Of a DNA stretch of 64,000 nt, positions 1-64,000 are shown piece by piece. How positions within the stretch are numbered: position 1 is the first letter of the stretch; the number at the start of each line of letters is the position of its first letter. The DNA lies in IMG/VR virus record IMGVR_UViG_3300025875_000005, positions 32,899 to 96,898 of that record, one strand, 5' to 3'. The DNA comes from a virus. The notes below the pieces were generated by a model that saw nothing but the letters and a program-made list of their open reading frames with translations, was not told where the DNA came from and did not search any database. The position numbers and the translations under genes were made by a program.

Positions 1-355
1 CAAGGGCTGCCAGGACCTTCTCAGCATGGAAGAAAATGTGGGTCGTTACCTTCCCCTGGAACAGGTGTACTTCAGTGCTGATGAAGCCGAGAGCTTCCAG
101 CGTCTCCATGGCTGCCCGTCGTTGCCATTCTCCCAGCCCAGTCTCCTCACACATCTCTTCCCGGCTCTTCGCAAGGCACGGACGCCCATCAACCTCCACC
201 TTCAGCTTGCTAGCCCCAGAGCCCGTAGGAAGGTTCCAGTACACGATCTGGCTAAGGAGAACCCCAGCGGCCACAGAGCCTGAGATCGTCGCGTAGACGG
301 GCGCGTAGGCCACCTTGGTAAGCGAGTCATGGACTGCCTTCAGCATCTTCGACAT
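1..355 (-). CDS. Phage replication-initiator-like winged-helix protein (partial, runs off the left edge)
   Basis: Absent from the ORF track. Manual translation from ATG at 355 gives MSKMLKAVHDSLTKVAYAPVYATISGSVAAGVLLSQIVYW...LAKSREEMCEETGLGEWQRRAAMETLEALGFI, matching the AGxLLSQxxYW / KxxEExxEETGL pattern of phage replisome organisers. Confidence 0.65.
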   Translation of the reverse strand, partial: MSKMLKAVHDSLTKVAYAPVYATISGSVAAGVLLSQIVYWNLPTGSGASKLKVEVDGRPCLAKSREEMCEETGLGEWQRRAAMETLEALGFISTEVHLFQGKVTTHIFFHAEKVLAAL

Positions 356-438
356 TGACGCCCCGTAGACTGCTTGGCCGATTATCAGAGCCCCTTGCTG
401 AGAAGTAGCCAAGGGGCCTACAAATACTTACTCAGTGT

Positions 439-1083
439 TCAGTAGCTGTCGGAGTCTTCGTCTTCTGACGAGTCATCCTCAGAGGAGTCATTCTCGTCAG
501 TGCTCTCGTCATCGTTGTCGTAAAGAGAGGCCAGAATGCCTGAAACAGCCTTCTTTTCGTCATCGTCGAACTTCACATCTAGCGAGAAGAGGTCACAATC
601 GCCAGCCTCGATCTCTTCATCGGGGAGGGGGATATAAGCAGAGATTACGTCCGCGAGGTAGGCGTCATCCTTGACCTTGGCCCCCGCTGAGGCACAGAGA
701 CCCTTCACCCAGTCTCGAAGGTCGGCCATGGTGTTCTGCCGGGTCCACGCCTGAGCAATCTGCTGGGCACTCACGTGAGCGCTCACCTTGAGGAACGGGA
801 AGAAGGTCTTGGAGAGCATGAGGCGCTCCCCACCACCACGAACCTTGAGGGGAGGTGCGAAGGAATCCGGCTCCCCGCCTACCTGGGAAAAGCGGCAAGC
901 CACATGGATGACCGGACCCACCTTGGTCATCCTGGTCTGAAGCTGAACGCACAGATAGAGCTTCGCATCTCCCTTCCCGCCAATGTACGTGTAGTACCGC
1001 CCGGTTCCGGGGATGACTGCCCCCGGCTCCATTGCGTTGAAGTGATTGACGAACTCTTCTGAGGACTTGAATCGATTTGCCAT
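439..1083 (-). CDS. Hypothetical protein with a highly acidic C-terminal tail
   Basis: 214 aa, own promoter (1121-1149) and CCAAGGAGTGG RBS; ends DNDDESTDENDSSEDDSSEDEDSDSY. Confidence 0.7.
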   Translation of the reverse strand: MANRFKSSEEFVNHFNAMEPGAVIPGTGRYYTYIGGKGDAKLYLCVQLQTRMTKVGPVIHVACRFSQVGGEPDSFAPPLKVRGGGERLMLSKTFFPFLKVSAHVSAQQIAQAWTRQNTMADLRDWVKGLCASAGAKVKDDAYLADVISAYIPLPDEEIEAGDCDLFSLDVKFDDDEKKAVSGILASLYDNDDESTDENDSSEDDSSEDEDSDSY

Positions 1084-1145
1084 GGGCCCACTCCTTGGGT
1101 GACTGCGTTGATGAATCTGGTTCTACACCTTCCGGATAGAGTTTG

Positions 1146-2327
1146 TCAAGCCCATCCGTTTTTCTTGATTTCGTTGTAGACCACCTCAGCAACCTCAGAA
1201 TGGGACACCCGACCATCCGCTTTGGTGTTGACGCATCCGGCAACTGATTGCGCCAGGACGCTCAGCACCTTGACCGTGGGCTCATCTCCCATGACCGAGG
1301 TGTAGACCTTGTGGGCAAAGAGCTTGGCGCTAATCATCTCCAGCTGGGGAATCTGGAAGACGGCATCTACCCGTCCCTTGCGGTAAAGCTCTGGGGGGAT
1401 GGCGCTCTTGTCGTTGGTCGTCATGACCACGAAGACCCGAGACTGATGCTCTGCGAGCCACCAGAGAAGCTGGGAGAGGATGCGAGAGGTCGTGCCCCCA
1501 CCATCGCTGCCCCCGCTGAAGATCTTCTCCACCTCATCAATGAGGAGGACGCATGGTGACTCTCGGTCTACCAGGGAGAGGATCTTGGCAATCTTTCCCT
1601 CAGAGACTCCGATGTATTTGTCCAGGCTGCTAGAGACATCCATCCGGTAGAGGGGAACCCCAAGCTCATTGGCGATGGCCTTCGCACCCATAGACTTGCC
1701 TACTCCAGGAGGGCCCTCAAGCATCACGCCACGTGGAACAAGCTTGGCGTGGACTGCCTTGTGGAAGAAGCTCTTGTTGAGGTCCATCCATGCCTTGAAC
1801 TTGTCCGGCCACACGTAGAAGTCATAGGAGGTGTCTTCCAGGTGAAGGCCCTGGGAGCTTCCATAGAGGCTTGAGCGGGTGCGACGGACTTCCATGGGGA
1901 GGGCGTTGCCCGCCCGTGCCTCAGTCAGCATCAGGATTTCCTGGACTGCCTTGATGGAGAGACCCCTCAAGACAAGTGCCAGAGCGGGAATGTCTGCCGG
2001 AGGGATAACCTCCTCCAGGGTAGCAATCAGGAGGGGCTCAGGGATGGGCAGGACCCCGGCGTCAAAGATGAGGTCACTTCTCTCGGAGGCGTTCACACAG
2101 ACCAGCACTCCATTGGTCTCACGAAGGTGGACGTAGAGGTCGGGGGTTACAGTCTCTTCTTCCTGGGTCCAGTAGAGGAATCCTCCGATGGGGTTCTTCT
2201 GTGCCTTGGGAAGCCGGATGACCTTCTTCCCCCCGTTGTAGTGCGCAAGCACTGACTCCAGATTCACTAGATCATCGGTGGAGACCCCGATAATCGGCAT
2301 TCGCGCCTTCAGCGCTAACTCGAACAT
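1146..2327 (-). CDS. AAA+ ATPase (Ycf46-like)
   Basis: Walker A GPPGVGKS, Walker B LLIDEVEK, TTN sensor and PPELYRKGRVD SRH. Start moved to ATG 2327, behind a GGAGTGGG RBS. Confidence 0.85.
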   Translation of the reverse strand: MFELALKARMPIIGVSTDDLVNLESVLAHYNGGKKVIRLPKAQKNPIGGFLYWTQEEETVTPDLYVHLRETNGVLVCVNASERSDLIFDAGVLPIPEPLLIATLEEVIPPADIPALALVLRGLSIKAVQEILMLTEARAGNALPMEVRRTRSSLYGSSQGLHLEDTSYDFYVWPDKFKAWMDLNKSFFHKAVHAKLVPRGVMLEGPPGVGKSMGAKAIANELGVPLYRMDVSSSLDKYIGVSEGKIAKILSLVDRESPCVLLIDEVEKIFSGGSDGGGTTSRILSQLLWWLAEHQSRVFVVMTTNDKSAIPPELYRKGRVDAVFQIPQLEMISAKLFAHKVYTSVMGDEPTVKVLSVLAQSVAGCVNTKADGRVSHSEVAEVVYNEIKKNGWA

Positions 2328-2404
2328 GCACCCACTCCATTGATTGACGAACTGGAGTGAAGGTACATGCCTCCGCAACTGATTGCAAGGATGCCGCTAC
2401 CCTT

Positions 2405-2812
2405 TTACGGGTTGGAGGGCCGCGCCGTGACCACCAGCGTCCGCTTCTCCACTGCCGTCTTAAGCTCGTTGATGGCGTTCACAATCTGATTCACGTCCCT
2501 GTCCGTCCGGATGGCCATGATGTGGGTCGTGTCGATCTTCGACTCCATCTGTCCCATCTTCTCCTGTAGGGCCTTCTTACCCTCGTTAGCCTCCGTGACA
2601 TGCATCTTGAGAAGCTCTTGAGTGAAGTCCGCTCGGTTACGCGAATCGACGTGAGCGGTCACTGCCCCAACGAGGGCGCTGGCTATTGCCAGGAAGAGTC
2701 CCAGATCTTTGAACGATACGTTCATGGTGAACCCCTGGGCCCATTGTGATAGAGCCAACAGCGGAACTTTACCCGACTTGCGATTCAATTCCAAAGTTGC
2801 CATAGCTGTCAC
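2405..2812 (-). CDS. Small membrane protein with coiled coil (possible holin or lysis accessory)
   Basis: One hydrophobic segment LGLFLAIASALVGAV followed by a coiled coil; last gene of the tail operon. Confidence 0.45.
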   Translation of the reverse strand: MTAMATLELNRKSGKVPLLALSQWAQGFTMNVSFKDLGLFLAIASALVGAVTAHVDSRNRADFTQELLKMHVTEANEGKKALQEKMGQMESKIDTTHIMAIRTDRDVNQIVNAINELKTAVEKRTLVVTARPSNP

Positions 2813-3366
2813 CCACTGAGTCCCATTGCTTCCTCGAAGGTAATCGCGAGGATGAAGTCACGGAAGGCCTCCCAGCTGTCAGAGGGGATGAGCTTCTTAT
2901 CGAGAGCATTGGTAATCCACTCTCGAATGAGACCGTCCCCGCGCTGGATGAGCCAAGGCCTCCCAGACCGAACCTGAAGCCCTTCATCGTTGATGATGGG
3001 TGAGGCCCGGAACTCCAGCATCTTCGTCTCGAACTCTGACACCACCTGCTCGAAGCTCGCTGACTTGTGGCTCTGAAGCCACTGGAGCATATAGACCTTG
3101 CCCGCGTAGCGCTCATCAAAGGCAGCCTTCTCCACGCTGGAGAACTTGCCCCAGTCATCCGACGCCACGCTGCCCGAATCCTCCAGCTTGCGAAGCTCAG
3201 TCTCAAGCTCCTGCTTCTGCATGGTCGAGTCTTGGTTTACTCGGGAGAGACTGGATGCAAGGACAGTTGAGGCACTGATCTGCCCATTGATGCGAGCAAT
3301 CTGGGTCCGGAGGTCGCGGATGCGCGCCTCCTTGGCATTCACTGCGTAGATTTCGTCAGGGGTCAT
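2809..3366 (-). CDS. Hypothetical protein (possible tail-fibre chaperone)
   Basis: 185 aa directly after the tail fibre gene, with an AAGGAG RBS. Confidence 0.6.
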   Translation of the reverse strand: MTPDEIYAVNAKEARIRDLRTQIARINGQISASTVLASSLSRVNQDSTMQKQELETELRKLEDSGSVASDDWGKFSSVEKAAFDERYAGKVYMLQWLQSHKSASFEQVVSEFETKMLEFRASPIINDEGLQVRSGRPWLIQRGDGLIREWITNALDKKLIPSDSWEAFRDFILAITFEEAMGLSG

Positions 3367-3376
3367 GAGCTACTCC

Positions 3377-6300
3377 TTAGGTGCGGGGCTTCAGATTGTG
3401 GGACAGGATGCCCTTGTTCATATAGGTATGGGCACCAGGGACAGTGATTTTCATCACAGGGCCTCTGTCCAAGGGAGCGACTCGGAGCACCGTACCGGGG
3501 GTGAGACCAGCAAGGCTGTCTCCCGCGCGAAGGTCTTCCATCTTGGACCACCCGCCATGGGCAACCAGGAACAGGTGATTCTTGGCCGCCGTGATGACCC
3601 GACCATCCGTGAGCAACAGGCGTGACCGGTCGTTCTCATGGAGGCCTGAATAGGTCACGGTATGGGCACCCTTCTCCCCCGTGGTCTCGTGCATGGTGTA
3701 GACCTTCATGCCTTTGCGCACGTCTCCAGCTGCGATCTCTTCTCCATTGGAGAGAAGGATGGGCTCCCAGGGAGCAAGGCAGATGCCCGGGTCACCTGAC
3801 CCGCCACCCGTTGAACCACCCGGGACGCCACCAAATCGTCCGGCGTTACCCTGGGGGAAGTCAACGTAGTGACCGCTGGTGCAAAGGAACCACTTGGTGT
3901 CGCTGACCCCGTAAACGTTCATGACGTTCACGCGCATGTCCCAGAACTGGGCGCTGCCCCCTGCAAAGGCAGAGCGCACCTGCAATCCAAGGTACGTGTA
4001 TTGGAAGGTGTGGTTGGTGACGTTCCAGCCAAAGCCTTCCGGCTCAAAGTACGTCCGATCATTCAACGGAAGAAAGTAATCGTACTGGGCGATGTACTGG
4101 CTTGTGGCTCCGTTACCCAGGTAGAGCACGATATGGGCATGGCGTAGCCCGTCCAAGTTGTCATTCAACTGGACAGGAACGACGTTGAGCCTCCAAGTGC
4201 AGACGCTCATGGAAGGAGCGCTGCTCAGGAACTGAGCCGTGGATTGAATCCTGATTTGGGCAAGGTTGGGGGCCCCGCCTCGAATCCCAGGATCGTTGTT
4301 CCCCCGGTAGAAGACTCGGTTGCTTGCCCCGGGCCCGCCGAGTGCCTGGATGACCCGAAACCAGGGGTCCGTCATGATGAAGCTGCCAACCTGGAGATTG
4401 CTGGAGGCAACCTTCAAGGAAGTCCCTTGATGGTCAAGCTTGGCCCCTGCCATGGGGTTTCCAAAGCCATCCTCGTAATAGTTGGTCGTCTGAAGGGTGT
4501 TGGCCGCCAGAAGGTCAAAGGTGACCATCTTCCTCAGCTGCATCGCATCCAGCCAGACGTAGAGGCCAGCGTTGCTGCTCTGGTTGGTTGCCCGGAACGA
4601 CACCCGCACGAACACCGCGCTTCCGGGAGCCGTGGGCTTGAGGGTTCTCTCTGCGTAACCGGTACCGCTGGTCACAGCTACTGAGGGCTCGGTAAGGAGA
4701 GCCTTGTCTTTGTCGTAGAAGGAAACCACGAAGTAATTCGTGTAGTTCATCCCAGAACTGGACTTGGACCACCCTGCGAAGAAGTATTGCTGCCCCGGAA
4801 CCGTCTCAATGTAGTCCGTGAGGGGGACATCGATGATGGAACCCGTGAGGCCAGAGACCGGGACCCTTCGGCACCAGTTGCCCTCCTTGGAGTTGGTGGG
4901 ATCGTTGCTCAGGTACGCACCCTCAGGGAGGGTCCCGAGAGCAGACTGACCCGCCTCGCAGTAGCCATTGGGGATGAGGTTCTCAGCGGGGGGTACCAGG
5001 AACCTGGAAGTGCTGAGGCTTTTCTCTCGCACGTCTGCGTTACCAACAGTGTCCGTGCCCTTCTGGAAGTTGTTCTTGCTGGCGAACCGGGTCGTGATCT
5101 TCGCGATGCCCGACTCACAGCGAACCTTTGCAACGATGCAATCGTTGACGTTGGACGTGAAGGGCTGGTCAAACGGGAAGTTGACTCCGTTGGAGTAGTA
5201 CCAGCCTCCAGACCGGAACTGGACTGCCACGAAATACTTGTAGGCAATGGAGGGGAGTCCGGAGAATCGACCCGAGGAACTGCCCACGAACATGATGTAG
5301 CACTCGGAACCATTGAGGTCCGAGGTGTTGAAGGGCGTCCGGGTCATCACGCCACTGGGGCTGATGTAGCTCGTACCAGCGGGGGTGACGAAGGTACCAG
5401 AGCCCCAGCTGAGGTCTTGTCCGGCAGTCTCCGTGAGGTCGTTGGGCCAGTTACCACCCTGAGCCACGTTGGTCAGGAGCGCCTTGTCCTCTTCAGCCGC
5501 GAAGTTGAGGAAGGCGTTGGTGTTGTCCACGTACCAGCTGCCCGTAGAGTAGTCGCCTACCTCAAGGAAGATCTGGCAGAAGAGCGCATTGGCGGGAGCG
5601 ACCATGGACCCGTAGGAAGGCTCGTAGCCGCTCCCTGGGAAGACCTTGTTGCCGTAAGAGGAGGAGATTACCCCCCCGGTGCTGTTGAGCCACCTGATGC
5701 CCATGCGGGCGTAGCCATTGCCACTGGTCGCTCGAAGGTACCCACGGATGGTGACTGCCTGCCCCATGGCCACAGGGGTGACAGCTGAGTTGACCAGCAC
5801 ATCCAGGGCAGGGCCGCCGCTCTTGCGAGCTACCCACTCCCCAGACATGGCATTGTCATCCTTGATGATGGTCCAGCCCGTGGTGGAGGGCTTGATCCAC
5901 TTGGTGTCCCCCGCCTCGAACTTCGGATTGCTGATGGGGGTAGCGGTCACCTCGGTCGAGACATCCGCACCATCGGCCACAGCCTTGGCTTTGACCCATC
6001 CGATTCCGGTGTTGGTCGTGGCGCTTACCCAGGCAGAGACTCCACCCCGGTAGTTCACTGCCCGGACTCGGTACCAGTAGACTCGACCATCCGTCACAGC
6101 GTCGTGGTGGGAGGTTCCCTTGGTTCTGCCGATAGGAGCATAAGCCCCAGGGGTCGTACCAGTTGCAGAGGTCGCATTGGAGTTGGGAGCCCGCTCAACC
6201 TCGAACTCCACCCCGGAAGGGATGGCTTCTGTGATGGTCCAGGAGATATCCACCCCATCAGCCACTCCCAGGATGCGGGGTTGGTCGGGGGTGATGAGAA

Positions 6301-6517
6301 CAATGGCTGCCCCATTGAGAGTGTAGACCTGGGAAGCCCAGACCGAACTCATACCCGTAGTCGTCACACTTCGGGCTTCAACGATGTACTGCTGCCCAGC
6401 GACAACTCCCTTCTTCAGAGAAAGGGAAGACGCATTGGGAGCCACTCGCACGTACTCCCAAGCACCACCATTTCCTGAGAGACGGTATCGGATTTCGATG
6501 TAGGCAATCGCAGACAT
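3377..6517 (-). CDS. Tail fibre / host-specificity protein: FN3-like N-terminus, CBM-like jelly-roll domains, C-terminal Hint domain
   Basis: YWYRVRAVN FN3 motif, NPKFE and NLIPNG CBM-type starts, Gly linker, then CLAPWEPILL...ILSHN. Confidence 0.75.
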   Translation of the reverse strand: MSAIAYIEIRYRLSGNGGAWEYVRVAPNASSLSLKKGVVAGQQYIVEARSVTTTGMSSVWASQVYTLNGAAIVLITPDQPRILGVADGVDISWTITEAIPSGVEFEVERAPNSNATSATGTTPGAYAPIGRTKGTSHHDAVTDGRVYWYRVRAVNYRGGVSAWVSATTNTGIGWVKAKAVADGADVSTEVTATPISNPKFEAGDTKWIKPSTTGWTIIKDDNAMSGEWVARKSGGPALDVLVNSAVTPVAMGQAVTIRGYLRATSGNGYARMGIRWLNSTGGVISSSYGNKVFPGSGYEPSYGSMVAPANALFCQIFLEVGDYSTGSWYVDNTNAFLNFAAEEDKALLTNVAQGGNWPNDLTETAGQDLSWGSGTFVTPAGTSYISPSGVMTRTPFNTSDLNGSECYIMFVGSSSGRFSGLPSIAYKYFVAVQFRSGGWYYSNGVNFPFDQPFTSNVNDCIVAKVRCESGIAKITTRFASKNNFQKGTDTVGNADVREKSLSTSRFLVPPAENLIPNGYCEAGQSALGTLPEGAYLSNDPTNSKEGNWCRRVPVSGLTGSIIDVPLTDYIETVPGQQYFFAGWSKSSSGMNYTNYFVVSFYDKDKALLTEPSVAVTSGTGYAERTLKPTAPGSAVFVRVSFRATNQSSNAGLYVWLDAMQLRKMVTFDLLAANTLQTTNYYEDGFGNPMAGAKLDHQGTSLKVASSNLQVGSFIMTDPWFRVIQALGGPGASNRVFYRGNNDPGIRGGAPNLAQIRIQSTAQFLSSAPSMSVCTWRLNVVPVQLNDNLDGLRHAHIVLYLGNGATSQYIAQYDYFLPLNDRTYFEPEGFGWNVTNHTFQYTYLGLQVRSAFAGGSAQFWDMRVNVMNVYGVSDTKWFLCTSGHYVDFPQGNAGRFGGVPGGSTGGGSGDPGICLAPWEPILLSNGEEIAAGDVRKGMKVYTMHETTGEKGAHTVTYSGLHENDRSRLLLTDGRVITAAKNHLFLVAHGGWSKMEDLRAGDSLAGLTPGTVLRVAPLDRGPVMKITVPGAHTYMNKGILSHNLKPRT

Positions 6518-6527
6518 CCACTACTCC

Positions 6528-9500
6528 TTAGGGCATCATATCTCTGCCGGTTTTACGATCCGCGATGATTCGGGTGCGTTCCTGGAACGTGATTGGGATG
6601 CGCGGAGAACTCGTTCCCCCGTCATCCACCTCATCCGGGACTTCCGTCCGCAAGCCTATCACGAGCATCGGGGGTTCAGGAGGGGTCTCCCATATCTTCC
6701 CGGTAATCTCGCTCACAAAGGGAGGGATGGGGCCCGAGTCAGCATCATGCACAGCGGGCGCTGCATCCACTGCCGTGATGGTGGCAGTCATATCCGAGCC
6801 CGGGGCAATCTTCGTGATGATGAGGCTGACGGACTCTTGACCCGCCTCTCCGAACATCACAAGGTCGTTAATCTCCGTGTCGATGGGCGCGGAGAGGCTC
6901 CAGGTGTACTGGTCAGGGATCGGCTCCACTTCTTGGGAGAGGTTCTTAAGCTCTGCAAGTGAGGCCTGCTCGGGGTAGTAGTAGACGCCCTTAATCCACC
7001 CGGAGAAGTTGCGATTGCTGAACTTGGAGCCACCGATGGTGAGGTCTCCCCAGGCTGCCCGCTGGTAGGTCGCTGACCCCGAGACCACCCCATTGATAGC
7101 CAGTGCCATGGTCGTAGCCCCGAAGCCGATGGCCGCCTTGTAGGGCTTGTAAAGCTGGAGGGCACCCAGGTTGGGTTTGCAATCAGTTGCGCTCCTACCG
7201 CTGAGGGCGTAGCCGTTCACTCCGTCATCGGTCACCTTCAACTCCAGGGACCAATCCTCTGTAGGGCTGCTCAAGGTAAGGACTGGCTTCTCTGCTGCGA
7301 AGCCTGCCGGTACCCAGTCAACCAGGATGGTGCCCTCAGAGAAGTCTTGCCCGGAAGCGGTCTCAGAGAAGGAGAAGAGATCCGTGGGGCGGGTGACATG
7401 GGCAATCGTGGTGTTGATGAGAGAGGTCATGAACTGACCGTTCTCCAGCTGCACACCCCAGAGCCCAAAGGAGAAGTCCGTGGTGAAGGTTTCAGGGAAC
7501 TCTCCCTGCCAGTTGCCACTTCCCGAGGCGAAGTTAGGACCCTGCTGCATACCGATGGCCATCAGGGTAGGCGCTGTCTCGGTGTTGAAAGAGATTCGAA
7601 TGCGGTACCACCCAAGGCCCGCTTCCTCGAAGGCCCCGTCCAGGAAGGTCATTCCGTTACCCGTCACCTTACTGGTGATGGTCTGGGCGTACATATCGAT
7701 GACGGTCGCGAAGTAACTCGAACCGGTACTGATCTCAGCGTTGAAGTATCGGCCCTTCCGATTCTTCAGGTAGAAGCTCAAGGTCTTGTTGCCCGTACCC
7801 ACGCCGGTCAACTCATTCACACACTGGAAGCTGCCCATGGCGATAGGGTCAGGGGCAACCAGAGTCCCCGTCTTCATGTGGTCGGGGGCATCCAGGGTGA
7901 GGTCCAGCATGTCCACGTCCTGTGCAGACCATGCGGTATCGATAGGATTCGACCACCGGACGAAGTTGGTGGCAGAGGGCTCCATGAGGAGACCCAGGAA
8001 CCGCCCATCCATGGAGTAGTCGTACCGGGGTTCGTGGGGAGCCGCGAGCTTCAGCTGGCCATGGGTATCCCGGTAGTAAGCGTAGGCATTGCGGGAGAAC
8101 GTGCCCCCAGACCGGCTGATGAAATTCTTGGACTGGATGGGGACCACCGTGCTCGTACCATTGGAGCGTCGGATACGGGCGTTCTTCGGGGCCAGCGAGA
8201 GGATGTCGATTTCCTCATCCACCTTCAGGACAGGAGGGGTTGCAGAGGTCGTGTCATGGGTGATGCGCCCATAGCCACTGCCCCACCTGGGAACGTCGTG
8301 AGCGACCTTCACGAGGTCTCCACGCTGGCAGACCAGATGCTCCATATCCGTCTTCCAGACGTACTCATTCTGGCGAAGGCGAGCATTGGCCATGTGGTAG
8401 CGGGCGAGCCTCCAAGCAGCATGGGGATGGGTGACGCCGCGTAACTCCAGGGTCTCCAGCTTCGTGGCCGTGGCCACCGTGTAGCCGTCATCCGCCACGA
8501 GCATCTCGTCCTGCTGCCAGTTAGCATCCGGGTTGATGAACCGGACTCGGAGACCATGGATGGTGTCTGCGAAGCCTCGGGACCCGCCAAAATCCCAGCT
8601 GTTTCGGGGGGTGAAGTGCTGTACCGGCACGGTTTGCGGCTTGTCCTGAACGACGCTGTAGAGCCCATCCTTGACCGCGAAGGTGGCTCGGCCTGCCGCA
8701 CAGATATCTGCAATCAGTTGCGCTAGCGTGGTCTCCCCATCTACTACCGTGCTGTAGCCAAAACCCTTGGCCGTACAGAAGTTTGCCCAGTTGAGAATGG
8801 CGTCGAAATCAATGCGATTCGGCTCCAAGAGCCGAGCATTGGCAGGGCACTCCGTCAGGAGCCAGTAGAGAATCCATGCGGGATTGGTGCTGGCCTGACG
8901 AATGAAAGTAGTGCCATTCCAGACCGGGATGATCTGCTTGAGACGGCAGCTGAACTGTCCCAGGCTCCCGTTGACCTGCTCGGAAGCCCTCACCTTCATG
9001 GCGAACTTGGTCGTGGAAGTGAGGCTGGGCTTTGAACGCTTGAAGTAGCGTGCGCTCACAAGGATGAGGTCATCTACGCGAGCGCCCTGCAAGCTATCGA
9101 CGTTGAAGATACCCCCACGATTGATAACCCTCACCTCGTAGATACCGGGGGTAGGGAAATTCCAGTTGATAGCTGACCGACGAGCCCCACGATTCTTGCT
9201 GATCGTGTTCATCTGGTTGAAAGAGGTCCACTGGACCGTCACATCCCCAGTGAGATTGGCGTAAGCCGTCATCTCCAACCGTGGATTGAGCCACGCGGAA
9301 TCCCCTACTCTCCGGTAGTGGATTTCGAGAATGTTGCCGGTCTCAATCATTTTATTGTCTGAAGTAAGAGCGAACAAACCGCTTGGCCAGGAGAACTCCA
9401 GGGCCAGACCGCTTGTATCAATAGCGGTCGTGATAATCGTTGTAGTCAGGATTCTGACGAGAGCGTTATCCGGCTGGGCAGGGTTTTGCGTGGGAGTGAT

Positions 9501-10331
9501 ATCAATATTCAGACCTACCTCTTCCACGTCATTCGTGTAGAGGTAGGTGTTTCCAGCGCTGATTTCGTAGTCCAGACCATCAATGGAAGAGAGATCCATC
9601 TCTCCGATACGCATCTCGGAAACCTGAAGGTCTCCGTATCCAAGGTCGTAGAGGCAGCGAATGAACTGGTTTGACCCGCTCGATTCGGAGTAGAAGTTAG
9701 CTGCCAGGGTGGGAAAGAGGACGAAATCCCCAATCACGCAAGGAATGGAGCCGTAGAGGTTTGCTCGATTGCCGCCACCCGTGACCGCATAGATGCGAGC
9801 CATCTCCCCAGGCATACCGTCCCCATTGCCCTTGGGCATGGTCGGCTTGATGAAGGCCTTGATGGCGAGGTTACCGACCACGCTGATGGCGGTACCTGCC
9901 AGGGCTCCCAGGATGGGGTACCCAGCTGCTGCAAGACCACCTGACGCTACAGTCGCTGCAACCATCACGACAATCGTGAGGATGAGCGTCATGTTCTTGG
10001 CTGCCCGCTCACTCTTGCCGGGGTAGCCTGACACCTCAATGGTCGTACCGGCCTTGGGGCGGACGTAGGCCCACATATTGGCTGGAACCGTGACCCCATT
10101 CACCCGCACGTCAATGCGGAGGGGGTCCAAGTCTCCAAGGATCTCGGAGAGGGTCCCACCTTCTGAGATTGCGGAGGAGAAGATGGTGTCAGGCTTGAGG
10201 ACGTGGGGCCTGCCCCGGAGGAAGATGGCCTTGTCAGGGATGACAACCTCTGCACTCAGTTGCAGAGATTCAGAGGAGGGATCTGTGTCGATAGATGCCC
10301 TCGACTCTTCGTTTCCATTTCGGTCGGTCAT
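6528..10331 (-). CDS. Tail tip / central fibre protein (TipJ-like) with an internal spike/LamG-like insertion
   Basis: YGSIPCVIG, STNPAWI, QHFTPRNSWDF, LRVRFINPDANWQQDE and RGDLVKVAHD motifs; follows the NlpC/P60 gene. Confidence 0.8.
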   Translation of the reverse strand: MTDRNGNEESRASIDTDPSSESLQLSAEVVIPDKAIFLRGRPHVLKPDTIFSSAISEGGTLSEILGDLDPLRIDVRVNGVTVPANMWAYVRPKAGTTIEVSGYPGKSERAAKNMTLILTIVVMVAATVASGGLAAAGYPILGALAGTAISVVGNLAIKAFIKPTMPKGNGDGMPGEMARIYAVTGGGNRANLYGSIPCVIGDFVLFPTLAANFYSESSGSNQFIRCLYDLGYGDLQVSEMRIGEMDLSSIDGLDYEISAGNTYLYTNDVEEVGLNIDITPTQNPAQPDNALVRILTTTIITTAIDTSGLALEFSWPSGLFALTSDNKMIETGNILEIHYRRVGDSAWLNPRLEMTAYANLTGDVTVQWTSFNQMNTISKNRGARRSAINWNFPTPGIYEVRVINRGGIFNVDSLQGARVDDLILVSARYFKRSKPSLTSTTKFAMKVRASEQVNGSLGQFSCRLKQIIPVWNGTTFIRQASTNPAWILYWLLTECPANARLLEPNRIDFDAILNWANFCTAKGFGYSTVVDGETTLAQLIADICAAGRATFAVKDGLYSVVQDKPQTVPVQHFTPRNSWDFGGSRGFADTIHGLRVRFINPDANWQQDEMLVADDGYTVATATKLETLELRGVTHPHAAWRLARYHMANARLRQNEYVWKTDMEHLVCQRGDLVKVAHDVPRWGSGYGRITHDTTSATPPVLKVDEEIDILSLAPKNARIRRSNGTSTVVPIQSKNFISRSGGTFSRNAYAYYRDTHGQLKLAAPHEPRYDYSMDGRFLGLLMEPSATNFVRWSNPIDTAWSAQDVDMLDLTLDAPDHMKTGTLVAPDPIAMGSFQCVNELTGVGTGNKTLSFYLKNRKGRYFNAEISTGSSYFATVIDMYAQTITSKVTGNGMTFLDGAFEEAGLGWYRIRISFNTETAPTLMAIGMQQGPNFASGSGNWQGEFPETFTTDFSFGLWGVQLENGQFMTSLINTTIAHVTRPTDLFSFSETASGQDFSEGTILVDWVPAGFAAEKPVLTLSSPTEDWSLELKVTDDGVNGYALSGRSATDCKPNLGALQLYKPYKAAIGFGATTMALAINGVVSGSATYQRAAWGDLTIGGSKFSNRNFSGWIKGVYYYPEQASLAELKNLSQEVEPIPDQYTWSLSAPIDTEINDLVMFGEAGQESVSLIITKIAPGSDMTATITAVDAAPAVHDADSGPIPPFVSEITGKIWETPPEPPMLVIGLRTEVPDEVDDGGTSSPRIPITFQERTRIIADRKTGRDMMP

Positions 10332-10677
10332 AGCTCTCGATACAGCTTCCGGGGTTTGGTACACAATGGAGCATATACCCGGGGGCCACAACCATTCCAC
10401 AGTGCATGGGCTTCCCGGCAATGGCGATGATGATGAGGTCTCCTGCCTGTGGAGAAGCTGTGGATAACCACGTGCCAGGGAGGCCCCCCTTGATTGCCTG
10501 GGGGACGCTCACTGTATCGTCCGTATCCGAGTAGTTGGACCCGAAGTCCGGGGTATCGATTCCATAGTGCTGCTTGAGGATGAACCTGACCAAGCCCCAG
10601 CAATCTAGCCCCTCAAGATCCCGACCATGGTCCTTGAAGGGTAGGCCTACGTAACTCGCTACCCAGTCAGGAATCAT
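10270..10677 (-). CDS. NlpC/P60 tail-tip protein (lambda gpK-like)
   Basis: YVGLPF..GRD..GLDCWGLV and HCGM catalytic motifs. Confidence 0.85.
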   Translation of the reverse strand: MIPDWVASYVGLPFKDHGRDLEGLDCWGLVRFILKQHYGIDTPDFGSNYSDTDDTVSVPQAIKGGLPGTWLSTASPQAGDLIIIAIAGKPMHCGMVVAPGYMLHCVPNPGSCIESYDRPKWKRRVEGIYRHRSLL

Positions 10678-11156
10678 GCTTTGAAGAGCCCGGGTGAGTT
10701 GGCAGGGGTGTACTTACCCTTGGGGAAGACCATGTTGAGGATGTCATCCTCGAAGCCCAACGTCGCCTGCACTGACTGGGCGTTATACATGGCGCTCAGC
10801 ATGTAGAACTCGAAGGGCCCTGCCTCCACCGTGTTGGGGGAAGAGGCAAGGACCACATCCATCACGATCTTCACCCGTCCTGTGAGGTTCCGGATGGCAT
10901 CCGTGATGCTCCTGTCCACGTTGTCCACAGTGAGGTTGACCTGTGGAACCACGTCAGGAGCGTCCTCTGGAAGGCTTAGCTCGAAGAAGCTGGCCTTGAA
11001 GGTCCCCTCATGGCGTTCCACATCCCGGTTGTTCTGAACGACCAGGAGGGGCTCGTCAAAGGAGGGGTGCTCAAGGCGCAAGCACATGAGGAAAATCTCC
11101 TCAGTCTCTTGCGCAAACATTGCCCTGAACGCTGGAATCGAGAGGTTGCGACTCAT
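10674..11156 (-). CDS. Minor tail protein (DUF1833-like)
   Basis: FELSLP..LTVDNV..VLASSPNTVEAGP..FPxxxYTPxNSPGLF pattern; lies between Dit and NlpC. Confidence 0.75.
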   Translation of the reverse strand: MSRNLSIPAFRAMFAQETEEIFLMCLRLEHPSFDEPLLVVQNNRDVERHEGTFKASFFELSLPEDAPDVVPQVNLTVDNVDRSITDAIRNLTGRVKIVMDVVLASSPNTVEAGPFEFYMLSAMYNAQSVQATLGFEDDILNMVFPKGKYTPANSPGLFKA

Positions 11157-14100
11157 GCGGTCTCCAATTCAACGGTCACTGCCCACCATCCGTTGCCCTC
11201 ATAGCCCGCCAGATAGGTCATCTGGGGAGGGCCAGCGAACCGGTACTTGCACGGCAGACCCGTGCGAAGGTCAATCCACCGGAAGGGCATCACTTCCTGG
11301 ATGATATTCCAGTAGAAATGCTGGAAGATGTCCAGTTGGTCCTGCTTCAACTCCAGCTGGAAGGAGAGCTTCTCGTAGCGACCCGTGAAGCGCCGCCGCA
11401 CCTTGCCAGGGCCCGTCTCCGTGGAAGACCGGATGGAGTTGTCAGCGGGGGCGTAGACCGGCTTGGAAGCCGCGTAGGGGGCAGGGAGTCCCGTAGGCCA
11501 GAAGGCGTACTGGATTTGGTAGAGCGGAGCCGTGGGGACAGTCGGGTCCGGGGGGTCAACCGGATCTTCAGGGTCAACAGGAGGCTCATCCGGAGGATCA
11601 ACCGGGTCACCACCACCTCCACCAGGAGTAACCGTGAAGACTCGGGGGTCGCTGTTGTAGACGTTGAAGTTGGAGTGAAAGACCGTCTGCTCAACGTTGA
11701 TATCCTGGGAGCGGTAGAAACCGAGCTTCCAGTACGCGATCCCATCCGTGTCCAGGTTGTTGTGGAAGCGCTTGGGAACGACGTTGACCCCGTTGACCCA
11801 AAGCTCCACGAAGCCCACTGCCATGTTCTGCGACCACTTGATGTGAAGGAGGTAGTGGTCCCAGAAACCAGGGCGGATGGTCTTGGTCCAGAACTTCGCC
11901 TGGGAGGGGTCAGCCGTCTTATCGTAGACCCCGTTCATCACAGAGAAGGCGATGGTGGAGCCGTTGACGATGAAGGAAATCATCGGCCCGCCATTCCCGA
12001 GGTCCAGCGTCTGGTGAGCTTGGCTGAAGACGTGCCACTTGCTGTGGGTCTGGTAGTCGGGAGCGAACTTCGTAGCCCAGCTAATCCAAACCTCGTCTCC
12101 CTCGTAGAACCACCCCTGACCCGTGCTGCCACCCAGAGCGCCACTGCTCTTCGCTACGACTTCAGCGCGCGTGCCTCCAGAGTGAAGATCGAATTGCTTG
12201 GGGCTCGCCTTGAGGCCTCGGGTTGCCTGAGCGTTGTAAAACTCGTTCTTCACCAGGACAAGACGGTCGTTCACTCCATCCGGGAGAATCTGGATGTTGG
12301 TATCCGCGATCCCGTCACCATTGGCATCCACCCGAAGTTGGTCACCGAACTGGGCGTTCCACTGGGAGAAGTCCAGGGAGGAGAAGTCACCCTTCCAGCG
12401 GAGCTTCCCCGTGTGCTCAGCGGGGTAGACGATTCGGGTCTGCACATCCCGGCTGTCAGCCTTGGGGGTGACGCTGGTGATGCCGTTCACACCCGTGGGG
12501 GTGATGACGCAATTCCAGCTGTTCGCGTCCGGAAGGGCAGCCCGGAGGACGTTCGCCAGGGCAACCGTGTTAGCTCCATCCACGATGGAGCCCGCCCCCA
12601 CTCCAGGCAGGGTCTGGGATGCTCCCGTGGGATTGGTCGCCACAATCGTGACAGTGCTGGGAGTGAGGTTCTTGGTGGGGAGTCCGCCCGTCTCAGAGGT
12701 CCCGAACATCCAGATAAAGGGACCCTGATTGACCATCATTGCCTTGGGGTACACGTCAGTGATTCGCGTGTCCGGGACAAGGAGGTAGCCCACGCCTACT
12801 GCATCCGTTGCGGGGGTATTGACTTGGACGTACCCACCACCGAGGTCAACCACTGAGCACTGGGCTGTGACGTTCGTGCCCGCCGAGTCTCTGGCGTACC
12901 GGTACTCACTGGAGAAGGCGAGCTTGCCCACGTAGGGAGAACCATCCGCCTTGGTAAAGCGGACCACCTTGCTACCCGTGGGAAGGGTGGCAGGGGGTTC
13001 AATCTCCGTCCCAGTCTCGCGAGGGTCGGAGTTATAGACGTTGAACCCTGCGTGGAAGACCGTCTGATTCACGTTGACGGACTGGTCACGGTAGAAGCCC
13101 AACTTCCAGTAACAAGCCACATCCAGCATGGTCCGGCTCATCCGGAGGGGGACGACTTCCACCCCATTGACGATCAGATGAACGAAGCCAACTGCCGCGT
13201 TGTTGCTCCACTTGATGTGAAGGAGGAAATGGTTCCAGAAGCCCGGACGAATGGTCGTAGTCCAGAAACGAGCTTCCGAGCTTGAATTGATGCTGTCGTA
13301 GTAGTCCGGCATGACCACGAAACAGACCTTGTTCGTGTCATTGATGGTGAAGGCAATCGGAGGGCTGCCAGTGCCACCAATCTGGTGTGCCTGGGAGAAG
13401 ACGTGCCACTTAGAACTAAGCTCGAAGTCCGGTGAGAACTTGGTAGCCCAGCTGACCCAAACTTCATCTCCCTCGTAGAAGTAGGTGTCTCCCGGGGCGT
13501 TATCCGGGTTGACCTTCTTGGCCGTCAACTCAGCGCGCGTGCCTCCGGAATGCACGTCCCCATACTTGGGATGGGCAAGGAGACCGTAGGGGGTCTGGTA
13601 GCTGTAGGTCTCGTGCTTGACCAGGAGAAGACGGTCATCGATGTTGTCCGGGAGGATGCTGGTGTCGGCACTACCATTGCCGAACTGCTTGCGTCCCCAC
13701 TGGCTGAAGTCCTTGGTCCTGAAATCTCCTGACCAGGAGAGTTTCGTCTCAGCTGCCGGGGGGTAGATGATGCGTGCCCGAACATCCCGACTATCCGACT
13801 TGGGGAAGAGCTTGTTCGTCCCTACGGGCGTGACCTTCCATGCCCAGCTACTCCGGGTCGGAAGGGTAGCCCTTACCACCGTGAAGAGGTTGGTGGCAGA
13901 GGAGGAAGCCCCGTTCTTGATGCTGCCTGCCGGGGTAACGACAAAGGTGTTCTCTGCTCCCCCGAGGTCATTGCCCGTGATGGTGAGCATTGAGGGGGTG
14001 ATGGAAACGTTAGGGAGCCCGTTGTCGTTGGTGGAGCCGTAGATCCAGGAGAAGGGCCCGAAGCTCACCATCAATGCTTTGGGGGTGATGTCACTGATGC

Positions 14101-14944
14101 CCGTGGAAGGCATGACCAGCACGCCCACGCCTGTGTACTCGTTCCAGGGGGCTGTCACCTCAACGTAGCCACCACCGAGGTCCGTGAGGACGCACTCAGC
14201 AAGAACGTCCTGACCCTCAGTATTCGTGGAGCCGTCAGTGTTCTTCGTGAGGATGCTGTTGCGGGCGTACTTGTAGGAACTCGTGAAGGTGATGGCCCCG
14301 GTATAGGGGTTGCCATCTGCCTTCGTGAACCGGACGATCTTGCTGGCGTACTGGGGCTTCGTAGCCGGGAGGAACTCCAGATGGTCCGGGAGAGCTACCG
14401 GAGGGAGAGCCGCAACCAGATTATGGGTGCCTCCCCGGGGATAGACCTGATTCGTACCCGTGGAGGTAACGGTATAGGTCCAGCTGGTGTTGTCGGGAAG
14501 GGCTGCCCGGAGAACCGAGAAGAGCACGGTACCAGCTGCATCCACGATGGAGCCACCACCCACGGCAGTGAGCGAGGGGTTGGCTCCCGTGGTGTTGTTT
14601 GTGGCCGAAATCATGGCCGCGCTGGGCCCGATGCTCACGTTGGGGAGGGCGTTGGCCTCCGTAGACCCGTACATCCAGAAGGCAGGGCCATCAGAGACGA
14701 ACTGGGCCCGGGGCTTGATGTCCGTGTTGGAGGTATCCGGAACCACCAAGTAGCCCACTCCCACGGTGTCCGTGGAAGGGACCGTCACCTCAACGTTGCC
14801 CCCGCCCTTATCTACGGCAGAGCATTGGGTGATGACGTTGTTCCCGTTGCTGTCTCGACCATAGCGGTAACTGGTCGAAAAGGTGATGGCCCCCGTGTAA
14901 GGCGAGCCATCCAGCTTCGTGAACGTGATTGTCTTTTTACCCAC
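11153..14944 (-). CDS. Distal tail protein (C-terminal ~120 aa) carrying three repeat domains and two polysaccharide-lyase-like domains
   Basis: C-terminal WPTGLP..NSIRSSTETGPGKVRRRFT is Dit-like. Two copies of WxGDF..DFSQW..RAE..WHVFSQAH..YWKLGFYR. Directly after the tape measure gene. Confidence 0.7.
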   Translation of the reverse strand: MGKKTITFTKLDGSPYTGAITFSTSYRYGRDSNGNNVITQCSAVDKGGGNVEVTVPSTDTVGVGYLVVPDTSNTDIKPRAQFVSDGPAFWMYGSTEANALPNVSIGPSAAMISATNNTTGANPSLTAVGGGSIVDAAGTVLFSVLRAALPDNTSWTYTVTSTGTNQVYPRGGTHNLVAALPPVALPDHLEFLPATKPQYASKIVRFTKADGNPYTGAITFTSSYKYARNSILTKNTDGSTNTEGQDVLAECVLTDLGGGYVEVTAPWNEYTGVGVLVMPSTGISDITPKALMVSFGPFSWIYGSTNDNGLPNVSITPSMLTITGNDLGGAENTFVVTPAGSIKNGASSSATNLFTVVRATLPTRSSWAWKVTPVGTNKLFPKSDSRDVRARIIYPPAAETKLSWSGDFRTKDFSQWGRKQFGNGSADTSILPDNIDDRLLLVKHETYSYQTPYGLLAHPKYGDVHSGGTRAELTAKKVNPDNAPGDTYFYEGDEVWVSWATKFSPDFELSSKWHVFSQAHQIGGTGSPPIAFTINDTNKVCFVVMPDYYDSINSSSEARFWTTTIRPGFWNHFLLHIKWSNNAAVGFVHLIVNGVEVVPLRMSRTMLDVACYWKLGFYRDQSVNVNQTVFHAGFNVYNSDPRETGTEIEPPATLPTGSKVVRFTKADGSPYVGKLAFSSEYRYARDSAGTNVTAQCSVVDLGGGYVQVNTPATDAVGVGYLLVPDTRITDVYPKAMMVNQGPFIWMFGTSETGGLPTKNLTPSTVTIVATNPTGASQTLPGVGAGSIVDGANTVALANVLRAALPDANSWNCVITPTGVNGITSVTPKADSRDVQTRIVYPAEHTGKLRWKGDFSSLDFSQWNAQFGDQLRVDANGDGIADTNIQILPDGVNDRLVLVKNEFYNAQATRGLKASPKQFDLHSGGTRAEVVAKSSGALGGSTGQGWFYEGDEVWISWATKFAPDYQTHSKWHVFSQAHQTLDLGNGGPMISFIVNGSTIAFSVMNGVYDKTADPSQAKFWTKTIRPGFWDHYLLHIKWSQNMAVGFVELWVNGVNVVPKRFHNNLDTDGIAYWKLGFYRSQDINVEQTVFHSNFNVYNSDPRVFTVTPGGGGGDPVDPPDEPPVDPEDPVDPPDPTVPTAPLYQIQYAFWPTGLPAPYAASKPVYAPADNSIRSSTETGPGKVRRRFTGRYEKLSFQLELKQDQLDIFQHFYWNIIQEVMPFRWIDLRTGLPCKYRFAGPPQMTYLAGYEGNGWWAVTVELETA

Positions 14945-14993
14945 GGGGTACCCTCACCTGATTTCTGCAACTGGTTGCACTCGGAGCCTACCA

Positions 14994-17900
14994 TTAACCT
15001 CGGTTGGAGCCCTTACGAGAGACGCCGAAAGTCTGGGAAACGGCCTGTCCAACGGCTCCTCCCTTGCGGATGTCTCCGGCGACCCGACCGATGATGATGT
15101 CGATGATCTCCGTACCGTCAGAACCCTTGCGACGTTCCTGGGTAGCTTCCTGCCCAGAATTGTTGATGACGTTCACCTGAGTACCGCCACCACTCGCGTC
15201 AACCATACCACCGCTTGCGAAGTTGCGGCGACCTGCACGAGGGGCCTGTCGAAGCCCATTGATGTTGTCGAAGAAGCCCTTGCCGTACCGGTCCACTGCC
15301 GCTGCCCGGATGACGTACTCACCATTGGAGAGGCGAGCGGCAATGCTGTCCGAGGTAGCGGTACCGGGGCCAGAAACATGGCCACCGCTAGCATACCCAT
15401 TGGGGTTGATCCGGTTGTTAGGAACGTACTTCCCACTGATGTGGGGGGACTTGTTGATATTGGGTCCCGAATTCATCAAGTACCCCATACCCGCGCTGGC
15501 CAGCATACCGATAAGCTCAATCAGCTTGGCCGCTGCCAATTCAGCCGCCATCTTCTGAACCATCTCAGCAAACGAAGCCCCAATCTGCTTGAACTTCGCC
15601 ATGAGGGGGCTGAAGGCCTTAGTCATCTCATCCACGCGCTTCTTGTACTCCTCCGTACCCTTCTCAAGGCCTGCTGCCTTCACCTGCTTGAGGAACTCCG
15701 CATCTCCAGACTGGAGACCCTTGAGGGAGAGAACTGCCTCCAGGGTACGACGCTCTTCCTCCAACTTGCGTTCAATGTCTTCCCGATTCTTCTCCACCAA
15801 TTCAGCGGTAGAGCCGCTGTCCATGATCTTTGAGAGACCCTCACCCGCGAAGGTCTGGATGTTTCGCTGGGCCTGGATGGCGAACTGAGAGAGGGCAGAC
15901 TCTGACTGCTTGGTCTCACGGGCGAGCTTCTTGTGCTTCTCCGTGATCTCGTCCAGGAAGCGCTGGTACTCCATGCTGCTGAGGCCTTTACCCGTCTCCT
16001 TGGCCTTCTTCTGAAGCTCTTCCAGCTGCTTCACCTCAGCCGCAAAGGCCTTGGCAAGGGGGTCCGTCCGGGTGTCCCGAGCCTCACCCATGAACTCGTT
16101 GATGTCATCGCGAGCTTCCTTCTGCTTCTTCTTAACCTCCTCTTCCTTGGCCTTCTTCTTTGCCGCTGCTAGCTTGATAGTCGCTTCAATAGCCTCATCA
16201 ATGCGCTGATTGACGATAGCAATGGCCTCAGCCTCACCCTTGGCGAGACGCTGGCCTTCCTGCACCCGGGCATTCACCTCAGAGCGCTTCTGTTCAAGGG
16301 TCGCCAGGGCTGCATTCAATTCCCGGACTTCATCAGGGACACCCTCAGCTTCTGCGTTCTTGTCCGTAATGCTGCCTTCAAGGCCCTCAGCATCTTTCTG
16401 GAGCTTGGCAAGGCGAGCCGCGTCCTCAGCCCGACGCTTCTCAGCGGCAGCCCGGACCTTTGCAGCGGCTTCCTTCTTCTTCATAAGCTCTTCGTGGAGC
16501 TTTTCAGAAGCAATACGGGCGTCATATCGCTCGGTAAGGTCCGCGACGAGTTTGGATTCCTTTGCAATGGAGGCAGCCAAGCCCTTAGTGATGCCCTCGA
16601 TTTGAACCTTGTTCCGGATGTAGAGGTCATCCTGCTCATTCAGACCCGTCATCTGGTCTTTGAGCTTGAGAATGTCGTCAGCCGCCCTCTGCCTCAGGAC
16701 AGTGATGGCATTCTCAGCCTTGATCTGAGCTTCTCTGACCTGCAACTGACGCTCTTCCACCAGTTCATCGATGTCCGTTTTGTTGCCCGTGACCTTGCGG
16801 TTCGATTTTTCAATCTTGGCAAGGGCAGCTGTCTGCTCATTGAGCTTGGTGTAAGTCTCACCCGTCTTGCCCATGGTCTCCAGCTGTTGACGGTCAAGGT
16901 CCAGAATCTGCTGCTTCTGGTTTGCCTCAATCTTGGTCTGCTGAACGCGATCCAGGGCAATCTTGAGACGCTTCTCTTCAGCCACGATCTCCCGAGTTAC
17001 ATCGCTAAGCTCAATGTTGGAGTCAATTCCAATGGGCCGACCATCCTTGAGGATGTCAGCACGCTTTGCTCGAAGCTCAGCCAACCGCTTGGAAGCGTCT
17101 GCGTACTCCTTCTCCACAGCATCCGTCTGTGACTTGGCGCTACTGATTGCGCCTTCAATATCGGCACCCTGAGCCGCCTTGAGCTTCTCCAGGGCCTCCG
17201 TGAGGGATTCAGTCTTGTCCTCAAGCTCAGTCGTGGCTGTGGCAAGGTAGTAGATCCCTGCCCCTGCCGCGAGGAAGACCGCTGGCCATCCGCCAATCAG
17301 GGCGAAGAGACCCTTGCCCACCTTGGAGAGAAGCCCGCCTGCCGTAGCCGCAAGGCTGACACCCTTGCTCATGGCGGTAGAGGCCACTGCTGCCTCAGCA
17401 CTGGCAGCTGCCACAGCCTGGGAGGAAGCCGTAGCAGCCAAGTTGGCCGCCGCACCCTCACGGACTGCGATGTTCAGGGCCTTCTGGGCTGCAAGGCGCT
17501 CAATCTCGATTGCAGCAAGACGCTCTTCAGCCTTGGTAAGCCCAACCGTGGAGGTCATGAGGCCACGACGTGCCTGGAGACCCCGGACTTCCTCTGCTGC
17601 CATCTTCTGCTTCTCAAGCACCAGTGTGAGGCTTGCTGCTGCCTCTTGACGAGTCACAGCCAGAGAAGCGGCCTTCACTTCAGCCTCAGCTGCTGCTGCC
17701 TTGGCTGAATTCAGGGTGGCCTCGGTGAGGGCAACCTTGGCCGTGCGTGCTTCCAGCGTAACCCCAAGCTCAGCCCCCAGCCCCGCCACAGCCTTGGCGG
17801 TAGCCTCGTAGGCCTTGTTGGCAGCCATGCCGAACCCAACCAGGGCCGCCCCACCCAGACCGATGGTGGAGACGAATGGGGCGATGTCCTTGCCTGACTC

Positions 17901-19052
17901 TGCGATGGTGTTCAGAAGCTTTCCAAGCTCGCCAATGCCCTTGGCTGCTGCTTCTTCGAAGATGCCACCGGAGAGGGCGCTTTTGAGTCGGAAGAGAGAG
18001 GTCTCCAGCCGACCAATGCTTGCGTTGATACCCTCTGAGGCAGCCGCTACGTCCTCCTGCTTGAACGTTCCACGAAGGGCCCCAGCGATCTGAGGGGCAT
18101 ACTTCTTCACGTCAAGGAGACCCTTCTCCAGCTGCTCCTGGAAGTTGAAGGTCGGGTCATCCTTGTTGGCCGCCTTCACGAGGTCGCGGAAATTCTCGTA
18201 GGCACCCGGGATGGCTTGGTCAAGCTGGAGCTTCAAGTCCTGGGTACGAACCACGCCCGCACCCATGATTTGCTCAAGGGCGTACATCGCTCGGCCTGCC
18301 CTCTGGGTATCCAGATGGAAGACCGTGATGGCTTCAGACGCCGCACGGAAGATGTCATGGCTCTCGGTCGTGGTCAGGTTCGCCGTCTTGGCAGACACGG
18401 CAAAGCCCGCGTAGGCCTGAGCGGTCTGACCGAGAGAGACACCCAACCGGTCCGAGAGGCCTGCAACGAACTCAAGCTCCTTAGCCGCGCCTGCCTGGGA
18501 ACCGGCTGCTGCCTGGAGGGTGAAGTTGATTTGCTGGACCTGCTTCTGGGTATCAATGAGGTCCATCGTTGTGCTCTTCAGAGCACTGAAGGCAAGGAAG
18601 CCTCCCGCGAAGGTCTTCACCTGATTCATCGTTGCAGAGAGGGAGGCAAGCTGTGCCTCAAGCGCAGAGGTATCCGCCGCTGCCTTCACTGCCTCTTTGC
18701 CCACTGCCTGAAGGGCAGGAGCGGCCTTGGAAGCCGAGATCTCCGCCATGCTGATCTTGGCCTGCCCCGCGCTGGTCGCGAGCCTCTGGAGGCCAGCCAC
18801 AGCCCTTCCAGCGTCGTTCCCCATCTTGGAGAAGAGGTCACCCGGATTGACCTTCTGAAGGTCGTTGAGGGAGGTCTTAACTACGTTGACCTGCTGCCCC
18901 AGAGCATCAATTCCAGAGACTGCCCCCTTGGAGCTTGAGGTCAGATCTGCAAAGAGCTTGTCGAAATCCTTGCGGGCGTCGTTGATAGCGGCCTTGGCCT
19001 GCCCGTTCTCAACCGTCAGGCGAATCTTCACATCTGGATTTTTTCCGGACAT
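14994..19052 (-). CDS. Tape measure protein
   Basis: ~1350 aa, Ala-rich helical; C-terminal GGHVSGPGTATSDSIAARLSNGEYVIRA motif. Confidence 0.9.
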   Translation of the reverse strand: MSGKNPDVKIRLTVENGQAKAAINDARKDFDKLFADLTSSSKGAVSGIDALGQQVNVVKTSLNDLQKVNPGDLFSKMGNDAGRAVAGLQRLATSAGQAKISMAEISASKAAPALQAVGKEAVKAAADTSALEAQLASLSATMNQVKTFAGGFLAFSALKSTTMDLIDTQKQVQQINFTLQAAAGSQAGAAKELEFVAGLSDRLGVSLGQTAQAYAGFAVSAKTANLTTTESHDIFRAASEAITVFHLDTQRAGRAMYALEQIMGAGVVRTQDLKLQLDQAIPGAYENFRDLVKAANKDDPTFNFQEQLEKGLLDVKKYAPQIAGALRGTFKQEDVAAASEGINASIGRLETSLFRLKSALSGGIFEEAAAKGIGELGKLLNTIAESGKDIAPFVSTIGLGGAALVGFGMAANKAYEATAKAVAGLGAELGVTLEARTAKVALTEATLNSAKAAAAEAEVKAASLAVTRQEAAASLTLVLEKQKMAAEEVRGLQARRGLMTSTVGLTKAEERLAAIEIERLAAQKALNIAVREGAAANLAATASSQAVAAASAEAAVASTAMSKGVSLAATAGGLLSKVGKGLFALIGGWPAVFLAAGAGIYYLATATTELEDKTESLTEALEKLKAAQGADIEGAISSAKSQTDAVEKEYADASKRLAELRAKRADILKDGRPIGIDSNIELSDVTREIVAEEKRLKIALDRVQQTKIEANQKQQILDLDRQQLETMGKTGETYTKLNEQTAALAKIEKSNRKVTGNKTDIDELVEERQLQVREAQIKAENAITVLRQRAADDILKLKDQMTGLNEQDDLYIRNKVQIEGITKGLAASIAKESKLVADLTERYDARIASEKLHEELMKKKEAAAKVRAAAEKRRAEDAARLAKLQKDAEGLEGSITDKNAEAEGVPDEVRELNAALATLEQKRSEVNARVQEGQRLAKGEAEAIAIVNQRIDEAIEATIKLAAAKKKAKEEEVKKKQKEARDDINEFMGEARDTRTDPLAKAFAAEVKQLEELQKKAKETGKGLSSMEYQRFLDEITEKHKKLARETKQSESALSQFAIQAQRNIQTFAGEGLSKIMDSGSTAELVEKNREDIERKLEEERRTLEAVLSLKGLQSGDAEFLKQVKAAGLEKGTEEYKKRVDEMTKAFSPLMAKFKQIGASFAEMVQKMAAELAAAKLIELIGMLASAGMGYLMNSGPNINKSPHISGKYVPNNRINPNGYASGGHVSGPGTATSDSIAARLSNGEYVIRAAAVDRYGKGFFDNINGLRQAPRAGRRNFASGGMVDASGGGTQVNVINNSGQEATQERRKGSDGTEIIDIIIGRVAGDIRKGGAVGQAVSQTFGVSRKGSNRG

Positions 19053-19069
19053 AGCGCTCCCTTGACCGA

Positions 19070-19107
19070 AAAATAACACCCTTCCAGCCTATGTAGCTAG
19101 AAGGGTG
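19070..19107 (-). terminator. Putative intrinsic terminator after the chaperone gene
   Basis: Minus strand reads CACCCTTCTAGC-loop-GCTGGAAGGGTG-TTATTTTT. Confidence 0.5.
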
Positions 19108-19111
19108 CGGG

Positions 19112-19794
19112 TTAATCGGAATGGAGCGCCTTCTGAAACTCCTTGAATGACTTGTCTTTTGCGTGGGCCGCTACCCGAAGGAGGATCAGGGTGGAGTGAG
19201 CTTCCTCTCTGTGAAGCCCCTCTATGGCCTTCAAGAACAAAATCACTTGGCGGTAGGTGTACCCTCCGATGTCGCTGATGCTGTGTCCGTTTTGGATGAG
19301 ACGTTGGACAGAGAGACTCCAGCCTTGTCCAGCGTTCGTGCGAGGGCGACCAGCACGCTGGCTTGCGCTCTTCCGAGGGCTTTGGGAAGAGTCAGGAAGA
19401 AAAAATCGGCATTCACCACAAGCACCTTGGTGACTACCGCCGCGAACTCCTCAAACTGAAGTTCGTCCAGCTTCTCTGGAGTGCAACCAGTTGCAACCGC
19501 CATGGCCTCGTAGAAGAGCTTCTGGTCGGACCCCATCAAGGCAGTGAGGTTGAGGTCTCCCGTCTTCTCCATGGATGCCTGGAAAGAGGGCCAGAACTTC
19601 TCTGCGAGCGGGATAAAGACCTTCAGCTGCCTCATGACCATGGGCCCGATGTGGATGGGGCCCTGGGAGGTATGCAGCGTTTCAGGGTCAGAACCGAAGA
19701 TCTCCAAGCCATCCTCAGGGCGAGGCCCCCCCGATTCCTTGGGGGGACCATCCTTGAGTCGTTCCGCTTCCTCTTGCGAGATCTTCTCAGCCAT
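19112..19794 (-). CDS. Tail assembly chaperone, long -1 frameshift form (G-T-like)
   Basis: Slippery T TTT TTC at 19405-19399; the -1 frame is open to TAA at 19112 and encodes WSLSVQRLIQNGHSISDIGGYTYRQVILFLKAI. Confidence 0.75.
19243..19794 (-). CDS. Tail assembly chaperone, short form
   Basis: Lies between tail tube and tape measure; VNADFF motif. Confidence 0.8.
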   Translation of the reverse strand: MAEKISQEEAERLKDGPPKESGGPRPEDGLEIFGSDPETLHTSQGPIHIGPMVMRQLKVFIPLAEKFWPSFQASMEKTGDLNLTALMGSDQKLFYEAMAVATGCTPEKLDELQFEEFAAVVTKVLVVNADFFFLTLPKALGRAQASVLVALARTLDKAGVSLSNVSSKTDTASATSEGTPTAK

Positions 19795-19816
19795 TAGGAA
19801 CTACTCCTGCTGCGTA

Positions 19817-20572
19817 TTACGTGGGGATGATGATACGACCGAAGCCACCGAGTGCTGCGTCGGCCTGCTTGGTTGCATCGTACAGCGCTTCCGCCTCAAG
19901 CGTAAAGGAGGCGATTTCATCCGTCAACGCGCCGAAGTCCGAAATGGGGTCAAGGACCACCTTGTAAAGCTCGATCAAAACCGGCTTGTTGCCATCCGCC
20001 GTGTTCAGACCCTCGAAGCGCAGCCACCGCTCCTTGGACGCCTGCTGGAACATGGTCACGTTGGCGTAACCACCGTAGGTGTAGCTGACCTTGAACGGCT
20101 GCACGAAGGCACCCGGATTCACGATCTGGAGCGACCCGTGGTCAGCCGAGGACACCACGTAGTTGGTGCCCGCCACGAGGGTTGCAGGGGTTGCCGCCGA
20201 GTCCTTGACCACCACAGCCGAGACCTTCGTGTGGTTCAGGCGAACGTAGTCACCCGTCGCGAGAGTCGTGGGGAGAACTTCGTCCACAACCGAAGCGCCC
20301 GTCACAGCCGCGTTGTTTCCATAGAACGCCATGGAAAGGTTGGCAGCGGTGAAGTCCTCAAGCGCCATGCTGAGGGTCATCTGCTTGGAGGTCTGGATGG
20401 TCGCGTCAACGAGACGCTGGCCAGACGTGGCCTCTCGGTGCTCAAGCTTCTCCACCGCGAGACCGAGGTTAAGGGACGGCACGTTACCCAGGAACTTGAA
20501 AGCTCCCGGCTTGCCCGTCACGGAATCACGCTCTGCAACAAACACCCTGCCCTGACCAGAATAGTAGCTCAT
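19817..20572 (-). CDS. Major tail tube protein
   Basis: YYSGQGRVF..FLGNV..LRFEGLN..VLIELYKV siphovirus tail-tube pattern. Confidence 0.85.
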   Translation of the reverse strand: MSYYSGQGRVFVAERDSVTGKPGAFKFLGNVPSLNLGLAVEKLEHREATSGQRLVDATIQTSKQMTLSMALEDFTAANLSMAFYGNNAAVTGASVVDEVLPTTLATGDYVRLNHTKVSAVVVKDSAATPATLVAGTNYVVSSADHGSLQIVNPGAFVQPFKVSYTYGGYANVTMFQQASKERWLRFEGLNTADGNKPVLIELYKVVLDPISDFGALTDEIASFTLEAEALYDATKQADAALGGFGRIIIPT

Positions 20573-20647
20573 GGATTTGTCTCCTTGCTGCTTGGTTATT
20601 GGAGGCCAATTCGCACTGGCCTACTCATTGGTTGATGGGGGTTGGAA

Positions 20648-20938
20648 TTACTTGTTGAAGTAGGTGACCAGGAGCTTCTTGGTGGCAGTCGTTCCACCGA
20701 TCCGGATGACGCCCGCCGCGTGAACCACAGCCGACCCGCTGTAGGCCCCGAAGTCAGAGATATTGAGGACCGAGACCAGATGGGCAGTGGCCAGAAGACC
20801 AGGGACAGCGATGTCCGCCCCGCCCGCCGCGCCATCCACCACCACCTGCTTCAGACCCTGAAGCTCCTTGACTGCCGTAACGAGATCCTTGCCACCTGCG
20901 CCACCGGGACCAACAAGCTTCAGATTCTTAAGAGCCAT
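20648..20938 (-). CDS. Small structural protein (hypothetical)
   Basis: 96 aa with GGAGG RBS, inside the morphogenesis operon. Confidence 0.6.
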   Translation of the reverse strand: MALKNLKLVGPGGAGGKDLVTAVKELQGLKQVVVDGAAGGADIAVPGLLATAHLVSVLNISDFGAYSGSAVVHAAGVIRIGGTTATKKLLVTYFNK

Positions 20939-21001
20939 GACATACCTCCAAAAGGGAAATCTTCAGATGAGTCGCATTGTAACGGAAGCCGTGCTTCAGA
21001 C

Positions 21002-21460
21002 CTAGAGGCCCTGAGTCAATAGGACCGGCAAAGTCCATCGCTGCATCCAAACTACCACACCTTTCTTGGACATAGCGGGGGTCTCCAGAACGAACTCCCA
21101 TTTATGCATGGAGGGTCCCTGGGTATCCCGGAGTGTATTCCGGATCTTATCCATGAGGGCAAGTGCCTCGGTCTTGATGGTATCCAGCTGCATTGGGATC
21201 ACATCGGACTGGTCCTTGAAGATGAGGACCACGTTGATGGAGAGCTTGGCAGAGAGGCCATTGCGTCCAGAGGTCTTGCCCGCTTCCCCCGCGCTTCTCA
21301 TGCCCTCGTAGATGACTCCTACGGCAGGAAAGGGGAAAAGCCCGGAGAAAGCAGTCAATTCATCATCCGAAAGGATGTAGAAGCTCTTGCCGCTCAACTC
21401 CGCAACTGATTGCAGCTTGGTAACGACGCTCTTGACTGCATCTTCAGCGATATTGGCCAT
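21002..21460 (-). CDS. Tail terminator-like connector protein
   Basis: Position, size and FPAVGVIY motif. Confidence 0.6.
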   Translation of the reverse strand: MANIAEDAVKSVVTKLQSVAELSGKSFYILSDDELTAFSGLFPFPAVGVIYEGMRSAGEAGKTSGRNGLSAKLSINVVLIFKDQSDVIPMQLDTIKTEALALMDKIRNTLRDTQGPSMHKWEFVLETPAMSKKGVVVWMQRWTLPVLLTQGL

Positions 21461-21468
21461 GGAGGTCT

Positions 21469-21897
21469 TCAGCCCAGTAGACGGGCGATTCTTGCGTAAA
21501 TGATGCGTTCAACCATCTCAACGTCTTCCTCATTGATACCCATGTACTCGCGGCGCACCTGCCCCTCGGTCCCGTAGTTGTGCTCGTAGGCATACTCTAC
21601 GTTGGTGGCAATGAACCGCTCATCCGTACCCTGCCCCGCAAGCTGGATGGAATGAAAGAGCTTGCCGGTATCGAACAGGGTTCCTCCACCCCGCCCCTCT
21701 GCTGCCCTCCGCATGGCTGCGAAGGAGGGAATCCAGGGTGTCCCATCGGCAGAGACTTGCTGGAGGAACCGGGATCGAATCTGAGAGAGGAGATAGGAGG
21801 CAGCCTCATCCAGGATGTGATTCACCTCGAAGGATTTCTCCAGGCTATCAAGCGCCTTGGAGAGGTCTATGTCCCCGCCGATTTCAATGACGAGCAT
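21469..21897 (-). CDS. Virion morphogenesis / tail completion protein (Mu gpG-like)
   Basis: RFLQQVSADGTPW..LFDTGKLFHSI..TNVEYAYEHNYG..REYMGI. Confidence 0.8.
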   Translation of the reverse strand: MLVIEIGGDIDLSKALDSLEKSFEVNHILDEAASYLLSQIRSRFLQQVSADGTPWIPSFAAMRRAAEGRGGGTLFDTGKLFHSIQLAGQGTDERFIATNVEYAYEHNYGTEGQVRREYMGINEEDVEMVERIIYARIARLLG

Positions 21898-22490
21898 TAG
21901 AAGATGGGCTCAAGGCTAAAGCCCATTCGTCTCCGGTAGGGGGTGAGGACTGCCATCGCATGGGCCGCTGCGTAGTTGGAGGTCTCCTGAGCGGACCCCT
22001 TGTCCTTGGCCTTGATGGGCTGACTCACATGGAAGATCGCCGGGACGTATCCCAGGATGGCCTCCTTCAGAGGCTCGGGAACATCCTCTCCCGTGTCAAA
22101 GCCTGCGTCGTAGACCACCCGAACGTGGGAACCCTTGTAGGAGGCAGGGACGAAGACAAAGCCCCGGTCATAGTCGAACTGGGCCCCCAGAACCGGCTCC
22201 CCCACTTCATCCGTGCTCCCGCTGTGCGTCACAACCGGGGCAGTGTCTCGTCGAACGAAACCGTTCTTGAGCCTCAGGCGAAACATCCCATCCGGAATGA
22301 TGTCCCCGGTCTTGGTCTCATCCAGGAGATAGACATGGGTATAAACGCCCCGCTCAAAGACGGTATCCAACTCAGAAGCAACCCTCAGATGCGCTGCCTT
22401 CACGGCAGAATTGATGGCAGGAAGGGCAGCGGCAATTGAGCCAATGACCATCCGGCTTTCTACTTCCTGCGTGGTAACGAGCATCAGCAT
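21897..22490 (-). CDS. Head-tail adaptor
   Basis: VRVVYDAGF..VPEPLKEAIL..LTPYRR, a gp6/gp15-type pattern. Confidence 0.7.
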   Translation of the reverse strand: MLMLVTTQEVESRMVIGSIAAALPAINSAVKAAHLRVASELDTVFERGVYTHVYLLDETKTGDIIPDGMFRLRLKNGFVRRDTAPVVTHSGSTDEVGEPVLGAQFDYDRGFVFVPASYKGSHVRVVYDAGFDTGEDVPEPLKEAILGYVPAIFHVSQPIKAKDKGSAQETSNYAAAHAMAVLTPYRRRMGFSLEPIF

Positions 22491-22532
22491 GGCATCTCTC
22501 CTGAGGGTTGCTTCTGGCGTCAGTCTACCGGA

Positions 22533-22973
22533 TTAGACTTCAGCCGTATCGCCATCCAGACCCAATTCCGCCTCTTCCTCAGGGGTCGTGAGGCTGATGG
22601 ACTTGGGGTTCTCATTCAGAGGAACCTGGGTGCCCACGGGGGTCGGGGCAGGGGCTCCCTTGAAGGCTGCCCAATGCTGCTCATCCGTCACCTCGCGCTT
22701 CACCTTCTCCTGGAAGGGTCGGAAGGCAGTGACACCATCCACATTGACCTTGAGGAACTGAAGAGCCTCATCCTTCGTGCAGCTGTACTTGATGCCCTCG
22801 ACGTAGACCACGCCCTGAAACCAGAGGCGCTTGAGGGGAGGGGCAAGCTCAATGGTCATCTGGGCAGGCTTTGCCTCGACCTTGGGCTTGGCGTCTGCCT
22901 TGGCGTCAACCGAGGGGGCAGGCTTGGTGGGGAGAACAGACTTCACGTCGGGGTTGGCAGTCTTGATGGTCAT
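22533..22973 (-). CDS. Hypothetical protein downstream of the capsid gene
   Basis: CCAAGGAGTG RBS before ATG 22973. Confidence 0.6.
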   Translation of the reverse strand: MTIKTANPDVKSVLPTKPAPSVDAKADAKPKVEAKPAQMTIELAPPLKRLWFQGVVYVEGIKYSCTKDEALQFLKVNVDGVTAFRPFQEKVKREVTDEQHWAAFKGAPAPTPVGTQVPLNENPKSISLTTPEEEAELGLDGDTAEV

Positions 22974-23042
22974 GCACACTCCTTGGGTATGAACTACCTG
23001 CACTCAATTGCAGAATGCGACTCTAACCTAAGCACTAAGCAC

Positions 23043-23075
23043 AAAAAAAGAGGGCCCCCGATTAAGGAGGCCCTC
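23043..23075 (-). terminator. Intrinsic terminator after the major capsid gene
   Basis: GAGGGCCTCC-TTAATC-GGGGGCCCTC-TTTTTTT on the minus strand. Confidence 0.8.
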
Positions 23076-23116
23076 CGAGAGGCGTAGACGGGGGGAACTA
23101 CGCCCACTCTGACAAC

Positions 23117-24055
23117 TTAGAGCGCGATGCCAGTGGTCTTCACTGCCGCGAGGGTCTCTTCAACCTGAAGAGCAACGCGCGTGGTGAGGACAACGATGAA
23201 CTGGCGGCGGGTGATGTCCTTGTCGAACTCAAGGGTGATGTCGCGCTGGATTCCGAAGATCAGGTTCTTCGGGTTGGTGAAGAGAGCCGAGGCAGGGTCG
23301 ATCATCGCCGCGCCCTCAACCGTGGACCCGAAGACGCGCAGGGGAAGGTTACCCTGCACCATCGAGTCACCGAGGCTCGTCGCACGCTCGCCGTACTGGT
23401 CACGAAGCTCAGTCTCGTTATCAACCGAGACGAAGTGCTTCATGGCGTTACGGTCGCGGAGGTAGCGGTCGGGCATCGCCTTCACAGCCGCCTTCACGAG
23501 GTCCTTGGTGAAGACCGCGCCGCCAGCCGCAACCGCGTTGGAGACACAGAGCTTCAGCCAGCCGTTCATGGTCGCGAGGTAAGCGTCACCCGAAGCCGTG
23601 TCACCCTGGAGAGCAAGCTCCTCAAGGTCACGAGCCGCGCGCTGACCCAGGAGGTCAACAATCGTCGCGTGGATGCCACCGGCACCCTCCGTGGGCTTGC
23701 CGTCGATGCGCCCGCCCTCGATGTTGTCCTCAAGGACAGAGTACGGGATGCGAAGCTCAGCGATGAACTCCTTGGTGTTCAGCACGACCTGACCGAGGTC
23801 GGGCTTCACGCGGTCACCAGCCGAGAGCGCCGTGTCCTCAACTGCCGGACGAAGCACGCGCGAGCCGAAACCGATCTTGTTGATCTTCATCTCCGGGCCC
23901 GTCATGAAGACCGTGCGGACCTGGGGGATGATGGTCGGGGAGTCCATCAGGTTCTTGAGGAACCGGTTGGTCTGCTGGGGGTTGAGCTTGCCTGCCGTCG
24001 CGAGATCGGCAAGAGCCATGTCAGCCTTCTGGATGATTTCCTGATTAGAACTCAT
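23117..24055 (-). CDS. Major capsid protein (HK97 fold, XkdG-like)
   Basis: GKLNPQQTNRF..KIGFGSRVL..LEDNIE..TNPKNLIFG; follows protease and scaffold; strong codon bias. Confidence 0.9.
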   Translation of the reverse strand: MSSNQEIIQKADMALADLATAGKLNPQQTNRFLKNLMDSPTIIPQVRTVFMTGPEMKINKIGFGSRVLRPAVEDTALSAGDRVKPDLGQVVLNTKEFIAELRIPYSVLEDNIEGGRIDGKPTEGAGGIHATIVDLLGQRAARDLEELALQGDTASGDAYLATMNGWLKLCVSNAVAAGGAVFTKDLVKAAVKAMPDRYLRDRNAMKHFVSVDNETELRDQYGERATSLGDSMVQGNLPLRVFGSTVEGAAMIDPASALFTNPKNLIFGIQRDITLEFDKDITRRQFIVVLTTRVALQVEETLAAVKTTGIAL

Positions 24056-24114
24056 TTGCCGTCTCCTGAATCGTAAACATGGGGGGCTTTTTATTAGCCC
24101 CGATATAGAAAGTT

Positions 24115-25461
24115 TTAGCTGTTCTTCTTGTTGCGAGCAACACGTGAGCCCATCAGAGCGCTGTCGTAATAGCCCGTTCCGAACTCGGAACCTTCATCTG
24201 CCTTAGAAACCGCGACCTTAGACGAAGGGTCCCCAATCGGTGCAGGAGCGATGACAGTGCTCTTGACCACCTTCTGGGTTGCATCCGCCTTCTGGACAGC
24301 CTCAGAGACCTGGGTCTTGAGGGTGCTGTTCTCGGTCACCAGGGCCTCAATCTTCTCTCCCTGGGACTTCTGGATGGTCGTGATCTCCGACATCTGACCG
24401 CTGAGCTTGGTGAGCATCTCCAGCACGGGGTCCGGGAGGGCCTCTTCCTTCTTCACAGGGGCCTTCTTCGCCTTCTCCTCATCCGTCTCTTCCTTCACGA
24501 ACGGGGGAGCCTTGCCCTCCTCAGCAACCGGGGCCTCAGTCGTAGGAGCAACCTCCTCCTTGGCCTTCTCCTCTTCCTTCTTCTTGGCTGCCTTCTCCAC
24601 GGACTCCGGGACAGGGGTCTCCGAGGTGATGGCCTCATGCACAGAGGGCGCAGGAGCGTCAGCGGGGGTCTCGACAACCACCACATCAGAGGTCGGGGCA
24701 GTCGCAACCACCTCAACAACCTTCTCTTCGGTCTTCTCAGTGTCGCTCATGACGGTCTCTTCCTTCTTGATGGTTTCGCAATTGGTTGCAGAGGGGGTTG
24801 CAGTCTTGTAAGCCATCTCCCCCAGCTGGGCATTGGCGTAGAATGCCTTGCCCGGGATAGAAGCAACAAGACCCATGACGTGGGCAGTAAAGTCCGCGAG
24901 GTGCCCTTCTGCTGCGAGCTTGGCCTCTTCGAAGGAGGTAGCCGCGTAGACGGACTGGTCAATCACAGAGCGAAGGGCGCTGGAAGCCGCGTAGAAGCCC
25001 TCGGTGTAAGCAGTCGCCCCGAGCTTCTCCGAGAAGGTAGAAAGCTTCTGGCTCCAGGGCTCGAAACCCTTCATGACCACCACCATCTGGTCAGACAGAC
25101 GAACGACGTGACCCTCTTCCGGGGCCTCGCCCTGAGCGAACATGACCGTACCGTCCGCGTTCTCCGTCATGGTATCGACCGAGAAGCCAGCCTTCTTGAT
25201 GACTTCCTTGACTGCATCCAAGTCCGCCGTCTTGTGGACGATAACCGCCCCAACCGAAGGGGCAGCGGGAGCCTCAGGTGCGGTGCTCTCGCCCTTGAGG
25301 ATCTTGGAGAGGAAGCTACGGGGGTTGGTCAAGTCAATCATAGGGGCTCCTTCAGCGGTTTTCTGGATGCGAAAAGGGATCTGGTTCGCAGAACGCGAGA
25401 CCAGGGACACAAAATGTGCCTGGGGATCAAGAAGCTTCTTCATCCGAACCTTGATCTTCAT
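24115..25461 (-). CDS. Scaffold / head assembly protein
   Basis: FVSLVSRSAN N-terminal motif, Glu/Ala/Pro-rich linker and coiled coil; immediately before the capsid gene. Confidence 0.65.
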   Translation of the reverse strand: MKIKVRMKKLLDPQAHFVSLVSRSANQIPFRIQKTAEGAPMIDLTNPRSFLSKILKGESTAPEAPAAPSVGAVIVHKTADLDAVKEVIKKAGFSVDTMTENADGTVMFAQGEAPEEGHVVRLSDQMVVVMKGFEPWSQKLSTFSEKLGATAYTEGFYAASSALRSVIDQSVYAATSFEEAKLAAEGHLADFTAHVMGLVASIPGKAFYANAQLGEMAYKTATPSATNCETIKKEETVMSDTEKTEEKVVEVVATAPTSDVVVVETPADAPAPSVHEAITSETPVPESVEKAAKKKEEEKAKEEVAPTTEAPVAEEGKAPPFVKEETDEEKAKKAPVKKEEALPDPVLEMLTKLSGQMSEITTIQKSQGEKIEALVTENSTLKTQVSEAVQKADATQKVVKSTVIAPAPIGDPSSKVAVSKADEGSEFGTGYYDSALMGSRVARNKKNS

Positions 25462-25506
25462 GGAGAACTCCGGGTCACGATGTTTGGGAGAGTAACAGAA
25501 AGTGAA

Positions 25507-26133
25507 TCAACCTTCGGTGATGGAGAGGTTGTCCACGGAAGAGAAACGGTGTCTGTGGCCCTTGGCCACCTCTGTCACAGTGCCCGTCACGATGCGATGG
25601 TTGTGACCGTCCACGTAATCGGTCTGGCCTCCGAGGAACTTCCCGTCTTCTCCGAACTTGGCCGTGAAGACGTGGGAGTGACCCTGAACAATGGAGGTGG
25701 GGCCCGTAAGCTCATCCGGGATCTCAATCTCCACCTCTTGTTCTTGCTTGATGACCAGGGCCTCCACAGAGAAGCCGTTAAGCTCGCCCTTCTTCACCTT
25801 CTCCCAGAGGGCATCATCATCCACGTGGACGCCCACGACCCAGCTGCCTGGGATGAAGGTCGCGTCATCATCACGAGCGATGAAGCTCTCCACCACATGA
25901 ACGCCGGGGGTCAGGACGTTCTCATGCTGGGTATCCACTGAGGCAAGCTTCAACTCGCGCATGAAGTTGTAGGCCATCTTTCGAATGGCCTCGGCATCCA
26001 TGTACTCGCCATGCACATCCGGCTTGAGGGGGGAATACACCTCCCCGTAGACCATCCGCTGTTCTTCATCGGCCTTCTGGATTTTGACGGGTTCCATGTG
26101 AACAAGGGTACTTGACTTGTTCTGACCTGCCAA
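25507..26133 (-). CDS. XkdF-like prohead serine protease
   Basis: QRMVYGEVY.P..D.HGE..D.QH..VVESFIA..GSWV..W..VKKGELNGFS. Confidence 0.85.
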   Translation of the reverse strand: MAGQNKSSTLVHMEPVKIQKADEEQRMVYGEVYSPLKPDVHGEYMDAEAIRKMAYNFMRELKLASVDTQHENVLTPGVHVVESFIARDDDATFIPGSWVVGVHVDDDALWEKVKKGELNGFSVEALVIKQEQEVEIEIPDELTGPTSIVQGHSHVFTAKFGEDGKFLGGQTDYVDGHNHRIVTGTVTEVAKGHRHRFSSVDNLSITEG

Positions 26134-26139
26134 GTTGCC

Positions 26140-26172
26140 AAAAAGAAAGGGCCCGGTGATTAGCCGGACCCT
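26140..26172 (-). terminator. Intrinsic terminator closing the toxin/hydrolase cassette
   Basis: AGGGTCCGG-CTAATCA-CCGGGCCCT-TTCTTTTT on the minus strand. Confidence 0.7.
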
Positions 26173-26199
26173 CGGAACTCTGCAATCAGTTGCGCTGAC

Positions 26200-27132
26200 T
26201 TACACAGCCGCCACGTAGTCAATCACGGGCTGGATATCGACCACAGCCTTGAGGTCAGGGATATCAATGGGGAAAAGGTGGGCTGCAAGGCCTCCCGCCA
26301 TGGAACCCACGGTATCCGAGTCCCCCACGATGTGGATTGCATCCTTGGCCGCCTGCAACCAGGAGGTAGCCCCCATGACTGACCGGAGGGCAATCGCCAC
26401 TGCCTCCTCAGCTACCCATGCCTGAGCCTGCATCCGGGTCTGATAGAACTTGGCGTCGTTCTCCTTGGTGTGCTTGGTGAAGGCATCGATGTTGACGCCC
26501 TCAGCCACCATGCACATCCGCGCCCTCCCCATTGCCTCCTCCAGATTGGGGGAACGGGTGAGGAAGAAGTGCAGGAGAGACCAGTAGACCGACCCCTGCC
26601 AAGCAAAGTGATGGTCGTGGGTGAGTTGTGCGTCAATCACTGCCGTATCGATGACCCAGGCAGGGCCCATGTCCCAGACAGCCCCCAGGATACCGATGGG
26701 AGCGCATCGCATCACTGTGCCATTGCCCTTGGAGGTGTTCGTGGACCGCTTACCCTGACGGCAGATGGCCGCCATGGAGCCCATGCAGGTGTTACCCGGG
26801 GCCCGCCGCTGCCACATCTCATGGTACCCAAGGACACCCTCATCGTACATGGCGTTCGGGGTATTGGTCTGGGTCGTGTACCAGCGGCAGTACCCGCGAG
26901 AAATCTCCTGCCTCAGGGACTTCTTGTTCCCGCCGTCAGCCTTCCAGAGCTTCAGGCTTTCGGTGAGGAAGAGCATCATCTGGGTATCGTCGGAAGCGTG
27001 GGCCTCCGTGTCAGTCAGAACCCTCATCCAGGATTCAGCGGATGGGACGCCCCCGAACTCCAGGGGCTCTCCCAATGCATCTCCGTAAGCCGTGCCCATC
27101 AGAATCTGCTTCAGCACTCCATTGCCGTCCAT
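26200..27132 (-). CDS. ADP-ribosylglycohydrolase (DraG/ARH family)
   Basis: GDALG, SDDTQM, RAPGNTC, KGNGTVMR, AQLTH and GDSDTVGS motifs. Start reassigned to ATG 27132. Confidence 0.9.
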   Translation of the reverse strand: MDGNGVLKQILMGTAYGDALGEPLEFGGVPSAESWMRVLTDTEAHASDDTQMMLFLTESLKLWKADGGNKKSLRQEISRGYCRWYTTQTNTPNAMYDEGVLGYHEMWQRRAPGNTCMGSMAAICRQGKRSTNTSKGNGTVMRCAPIGILGAVWDMGPAWVIDTAVIDAQLTHDHHFAWQGSVYWSLLHFFLTRSPNLEEAMGRARMCMVAEGVNIDAFTKHTKENDAKFYQTRMQAQAWVAEEAVAIALRSVMGATSWLQAAKDAIHIVGDSDTVGSMAGGLAAHLFPIDIPDLKAVVDIQPVIDYVAAV

Positions 27133-27137
27133 CTGAG

Positions 27138-27395
27138 TTACTTTCTGAGGCCGTCCAGGCGCTCTTGAGGGGTTACTTCCTTGGGGACTGCCTCGTACTG
27201 GATACCGTGGTCGCCCTCTACGGGCTCCATGTGCTTGTTCTCCCCATCCAAGATGGCCTCGGGGATTCGGTCCGTAAAGGCATTGCACTGGCTGAGGGAC
27301 GCCCACCTGTGGACGCACGTCTGGCAGCTGCTCTTGAGGATGGTCGCCGCCTCCCCCACAAACTTCGATTCATCGTCGTGATTTTGATCGAACAT
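27138..27395 (-). CDS. Small acidic Cys-containing protein (candidate immunity protein)
   Basis: CxxCxH..CxAF..IP..I..G...H..P..GD.GIQYE; own promoter at 27413-27442. Confidence 0.7.
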   Translation of the reverse strand: MFDQNHDDESKFVGEAATILKSSCQTCVHRWASLSQCNAFTDRIPEAILDGENKHMEPVEGDHGIQYEAVPKEVTPQERLDGLRK

Positions 27396-27438
27396 GGCCA
27401 ATCCTTAAGAGAAGTCCTACCCCAACTACATTAGTTTG

Positions 27439-28272
27439 TCAAATCAAATCTACGCTCATGATGTGCCGGGTGTAGGTCCCGCTACCCTCGTGGCGGTAAC
27501 CCGTGATCTTGTAGCGGGAGTTACGGGGCAGGAGAAGCTCAGACTCGGAGGAGTGATGGGTCCGCTCCTTGTCCTGACCAAGGTAGGCCCCCTTCGCTCC
27601 CTTCTTGACGTTGATCTCCAGCATCACACGCCCCTGCTTCATGAAGCCCCCAGCAACCTCCTTGTCGATGGAGGTAGAGCCGTAGGACTTATCCTTGAAC
27701 TCGGTCCCGACCAGCTTCTCGAAGAAGTCAGGCTTGGCCACATCATACTTGTCGAGTCCCCACACCCGCTGGGTCATGGCCCGGTAGGCAACCACGTTGT
27801 CAGGGACTTCCATCTTGTCCAGGGCCTTGTCCAGGGCCTTAACAGAGGCATCCATGCCCTTCTTGGTATGGGGCTGTTGAATCTTCTCGTAGGTAGGGGT
27901 GGGATTCACATGCTCGTTGAGCCGCTTGGAGAAGGAACCCGTGTACGTAACGATATCCCGACGCTCCTTGGGGGTAAGGCTGTCCCACTGCTTCTGGGTA
28001 GCATCCCGCATGAGGGTATCGCCCACCCCGAGACTGGTCTCGACCGTGGTGCCGTAGACATCGTACTTCTTGTACGGGGGTGGCTCATGGGCCTTCTTGT
28101 AGGCCTCAGATGCCTTTACCTCTGCGAGGTACTCAGCCTTGTCTCGGTCATTGAGCTTCTTGAACTTGCCCCCCCACGAAACTGAATGGGCACCCGGCTT
28201 ACTGGTAAACCGGCCATTCTTGTCGTGGTAGGGGTTAAGCTTCAGGATCTTCGCGTATTCGGGAGGGGACAC
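27439..28272 (-). CDS. ADP-ribosyltransferase (VIP2/C3-like R-S-E class) with NPYH leader
   Basis: VVAYR, YGSTS and ESELLLPRNS catalytic motifs. Start proposed at GTG 28272 behind GAGG. Confidence 0.88.
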   Translation of the reverse strand: MSPPEYAKILKLNPYHDKNGRFTSKPGAHSVSWGGKFKKLNDRDKAEYLAEVKASEAYKKAHEPPPYKKYDVYGTTVETSLGVGDTLMRDATQKQWDSLTPKERRDIVTYTGSFSKRLNEHVNPTPTYEKIQQPHTKKGMDASVKALDKALDKMEVPDNVVAYRAMTQRVWGLDKYDVAKPDFFEKLVGTEFKDKSYGSTSIDKEVAGGFMKQGRVMLEINVKKGAKGAYLGQDKERTHHSSESELLLPRNSRYKITGYRHEGSGTYTRHIMSVDLI

Positions 28273-28336
28273 AGGCAACCTCGAAAGGGACGTGTCCCCT
28301 GACTTTACGGGGCTCTGCAACTGAGTGCAATTCGAC

Positions 28337-28525
28337 TCAAGCCTTACTCTTCAACCACTCCGCATAGCCCTTCTTCATCGTCGGGTCATTCGGAAAGGCC
28401 TCTTCTGGCTTCAGCTTCAGGTTGTGCGCGTCGTGGTACTCGGTCTCCGGGGGCAGCTTGCCAAGCTTGTCCCATTCGGGTTCGTTCTCCCACGCTTCGG
28501 GAGGAAACCCCTTCTTCGTAGTCAT
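28337..28525 (-). CDS. Small protein (candidate antitoxin of the zeta kinase)
   Basis: 62 aa, GAGGTG RBS, own promoter at 28561-28590. Confidence 0.6.
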   Translation of the reverse strand: MTTKKGFPPEAWENEPEWDKLGKLPPETEYHDAHNLKLKPEEAFPNDPTMKKGYAEWLKSKA

Positions 28526-28593
28526 AACCCACCTCTTTCTATCCCCTCAGGGACAACTACAATTTACCCCAAACTACCCTAGTTTGTCAAGGA

Positions 28594-29568
28594 TTACTTC
28601 TTCTTGGAGCGCTGGATAAGGACTGGAGAGGCCCCGGAGTTGTCGTAAGCAGACCACTTACTGAAGAGGGGCTTCATCTTGTCGAAGTTGGCCTCGTTGT
28701 TCTTGTTGCCCAGAACCACATCCACGGGAACCAAGCGACCACGCTTGCCCTCACGACCAAGGTAGCGACCCACAGCGCGCTTTGCAGCCTCCTGACGGGG
28801 CAGGTGCATGTAGTGACCCTGAACGTCGTAGCCCTTGGCAGAGAACTGCTTGATGGTCCCAATCATTGAGTCGGACCGGAGGGTGCCGTCAATGACCACG
28901 TTGAGCTTGCGGCGCATCGCCATGGCCTGCACCCGGTCAAGGATGTAGCTGGACTCCTGATGGACCTGAGCGGCATTCCAGCCCTGATACGGGGGGCGAA
29001 GGAGGCCCTTGATGTGGTCAGAGTCCAGGACCATGTGCTTGTCCCCGTCGAACTCCTTGATCTTTCCGTTGGTGAAGGAGGACTTGCCGGAACCACCCCG
29101 ACCACCCAGGACCACCATGGAGGGCTTCTCTCCAGGGGCAGGGGTCGCCTTCTTCACGTCATCCACGTTGAAGATGGAGGCAAGGATCTTGTCATGCAGC
29201 GCCATGCGCTCTGCCGTGTAGACGGTCTCTGCCGGACCTTCCTTGGTGTAGAGCTTGTCGGACCCGTCGAGACCATTGGTCTCCTTGATCTTGTCCGCAA
29301 TCTCCTTGCGCTCTGCCTCGGAGAACTTGGAGAGGATGGAGTCAGGGGTGACGTTTGGGTCATCCTTGCTCTTGGCGTAGTCAGCAAGGCTCCCCTTATG
29401 AGGCCCCTCCACGTCCCCGTCATGGCTTCCACCGGTACCACCACTCCCTGCTGAGTCCCCGCCCCCACGACCATTGGCAGGGGCAAACTTGCCGTCCTTG
29501 GCGTGGTAGGGGTTGAACTTGGTGACAACCTCGGCACCCTTCAGAATCTTGGAGTAGTTCTTGGTCAC
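28594..29568 (-). CDS. Zeta-toxin family P-loop kinase with NPYH leader
   Basis: LGGRGGSGKS, LDSDHIK, VHQESS, NVVIDGT, A..R...R and W.AYDNSG motifs. Confidence 0.85.
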   Translation of the reverse strand: MTKNYSKILKGAEVVTKFNPYHAKDGKFAPANGRGGGDSAGSGGTGGSHDGDVEGPHKGSLADYAKSKDDPNVTPDSILSKFSEAERKEIADKIKETNGLDGSDKLYTKEGPAETVYTAERMALHDKILASIFNVDDVKKATPAPGEKPSMVVLGGRGGSGKSSFTNGKIKEFDGDKHMVLDSDHIKGLLRPPYQGWNAAQVHQESSYILDRVQAMAMRRKLNVVIDGTLRSDSMIGTIKQFSAKGYDVQGHYMHLPRQEAAKRAVGRYLGREGKRGRLVPVDVVLGNKNNEANFDKMKPLFSKWSAYDNSGASPVLIQRSKKK

Positions 29569-29593
29569 GTTAGCCTCTGCAATTGGTTGCGCT

Positions 29594-29776
29594 CTACTTG
29601 GAGCGGGGCATCCCAGGATACAGAGAGTACACCTCTTCCAGGGTCATATTGAAGCTCTTGAGGAGGAGGTTCTTCACCTCTTCTCGTAGCTCTTTGGAGA
29701 CTGGGCCCTTGAAGATGGTGTCCAGGGCTTGGGAAGCGTCCCCATCCTCTACCCGCGTGTTCTTGATTGGCTTCAT
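29594..29776 (-). CDS. Small protein translationally coupled to MuF
   Basis: ATGA overlap with the MuF stop; MKPIKNTRVEDG..., 60 aa. Confidence 0.6.
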   Translation of the reverse strand: MKPIKNTRVEDGDASQALDTIFKGPVSKELREEVKNLLLKSFNMTLEEVYSLYPGMPRSK

Positions 29777-31365
29777 GGGAATGCCGCGAAGAAGACTTCC
29801 ATGACTGCTGCATCCTCGATATCCAGAAGCATTTGGATGCTCCACTTGGCCAGTAGTTGGTCGCCATATGGCAAGAACGCGAGGGCATAGATGCCCTTGG
29901 GGTTGTTCATGTCCAGGATGGCGTTGAGGTTCTGCTGTTCAGTCGGGTCAGAGGGCCAGTGCTTCGCAAGCTCCCCACCCTCCTTCAGAGCTTCCTCGAT
30001 GTTCGTCTGGATCTTGATCCACTCCTCCTGATTGGCAGGGACAAAGCCCATCTTGGCGTAGTTGTAGACGCCTGAGCGACCACCCGCCTTGACCACGTAG
30101 GAGTCAGCCTCAAGGAGCTTCGCAAGCTCCACACTCCTCTTCAGGTGCCCTTCCAGAAATCCGGTAGTAGCTCCCGGGCTTGCTCCAATCTCCAGGTAGT
30201 TTCCGTAAAGGGTCTTGCTGAAGTTGTCGTAGACCACCTGCATCTCGACCTGTGAAGTCGGTCCCGCGAGGGGGCCGCTCACCTTGAGCTTGATGGTGTC
30301 CTCATCCCCAATGCCCACCCTCATCTCAAAGGGGGCCTTGGGCTTGATCAAGTCATCGGGAGAGAGGCCCGTGAGCTTGGAGGCAACGGCTGCCGGGGGC
30401 TGGCCAATGGTGCTGTTCCAGAGGTCCAGTTGCTTGGGCGTGATGTTGACCCCGATGGCATCGAACTCCTTGGGGGTCTGGGGCGTCAGGACCCTCTGCT
30501 GCTCCATCTCCTTGCGGGGCTCCCCGATGACCTTCCGACCAGCCACGGCACAGAGCGTCCTGCACAAGGGATGAAAGGGAGGGATGTGGTAGCCCAGTGC
30601 GGTCAAGTCAGCGGCAGACATCTCCCGGAGGGACTTGATGGTCTTGGCGTCCTGCTTGGGCCATGGATGGAGGTTCTTCACGGTCTCAGCATCCTGAGCC
30701 TGGAGAATCCTGTTGATGCTTGAGCGGGCGTCCTCCACCTCGAAGGTCTTCCCATGGGCCACGTAGCGGCAGTAGTGGGAGGTTCGTCCATCCAGGACAG
30801 CCGTGAGTCGGTACTGGGTGACTCCACGGACATCTGCCTCAGCCGTGAAGCCCCACACAGCCAGTCGGGAGCTATGGAGGCTGGAAATCAGCTGGAGGCG
30901 AGCATCTGCATCGCTCTTGAATGACACGAACTCCTTCACGTATCGCTGGCCTTGGTAGAACGTGTCAGCCTTCTTGACCATCTCGGGGTACTGACGGGCT
31001 GCAATCAGTTGCGCCAGGGAGGTATAGGCTGCCTGGAAGGCTGAGACTTCCACATCCCTGAGAAGGGCATCCGCTGCCTGTCCCAGGAGAATCTCGTAGC
31101 TCCCCGTCTCCAGGGCTGTGTCCTTGGCCACCATCTGGGCCCCGAACTTGGCCGCCGCAAATAGCTGGTACTTCAGCCAGTCGTAATGGTTCTCCCGGAT
31201 GACCGAGAAATCCAGCTGGCCCGCGAAGTCGTAGGCAGCGGCATAGTCAGAGTCCTCCATCGCATCAGTGACCTGAGAGAACACCTGTGCTGCCAAGGGG
31301 CCCCATGCCTTCTGGAGCCTCTTGGTCAGGGCCATCTCAATCTTCAGGTAAGCCCGGGGGTCCAT
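29773..31365 (-). CDS. Minor head protein (MuF / SPP1 gp7 family) with C-terminal extension
   Basis: AVLDGRTSHYC and IPPFHPLCRT MuF motifs; directly after the portal gene. Confidence 0.8.
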   Translation of the reverse strand: MDPRAYLKIEMALTKRLQKAWGPLAAQVFSQVTDAMEDSDYAAAYDFAGQLDFSVIRENHYDWLKYQLFAAAKFGAQMVAKDTALETGSYEILLGQAADALLRDVEVSAFQAAYTSLAQLIAARQYPEMVKKADTFYQGQRYVKEFVSFKSDADARLQLISSLHSSRLAVWGFTAEADVRGVTQYRLTAVLDGRTSHYCRYVAHGKTFEVEDARSSINRILQAQDAETVKNLHPWPKQDAKTIKSLREMSAADLTALGYHIPPFHPLCRTLCAVAGRKVIGEPRKEMEQQRVLTPQTPKEFDAIGVNITPKQLDLWNSTIGQPPAAVASKLTGLSPDDLIKPKAPFEMRVGIGDEDTIKLKVSGPLAGPTSQVEMQVVYDNFSKTLYGNYLEIGASPGATTGFLEGHLKRSVELAKLLEADSYVVKAGGRSGVYNYAKMGFVPANQEEWIKIQTNIEEALKEGGELAKHWPSDPTEQQNLNAILDMNNPKGIYALAFLPYGDQLLAKWSIQMLLDIEDAAVMEVFFAAFP

Positions 31366-33102
31366 TTACTCGGTCTCAGTTTCCGGGGCGTTGGCGTGGT
31401 TGATGAGAAGGGTCGTAACGAAGGCCTTATCGTCCACGCTAAGCTCATCCACCTGCTTACGGATGGTCTCCCGGTCTGCCTCGGAGAAGTCGAACTTGGA
31501 GGGGATGAGACCCTCTGCCCGACCCCACTCCTGAGCGAGAGCCGCCATCTTCTGGACCTTCTTGGCAGGCTTCTCAGGGGCAATGGACCCAGCGGTCTTG
31601 GCCTTGGGGGCAACCACAGGAGCCGCCTTGGGCTTGGGCACCCCAGGAGCACCCGGAACACCAGGAGCCGCACCAGGAACCGGCATCCCAGGCTGGGGAG
31701 CGTCCTTGTTCTCCTCCAGCACCAGACCCGTAATGGTGTTCATCTCCTTGATGAAGGACTCCTTGGTCGTCACGTCCTTCGAAAGCTCAAGGCCCTTCAT
31801 CTGAGTCTCAACGTCCTTGAGGGTGATGGGCTTTGACTTGAACTTGCACGTCTTGGCCCCCAGAGCCTTCATAACGGTCCGGTTGAAGATCTCGTCGAAC
31901 TCGGTTCGCTCGGGGCCGAAGACCTGAGCCTCAGCAACCATGTACGAGGTCTTGGCGGATGCGAAGTTGTAGTCTTCAGAGCGACCGATGAAGAGCGGGG
32001 GCAGCCGGAAGCCCACTCGAACATGGTCCTCCGTGGACTTGTCGTAGTTGGCGAACATGGCGTCGTTGGCCTTCTCCGCGCCGAACCGCTCCACGGTGAT
32101 CTTCACCCCTGCGTCCTTGTCGATAGACCCGCCTGAAGACTGGGCCTCCACAATGGCTGCACGGTACTTGTTCTTGGCCTGACCAGAGAGGTACATCCGG
32201 AGGTCATTCGCCACGTCCTTGGCCAGCGTACCACCCTGGATGAAGATGATTGCCGGGGGCATACCACCAGCGTCCAGGAAGGAGAGATTCTCCTCCTCTG
32301 CCTTGCGGGAGCCGAGAACGGACGGCAATTGGTTAATCCAGCGAGGCAGCCCATAGGGGCTGTTCAGATCCTTCTTCACCCGGAAGGCCAGAAGCTCCGT
32401 CGCTCGCACGTTGGGGTCAAGCGGGTTCTCCTCAGACTCCCACTCGCCCGTGTCCCGGTGAAGGTGACGGCTGACCCCGAACTCCCGGTAGTAGATGTAC
32501 CGGTTGGAGCCCGCTGACTGGACAAAGCGCCGTTCACGCTCCTGGACCTTGATCTTCACGTCCTTGCCGTTGCGGGAGACCGTCTTCTCCACGTCGAGAG
32601 GGGCATCCAGTCGGACCATGCGGACGCCCGTGGCAGGCATGTGCCTCAGACCCATCAAGTCCCCCTCTGCATTGCGGAGGACTTCCATGTATCCGGTACC
32701 AGAATTCTCCGAGTCGTTCCGGATGTCCGTGCGGATGGAGATAAGGGACTTGCCGGGGTAGGGCTCGTTGAGAAAGCTGAGGAGGTTCTTCTCCTCTGTC
32801 TTGTCGTGGTCCTTGCCATCCTCCACAGAGATAAGCTCATGGCCCGTGCCGTCGATGTTGACCACCATCGCCTCAATGCACTGGCTGAGGATGTTGTTCA
32901 CGGAAGAGAGTCCGGCCAGCACCTTCAAAGGGAAGGGAGGCTCCAGGACTGCCTTTGACGAATCCTTGACCCCAGCGGTGTAGCCCTTGAACTCATCCTC
33001 AGGCTCAAACTGAGAAGAAGCGAGCACCATATAGGTGTCTCCCTTCAGGACCCGCTGAACATAATGGATCGCGCTAGTGGGTTCTTCCTTCTTCTCAGCC
33101 AT
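31366..33102 (-). CDS. Portal protein (PBSX XkdE-like)
   Basis: GYMEVLRN, YGLPRW, FRLPPLFIG..DYNFASA motifs. Confidence 0.9.
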   Translation of the reverse strand: MAEKKEEPTSAIHYVQRVLKGDTYMVLASSQFEPEDEFKGYTAGVKDSSKAVLEPPFPLKVLAGLSSVNNILSQCIEAMVVNIDGTGHELISVEDGKDHDKTEEKNLLSFLNEPYPGKSLISIRTDIRNDSENSGTGYMEVLRNAEGDLMGLRHMPATGVRMVRLDAPLDVEKTVSRNGKDVKIKVQERERRFVQSAGSNRYIYYREFGVSRHLHRDTGEWESEENPLDPNVRATELLAFRVKKDLNSPYGLPRWINQLPSVLGSRKAEEENLSFLDAGGMPPAIIFIQGGTLAKDVANDLRMYLSGQAKNKYRAAIVEAQSSGGSIDKDAGVKITVERFGAEKANDAMFANYDKSTEDHVRVGFRLPPLFIGRSEDYNFASAKTSYMVAEAQVFGPERTEFDEIFNRTVMKALGAKTCKFKSKPITLKDVETQMKGLELSKDVTTKESFIKEMNTITGLVLEENKDAPQPGMPVPGAAPGVPGAPGVPKPKAAPVVAPKAKTAGSIAPEKPAKKVQKMAALAQEWGRAEGLIPSKFDFSEADRETIRKQVDELSVDDKAFVTTLLINHANAPETETE

Positions 33103-33164
33103 TGACGAACTCCATCCAAAAGGGGATGTGTTCCAGTCTACAGGCAGAAGGTCAGACGGCGCAA

Positions 33165-33404
33165 TCAGTTGCAGAACTGCAATCGACCCTTCTCATACGT
33201 CCCTAGAAGCTTGGGTTTCTTCCCTTGGGGGTACCGGACATCCAGGTTGTCCTTATCAATCTTGGTGTCTGGATGAACTCGTAAGACTACCGGTATCTGA
33301 TCGTCCCCGGGGCGCTTCATGCGCCACTGAAAGGCAGCCCCCAGGAGGTCAGTATCCATCCCCCAGGAGCCGCCGCCAATCACGAGGTAAACCCATCCGG
33401 TCAT
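33165..33404 (-). CDS. Hypothetical protein
   Basis: Short ORF behind a TTGCCT..GGGGTAAATT promoter-like site. Confidence 0.45.
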   Translation of the reverse strand: MTGWVYLVIGGGSWGMDTDLLGAAFQWRMKRPGDDQIPVVLRVHPDTKIDKDNLDVRYPQGKKPKLLGTYEKGRLQFCN

Positions 33405-33451
33405 GGAAAGGCAATTTACCCCGAACAAATCAGGCAAATCCAGACTGGGCT

Positions 33452-35833
33452 CTAAGTGACCTTCTTCTCCATCGCCTTGAACTTCTTGAGGTCATAGAGA
33501 TCCCCCATGTTTTTGCCTACCTTCGTATCGGCAATGAACTTCAATTGGGGCTTCCAACCGAGCTTTTCGAAGGGCAGGTTCTCCATGATTTCCTGCTTGC
33601 GGATGGCGTGCTTCTCCCAGTTATCCTCAGGGAGGTACGAATAGCCTGCGTCATGGATGGCAGCGAAGGCTGGGGCCTCCTTGAATCCGCCCTGCTGATG
33701 CTCCAGAGCGAAAGCCCAAATCATCATGTCAGAGAGGGTTGCCTGGACCGGGGAGTTGATAGCCTTGCGTTCTTCCCCGTTCTTGATGCCCCCGTTCTTG
33801 GAGTTGATGAGGGGCAGGTGACGAATCCGACCGAGAGGGGAACGGACGAATCCATGCTTGTGGGCAAAGGCCTTGGTCGTGTTGTGGTAGGTGACCAGAC
33901 CCGGATACGTCTTGAAGAACTTCTCTCGAATCTCCGTGGCCTGAGCGAGGGTAAGCTCCACTCCGTAGTTATTAGCCGCGTACACCTGGAAGCCTTCAGG
34001 GAACTGACCATAGAGGAGACCGAAGTTGGCAGGCTTCCCAGGCTGACGAATGGCATCGTAGCGGTCAGGGTCGGTCTCCTTGAGGGCAATCACTTCATCG
34101 TAGGTCATGCCCACGATCCCAGACCCGGTGAGGACGTGGAGGTCTTTCTTCTCCCGGTACGCCTGAATCATGGTCGCTTCATCTGCGATGCACGCCACTA
34201 CCCGAAGCTCCCCCTGGGAGTAGTCCTGCTCAGCCATCAGCCACCCTGGGGGGGTGTTGAAGATTCTCCGGATGCGCTTGCCCCAGATGGTGTGCTTGGG
34301 GACCGTCTGGATGGCGGGGGAGTTGGCTGAGAGTCTCCCGGTCACCGTGCCCCCCTTCTCATCCTTCTCCCGCTTGTTGGCAGCATGGAGGAAGTAGGAG
34401 GGGTGGAACTTCCCGTCTGACCGGATGTGCTCCTTGAAGCCTGTCACATAGGTGGAGAGGGTCTTGGTCGCTGAGCCGTAGCGGTCAAGGAGGTCTACGA
34501 AGGGCTTGGCCTCGGGAACGTCCTTGAACATGAGCATGTGCTCAAGGGTGCTGGATGGCTCCCCGGACTTCTCCGTGAACATCTTGGGCTTCAGACCCAG
34601 ACCCGTGTTGGAGAACATGAAGTCAAAGAGGAGGGAGGCCTTCTTGAGGTTGATGCCTCCCACCACCTCGGGGTTCATGTGCTTGGCATAGAGACGCCCG
34701 CCAATCACGCCCTTTGCCTCCTTCACCAGGGCCTCAATCTCTTTGTTGAGGTCGAACTCAAGCTGGTTGTAGGCCTCCATGTCGATGAAGATGCCCCCGC
34801 GCTCGATAACCTCGAAGGCACGTGCGGAGGGGTGCAAGACGTGGACGTAGAAGTCGGTGAGCTTCTTGTCCTTGAGAAGGAGCTTCTTCATCTCCTCAGA
34901 GACCTGAAGACAGGCATCCGTGTCTCCTCCCGCGTACTCAAGGAGGTCTTGGTCCTTGGGCAGGAGGTCCATGCGAGACTTGTCAATCCTTGCGTCGAAT
35001 TCATCCGAGTATCCACCGATACAGCTGTGAATCTTCGCGTGAACGTCAAGCCCGTTGGAGCGATTCTCGTCCAGACAGGACCCCAGGAGGGTCGTATCGA
35101 CCTTGAAATTGGTGCATTCAAGATTGCGGGTGTGAAACCAGTGCCAGAGAAGGTCAAACTTCCCGTTGGCCATTCTCATGGAGATCTTATCAGTGGTCAT
35201 GAGCCACTTGATTTGGTCGTAGAGCCCAGCGTTCAGGGCCTGCCGGTAGTCCTCCATGGATGAGAAGTAGCGGACGGCTGAGTATCCCGGCTTGTGACTG
35301 AACTGCCACGTCACGAACCGCTTGGTCGGGTCCACAGGGTCAAGGCCCACGGTCTCCGTGTCATGGGAACACGCTACAGGCTTACCAGTCAGGGCGTACT
35401 GGGCTTCAATCTCAGCGATGACCTTGGAGAAGTCCTCCACATACTCGTAGTGCCCCAGGATGGGCTTGTACTTGCCCGTGATGGCCACTCGGAGGGCTGA
35501 GCGAGCATCACACAGGAGGTCAACGTACATCTGGTAGTTCACAGCCAGGATGCCGGGGCTGTAGGAGAGAAGGTACTGGGCATCCCCTACCGGGATGGCC
35601 TTGTTCCTCAGGGAGGTCAGGGTTCTGTTCTTGGGGACCACCTTGAGGCTCTTGAGGAAGGCCAGACCCTCATCCCCCAGACAGAGAACCGTGTTGCCGG
35701 GGGGCAGCTGAGTGAAGTCGTTGACCACATCAATCCTGCAATCAGTTGCGCCCCCGATGGCCACCCCCAGGGCGTCAAGTATCTTGGACCGGTGATCCTT
35801 GCTCCAGATTGTCAGATTCAAAGAGGCTCCCAC
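33452..35833 (-). CDS. polA: DNA polymerase family A with 3'-5' exonuclease and a degenerate UDG-like N-terminus
   Basis: Exonuclease DTET / NGKFD / YAGGD; polymerase TGRLS, DYSQGELR, RQPGKPANFGLLYG, NSPVQ, IHD. Confidence 0.95.
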   Translation of the reverse strand: MGASLNLTIWSKDHRSKILDALGVAIGGATDCRIDVVNDFTQLPPGNTVLCLGDEGLAFLKSLKVVPKNRTLTSLRNKAIPVGDAQYLLSYSPGILAVNYQMYVDLLCDARSALRVAITGKYKPILGHYEYVEDFSKVIAEIEAQYALTGKPVACSHDTETVGLDPVDPTKRFVTWQFSHKPGYSAVRYFSSMEDYRQALNAGLYDQIKWLMTTDKISMRMANGKFDLLWHWFHTRNLECTNFKVDTTLLGSCLDENRSNGLDVHAKIHSCIGGYSDEFDARIDKSRMDLLPKDQDLLEYAGGDTDACLQVSEEMKKLLLKDKKLTDFYVHVLHPSARAFEVIERGGIFIDMEAYNQLEFDLNKEIEALVKEAKGVIGGRLYAKHMNPEVVGGINLKKASLLFDFMFSNTGLGLKPKMFTEKSGEPSSTLEHMLMFKDVPEAKPFVDLLDRYGSATKTLSTYVTGFKEHIRSDGKFHPSYFLHAANKREKDEKGGTVTGRLSANSPAIQTVPKHTIWGKRIRRIFNTPPGWLMAEQDYSQGELRVVACIADEATMIQAYREKKDLHVLTGSGIVGMTYDEVIALKETDPDRYDAIRQPGKPANFGLLYGQFPEGFQVYAANNYGVELTLAQATEIREKFFKTYPGLVTYHNTTKAFAHKHGFVRSPLGRIRHLPLINSKNGGIKNGEERKAINSPVQATLSDMMIWAFALEHQQGGFKEAPAFAAIHDAGYSYLPEDNWEKHAIRKQEIMENLPFEKLGWKPQLKFIADTKVGKNMGDLYDLKKFKAMEKKVT

Positions 35834-36192
35834 TTGCCGTTTGTGAAGATGAAAGAGGTCAAAGCGGTCAAACCCTGGAGGGATTCCTTGTAGCTACCCT
35901 TCCGGAAGTCCTTGATGGAGAGGTTTGACCCATCGAAGAAGCTCATCTCTATGTGCCGCTTACTTCCGGTATGGTCCACGTAGAGGTAAGCCCAGAGTTG
36001 CTGCCTGAAATGGACGAAAACTCCCACTTCCGAATCAGAAGCGAAGTCAGGATGGACTTTGATGTTGAAGGGGACCCGGAAGACCCCCAAGTCTCCGAAG
36101 AGGATGCCAGTACCCGAGAGGAGACCGCCCTCAGACTCCAAGGTGACGTTCAGAACGTCGGCAACGGTATAGGCGACCGTAGAGGAGGACAT
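35818..36192 (-). CDS. Hypothetical protein
   Basis: Coupled ORF upstream of the polymerase. Confidence 0.55.
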   Translation of the reverse strand: MSSSTVAYTVADVLNVTLESEGGLLSGTGILFGDLGVFRVPFNIKVHPDFASDSEVGVFVHFRQQLWAYLYVDHTGSKRHIEMSFFDGSNLSIKDFRKGSYKESLQGLTALTSFIFTNGKWEPL

Positions 36193-36419
36193 TACTCCAC
36201 CACCTTCCAGAAGGCTCCTGTGGGCCCTTGCCGGGCTTCCACTTGGGCATAGAAGACCCCACAGAAGTAGAGGTCGTAAACGTGAAGGTAGCTGCCAGGG
36301 TTCCCCTCAATCGAAACCAGCGTGGCAATGGTCTCCCCGAACTTCAGGGGGGACGGCATGGGGAGAAGATCCCCCGGCTTAGCTACCCCGAACTGCAAGT
36401 CCAAGATAGGGACTCTCAT
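36192..36419 (-). CDS. Hypothetical protein
   Basis: ATGA/TAATG coupling with both neighbours. Confidence 0.55.
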   Translation of the reverse strand: MRVPILDLQFGVAKPGDLLPMPSPLKFGETIATLVSIEGNPGSYLHVYDLYFCGVFYAQVEARQGPTGAFWKVVE

Positions 36420-37153
36420 GCCTGAATCTCTTCCAGGCTGGAGACCTTCTCAGAGAACTTCAGCGAGGGATGGAAGAAGAGGACCCCGATGACCCTGTGT
36501 GCCTCGCAATTCTTGCTCAACGTGAAGTGTGTCGAGAGGTAGCTTCCGTTGTCCGTGAAGCCAAGCTCAATCAAGGCCTCTCGCTCCTTGGGAGTAGGAG
36601 TGCCTTCCACCCGGACCGAAAGGGCATAGCTGGTAGGGTGCTTGACCGCCATTTTCATCGTGGGGCTGAGGGCAACCACGCGATAGTTGTTTGCCGTGCC
36701 TTTCACCACCTGCCCCAGAGCGGTAGCGTACTTGAGAAGGATGGGACCTTCAGGGGCCACAACTTTGGCAGTCTCACCACCCACCAAATTCTGGATGGTC
36801 GAAAGGGCGGCTGCCTTCTCAGCCTCTGTGGTGACGGGCATCCCCAGGAACGTGCCTACCGCACCCTCAGGAGATATAGCTCCCCAGTGCTGGTCGATAA
36901 TCTTCCCAAGAAAATTCACCATCAGAGCGGAGTCGTTGGGGTTAACCGGGCCCCCGTTCATGTACTTCGTCGTATTCTGAGGGAGCGTCAGCGAGTAGTT
37001 TTTGCCCTGATGCGTAACGTCCACAGTGTGGAAGTTGATGCTGAACTTGGCATCCGAGTTGAGCAGCTGAATGGTATAGGCCCGTGCCTGGACCCCAAAA
37101 GTTGCGAAGAACTTGATGAGCTTTGCATTGTCCATTGCGATTTTAACCGGCAT
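36416..37153 (-). CDS. Hypothetical protein
   Basis: Own TTGACA/TATAAC promoter (37192-37221) and GGAGTGGG RBS. Confidence 0.7.
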   Translation of the reverse strand: MPVKIAMDNAKLIKFFATFGVQARAYTIQLLNSDAKFSINFHTVDVTHQGKNYSLTLPQNTTKYMNGGPVNPNDSALMVNFLGKIIDQHWGAISPEGAVGTFLGMPVTTEAEKAAALSTIQNLVGGETAKVVAPEGPILLKYATALGQVVKGTANNYRVVALSPTMKMAVKHPTSYALSVRVEGTPTPKEREALIELGFTDNGSYLSTHFTLSKNCEAHRVIGVLFFHPSLKFSEKVSSLEEIQA

Positions 37154-37217
37154 CTTTCCCACTCCATTGGGTAACTGCTCTACCTGCGACCGTTATAGAC
37201 CCTCTCCGGGGAGTTTG

Positions 37218-37862
37218 TCAATCATCTTTCCAGATAGATTTCTGGGAGGTGACCGGGTTGATTCGAGCCTTCTGCTTCTTGCCTGGGGTCCATGTGGGGT
37301 AAGTCGTGATCCCCCCTGAGGTCGTGATGGCCGTGGAAGTGAACGCGGTCTTGCTGGGCTTCACAGGGGTTGCTCCGTAGTGCTTGATCAAGAATTCGAT
37401 CTGCTCCTGGGACTCAACTGCCTTCTTGCAGTGATGCTGACGGACCCACTGGATAGGGTCTTGCTGTCCCAGCTTGGCAGCGATGGCAGCCAGGAGGAGG
37501 CCTGTCCGACCGTGGCCCCCGATGCACCCAACCTGGATCTTCTTGCCTTCCTGCAACTGAGTGCAAAGCCATTCAACCAGCTTGAGAAATCGGGCGGGGT
37601 TCGTGGGGGCGTGACCGTCCTTGATGGGGTAGTGGACATGGGTGATGACCTTCTCTGAGGTCTCCCAGGGAAGAGCCCCCTGGACATAGGTCATGTACCC
37701 GTCGAGGCCCACGTACACGTCAAAGCCTGCCCGGGGGTAGGAACAGCTGGCCCCCAGGATCTTCCCCCCACCTAGCACCAGCGCGGAGTGAGACTCATGA
37801 CAGGAGGCCTTCTTTGCTCCCGTGTCCCACCCGAGGGAGTCCCACGAATTTGACTTGCCCAT
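37218..37862 (-). CDS. Protein-tyrosine / dual-specificity phosphatase-like (CX5R)
   Basis: YPIKDG acid loop, VGCIGGHGRTG P-loop, AVESQEQ Q-loop. Confidence 0.85.
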   Translation of the reverse strand: MGKSNSWDSLGWDTGAKKASCHESHSALVLGGGKILGASCSYPRAGFDVYVGLDGYMTYVQGALPWETSEKVITHVHYPIKDGHAPTNPARFLKLVEWLCTQLQEGKKIQVGCIGGHGRTGLLLAAIAAKLGQQDPIQWVRQHHCKKAVESQEQIEFLIKHYGATPVKPSKTAFTSTAITTSGGITTYPTWTPGKKQKARINPVTSQKSIWKDD

Positions 37863-38914
37863 TACGCTGCTTCCTTACGCTTGTGCTGGAGGACGAATTT
37901 GCCCGGCCAGTAAAAGAACTTCTTTTCACCCGTAGGAGTAGAAGCCTGGACTCCTTCAAACCCCTGGAAGGGAGGAACCTTCTGCTTAACTGCCTTCTGG
38001 TGTGTCACAGTCAGACTCTGAATCTCGTAGTAGTCACCCACAGCCCCGAGAGCCTTGACCTTCACCCAATCAAGCGTGTCCCCGAAGGCCTTGGGGCAGT
38101 GCTCCTTGAGGCTCTTAACCAAGGCCGCAAGGTCAGAATCTGTATGAGGATTGACCCTATTGGACTTGCTGTAGATAGCCTCCAACATCTGCCCTGAGCG
38201 CTGGATATCGAGGATGGGAATGATGTCGTCTCCATAGTGCTGGTAGAACATCCCCTTGTTGAAGATGGGCCCGTTGTTGTGGGCAAGGCTGTAAGCGGTA
38301 TCGACCATCAATTCCAGACTGGTCTTGCCGGTCACAGCGTCCTCAAGGCACTGGGCAACCTTGCCCCACGCGAGCCCCCCATAGCCTTTGCTGAACTTCC
38401 CGTTGTTGAAGAGGTGGGTAATGCCCTGGAGGAAGTTGCCTACGCTACTCTTGGGAGGGGACTTCTTGAACCGGGCAACTGCATCCTCAGGACTCATGCC
38501 CTTCATCGAAAGGTTGAAGTTGACGAAGGTCTCGCCGTGGTTCTCAACCATGTACTTGCTGAGGTTGACGCCCATGTTGTGAACGTGGCGTGACTCGCGA
38601 GTGACGATGAGCACCAGATAGGCGTACATCCGCGTGCTCTGCTCCGTGAGCACTTCCACGTAACGGTGAGCAATCTTGAGGGCCCACTCGGGGAGGGGTT
38701 CATCCTTGTGGAACTCATTCTGGAGAATCGCCACCATATGATTCAGGGCGTAGAACTCGACTGCCGACTGCTCAGGGCTGCGCTTAACCGTATTGTCCAG
38801 CTGGTACTGAATCCGCTTGACCACTTCAGGGACAGGGGTACTTCCGAAAGCCCTGGGTACCCGCTGGGGTACGTTCAGGACTGCTCTCAGACTTCCAGGA
38901 ACACAGTAGTTCAT
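37862..38914 (-). CDS. Hypothetical protein, 350 aa
   Basis: Own promoter and RBS; conserved-looking motifs ESRH, GYGGLAW, LAHNNG, LDIQRSG. Confidence 0.7.
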   Translation of the reverse strand: MNYCVPGSLRAVLNVPQRVPRAFGSTPVPEVVKRIQYQLDNTVKRSPEQSAVEFYALNHMVAILQNEFHKDEPLPEWALKIAHRYVEVLTEQSTRMYAYLVLIVTRESRHVHNMGVNLSKYMVENHGETFVNFNLSMKGMSPEDAVARFKKSPPKSSVGNFLQGITHLFNNGKFSKGYGGLAWGKVAQCLEDAVTGKTSLELMVDTAYSLAHNNGPIFNKGMFYQHYGDDIIPILDIQRSGQMLEAIYSKSNRVNPHTDSDLAALVKSLKEHCPKAFGDTLDWVKVKALGAVGDYYEIQSLTVTHQKAVKQKVPPFQGFEGVQASTPTGEKKFFYWPGKFVLQHKRKEAA

Positions 38915-38987
38915 CGGACGCCCACTCCTTGGGACTTGCTGACAGGGAGGACACTACATCCGCCCGGTCAGGTTCGTCAAGCACTGA

Positions 38988-39476
38988 TTAGCTACGGGTG
39001 ACGCTTTTGTTGAGGCTGAGGGTTCCCCGAATCTTGGCAATCCTGACCATCTTCTGGAGGTTCTTCGGGAAAAGCAGGTTCCGGATATAGCCCTGTTGGG
39101 CTTCCGTCTCTACCGCGTGAGCAAGGTAGTGGGCCCTCACGTAGGCCACAGGGTCTTTCTCTCCCCAGAGCTTGGCCAGGGCTGCCAGGAACAGCCCCGT
39201 GCGACCGATGCCACCGTAGCACCCCACGTAGATGGGCTTGCCTGCAACCAAGTGCGGGATGGTCTGCTCCAGACCCTGGAAGAGGACCGGGAGAGGGGGG
39301 ACGTTGAAGTCCATCGTTGGAACGTCCACGTCACAGGCAGCGTGAATCTCCATTGCCATCTTGACCCCGACCATCGACGTGGGTCGATTGAGGTAGGGGC
39401 CTCCATAGACAGTGAAGTACCGCCCGAAATGATTCATCAGCTTCATGCTGCCGGGATTCTTCTTATTCACACCCAC
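38988..39476 (-). CDS. Second CX5R phosphatase-like protein
   Basis: PTMDF, VGCYGGIGRTG, AVETEAQ; own promoter and RBS. Confidence 0.85.
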   Translation of the reverse strand: MGVNKKNPGSMKLMNHFGRYFTVYGGPYLNRPTSMVGVKMAMEIHAACDVDVPTMDFNVPPLPVLFQGLEQTIPHLVAGKPIYVGCYGGIGRTGLFLAALAKLWGEKDPVAYVRAHYLAHAVETEAQQGYIRNLLFPKNLQKMVRIAKIRGTLSLNKSVTRS

Positions 39477-39517
39477 TCCTTGGGCAAAAGGCGTTAACCG
39501 CCAGATTTGTACTACAG

Positions 39518-39871
39518 CTATCGACCAGCGTTCGTCAAGGCCTTCTCTCTTCGGATGACCCTCACCAGACCCTTGTCACACTTCCCGCAACCAGTTGCAC
39601 CACACGCTTCACAGTCTTCCCAGACCACGAACTCACCCTTGGCGAGGGGCCTAGCCGGGTCTACAGGCGCTTTGGACTGAGCCCCCGTCCGAATGTCCGT
39701 GATGCGGGAGATCTCGTTACCAGTGACCAGGAGGACCCAGTGGTGATACCGCCGATTGCCTTCAGGAAGGCTGACCCGTGCTGACCGGTGAAAGATATGG
39801 TCTGCTTGGTCCAGGAGGTCAATCTCCCGGAGGAACGTCTCTACCCCTGGACCAAGCTTAACGCTTGCCAT
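39518..39871 (-). CDS. Hypothetical protein with C-terminal Zn-finger-like Cys motif
   Basis: CEACGATGCGKC. Confidence 0.6.
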   Translation of the reverse strand: MASVKLGPGVETFLREIDLLDQADHIFHRSARVSLPEGNRRYHHWVLLVTGNEISRITDIRTGAQSKAPVDPARPLAKGEFVVWEDCEACGATGCGKCDKGLVRVIRREKALTNAGR

Positions 39872-40130
39872 GGATGCGCTCGATACGGATTGACCGGGGG
39901 GCCTCAAAGGCAAGACGGCTCTCGGTCGTAAGGGGGTCGCCCATGCTTACCCCACAGCTAACGAATGCGTCCGGCAGAAGCTCGACACGCTCAAGGTCGG
40001 TAACCAGGATGACCCGATCATTGAACTTGATTCGAACCTTGTTGAACGCCACCACTTCCTGAACCTCCAGGAGGTGGGTACCCGCGAGGAGAATCTTGCT
40101 CCCTCGCTTGATGCCGATTGAAAGCGCCAT
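39858..40130 (-). CDS. CsrA/RsmA-like protein
   Basis: N-terminal LSIGIKRGSKILL and C-terminal RLAFEAPRSIRIER resemble the CsrA termini. Confidence 0.5.
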   Translation of the reverse strand: MALSIGIKRGSKILLAGTHLLEVQEVVAFNKVRIKFNDRVILVTDLERVELLPDAFVSCGVSMGDPLTTESRLAFEAPRSIRIERIHGKR

Positions 40131-40179
40131 TAAGAGTCTCCACTCATTGGAAGGCCACCTATTCCGTATTCTACTTTAC

Positions 40180-42117
40180 TCATACGGCAGGGAGCAAATG
40201 ATGGGCCAGCTGCACAGGGGAGAGGTAGACCTTGCCCTTACCAGTTTCCCCCAGAATGAGAGGCAGAGACTCTCCAGCGGTCTCCCGATAGTTCAGAACC
40301 TTCCTGATAGCGGGAGTCTCTCCCCCCTCCAGAATGAAGGTGCCCGTGGCAAGGACCACCTCAACCAAGTTGTCAGCCTGGGGGACCCTCTGTGCCTTGT
40401 CTCCCAGGTTGGCATTGGTAACCACCTTGACCCCCGGAATCTCCTGAAAGGAGTTGGCCAGGAAATACTCTTCCTCAAGGAGGTCAGGGTTCCCGAACAT
40501 CTCAGCGTAAGCCTTGTGAGCAAGAGACTTGGGCTGACGGACATCAACAACCACTTCCGTGTGGTTCTGAATGGCTTCCTTGACCACCTTCCGGGCCCCA
40601 ACAGGGTCGTTGAGGTACCCCGAGAGGTTGAGAACTTCTCCCCCCTCCAGGTGATAGCCCGACACGTTGCACATGATTGCCAGGAGGGCAGCCACAGAGG
40701 GGTTGTTGGCTCCCGAGATAACCGGGGCCTCCCCGAACCACACCCGACCCGTGGCCCCATCAATCGTGACCCTCTGGCCTTCCTTGAAGTGCTCCAGAGG
40801 AATCGAGAGACCCACCACACAGGGCTTGTTCATCCCGCGAGCAACCACCGCCGCGTGGCAGGTAGCTCCCCCTGTCATCGTGAGGACTCCCCTGGCCGCT
40901 GCCATCCCCTGGATATCGTCCGGGCAAGTCTCCTGGGTGACCAGGATAGTCGGGCCGCTGCACTCAATTGCAGCCTTGGCCGAGAGCACCACCTGACCCG
41001 TTGCCACTCCGTTGCAGGCAGCGATACCAGTGTCGTAGGTGGGGGGGTTTTCCTTGGCCCACGTAGGGTCAATCACGTCTTCCTGTGCCTTGAGGAAGGT
41101 CTTGAAGCTCACCCGCTCAAGAGCTTCTTTCTGAGTGATGAGGCCCTCAGCTGCCATGTCTACCGCGACCTTGATTATGGCCTTGGCCGAGAGCTTGGCG
41201 TTGCGGGTCTGGAGGATGAAGAGGTTCCCGTTCTGGACCGTGAACTCCACGTCCTGGACAGCCTTCTTTGCCTTCTCAAGCTTCTCCACCGTATCCCGAA
41301 GCTCAGTGGCAATCTTCATGTTCCAGTCATTCATGAGGAGGATGTTCTGGCCCGTCCGGATACCGGCAACCACGTCCTCCCCCTGAGCGTTGGGAAGGTA
41401 CTCTCCCTGGATGACCGGCTCCCCCGTGAGGGCGTTGCGGGTGTTGAGGACTCCGGTAGCGCTGTCCTCATTCATGTTGCCGAAGACCATCGCCTGGACC
41501 GTGACTGCCGTGCCCCAGTTGTGGGGAATCTTGTTCTGGTTGCGGTAGAAGACCGCGCGCTCGTTGTTCCAGCTTTTGAAGACTGCCTCGATGCTCCCGA
41601 GAATCTGGTCGTGAGCGTCCGGGAACTGCTCTCCAGTCTCCTGCATGTAGCGAGCAAGCCGTGCCTGGATGTTGAGACCCTTGAACTTCTCCTTGTCGAT
41701 TCCCTTCACCACCGAGCCGTACATTTCGACAAGGCGGCAGTAGCTATCCCGCATTGCGTCCGGGCCGATACGCTTGTCCCAAGCGGACACCGTGTTGATA
41801 TCGAGGCCCACGTTGAGGATGGTGTCCATCATCCCGGGCATCGAGGCCCGAGCACCCGACCGGACACTGAGGAGGGGCATGTACCCGAACACCCCTTCAA
41901 GCTTCTTGAGGTAGGGCTTGATTGCCTTCTCCACAGCCTTCATCGTCGCCTCAGGCTTCTTGAGGTAAGCGAGGCAGACGCTGGTGGGGAGGATGAAGCC
42001 GGGAGGGACGCTGATGCCCTCGTTGGTCATCCAGACGAGGCCCGCACCCTTGCCGCCGAGGACTTCGGCGCTGGTCAATTCAGTGTTTTCGTTGAGTCCA
42101 AAGCTATAAATCTTCAT
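40180..42117 (-). CDS. Truncated pyruvate phosphate dikinase-like phosphotransferase (ATP-grasp plus phospho-His domain, no pyruvate-binding barrel)
   Basis: LGGKGAGL, VPPGF, LLSVRSGARASMPGMMDTILNVG, VQAMVFGN, QGEDVVAG, DVEFT..LFILQTR, GGATCHAAVVARG; only ~170 unrelated aa follow. Confidence 0.9.
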   Translation of the reverse strand: MKIYSFGLNENTELTSAEVLGGKGAGLVWMTNEGISVPPGFILPTSVCLAYLKKPEATMKAVEKAIKPYLKKLEGVFGYMPLLSVRSGARASMPGMMDTILNVGLDINTVSAWDKRIGPDAMRDSYCRLVEMYGSVVKGIDKEKFKGLNIQARLARYMQETGEQFPDAHDQILGSIEAVFKSWNNERAVFYRNQNKIPHNWGTAVTVQAMVFGNMNEDSATGVLNTRNALTGEPVIQGEYLPNAQGEDVVAGIRTGQNILLMNDWNMKIATELRDTVEKLEKAKKAVQDVEFTVQNGNLFILQTRNAKLSAKAIIKVAVDMAAEGLITQKEALERVSFKTFLKAQEDVIDPTWAKENPPTYDTGIAACNGVATGQVVLSAKAAIECSGPTILVTQETCPDDIQGMAAARGVLTMTGGATCHAAVVARGMNKPCVVGLSIPLEHFKEGQRVTIDGATGRVWFGEAPVISGANNPSVAALLAIMCNVSGYHLEGGEVLNLSGYLNDPVGARKVVKEAIQNHTEVVVDVRQPKSLAHKAYAEMFGNPDLLEEEYFLANSFQEIPGVKVVTNANLGDKAQRVPQADNLVEVVLATGTFILEGGETPAIRKVLNYRETAGESLPLILGETGKGKVYLSPVQLAHHLLPAV

Positions 42118-42198
42118 TTGGTTGCCCACTCCTTGGGACTTGCCGCTGACTTGAGATACCTTCTACACCCCCCGTGCTCCGTTCGTCAAGCGATTATT

Positions 42199-42528
42199 TT
42201 AGAGGGGGTCACTGACGATGACCGTGATGGCCCCGTAGTTGGGGACGCTCTCCTGCCGGTTGCCAGGGAAGACCACCACGAAGCGAGCGCTGTAGAGACC
42301 CTTGGTGTCCGTGTCCCCGGCAGACCATGCATACTCCACGAGGCCCTTGGGGGCATCCAGGATGGTCGCAGGCTTGTCGTTGATCTTCCGGGCTGAGCCA
42401 CCATCCAGCTTCATCCGAAAGACCACCGTGCAGCCCGTGAGGTCCACAGGAGCATCATCCCCATTGGTGACCGTGCCCCGGAGGTTAGGGGAAAGGTCGT
42501 TCTGTGCCACCGTGAAGAGCTTGCTCAT
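42199..42528 (-). CDS. BppU/DUF2479-like Ig-fold structural protein
   Basis: PVDLTG..V.F.M..G.V.Y.W..GDT...G.Y...F.V. Confidence 0.6.
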   Translation of the reverse strand: MSKLFTVAQNDLSPNLRGTVTNGDDAPVDLTGCTVVFRMKLDGGSARKINDKPATILDAPKGLVEYAWSAGDTDTKGLYSARFVVVFPGNRQESVPNYGAITVIVSDPL

Positions 42529-42532
42529 GGGT

Positions 42533-44008
42533 TTAATCCTTGATGACTAGAGGGATGAGAGTGAACTTGCGCTGGGCGCGAGGGTCAATCTCGAAATGGG
42601 CGCTCCAATGATGCTTGACCACAATCGCCTGGAAGAAGCTGGTGAGGTCCAGCTGTCCATGGGGGGCCCCTGCCACGACCGGGACCGCAATTGATTGCGG
42701 GGCGAAGCCTTGAAGCTCGAAGCTGGAGAAAGGAGCCACGGCAATGGCCGTGTCATCCACAACTGGGTAAGCGTAGGGCTCGAAGCCCGTGAACTCCAGG
42801 TTACCGGCGAGACCCACCTCAGCAATGGTGTCCTCAGCCAGGGCCCCAGGTGCGTACCCCTGAAGGGTGATAATGCCCCGAGGAACCAAGGGCTGCCCAT
42901 TGTCCTCAATAGCGTAGGGCTCGAAGCTCTGAATTACCGCTGCCCCTGCCGGAACGGTTGCACTCCGGGCCCCCCGGATGGAGGTCGGGGTGCTGACGGA
43001 CAACGAGAAAGCCCCAGCCGGTACGAAAGCGGTAGCTCCCGAGATAGAAGCGGAGGGCGTGGCAGCTGTCAGGGACAGGCTTCCCACAGGAGCAACTGCC
43101 AGGACAGGAGGCACGTCCGATTCAGGGACGTAGCTCTCTTGACCCAGCTGACCCGTGAGGAAGACTTCGGAAGTGATCCCACCCTTCGTGATGGTCGGGG
43201 CAACTCCCACGACCGTCATAATACCCAGGGGAACTACCACCCCCGTGATGCTCAGAGCCGTGGGAGCAAAGGCATTGGCAATTGATAGAGCGCTACCAGC
43301 GGGAGCTACACCCGTGCGAGCCCCAGCGGTTCGCGTAGGGAAGCTACCTGCCAGTGCCAGGACCCCAAAAGGGACCGTCGCATCCCTTGCCCCGATGGTG
43401 GCGGTATGAACACCCCCGGGTCCCATGTAGAGCACGTCATGAGGTATCTCAGCTGCCCCTGTGGGGATGACAGCTGCCGGAGAGACGGCAACAACCTCAA
43501 GGGTACCGAGGGGCGCTGCTGACGTGACCGTGGGAGAGGGTTCCTCCACCACATCTGTGTGGAAGGTCCAGGGGTGCGCACCTGCGAGCCTTGCGTCATC
43601 CGTGTTGACCGTCCAGCCCGTTGGAGGACCGACCCCATTGGTGCCCTCGAAGGTGAAGGTCTCTGCAAGGACGCCACTAACCGTGCGCCGAATCTCCGTG
43701 CAGCGAACCCAGTCACCATTGGAGGAGACGCCACCGTCCTTGTCATAGCCAATGCTGATGACGTAGGTGCCTGCCGGAAGAACAGCGGAGGACAGGGTAG
43801 CGCTCTTGGCTCCAGAAGCTCCCCGGTTCGCAGGAAGCAATTCACCGGAATCGATCCGGTAGAAGAAGGTGTCGTACCCTCCTTCACTTGAAGCCGTGTA
43901 GTCGAAAAGCAACCGGCTCGCGACCGGTAAGACAAAGGTACGGCTGATGGAAGAGCGTGACCCATCAAGGCCAACCTGGGCAGCGGGACTTTGGACGTAA
44001 GAAGCCAT
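42533..44008 (-). CDS. Fibre-like structural protein with short PxGxLxLxxxxP repeats
   Basis: SSEGGYD domain followed by repeated ~25-aa beta-type units. Confidence 0.55.
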   Translation of the reverse strand: MASYVQSPAAQVGLDGSRSSISRTFVLPVASRLLFDYTASSEGGYDTFFYRIDSGELLPANRGASGAKSATLSSAVLPAGTYVISIGYDKDGGVSSNGDWVRCTEIRRTVSGVLAETFTFEGTNGVGPPTGWTVNTDDARLAGAHPWTFHTDVVEEPSPTVTSAAPLGTLEVVAVSPAAVIPTGAAEIPHDVLYMGPGGVHTATIGARDATVPFGVLALAGSFPTRTAGARTGVAPAGSALSIANAFAPTALSITGVVVPLGIMTVVGVAPTITKGGITSEVFLTGQLGQESYVPESDVPPVLAVAPVGSLSLTAATPSASISGATAFVPAGAFSLSVSTPTSIRGARSATVPAGAAVIQSFEPYAIEDNGQPLVPRGIITLQGYAPGALAEDTIAEVGLAGNLEFTGFEPYAYPVVDDTAIAVAPFSSFELQGFAPQSIAVPVVAGAPHGQLDLTSFFQAIVVKHHWSAHFEIDPRAQRKFTLIPLVIKD

Positions 44009-44029
44009 AGTTCAGAGCCCCGCTGAGTT

Positions 44030-44452
44030 TTAGCCAGTGATGGAGAAGATACCGGACGCATTCCACTGGATGTTCAGGGCACCACCATTACCGAGGTGGG
44101 GGAAGTTGCTGATGCCCGTGTCAAACCAGTAGAGAAGCGAGGCAGCGGCCTCAGAGGCGTTGTACTTGTAGATGGCCAGACCGTGGGTCGTCAGACCGTT
44201 CGTCATGGACGCGAAGCTGATGTCATCCGCGTCGAACACTCCACCCGTCGTGGTCGTATTGGTCAGGGAGACAGGAGCAGAGGTACGTGCGCCCGCCACG
44301 ATCTGGCCAAGGTTGGTGTGGGCCGCCGAGAAGGTGTAGTTCGTGCCACCACCGGAGGTCTGGACCGGGACCACGCGAATGTCGTCAGTATCGAAGTTGA
44401 CGCCACCATCAAGGAGCATCTTCTTCAGCTGCGTATAGGACTGATTGGCCAT
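44030..44452 (-). CDS. Putative virion structural protein
   Basis: GGVNFDTDDIRV..GVFDADD..NGGALNIQWNASGIF. Confidence 0.55.
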   Translation of the reverse strand: MANQSYTQLKKMLLDGGVNFDTDDIRVVPVQTSGGGTNYTFSAAHTNLGQIVAGARTSAPVSLTNTTTTGGVFDADDISFASMTNGLTTHGLAIYKYNASEAAASLLYWFDTGISNFPHLGNGGALNIQWNASGIFSITG

Positions 44453-44464
44453 GGGTTACTCCTG

Positions 44465-44500
44465 AAAAGGAAAGGGGGACAGGTTTAGCGCCTGACCCCC
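44465..44500 (-). terminator. Putative intrinsic terminator
   Basis: GGGGGTCAGG-loop-CCTGTCCCCC-TTTCCTTTT on the minus strand. Confidence 0.55.
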
Positions 44501-44531
44501 CGAGAATACCAGCATCGGCAATTGATTGCAG

Positions 44532-44780
44532 CTACACGTCTTTCTGAGTGAGCTTCTCAACCCGCTGGACCCAGAAGAAATGTCCGGCCAAAACCCCCAT
44601 TGCGAAGACGATGACCATCCCGAAGAGGGGGTTGGCGTAGGCCTTCTCAGCAAGGATTCTGCTGATGGTCGGGGCATTGCGGAGGAGACCCAGGATCACA
44701 TCCACAACCAGGATGATGATGAGGGCCCCCAGCATGAACCACTTGGTGTACTTCGCGTTCTTCTCTTGGTTCGGCATCAT
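44532..44780 (-). CDS. Two-TM membrane protein (holin candidate)
   Basis: Two hydrophobic segments and a charged C-terminus. Confidence 0.5.
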   Translation of the reverse strand: MMPNQEKNAKYTKWFMLGALIIILVVDVILGLLRNAPTISRILAEKAYANPLFGMVIVFAMGVLAGHFFWVQRVEKLTQKDV

Positions 44781-45997
44781 AGGCACATCCCTTCCGAGGT
44801 ACCCATCCGGACATCCTGAATCCAGACGTTGGGGTTGGTTGCGCTACTTCCAACAGGGACGTTTCCAAGGAATGCGCTGAAGCCGACGAATCCAGCCGTC
44901 GTTCCACTCAATCCACTGGCAAGGTTTGCCACCTTCAAGAGGCCTGTACCCGTGTCCCAGGATGAAACGTAGCACTTCTTCACTCCTGCGACGTAGGCAC
45001 CCGAGACGTTGGCGGTACGAGTACCATCAAACAGCTGGAAGTTGGCGCTAGCTGCTCCCGTGAAGGCGAATCGAGGGGCATTGCTGGTCAGGTAGTATTT
45101 CGAGGCTGACCCAGGATTAGCCCCCGTCCAGGTAGGAACGACGCAAACCTTCGTACACCCCTTGGAGGTGCTGAGCCCAGCGGGTTGGGGGAAGGTGATT
45201 CGCTCATCCGCGCTTGTGGCTGCTGCTGTGGTCGTGGCCACGTATCGGGACTCGTAAGGGCCGATTACAACCTGAGCCCCCCAGACAACTGCCGTCCCAC
45301 TGCCTGCGACTCCTCCGGGATAGAGACGAGCCGTCATGTTGACGCCGCCAGCTGAGGTGCTGGTACAGACTACCCGTTGGAAGCTCGTGGTCAGGGTAAC
45401 CGCTGACGTACAGAGGGCTGCTGCCCCTGTGGTGTTGTAGAGCACCAGAGCGAAGGCCTGGGTTCCTGTTACGGATCGGGCGTAGACGCTCGCGGTATAG
45501 GTCGTATTGGCAGATGCCACAGTCGTTGACTCTGCGTACCCACCCGCAACTGTGGTCGCGAGAGTATCTGCTGTCGTGGCATTGGTAGGGGCAATGGTCG
45601 AGTTGGCAGTAGCTGTGACGTTGGACTTCACCCACGAAGCGTTATCCACAGTCTCGGACTGGAAGATCGCGTTGGTCACGGCAGGATGAGCCCTGAGCCC
45701 GTTGGCCTCCACACACGGCTGATTGACTGCCAGGGTCACCATCGTACCGGCTGAATTGGTACAGGTGGCCGTGCTGGAACGGGTGAAGGTGACGGCATCT
45801 CCCAGTGCTGAGGCAGGCATCACGCCCGTGGCGTAGTCACTGGTGCCCAAGGTGGGGAGGAAGCTGAACAAGAGGGCATCTACCGCCCCCATGGACTGAT
45901 TCATCAGGGGGCTGGGCCCGTGGAAATCGTTCTTGAAGCGGGGGAGAGACTGAGCCCCCGCCGTGGTCGCAACAAGTAGTAGGAGGAGGATTCTCAT
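44777..45997 (-). CDS. Signal-peptide protein with spike/LamG-like domain
   Basis: MRILLLLLVATTAGA|Q signal; TFTRSSTAT..GL....TN..W..VWGAQV..S.Y..TT. Confidence 0.65.
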   Translation of the reverse strand: MRILLLLLVATTAGAQSLPRFKNDFHGPSPLMNQSMGAVDALLFSFLPTLGTSDYATGVMPASALGDAVTFTRSSTATCTNSAGTMVTLAVNQPCVEANGLRAHPAVTNAIFQSETVDNASWVKSNVTATANSTIAPTNATTADTLATTVAGGYAESTTVASANTTYTASVYARSVTGTQAFALVLYNTTGAAALCTSAVTLTTSFQRVVCTSTSAGGVNMTARLYPGGVAGSGTAVVWGAQVVIGPYESRYVATTTAAATSADERITFPQPAGLSTSKGCTKVCVVPTWTGANPGSASKYYLTSNAPRFAFTGAASANFQLFDGTRTANVSGAYVAGVKKCYVSSWDTGTGLLKVANLASGLSGTTAGFVGFSAFLGNVPVGSSATNPNVWIQDVRMGTSEGMCL

Positions 45998-46003
45998 GGC
46001 TGA

Positions 46004-46423
46004 TTACCGGCTCTGCGAACGGTAGTGGATGGTCACGGTAGTTCCACCGGAGACCGTGATGCCCTTGGGGGTGAAGCGGATACGCCCGTAGGAGACTGCC
46101 TGAGCCACGTTGGGGAACACCGCGCAACGCTTGCCCGCGTTACGTGCGGACAGGGCGTAGTCAAAGGCAGGGGCAGGCATCCACTCGGCAATCGCCTCAT
46201 CCCAGTAGTCAGCCTGAAGGGTTCCCGCTCCAGAGAGGGTGTTACCCGTCGCTGCACAGAGGACAATCTGGTAGCCCGCGATCCCGCGAAGGTTGGTCCC
46301 CTGGGTGATGGCCGTGGGGTCCGTGCCCGTGAGGTTCTGGGTCTCCACGATCCCATGAGAAATGGTCTGGGCGTAAGACGGGACTGCGAATGCAAGAGCG
46401 GCAATGACTGCGAAGTAACGCAT
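46004..46423 (-). CDS. Signal-peptide protein
   Basis: MRYFAVIAALAFAVPSYA|Q; GGAG RBS. Confidence 0.65.
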   Translation of the reverse strand: MRYFAVIAALAFAVPSYAQTISHGIVETQNLTGTDPTAITQGTNLRGIAGYQIVLCAATGNTLSGAGTLQADYWDEAIAEWMPAPAFDYALSARNAGKRCAVFPNVAQAVSYGRIRFTPKGITVSGGTTVTIHYRSQSR

Positions 46424-46489
46424 AGGGCCTCGAAGGAGTGAGAAGTCCCGTCGAGAGTACCGCCCTCAGTCTCCGCAATCAATTGCGGA

Positions 46490-46831
46490 CTAGTCCTTGG
46501 TCAGAGCTACGACCCCGAATACCACACAGGAAAGAGCGAATCCGATGCCTGTACCCAGGAGAAACACCTTGTGAGGGTACTCAGAGGCATTCTTCTCTGC
46601 TTCTTCCGCACGATACTTGTACGCAAGGGTCTCTTCGTATCGAGCCCGTACCTTGGCCTCTGTCATCCAGTAGCCGGGCCCCACAACGATGACACTGGGT
46701 TTGGTTTCGACCGGCACATCCTTGCCCAGAGGCAATTCAAGAGCGCCACGCTGCGCATACACAACTGCCGGGTCCCCCGCGAAGGAAGATCCGGCAGTGA
46801 GTATGGCCAACATCAGGGCCATCTTTCGCAT
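46490..46831 (-). CDS. Signal peptide plus C-terminal TM protein (possible unimolecular-spanin-like)
   Basis: MRKMALMLAILTAGSSFA|G and a C-terminal hydrophobic helix; no lipobox Cys seen. Confidence 0.5.
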   Translation of the reverse strand: MRKMALMLAILTAGSSFAGDPAVVYAQRGALELPLGKDVPVETKPSVIVVGPGYWMTEAKVRARYEETLAYKYRAEEAEKNASEYPHKVFLLGTGIGFALSCVVFGVVALTKD

Positions 46832-46832
46832 C

Positions 46833-47393
46833 TTACACACCCTTGTCGAGGTACTTGGTGAGGTCATCCTGCGTGGCAGCAGCTGCAACGACCTTGGCCT
46901 TCTCCACAGCCTTCTCCTTCACTTCCTCAACCTTGGCCTTGGCGCGCTGGTCCACAGCGTAGCCCGCGAGACCGAGGATGACAGCCTGTAGGATGGTCGG
47001 GATAGAGAACCCGCCCGCCACAACCGAGGAAGCCACTGCTCCGAGCACAGAGCCGCCCACGTAGAGAGCGAACTTGCCCTGCTCCGTCCACAGCCACTCG
47101 AACTTCTGGACGTAAGGGATCTTCCGCCCGAAGTTACGGACAAGCTTCACTGCCGCCAGGAGGAGAAGCACGATCACGCCAGCGTAGTTCTTGCTGGTCG
47201 CCATCTTCATCCCGAGCGTGATGAGGTCGGTGAAGTCCGCATCCACATGGATGGCAGAGGTGGGAAGGCTTGCAGCCGGGTCCACAGCCGGAACCTGGGA
47301 AACCAGGACCGGGAGCACGTTGGGGTAAGCAGCATCAGCCATACAGCTGACGATGAGGGTCAGGGCAAAGACGAGCTTGGCGAGGGTCTTCAA
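46833..47393 (-). CDS. Multi-TM membrane protein with signal peptide (holin-like)
   Basis: Signal-like N-terminus, three hydrophobic segments and a basic C-terminus; TTG start proposed. Confidence 0.5.
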   Translation of the reverse strand: MKTLAKLVFALTLIVSCMADAAYPNVLPVLVSQVPAVDPAASLPTSAIHVDADFTDLITLGMKMATSKNYAGVIVLLLLAAVKLVRNFGRKIPYVQKFEWLWTEQGKFALYVGGSVLGAVASSVVAGGFSIPTILQAVILGLAGYAVDQRAKAKVEEVKEKAVEKAKVVAAAATQDDLTKYLDKGV

Positions 47394-47460
47394 GGGGGTC
47401 TCCGGGGGCAAAGTTGCGTCAGAATAACCCAAGAGGCGAAATTCACGAAAACGGCTGGGA

Positions 47461-47625
47461 CTAGCCCTTCCGCTGAAGCTCTGAAATGGCCGAGACAATG
47501 CCCTGGATTGCCCCCTCAGGGGTCTCTGAGATCCAGGAGATCTGTGGGGACTGGTGACAAATGGCAATCCAGCACTTCTCCAGCTTGCCCCAGAAGACAC
47601 TGTAGGTCAGGTGAATAGCGCTCAT
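47461..47625 (-). CDS. HicB-like antitoxin domain protein
   Basis: YSVFW..CWIAICHQSPQISWISETPEGAIQGI resembles the HicB RNase-H-like N-domain. Confidence 0.5.
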   Translation of the reverse strand: MSAIHLTYSVFWGKLEKCWIAICHQSPQISWISETPEGAIQGIVSAISELQRKG

Positions 47626-47729
47626 TCCTGAAAGTGTACTCCTAATCGGCACAATTTCCAAAGAAGGGCTTGACAGACTTTTCTAGGGTGACTGGACGTA
47701 GCTCAAGAAAATTGAGAAAATCATGTTCC

Positions 47730-48497
47730 ATGAGCCCAAAGCCTCGCGTGACTTTCGCATCCTTTGATGATCATCACGACCAGAGCGGGAACAACAATGG
47801 GGCTTTTTGGAAAGCCAAGCTCGCGCTGATTGACGATTTATCCCCTGATTCTTTCATTGCTGTCGGTGATTTCGCAGAGGGTGGCTCAGGTTCCGCGCAC
47901 GTTCCAGACGCCTTCAAACCTGCCTATGAGGAGGATTGTGAGGAGTTGAAATTGAGGTGGAACGAAGTCCGGGATGCTGCCGGACCCAAGACCAAGCTCA
48001 CCTGGATCGAAGGCAACCACGAGAACGCTATGGTTCGGGCGCTTGAGCGGGGTTCTCCGAGCTTCGTGAAAGGCTTCTGGACCCGCTTCATGCGCGATAC
48101 GGGTGCAACTGATTGCGGAGTGAAATGGGTCGGGGAGAAGGAGCGCTACCAGGAAGGCTCTGTCCTCTACATCCATGGTCACCAGTACCCCGGTCGTCGC
48201 TTCCCCAAGCACCACGCCCACGCATCCGCGATGCTCTGGGGTCGCCCGGGAGTGACTGTCCTTGTCGGTCACACTCACCGCCCTGGATACGCCCGCATCC
48301 CCAGCGCGCACGGTGGATGGGAGGCCTATATGGTCGGGGCAGGCAGGACGATGGACCCCAGCTTCATGAAGGGTGAAGACGGTGCATGGGCCAACGAGGC
48401 AGCCGTTGTTTACACCTATCCGGATGGTCGAAATAGCGTCCACATCATCCGCTGGCTTGGTGACCACTTCATCTTCAACGGTCGTAGCTACAAGTAG
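47730..48497 (+). CDS. Calcineurin-like metallophosphoesterase
   Basis: DDHH, GDF, GNHE, IHGH and GHTH motifs; TTGACA at 47670; only plus-strand gene. Confidence 0.85.
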   Translation: MSPKPRVTFASFDDHHDQSGNNNGAFWKAKLALIDDLSPDSFIAVGDFAEGGSGSAHVPDAFKPAYEEDCEELKLRWNEVRDAAGPKTKLTWIEGNHENAMVRALERGSPSFVKGFWTRFMRDTGATDCGVKWVGEKERYQEGSVLYIHGHQYPGRRFPKHHAHASAMLWGRPGVTVLVGHTHRPGYARIPSAHGGWEAYMVGAGRTMDPSFMKGEDGAWANEAAVVYTYPDGRNSVHIIRWLGDHFIFNGRSYK

Positions 48498-48564
48498 AAA
48501 GGGCCCCACCCTTTCGAGTAGAGCCCTTCGGGGCGAACTCCGGGCTGGTCCCGGGGTTTTTTAT

Positions 48565-50268
48565 TTAGGCCTCACAAGCTGAGCACTCTTCCTTGCTCCT
48601 TGATGCGAGGTCACCCTTGAGCACTCCCTCCGAGCGGAGGTAGTAGAGGCTCTTGATACCGGCCTTCCAAGCTTCCATGTGGACTTCATGGATGTACTTG
48701 ACCGGGGCGTTCGCACCGAAGAACAGGTTGATGCTCTGCCCTTGGTCGATGAACTTCTGACGCTGGGCAGCCTGCTTGATGATGGCGTGCTGGTTGATCT
48801 CCCGAGCGGTCTTGAAGACTTCTTTCTGCTCGGTCGAGAGGTAGTCCAGGTGCTGTACGCTCCCCGCGTTCTCGTTGATGCTCTTCCACTCGTCCGGGGT
48901 GTTCTTGCCTAGCCCCTCAAGCACGGTCTCCAGGACCGGGTTCTTCCGGATGAACGTCCCCTTGGCGCTCTTCTGGGAGTAGATGTTGGCCGCCAGGGGC
49001 TCGATACCCGCGCTATGGCCTCCCGAGATAAGGGAGTTGCTCACCGTGGGAGCCACGGCAAGGAGGTGGGTGTTCCTCATGCCCGTGCCCTTGCACCACT
49101 CCGGCTCCCCAAGCTCCAGAGCAAGCGCGCGAGACCCCGCCTCTGCCTTGGTCCGGATGTTCTTGAAGATGGCAGCGTTGAGCATCATGGCCTCGAACGA
49201 ATCGAACGGGGCATTCCTCTTCTGGAGAAGCGTATGCCACCCCAGGACGCCGATCCCGATGGCCCTCCCCTTGATAGCCGAACGCCTCGAAGACTCAAGG
49301 CCGGGCTTGGTAGCGGCCTTCTGGATGTACTCTTCAAGCACGGCATCCAGGAAGCGAACGGCAATCTCCGGGAGGTCGGTATCCTTCCACTCATCCCACT
49401 TCACGAGGTTGAGGGAGGAGATACAGCACACAAAGGTGTGCTCAGGGTCCGTGTGGAGGAAGATCTCGGTGCAGATGTTGGAGGTCTTCACCGTGAGCCC
49501 GTTCTTCTTGTAGCTCTCCGGGTTCTGGTTGTTCACGTTGTCCGTGAAGAAGAGGTACGGCTCTCCAGTCTCCACCCGGCTCTTCAGAATCTCCTGCCAG
49601 AGGGTGCGCTTCTCAGGGTCCCCAGCTGCCAGGGCACGCATCCACTCATCCGAGATACAGACTCCGTGGTTGAGGTTCAGGCAGCGCCTGTTGGGGTCTC
49701 CCACGGGACGCCGGATGTTGAGGAACTCGTCAATGTCAGAGTGCTCAATGGGCAGGTAGACCGCGCTGGCCCCCCGGCGAGTAGAGCCCTGGGACACAGA
49801 GACGGTCACTTGGTCATAAACCTTGGCCCACGGGATGATGCCCTCTGACTTCCCGTTGCCACTGATGGACTGGTTACGCCCCCGAATGTCCCCCATGTAG
49901 ATGCCGACGCCCGCCCCATTCTTGGAGAGCATCGCAAGCTCGTGGGCCTTCCCGAAGATGGAGTCAACCGAGTCCCCGACGTGGATGCTGTTGCAGCTGA
50001 TGGGGAGGCCTCGATTGGTGCCCATGTTGGAGGCGATAGGGCTCGCAAGGCACAGCCAGTTGCGCCACATGGCATCGAAGAACTTGTTCTCCCACGCGAG
50101 GGCCTCCGAGTAGTGCGAGGCTGCTGCAATGGACACGCGACGGTACATCGCTCGCGGGGTTTCACTGGGAAGGAGGTAGCCACCTCGGAGGGTGTCAAAG
50201 CCCTCCTGTGTCATCCAGGGGGGTGCCTCATCTGCTGCCTTTAACTCTTCAAGCGTCATGTTGATCAT
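48565..50268 (-). CDS. nrdA: Ribonucleotide reductase class I alpha subunit (no ATP cone)
   Basis: ISC, SNICTEI, VCC, APTVS, DQGQS, LYYLR and C-terminal CSACE. Confidence 0.95.
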   Translation of the reverse strand: MINMTLEELKAADEAPPWMTQEGFDTLRGGYLLPSETPRAMYRRVSIAAASHYSEALAWENKFFDAMWRNWLCLASPIASNMGTNRGLPISCNSIHVGDSVDSIFGKAHELAMLSKNGAGVGIYMGDIRGRNQSISGNGKSEGIIPWAKVYDQVTVSVSQGSTRRGASAVYLPIEHSDIDEFLNIRRPVGDPNRRCLNLNHGVCISDEWMRALAAGDPEKRTLWQEILKSRVETGEPYLFFTDNVNNQNPESYKKNGLTVKTSNICTEIFLHTDPEHTFVCCISSLNLVKWDEWKDTDLPEIAVRFLDAVLEEYIQKAATKPGLESSRRSAIKGRAIGIGVLGWHTLLQKRNAPFDSFEAMMLNAAIFKNIRTKAEAGSRALALELGEPEWCKGTGMRNTHLLAVAPTVSNSLISGGHSAGIEPLAANIYSQKSAKGTFIRKNPVLETVLEGLGKNTPDEWKSINENAGSVQHLDYLSTEQKEVFKTAREINQHAIIKQAAQRQKFIDQGQSINLFFGANAPVKYIHEVHMEAWKAGIKSLYYLRSEGVLKGDLASRSKEECSACEA

Positions 50269-51231
50269 TTAGTCTCCCCAGATGCTGCTGAAATCCTTGG
50301 TACCCTTTGAGTAATCGGAAACGCGACTAGCGAAGAAATCGCTGTGATTGACGCCCCCGGACAGCACATCAAACCAGGACATACGCTCAAGGACGGTCTT
50401 ATCCAGGTCCTTGTAGATGCCCTTGAGCCCCAGCTTCTCCAACCGGTCATTGCAGCGGTTACGGATGAAGACCTTGATGTCTTCGGCTGAGAGCCCCTCC
50501 ACGGAACCCATCTCGAAGACCTTGTTGATGAAGTCGTCTTCCAGCCGGACCGAGGTCTCTGCTGCGAAGTAGATGGTGGCCTTCAATTCATCGGTCCAGA
50601 TCTCTGGGAACTCTGAAATGAGGGTCCTGAAGAGCCAGCAACCGGCATCCGAATGGAGGGACTCATCCTTGATGCTGAAGGCGATGATTTGCCCCACGCC
50701 CTTGAGCTTGTTGAAGCGGCTGAAGTTGAGGAGGACAGCGAAGGAGGAGAAGAGGTTCACTCCCTCGTTGAAGCCACTGAAGATTGCAATCGATTGCGCG
50801 ATTTCAGCGGGGGTCTTGCCCTTGGTCGTGATGAGTCGATCGATCTTTGCCTTGGCCGTAGGCTCCTGAAGGAAGGCATCGAAGTCTTCCAGCCCCAGGG
50901 ACTGATTCAGGTAGGCGTAGCTGACTGCGTGGACGCTCTCCATGGAAGAGAAGGCTGCCCCCATCATCTGAATCTCGGGCTTCTTGAACCACTTGGAGAC
51001 CATCGAACTCCAGTATTCCTGGATGAAGATCTCTGACTGGGTAAAGCCCTTGAGGATGTTGCCGATGACGTTCTTCTCGGCTGCCGTCAGGACCGTCTTC
51101 CAGTCGCTGATGTCGGGCCCCATCTGGATTTCAGTGTGAAGCCAATGGCTCTGCTGCTGTTGCTCCCAGTAGGCGTAGGCCTGATCGTATTCGAACGGCG
51201 CATAGGTAGACCGGGGGTCAAGCAGGGACAT
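50269..51231 (-). CDS. nrdB: Ribonucleotide reductase class I beta subunit
   Basis: ESVHAVSY, EGVNLFSSF, DESLH, DFF..RVSDYSK. Confidence 0.95.
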   Translation of the reverse strand: MSLLDPRSTYAPFEYDQAYAYWEQQQQSHWLHTEIQMGPDISDWKTVLTAAEKNVIGNILKGFTQSEIFIQEYWSSMVSKWFKKPEIQMMGAAFSSMESVHAVSYAYLNQSLGLEDFDAFLQEPTAKAKIDRLITTKGKTPAEIAQSIAIFSGFNEGVNLFSSFAVLLNFSRFNKLKGVGQIIAFSIKDESLHSDAGCWLFRTLISEFPEIWTDELKATIYFAAETSVRLEDDFINKVFEMGSVEGLSAEDIKVFIRNRCNDRLEKLGLKGIYKDLDKTVLERMSWFDVLSGGVNHSDFFASRVSDYSKGTKDFSSIWGD

Positions 51232-51424
51232 AGGTACTCACAACGAAGGGGGGAGGTAATGGTACAGAAGCGAATATCAGTAGGTCCAGCCCTTGTAGCC
51301 CCTTTTCTTTGGGGCATTCTCAGGGTCTTTCTTGCCTTCTCTACGCTCTTTGCGGATGGCCTTCTTCTTGGCCAGCTTCTCATGCTCTCCGCTCTTACCA
51401 GCGGGTGCATCCACCTGCTCTGCT

Positions 51425-51685
51425 TTAGTCGGCATTGGATTCTCCTCCGCAATCCTCCGGAGTGAGGACAGGAAGGGTCAAAGCCTTCCGCATCATGCCC
51501 AGAATCTCCCCCAGGGTCTCAATCCCTTCATCCTCGGAGATCACGACTACCGCTTCATCCTCGGTGTAGCCGTTCGGCTTGCCTTCCTTGTCGTAGTACA
51601 CCTCATGAATACCCAGGGAGTATTCGACTGCCCCGGTCTTCGGGTCCGTGTATTTCTGCTTCAAGACTCGATAGTTCCAACTCAT
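51425..51685 (-). CDS. Conserved-type small phage protein
   Basis: MSWNYRV..IHEVYYD; ATGA coupled to the upstream gene. Confidence 0.6.
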   Translation of the reverse strand: MSWNYRVLKQKYTDPKTGAVEYSLGIHEVYYDKEGKPNGYTEDEAVVVISEDEGIETLGEILGMMRKALTLPVLTPEDCGGESNAD

Positions 51686-51846
51686 TTGGTCACCTGTGTA
51701 ATGGGCATGTAAAGGCGGCAAGAGCCATCAGGCTTGGGCTCAGGGGGCGATATCCAGGACTGCCAATGCCCTGAGGGAGCGGTGTAGCGGTAGCAGCTGT
51801 CTTTCCACTTGCAGGACTCTTTCCCGCATTTGGAGATATCCGTCAT
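51682..51846 (-). CDS. Small Cys-rich protein (not in the ORF track)
   Basis: MTDISKCGKESCKWKDSCYRYTAP..QSW..C..Y, 54 aa, ATGA-coupled at both ends. Confidence 0.6.
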   Translation of the reverse strand: MTDISKCGKESCKWKDSCYRYTAPSGHWQSWISPPEPKPDGSCRLYMPITQVTK

Positions 51847-52017
51847 GAAATAAGGCCTTTTGAGTGTGCTTCTGCGTCAAGGACGGCTTCTCGGACGGTC
51901 TCTCTATCCGGGCCCTCCCAGGACTTCTCCGGGAGCTTCTTAGGGGGACCGAGTGCGAAGTAATGGGGCCCGTTCTTGCGAGACCCACGCTTACAGACGC
52001 AATACCCGTATGGGTAC

Positions 52018-52242
52018 TTAGAGGGCCTCAATTTCCCTCCGAAGCTTCTTGAGGTCGGCAAAGAGATTCTGGCTGCCGTTCTCCATGCCGTGGATGAGAA
52101 GGAGCATCCGATGCTTGGCACTCTCAAGCTTGTACGCGCGGGCGAACTCGGGGCTCTCCTTGCAGCGCCGGTCAATGTAGTCCTCAAGGTCCACGGGAGC
52201 GATGTGCTTGCCGTTGAGCTTCAATTCCTTCTCCTTCTTCAT
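52018..52242 (-). CDS. Small protein resembling an antitoxin N-terminal helix
   Basis: DLEDYIDRRCKESPEFARAY. Confidence 0.45.
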   Translation of the reverse strand: MKKEKELKLNGKHIAPVDLEDYIDRRCKESPEFARAYKLESAKHRMLLLIHGMENGSQNLFADLKKLRREIEAL

Positions 52243-52403
52243 TGCCCGATGCCTCCCCAGTACCCACAGCGTTTACAGGTGGTGGTGTCATCCCAGTCAT
52301 GCCAGACAACAAGGGCACACCAGAAAAAGACCGCCATCCTCCAGAGCCCCTTAGGGATACGAGGGATGAGCCAGAGAAGGCCTCGAATCAAGGTGTGCTC
52401 CTT

Positions 52404-53093
52404 TCAGTAGACCGTGTGTTCCGCTTGTGGTGGGAGGCCCCAGAGGGCTTCAGAGGTAGCAGGAAACTGCCCGATGAAGATGGCCTTGATGGCTTCAGCA
52501 GGCTCCCGGTGCTCCAGCTGGGTCTCCACAGCGGTACGGGATTCCAGGTAGTGAATCCAGGAGCGGAGGGACCCTGACATATAGAGCCGCGTAGTGGTCG
52601 CCAGAGGCAAAAGCATCCGGGCCTGCTCCTTGGCCACCCCCAGCTTGAGCATCTTGAGGTAACGATCCACGGTCAGCTTCCAGACTTCTGCCTGGGCCTC
52701 CCTGAAGGCTTCAATCGTCTCGGGAGGCAGGTCATCGATGCTGTTCTGCTTGTTCTTCAGGTCTTGGCGACGTGCCCGGTACTCCTCATAGCCCATGTCC
52801 GCCACTGCATACCGTTGGCTGAACTCCTGGAAGGAGAAGGAGCGATGTCTGAGCATCTGGGCAGCAATAGCGCGGGAGGTGTCGATCTGGAGGGTCATGC
52901 TGACCATCTCGAAGGGACTCCAATGCTTGTGCTTCGCAAGGTACTTGAGGAGGCGAGGTGCGGTCTCCGTGCTCATCTGGTTGCCCGGGTTGCTCACCCT
53001 AGCTGTAAAGGCAACCAAGTCCTCAGCGGTCTTGATGCCCAGCGTCTGGAGGGATGCATCCGGGGTTGTGACGCTTACGAGGGAGACGTTCAT
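52404..53093 (-). CDS. thyX: Flavin-dependent thymidylate synthase
   Basis: HWSPFE, RHRSFSFQEFSQRY, EQARMLLP, QLEHR. Confidence 0.95.
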   Translation of the reverse strand: MNVSLVSVTTPDASLQTLGIKTAEDLVAFTARVSNPGNQMSTETAPRLLKYLAKHKHWSPFEMVSMTLQIDTSRAIAAQMLRHRSFSFQEFSQRYAVADMGYEEYRARRQDLKNKQNSIDDLPPETIEAFREAQAEVWKLTVDRYLKMLKLGVAKEQARMLLPLATTTRLYMSGSLRSWIHYLESRTAVETQLEHREPAEAIKAIFIGQFPATSEALWGLPPQAEHTVY

Positions 53094-55761
53094 CGGAGAG
53101 TCCCGCCGAGCATGAGCCCAGCACTGAAGAAGGTAAAGGCAGCGGCTGCCCCCGCCACCACATTTGCAACCAGTTGCACCAGCTTCTCTTGCTTCCTGAG
53201 AGGGGTGTAGCGATTCCAGAACTCCTCACAGATGTCGCAGGACACGCACGCATGACGGCATTCACCGTCGTAGATGCTGTACTCCCAGTAGCTGGGGTTC
53301 GTCCGCATGAGCCGGAACTCATGGTCAGTCATCCCCAAGGGCTCTGTGAGGAAGTCCATCCCGACTACAGTGATGGTCTCTGACTTGTTGCCCTTGAGGA
53401 TGTCTGAGTAGTTCATTTAGTCAGGTGAATGGGTATCTTCAGCGGTTTCTACGAAACTACTGGGGTCAGACTTCTTGGACTCGATCTCCTGCTTCAACTC
53501 TTCAACCCGCTTCTGGGTCACTTCAAGGTCTTCCTTGAGGTGGATGATGCGATTCTCTTCCCAGTCGAGGCGAAGCTGGAGGATTCGAAGTGTGGTTCTC
53601 ATGTGCCTGTCATTTCCGTGATGTGAAGGGTGGGATGGGTGAACTTGGGCACGCATCCCTTGCACTGCCACTGAGCGGGGGTATGCGAACCCTTCAGATG
53701 GACAACCCTCTTCCAACCTAGCTTCCGGAAGTGACTCTCAGCCTGGGGCACAGAAGACGCCTCTGCATATGCCTCAGAACCGCACTTACATGCAATACGT
53801 GCAGACATAACGATTTCACCGCACATAAAACCCCCCGAAACTGCCTGAAATTGATTGCCCATCGTCCACTCCATTGGATGACTGCTGTGACGGGCCTGAC
53901 TTTAGACCCGTACAAATTGGTTTGTCAAACGCTTATGCGGCTTCGGAGACTCGCGCGCAAAGGGCTCCCCCGCGCGTGTTTACCGAGAGGTTCATCAGCT
54001 TCCCATCAGAGTCCCTGATGATGTAGGGCCTCAGACCCCTCGCTACTGCCTGAGTGTAGTGAAGATCCACCTTCATCACGGATGTGATTTTGGCCTGGAG
54101 AATCCGACCGTCGTGATTCTTGAGCGTGTAGGTTTCTTTCATTGATCCGCTTCCCTTCCATTCGAGTGACGTGGGCCTTTAATACCGCAAATTTGCGGTC
54201 AGAAGCTAGGGCCTCATCACGCCAGTACATCCATTCTCGATGGAGGGTCCTCATGGCGGATACAAACGCCCCCTCCCGCCTCTCCGCTTCCCTCAGGTCT
54301 TCGTTCAGCTTCTCCACCTGGGCCTGCAACTCGCGGTAGGTCGGCATACGGGACGTTACTCCGGAAGTTTCGCCTTCAGCCTGAAGAGCTTCTCGCTTGG
54401 GAGGTAGACCAGATCAAGGTCTGCATACCCCAGAGATAGCAACAGGTCGTTGGCCTTATCTGCGTCCCAATTGTTCCCTAGATGAAGTATTAAGTCCAGA
54501 CGCGAAAGTTTGATTCCTACGGGATTAACCCTAATAGTGACCAGTCCATCGGTAAGTGCTTTCAGGTGTCGGAGGTACATTGGTCCTTTTGTAGGGAGGA
54601 GGGGGAGGGGTACTCCCCCGTGCAACCAGTTGCGGAGGACTCAGAACTTCAGGCTGTTCTTGTACTTCGCCAGGGCCTTCTTGCTCGTGAAGAAGGTGTT
54701 GGCCTTCTGGCGCTCAATAGCCACTGCTCCAGCCAGGGTGATGGGGGTGCCCCGGATGTTGTACCCAGCGATCTTGCCAGCGATCTTCTTGGGCTTGGGA
54801 TCAGGCTTCAGGGTGTCCCGAAGCTTGGGAGCCTTGGCCTCCTTGTGGAGGTCATTCAACTCCGCATGGATGCCCTTCAGGATGGCCAGTGCATCCACGA
54901 ACTCCTTGCGAATGGCAGCGCTCTTGGCAATCTCCTCACGGATGAGGATGACAGCGGCAAAGACTGCCTGACGGCTCTGGGTGAAGCCAGTGCCCTTGCC
55001 GTACCAGGACAGGTACTGGGCAATGTCCGCGTGGGCCTTCGTAACCTGCTCTTCAGTCGGCTCGTAAACCAGTGCATCGCTCATAGTGACTCCTTCACTT
55101 GCTTCGGGTTAAACACGGTTCGCTTATCGAACCGGGTGAAAAGTAGATTGGCGCGTTTGATTGCGATGTTGATCGCAAGCTCAAACTGCTCATCTGAAAG
55201 ATTGTCCCTCTCGTGGGCTGCAATGAACCACTTGAGGAGGGTGATGCCTTCCTTGCAGATGTAGACGACTTCAGCCAGTTCTTCGCGGGTGAGCCCCTGG
55301 ACGATATCGAAGGGGGAGGGAGGAGGTGTAAAGCCTGACTTGGCTTCCTTCAGTTCCTTGGCGAGAGCCTTGTTCTCCTCTGAGAGCCGAGTAAGGCCTT
55401 TCTGGGCCGCAACCAACTCAGTCTTCAGAACATTGAGATTCGGGACTTCTGCAAGCTTGGCTTCGTACTGGTCTCTTGCTGCCTTCAGTTCCTTCTCACG
55501 GGATTCAGTGGACTTCTTGCGGTCTCGCTTTCTGGCCTCTGCTGAGGCGTGAACGTCCTTATCGAGTGAGCGAATCTTGCCTAGAAGATACGCCCGTTCT
55601 TCAGGTGAGTTTTTGACGAGATACGGCGGGAGCCAGGAATCATCTGCCTCTTCCAAGTTGCCTTCCCTGTGATTGTTCCTGCTGTCTGCCTGACCACTCC
55701 ATTGGTCTACCCCCCAGAAACACCCTAAGGCTGCCCTACATGGTTTGTCAACTTGCGGCAA
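53090..55761 (-). other. Run of small hypothetical genes (e.g. 53090-53416, 54356-54625, 54641-55084, 55081-55761)
   Basis: Tightly packed minus-strand ORFs with no recognised family. Confidence 0.5.
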
Positions 55762-56129
55762 ACCAAAGGTCCAAAGATATGCACCTGGGTCGCTACTCCT
55801 GCCATCCTAGCCTTGGTCACCATATCGAGGGTGCCGTTGCCTAGTGATGGGTCTACGTGGAAGGCCACTACCAGAAGAGGTTTTCCCATTCGGAGCATCT
55901 TGCCGTTCCTGATGGGTCCTGCCCGCCTGTGGTAGATCTCCCAGTCTGCTTCGTAGGTCTTCACTTCCCACTTGAAGACCCACCTAGCAAGCCTTCTTGC
56001 GATTCTGTCTGCCCCCTTGGCCCCGCCCTCAATCAGGGTAACGGGACCCTCATAGATGGCTAGACGGTCATGCATCCATCTGACGTGCTGGCGCTTAAGG
56101 TGTCTGCTACCACAGACCAGAATGCGCAT
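55725..56129 (-). CDS. YspA/DUF2493 SLOG-family protein
   Basis: MRILVCGSR..IEGGAKGAD..ADW..AGPIRN..M..VVAF..GT.DM. Confidence 0.8.
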   Translation of the reverse strand: MRILVCGSRHLKRQHVRWMHDRLAIYEGPVTLIEGGAKGADRIARRLARWVFKWEVKTYEADWEIYHRRAGPIRNGKMLRMGKPLLVVAFHVDPSLGNGTLDMVTKARMAGVATQVHIFGPLVCRKLTNHVGQP

Positions 56130-58845
56130 TACCCCCCCTTGTGAATCCTCATGACGTACATCCAGACAAAGTGCTTGATGGTGCTGGGCTGGATCGCCCC
56201 CTTGGTCGTCTGCTTCAGCAATTGATTGCACTCATAGGACGCCCCCCACTGCTTCATATGGGTAGGGCAGAGCTTGTGCGGGCTCAGGGGCTTCTCTAAG
56301 CGACGATAACAAAGCTGGCAGGTGCTGGTAGCCTCCTTGCGCTTCGGAAGCTCCTGACCCTTAGCCAGGGCCTTCAGACAGGGATCACAGCGCCACGCCA
56401 TAGAGGCAGGAAGGTTTGGACACTCGGGGGTGTCGCAGAATCTCCCTTGGTTTAGTCTTTTGAGGAACTCCTCAACTTGGCGCACTGACCCTCCAGGGGC
56501 TTGTACGCCAATCATGCCTCAATTGTGTCGGGTCTCAAACCGTATTGAAGATACCTACCTCACCCTTGGATTTCGTAGGTGACGAGAATTGAGGTCGTGA
56601 GGAGGGCAAGGAGGAGAGTGAGGATCACGCTGTCACCGTGGGGAGGGGGTTCTTGGCCATCTTCTTGAGGCAGCTTTTGCAGGTGACTTCCGTGAACTCG
56701 CTGGTGCCCGCGAAGATGTTGCTCATAGCGCGACCGGTGCAGAAGGTGATGATGTTCCAACCGAAGCGACTCTTGAGGTTCGTTGCGAGGTGCGTCGTAG
56801 CCATTTCCCACTCCTTGGGAGGGGCAGAGGTTTTTCCCTGCCCACAAAAAAGACTCTAAGCCCTATACCCCTAGTTCGTCAAGGAACTTCTTGTAGTCGG
56901 TCTCATATTCTTTCGGAGGGGTGAGCCGAGCAATCATGTCCTTGAGGGCCGCCTTCCGGGTCTTGTAGTCCTTGCCCGTGCCCACAGGGAGAAGGTAACT
57001 CCACTTCTTGGCGGGGTTCCGGGTGACTATCCCGACTAGAACACCATCGTGGTAGAGCTTGTAGGGTCGGTTCCCGTTCAAGCCCTTGGCGAGCTTCAGA
57101 GTCACTTTCATGGGATGTCTGCCTTGATTGGGAGGTAGATACGGGCTGCTTTACGGGTCCAGTTGCTCATCAGGTCTTCTACAGCCTGGAGCCTGCTCAT
57201 CCTGGGGAGGTGGCCTTCCTGGGTGACGCTATCCAGGAACCTTGCCGGGATGTGCCAGTACCAGAAGCCTGAGGCCCCCCGGTAGATGAAGCCCCGAGGA
57301 ACGTCATCCACGGTAACCGCCAGGGCCTCCAGAGGAGTGTCACCGTAGGAGGTCTTGAAGTCAGGTGCGGGCGTATAGATGGGCTTCAGAAAAGCTCCTT
57401 GAGGTTTTCGTCCTTGTAAACCAGATCATTGTCCAGGTTCAGGTAGCCGTGTTCGCGGGTTCCGTAGTTGAACACATAGAGGACTCGGGCCCCCTCGCGG
57501 GTGAGGTAGGGAAGCTCTGCCCCACCATTTGCTGCATACCACTCGCCAGTCGCCTTCATACCCACTCCTTGGGAAGGGGCTTGAGCGCCCCCACTCCTTC
57601 TACACCTTCTTTCTAGCGTTCGTCAAGCTTCTTTTAGAAGCGAGTGATGTTTAGACCGCACCCTCTCAGTACCTGCACCTGGAAATAACCTGTTCGATCC
57701 AGGTAACGGATGACCCGATCCCGGTCCTCTTCTGTAGGGAAGCTGAGGGACACCACCTCTTCTAGGACTCCCATCCGGTCAATGACTGACCCGGACAGGG
57801 TAAGCGCGCTCTGTATCTGAAGGAAGTCTTGGTATTCCATTAGTCGAAGTCCGGGAAGTAAACGAAGCTGACAGCGTAACCGGTAAGGTACTCGCTACGG
57901 GGGTCCGGGTCCTTGTTCTCATGCCCCCGGAAGTGAGTGATGCACCCGTTGGGCTTGAAGTGACTCCGGTACATGGGGGTGGGCTCTCCGAAGCTCCGCT
58001 GGGCGTTGTAGCTACCGTCAACGACAACCGGGGCCCACTTAGCAAACCACTTTGCCGCGCGCTCTGCCTCAGGTCCCGCGAAGAACATACCCACGTTGTG
58101 GCCCCAGGTGTGATCCATCGTGGCCGTCTCAATGAGGAGGCCTTCCACGCTGATTCCGGCCTTGGCCGCTGCTTTCTCAAGCGCCTCCTTCGTGGCCGCC
58201 ACACTGATGTTGATCTTCTTCGTGGGGGCCTTCTTCGCGGTCTTCATGTTCGCCACTCCTTGGCAGTGGGCTTGTCAGCCCGGGTTACCCACTCCTTCTA
58301 CACCCGCGCTCTAGGGTTCGTCAAGAGCTTTGTGCAACTGAATGCAGGTTAGTGGGTGATGTACCGCTCACTCTCTTTGAGCCTGTTCCTGAGGTAGAGG
58401 ACCCTCTCCGCTACGAGCGGCTTGGCATCCTCGGGACTCATGTCATACAGGACTTCGATCTCCCTCAGAGCCCCCAGGAGCTTCTCTCGCGCATCCAGGA
58501 GCTTCTGGTCATACTCGGTCACGGTCTCTCCTAATCGGGCCCCCAGAGTCAATCCTGGGGCCTTTGGGTAGGCCCGTCAACCTTACTCCTTGAAGCGGGG
58601 GTCCCTCTTGAGGCAGACGAGGCAGGTGGGGGCTTTATCCGGCTTGTCCGCGTAGACATCCGCGAGGCCTTCCTCCTTGATCCGCTTGCAGAGAGTCTTT
58701 GCTTCCCCCTCGCTGTAGCTGTGGGTCTTCATGTTCTCAAGCTTCACGTACCGGCTGCCAAGCACTGCTCTGGTCTCGAAGGTCATGCACTCCTTCTACA
58801 CCCCTCTTCGATAGTTCGTCAAGGGGTATCTGCAATCAGTTGCGC

Positions 58846-59157
58846 TCACCCGATGCTGTGGGGGCCCATTCCAGCCGTTCCCTCCTTGAAGATGTTGCCC
58901 CGGGCGAAGTTCTTTGCAGGGGCCTTCCAGCTGGCCGCCTTCAGGAGGGCGCCCGTCTCCCGAGCAATGAATCCGTACACGCTACGGTCTTGCCCGTGGG
59001 TGCTAGTCCGGACCACTCGGACATACTTGGGTCCGACTTCGTAGGTAATGACCGGGCGCTGGGTCGGGTAGTTGATGCTGTAGTAGGTGTCGAGGAGAGC
59101 GTTGAGCTTGGTGTTGAAGACTTCAAGCGCCGCGTCAAATCCGTCAATCTGAGCCAT
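58846..59157 (-). CDS. Conserved-type phage early protein
   Basis: KYVRVV..SVYGFI..TGALLKAASWKAPAK..RGNI. Confidence 0.65.
   Translation of the reverse strand: MAQIDGFDAALEVFNTKLNALLDTYYSINYPTQRPVITYEVGPKYVRVVRTSTHGQDRSVYGFIARETGALLKAASWKAPAKNFARGNIFKEGTAGMGPHSIG

Positions 59158-64000: not shown

Follow-up and report, generated by a model that had tools for sequence, protein, structure and literature searches.

A junction motif shared by a zeta-type kinase and an ADP-ribosyltransferase in the head module of an uncultured phage

In the head module of a complete genome of an uncultured phage (96.9 kb), a zeta-type kinase and an R-STS-ExE ADP-ribosyltransferase (ART), encoded between a MuF-like gene and the gene of an XkdF-type prohead protease, open with copies of one short motif, [VI]-x-K-[FAY]-NPYHD-xx-GRF followed by a Gly/Ser/Thr/Ala linker. 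The same motif was found in hundreds of phage and prophage contigs: at stand-alone N-termini, between domains of giant polyvalent proteins, and straight after portal, MuF and protease domains. It is apparently a widespread, undescribed junction motif; judging by gene context and analogy, it probably marks capsid-carried proteins that are injected along with DNA. All genes described for the cassette by the first-pass annotation were present, on the minus strand, in the window (the whole 64 000-nt stretch analyzed, whose coordinates are used below):

31366..33102, minus: portal protein, 578 aa, the upstream anchor of the head module (ORF)
29773..31365, minus: MuF-like minor head protein, 530 aa (PHROG minor-head-protein matches)
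29594..29776, minus: s60, 60 aa, its ATG overlapping the stop codon of the MuF-like gene (ATGA)
28594..29568, minus: Zeta/PezT/AvrRxo1-type P-loop kinase, 324 aa (Zeta_toxin PF06414, E = 4.8e-23)
29485..29556, minus: kinase leader with junction motif, YSKILKGAEVVTKFNPYHAKDGKF, residues 5-28, fitting the class logo
28561..28590, minus: promoter-like element before s62, TTGACAAACTAGGGTAGTT...TAAATT
28337..28525, minus: s62, 62 aa, acidic, Pro/Glu/Trp-rich, after the kinase (strong RBS AAGAGG)
28264..28300, minus: stem-loop over the GTG start of the ART, with RBS GAGG in the loop (RNAfold)
27439..28272, minus: C3/VIP2-type ART, 277 aa (ADPrib_exo_Tox PF03496, E = 2.3e-29)
28207..28257, minus: ART leader with junction motif, YAKILKLNPYHDKNGRF, residues 6-22
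27424..27442, minus: second copy of the promoter-like element, before s85 and the hydrolase, TTGACAAACTAATGTAGTT
27138..27395, minus: s85, 85 aa, acidic, Cys-rich, conserved, C-x2-C-x-H ... C-x-AF-x-D-x-IP
26200..27132, minus: ADP-ribosylglycohydrolase (ARH) of the DraG/ARH family, 310 aa (ADP_ribosyl_GH PF03747, E = 1.6e-34)
26147..26173, minus: terminator-like stem-loop at the cassette end, before the protease gene
25507..26133, minus: XkdF-type prohead serine protease, 208 aa (PF14550, E = 5.1e-27; phrog_15223, E = 1.8e-74)
24115..25461, minus: scaffold-like protein, 448 aa, containing FLSKILKG near residue 50

The portal protein was grouped by local jackhmmer with portal ORFs of 61 motif-bearing loci, and it is syntenic with the portals of two distant relatives, L013 and L032. 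The next gene codes for a protein with DGRT..C and PPFHP.CR motifs that is 27% identical to its L013 homologue over the full length (E = 1e-56). These motifs, the PHROG matches, the position after the portal gene and a match to TIGR01641 (SPP1-gp7; E = 1.9e-5, under the cut-off of that model) agree with the name MuF given to it at first pass; however, the protein should be called MuF-like only, as Pfam PF04233 gave no match even at E ≤ 1. It contains neither the junction motif nor a recognisable toxin domain. No integrase was found in this phage, thus there was no sign of lysogeny.

The refined gene model places the kinase start at GTG 29568 (RBS AGAGG). The Walker A (GGRGGSGKS), DSD and DGTLR motifs were aligned to those of zeta (1gvn) and PezT (2p5t); the NCBIfam matches to PezT and to AvrRxo1/XopAJ were equally weak, and the zeta module of a polyprotein of L013 is 38% identical. 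The epsilon/zeta and PezA/PezT systems have the same kinase domain, with Walker A, catalytic Asp motif and GT-R motif; unlike in these systems, the kinase gene is here part of the late operon of a phage, its product is tagged at the N-terminus, and no epsilon- or PezA-like antitoxin was recognised for it.

The ART most likely starts at GTG 28272 (RBS GAGG, 277 aa) rather than at TTG 28320; the stem-loop over this start has a 10-bp stem (−18.5 kcal/mol for a 71-nt stretch, RNAfold). The triad R / S-T-S / E-x-E was in register with VIP2 in the alignment (YR, STS, ESE), while only a weak PHROG match (1.6e-4) linked the protein to Alt-like ARTs. The AF2 model has pLDDT of ∼90 or more for residues 35-277 and low confidence (49-55) for residues 1-30; the leader, with a single isolated strand bridge from residue 16 to 22, is predicted to be flexible. 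K11, N13, P14, H16, G20 and F22 of the leader are invariant across 35 stand-alone ART relatives, as are S199 and E245 of the catalytic domain.

With the starts of both genes refined, both proteins open with M-x3-4-Y-[SA]-K-I-L-K, and the common leader, Y-[SA]-K-I-L-K...K-[FL]-N-P-Y-H-x-K-x-G-[RK]-F, is situated 4-5 residues past the start codon in both. The two enzymes can be aligned over the leader only (16/40 identical, E = 4e-4 for the pair), in agreement with the earlier observation of near-identical leaders on unrelated enzymes. A pairwise alignment as short as this could be a meaningless chance or low-complexity match. Yet six-frame translation, whether of the window or of the entire 97-kb genome, turned up the leader motif exactly twice, each time at the N-terminus encoded by one of two adjacent effector genes; the kinase leader fits the logo of the whole class, [VI]-x-K-F-NP-Y-H-x-x-x-G-[RK]-F; and the same extended motif recurs in hundreds of phage loci. 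A strict DNA pattern of the motif was matched in at least 119 IMG/VR loci and in 96 genome loci, with ∼2 and ∼17 expected by chance, respectively, by our own estimate. Residues not specified by the pattern were conserved as well (K at −2 in 134/171, V/I at −4, T/A/S at +10); these flanks back 113/119 IMG/VR loci, among the matches listed, and 75/94 genome loci. Such wide occurrence and flank conservation, along with presence of the motif in 60 of the 150 best ART relatives, refute chance resemblance, whose probability we consider negligible.

Among 175 unique copies of the motif, 71 were N-terminal leaders, located within 70 residues of the start codon and often 1-10 residues away from it, and 88 were internal; a single protein may have up to 7-8 copies. 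Pfam families upstream of the first copy (45 segments scanned) were portal (16: 12 PF04860, 2 PF06381, 2 PF06074), MuF (10) and XkdF protease (6); by local jackhmmer, homology of the motif-bearing ORF itself to portal proteins was seen in 44 loci, and to XkdF in 18. The cargo included ART families, zeta, glutamine deamidase, topoisomerase IB, 2H and several DUFs, most cargo segments being without a Pfam family; the leader is thus portable, as had been proposed, since the same motif sits on unrelated domains. It also occurs without fusion to MuF, in line with the first reading: among the 150 best ART relatives, 34 stand alone and have the motif at the N-terminus. The kinase and the ART have no Cys and are basic (pI 9.5 and 9.4), the opposite of the ARH, s85 and the MuF-like protein, which contain Cys and are acidic; the small proteins of the cassette do not share this composition of the two enzymes either. 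Class-wide, 56% of cargo segments were Cys-free versus 16% of control ORFs (p = 4e-19), and the median pI was 8.7 versus 5.55 (p = 8e-9), though some of the control ORFs may be spurious.

The motif was found to be covered by no publication, by no model of Pfam or NCBIfam and by no chain in the PDB; no description of it emerged from term searches in the main text of PMC5512222 and PMC9503650 or from full-text literature searches for the motif string. Among cultured phages it was detected by tblastn, an insensitive test, in 2 of 50 697 records.

On balance, we lean towards regarding the cassette as a split form of the head-carried effector load of many tailed phages. The motif would allow entry of a cargo module into the procapsid, its processing inside, or both. 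Kinase and ART would be packaged along with the genome and reach the next host at injection; in that host, proteins would be modified on arginine by the ART, and a nucleotide-sugar or NAD-type compound would be phosphorylated by the kinase. Staying behind in the producer, the ARH, which lacks the tag, would limit self-damage while the toxins build up, perhaps together with s85, s62 or s60.

Cargo-loading peptides of encapsulins are short conserved peptides with a flexible linker which dock unrelated enzymes inside an HK97-fold shell; they are usually C-terminal, and no ejection is involved. The analogy with the junction motif is functional only; the sequences are unrelated and docking of the motif is hypothetical. 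Closer parallels come from phages. ARTs and zeta kinases encoded among head genes or fused to MuF were predicted to be head-packaged (PMC5512222, PMC9503650). As in polyvalent proteins and head effector fusions (Iyer, Burroughs, Anand, de Souza, Aravind 2017; Iyer et al. 2022), the effectors are found here among head genes; the published effectors, which lie among head genes or are fused to MuF, portal or capsid-processing protease, are predicted to be packed and injected (PMC5512222, PMC9503650). Here they are encoded separately, and every one has a motif copy to itself. T4 Alt is a head-carried, injected ART, and T4 internal proteins are directed to the prohead by a short N-terminal peptide trimmed by the prohead protease (PMC5512222). 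An ART and a short N-terminal peptide are common to T4 and our phage, with head carriage here predicted from gene context; the leader is unrelated in sequence, the protease is XkdF and not gp21, and, unlike the T4 targeting sequence, the motif is also internal and spread across many phage lineages.

One could argue that the motif is mainly a processing or release site and not a loading signal, which we consider rather unlikely. Cleavage at the site, whether by the prohead protease or autocatalytic (e.g. Asn cyclisation at the invariant Asn-Pro), would free cargo from portal, MuF and protease anchors and from other cargo; on stand-alone enzymes the motif would mark the junction of a short propeptide or be left over from gene fission, and loading would depend on the Y-[SA]-K-I-L-K half, on basic charge or on MuF. 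The motif is indeed present at every anchor-cargo and cargo-cargo junction, and portal-fused cargo needs release to exit the capsid. Such a site fits the junction positions equally well as a capsid-targeting/ejection signal does, and at fusion junctions it fits better than targeting, a role needless for cargo that a head protein already carries. In viruses of both bacteria and archaea, the N, P, H, G and F of the motif are invariant, which is more readily accounted for by intrinsic chemistry or by a universal partner than by a docking surface that co-evolves. Also, the first half of the leader is seen alone at extreme N-termini (MYAKILK..., MFASILK...) and, followed by a linker, in the scaffold-like family, where FLSKILKG resembles this half and a hydrophobic-x-x-[IV]-[FL]-K element is kept in 5/8 aligned homologues. 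On the other hand, with 71 of 175 unique copies near the start codon, cutting there would remove almost nothing, and motif-bearing loci encode prohead proteases of at least two families (XkdF and HK97-type S78), making a single protease specificity unlikely. A portal with the motif at its end and no cargo (L041/L143) is simply explained by neither targeting nor release.

In the two relatives, zeta and ART are parts of one polyprotein, a true polyvalent protein like those of the published class, so that split and fused forms occur in the lineage of this phage. Both have the order polA-portal-MuF-small ORF-X-s85-ARH-XkdF, where X comprises zeta, a middle module (HExxH or ParB-like), a helical region and ART, with one copy of the motif before zeta and one on each side of the middle module. 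The HExxH module, present in L013, is of the kind proposed as the processing peptidase of polyvalent proteins (Iyer et al. 2017, PMC5512222), in favor of a release site. The middle module was exchanged exactly between two motif copies, homology stopping at the motifs: modules are swapped at motif boundaries, and the system is modular, as the first-pass annotation had it.

Motif-bounded exchange would also be expected if the shared leader were a conserved recombination joint and linker moving cassettes among head-module genes. The enzymes would then not be virion cargo; they would be toxin-antidote modules acting in the producing or lysogenised cell (takeover, superinfection exclusion, addiction) or, as a variant, leave the cell at lysis in the manner of polymorphic toxins of the MuF type. 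The order toxin, small ORF, hydrolase, like that of MuF polymorphic toxins, and the small genes' own promoter-like elements point the same way. We find this improbable: a DNA joint does not explain a motif kept as protein, with invariant residues, over very different hosts and base compositions; class-wide Cys scarcity and basic charge suggest a common physical route; and the genes are within the late head operon, from the MuF-like gene to the protease, of a phage with no sign of lysogeny.

In the MuF toxin systems Bxa/BAH and Apk2/Aph1 (PMC5576092; PMC11699363) the toxin is likewise located in the head module just past portal and MuF, and the genes after an ART are a small ORF and an ADP-ribosylhydrolase, both neutralising it; we see the same order, with immunity inferred. 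Here, in contrast, there is no MuF fusion, the MuF-like protein has no PF04233 domain, and two different toxins are in tandem; besides, MuF toxins were described in temperate phages, whereas no integrase was found here. Small ORFs are general after MuF toxins (Jamet et al. 2017, PMC5576092; PMC11699363), and for Bxa, a MuF-ART fusion, experiments showed that the ARH encoded next to it and a small protein neutralise the toxin (PMC11699363).

The ARH starts at ATG 27132 (310 aa), not at 27318; its translation contains GDALG and GDSDT motifs and weakly matches the DraG equivalog. As it is untagged, acidic (pI 5.6) and has 5 Cys, and given the Bxa/BAH parallel, producer-cell immunity against the ART is a more likely role than that of a co-injected eraser, so the injected writer/eraser pair proposed earlier is disfavored. 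The immunity role becomes less compelling if the phage is lytic, since late toxicity may then hardly matter.

The small genes were located after each enzyme as first reported, and s60, s62 and s85 all show the coding GC1/GC2/GC3 signature. The idea that each toxin has its own antidote fared less well, as s85 is not confined to ARTs and no informative homologues turned up for s60 or s62. The order ART-s85-ARH is kept in L013 and L032, but s85 homologues, whose Atlas clusters are unnamed viral proteins, were also seen after portal (L041), a MuF-like gene (L204) and an unknown motif-bearing protein (L119). s62, with no homologue in any library or among 215 fetched loci, is a candidate antidote. 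s60, without a family match in Pfam, PHROG or NCBIfam profile searches, is a possible zeta antidote; its positional counterparts in L013 (7685-7861) and L032 (9854-10027) have the same ATGA overlap and a similar C-terminus.

Genome-wide, the promoter-like element is present four times, always on the minus strand. Both copies outside the cassette are ahead of non-structural genes; s62 and the s85-ARH pair are each behind an element that also precedes non-structural genes.

The zeta-type kinase and the ADP-ribosyltransferase (ART) lie in the head module of a virus whose record is complete (96,898 bp with direct terminal repeats, CheckV completeness 100%); a search of this record for a tyrosine integrase found none. 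The module, in which the small genes s60, s62 and s85 are named by protein length, is composed as follows:

33452-35833, minus strand: DNA polymerase I
31366-33102, minus strand: portal
29773-31365, minus strand: MuF-like protein
29594-29776, minus strand: s60, small gene, 60 aa
28594-29568, minus strand: zeta-type kinase
28337-28525, minus strand: s62, small gene, 62 aa
27439-28272, minus strand: ADP-ribosyltransferase (ART)
27138-27395, minus strand: s85, small gene, 85 aa
26200-27132, minus strand: ADP-ribosylglycohydrolase (ARH)
26147-26173, minus strand: terminator-like hairpin
25507-26133, minus strand: XkdF-type prohead protease
24115-25461, minus strand: scaffold-like protein
23117-24055, minus strand: major capsid protein

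The starts of the kinase (GTG at 29568, with AGAGG upstream) and of the ARH (ATG at 27132) were refined from the DNA; for the ART, nucleotide context makes GTG 28272, preceded by GAGG, the most likely start and disfavours an upstream TTG. The refined starts give the enzyme N-termini MTKNYSKILKGAEVVTKFNPYHAKDGKF and MSPPEYAKILKLNPYHDKNGRF. In their GC1/GC2/GC3 pattern the three small genes agree with the large ones. We also saw a stem-loop at 28264-28300 of the window (minus strand; 10-bp stem, -18.5 kcal/mol in a 71-nt fold) that pairs across the likely ART start and leaves the GAGG ribosome-binding site in the loop; it may control translation of the toxin.

The kinase matched PF06414 (E = 4.8e-23), and its segments GGRGGSGKS (Walker A), LDSDH (D-x-D) and DGTLR (G-T-x-R) are in register with zeta (1gvn) and PezT (2p5t); all three motifs of zeta/PezT kinases (P-loop GxxGxGKS/T, D-x-D, E/D-G-T-x-R) are present. 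No epsilon/PezA-type antitoxin was recognisable near it, the upstream s60 and downstream s62 matching no family. In the ART, aYR, gSTSi and sESEl are in register with VIP2 and supply the Arg, S-T-S and E-x-E (arginine-specific form) of C3/VIP2-type R-S-E ARTs (PF03496); S199 and E245 are invariant across 35 aligned relatives. The match of the ARH to PF03747 is full-length (E = 1.6e-34, profile positions 2-276 of 287), with DraG/ARH metal-site motifs near the N-terminus (YGDALGEP, for GDAxG) and the C-terminus (VGDSDTVG, for GDxDT).

In tblastn of both enzymes against phage records, only distant ART or zeta domains were found (Gordonia and Mycobacterium phages, haloviruses, cyanophage PSS2), with the leader unmatched; megablast of the region matched none of 50,697 phage records. 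A homologous-protein search with the ART as query returned the ART itself only, and a related-locus search with the MuF-like protein found no relative. The latter gene had been called MuF in the first-pass annotation. PF04233 was unmatched even at E <= 1, and 'MuF-like' is used here given a sub-threshold SPP1-gp7 match, PHROG minor-head families and the position after the portal. The name is also backed by 27% full-length identity to its counterpart in L013 (with L032, one of two syntenic relatives among motif-bearing IMG/VR loci); no toxin domain was found in the protein.

The same annotation had described near-identical leaders on the two enzymes, and this observation held: kinase and ART are unrelated outside the leader, whose motif has exactly two copies in the six-frame translation of the whole genome. 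We call it the junction motif (JM); the core tested was [VI]-x-K-[FAY]-N-P-[YF]-H-D-x-x-G-[RK]-F, then a Gly/Ser/Thr/Ala-rich linker. The ART carries it as ILKLNPYHDKNGRFTSKPGA and the kinase, in which A replaces D and K replaces R, as VTKFNPYHAKDGKFAPANGRGGGDSAGSGG, at residues 6-22 and 5-28, respectively, of genes situated between the MuF-like gene and the protease. Leader residues K11, N13, P14, H16, G20 and F22 are invariant in the 35 aligned stand-alone ART relatives. AlphaFold2, run with this 35-relative alignment, gave pLDDT of ~90 or more for the ART domain and 49-55 for residues 1-30, in which an isolated strand bridge (16-22) was the only predicted structure; this difference suggests that the leader behaves as a flexible tag, outside the enzyme.

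A back-translated DNA pattern for NPYHDxxGRF, run on IMG/VR and on species-representative genomes, was found in at least 119 and in 96 loci, respectively; by our own chance estimate, ~2 and ~17 matches were expected. Positions outside the pattern are conserved too: among the matches listed there is Lys at -2 (134 of 171 copies), Phe/Ala/Tyr at -1, Val/Ile at -4 and Thr/Ala/Ser at +10, then a Gly/Ala/Ser/Thr-rich stretch. Such flanks back 113 of the 119 viral loci listed and, in the genomes, 75 of 94. The genome records name hosts from Alphaproteobacteria, Clostridia, Verrucomicrobiota, Chloroflexota, Bacteroidota and Actinomycetota, with two archaea in addition; JM-bearing prophages of this set include ones in Novosphingobium, Azospirillum, Mixta and Corynebacterium isolates.

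Among the matches listed, 71 of 175 unique JM copies are within 70 residues of a start codon and 88 are internal; single ORFs of ~2,600-2,800 aa have seven copies about one domain apart, and the median cargo length is 256 aa. The cargo is varied (ART families, zeta kinases, glutamine deamidase, topoisomerase IB, 2H phosphoesterase, DUFs), with about three quarters of JM-led segments having no Pfam family. In longer ORFs the part ahead of the first JM mostly belongs to a head-internal protein: among 45 such upstream segments there were 16 Pfam matches to portal families, 10 to MuF and 6 to XkdF protease, and by local jackhmmer the JM ORF itself is a portal homologue in 44 of the loci listed and an XkdF homologue in 18. 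In one case, a PF06381 portal (L041:1738-3204, the same protein in L143) ends ...NFNPYHDARGRFASAPGED followed by the stop, i.e. it has a JM without cargo; an s85-like Cys-rich small gene comes directly after.

HMMER with the ART over 1.84 billion representatives produced 1,471 matches; the best 150 of these include 34 stand-alone proteins of 240-350 aa whose starts closely resemble that of the window ART (MYAKILKYNPYHD, MFARILKANPYHD, MEFAKILKANPYHD) and 20 giants with multiple JMs. A natural 35-aa leader gave two weak tblastn matches in cultured phages, a scarcity that is taken as reflecting an insensitive method and not true absence. Six ART relatives (P0004, P0019, P0072, P0093, P0104, P0128) were seen to lack NPYHD, often having related strings instead (NDNHDELGRF, EQPRDDHGRW, DQPRDSAGMW, HPRDSHGRF); these strings suggest a motif superfamily broader than the strict pattern.

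Head-module ARTs and zeta kinases, MuF toxins with immunity genes, polyvalent proteins and N-terminal capsid targeting peptides are already known. The JM appears undescribed. A full-text literature search for NPYHD and variants found no relevant paper, and main-text term searches of the MuF-toxin, polyvalent-protein, NAD-ADPr and Bxa papers turned up no mention of the JM. Any one Pfam family had matches in at most 13 of 150 JM-led segments, hence no Pfam model covers the motif; NCBIfam had no match on the leader of the window proteins, and a JM profile searched against the whole PDB had no match at E <= 10.

Phage-delivered effectors decide the first minutes of infection via host takeover and counter-defence; to our knowledge, entry of stand-alone effectors into the capsid is understood for few models only, such as the T4 capsid targeting sequence. 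We put forward tentatively, at somewhat less than an even chance, that the JM is a general, transferable element of tailed viruses of bacteria and archaea which by itself directs or releases a protein for delivery with the DNA. The attached protein would be sent into the procapsid, or freed there by self-cleavage at the invariant Asn-Pro, and cassettes of tag, linker, effector and sometimes immunity gene would be shuffled among stand-alone genes, polyvalent proteins and portal, MuF or protease fusions. If so, the JM, common to hundreds of unrelated cargo domains in bacterial and archaeal viruses, would provide a sequence rule predicting the injected proteome of uncultured phages, an explanation for the exchange of effector cassettes and, for laboratory systems, a simple handle to load chosen proteins into phage particles. 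As a case of the JM, the window is clean and minimal: two cargo enzymes with the tag, and candidate antidotes without it, in a complete genome.

Loading and processing are compatible roles. That the JM may be a loading signal is favoured by the many copies located a few residues past the start codon and followed by a long flexible linker. It may as well be a processing or release site: every junction of anchor and cargo carries a JM, and N, P, H, G and F hardly vary among very distant viruses, which points to processing or intrinsic chemistry. In a small sample, JM loci have proteases of the XkdF type or of the HK97 type (S78), the latter in loci devoid of XkdF, which argues against cleavage specific to one protease. 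A cleavage site for XkdF only was considered and is weakened, as XkdF was found in 48 of the 199 loci, a small set of short sequences.

The first half of the leader, aromatic-x-x-I-L-K, also stands by itself at extreme N-termini, and is found again at about residue 50 of a scaffold-like family, ahead of a linker; it may be a separate sub-signal. In the scaffold-like protein of the window, FLSKILKG followed by an Ala/Pro-rich linker is seen at about residue 50 and resembles this first half; homologues have L/I-x-x-[IV]-F-K at the equivalent site, after a conserved F-[IV]-SLV-x-RGANRIPF N-terminus. The site could serve processing, or be a shared sub-signal.

Relatives in which the effectors are fused bear on the modular system that the first reading of the sequence had proposed. 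In L013 and L032 the gene order is polA, portal, MuF-like gene, small ORF, polyprotein gene, s85, ARH and XkdF protease, with a single polyprotein built as JM'-zeta-JM-middle module-JM''-helical region-ART:

L013, 7861-11859: polyprotein, 1333 aa
L032, 6648-9857: polyprotein, 1070 aa

The two polyproteins are 52% identical through the first NPYHD copy, that copy included, and homology resumes ~25 residues before JM'', which has an insertion (NPYHEPAGSPKGGQF). The stretch between the homologous parts is an HExxH module (256 aa) in L013 and a ParB-like DGRHR module (120 aa) in L032. The window kinase is 38% identical to the zeta module of L013; for the ARTs identity is ~24%, and the best local match is the JM itself. 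Thus, the same effector set exists fused and, in the window, split, with modules replaced between JMs, as expected of a modular system; this swap bounded by JMs is a contribution of the present analysis. Phage polyvalent proteins (Iyer et al. 2017) have at least two effector domains per polypeptide, as do the L013 and L032 proteins, whereas the window genes encode one domain each. The N-terminal JM' was seen to be a Q-x-R-D..G-[RK]-W variant (FDVNQRRDKRGRW in L013), so that both motif variants occur in one protein.

Comparative work in two papers (PMC5512222, PMC9503650) already infers packing and injection for ART and zeta-kinase effectors, whether joined to MuF, portal or capsid protease or encoded among head genes. 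We observed a class-wide cargo signature: 56% of JM cargo segments are Cys-free versus 16% of control ORFs (p = 4e-19), and the median pI is 8.7 versus 5.55 (p = 8e-9), the controls being the remaining same-strand ORFs of JM loci, possibly with a few spurious ones. Both tagged window enzymes have no Cys and pI 9.4-9.5; by comparison, the untagged antidote candidates ARH and s85 have five Cys and pI 5.6, and three Cys and pI 4.9, respectively. The MuF-like protein contains Cys and is acidic. Cys-free basic cargo would fit proteins lying with DNA and crossing the tail.

A small gene does follow each toxin, as had been noted at first reading: s62 behind the kinase and s85 behind the ART, the latter with the ARH as well. 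As for the proposed writer/eraser pair, the ARH has no tag and is therefore read as producer immunity, more likely than as an injected eraser. As described in PMC11699363, Bxa, a MuF-ART fusion, was shown experimentally to be neutralised by an adjacent ARH and a small inhibitor; the window, like L013 and L032, matches this ART-small ORF-ARH order of genes. In Jamet et al. 2017 (PMC5576092), MuF polymorphic toxins have a small ORF (<150 aa) after the toxin, as the window toxins do in s62 and s85; there, however, the toxin is C-terminal to MuF (PF04233, PF06152, MuF3, MuF4), while the window toxins are separate genes. The toxins of that study are encoded by temperate phages or prophages; the search of the present record covered tyrosine integrases and found none.

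The s85 gene is real; it has the conserved pattern C-x2-C-x-H...C-x-AFPDGIP (...H), probably that of a metal-binding family, with homologues at L013:11859-12146, L032:6363-6635, L119:6321-6545 and L204:4939-5154. Its Atlas neighbours are unnamed viral proteins. It is also found after the bare-JM portal (L041/L143), a MuF-like gene (L204) and an uncharacterised JM protein (L119); as these head-module contexts are without ART, the idea of s85 as an ART-specific immunity protein is weakened. For s60 and s62 jackhmmer detected no homologues in 215 loci; inspection by eye alone placed positional counterparts of s60 right behind the MuF-like gene of L013 and L032.

A promoter-like element, TTGACAAACTA..GTAGTT, has four copies in the genome, all on the minus strand. 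Two are right after the toxin stops (28561-28590 and 27424-27442 of the window, minus strand), before s62 and s85-ARH. The other two (genome 27245-27263 and 20484-20502, outside the window) are ~60 nt upstream of non-structural genes, which suggests that the antidote candidates could be transcribed outside the late operon too. One of these non-structural genes carries a C-P-I-C-E-G zinc-type motif.
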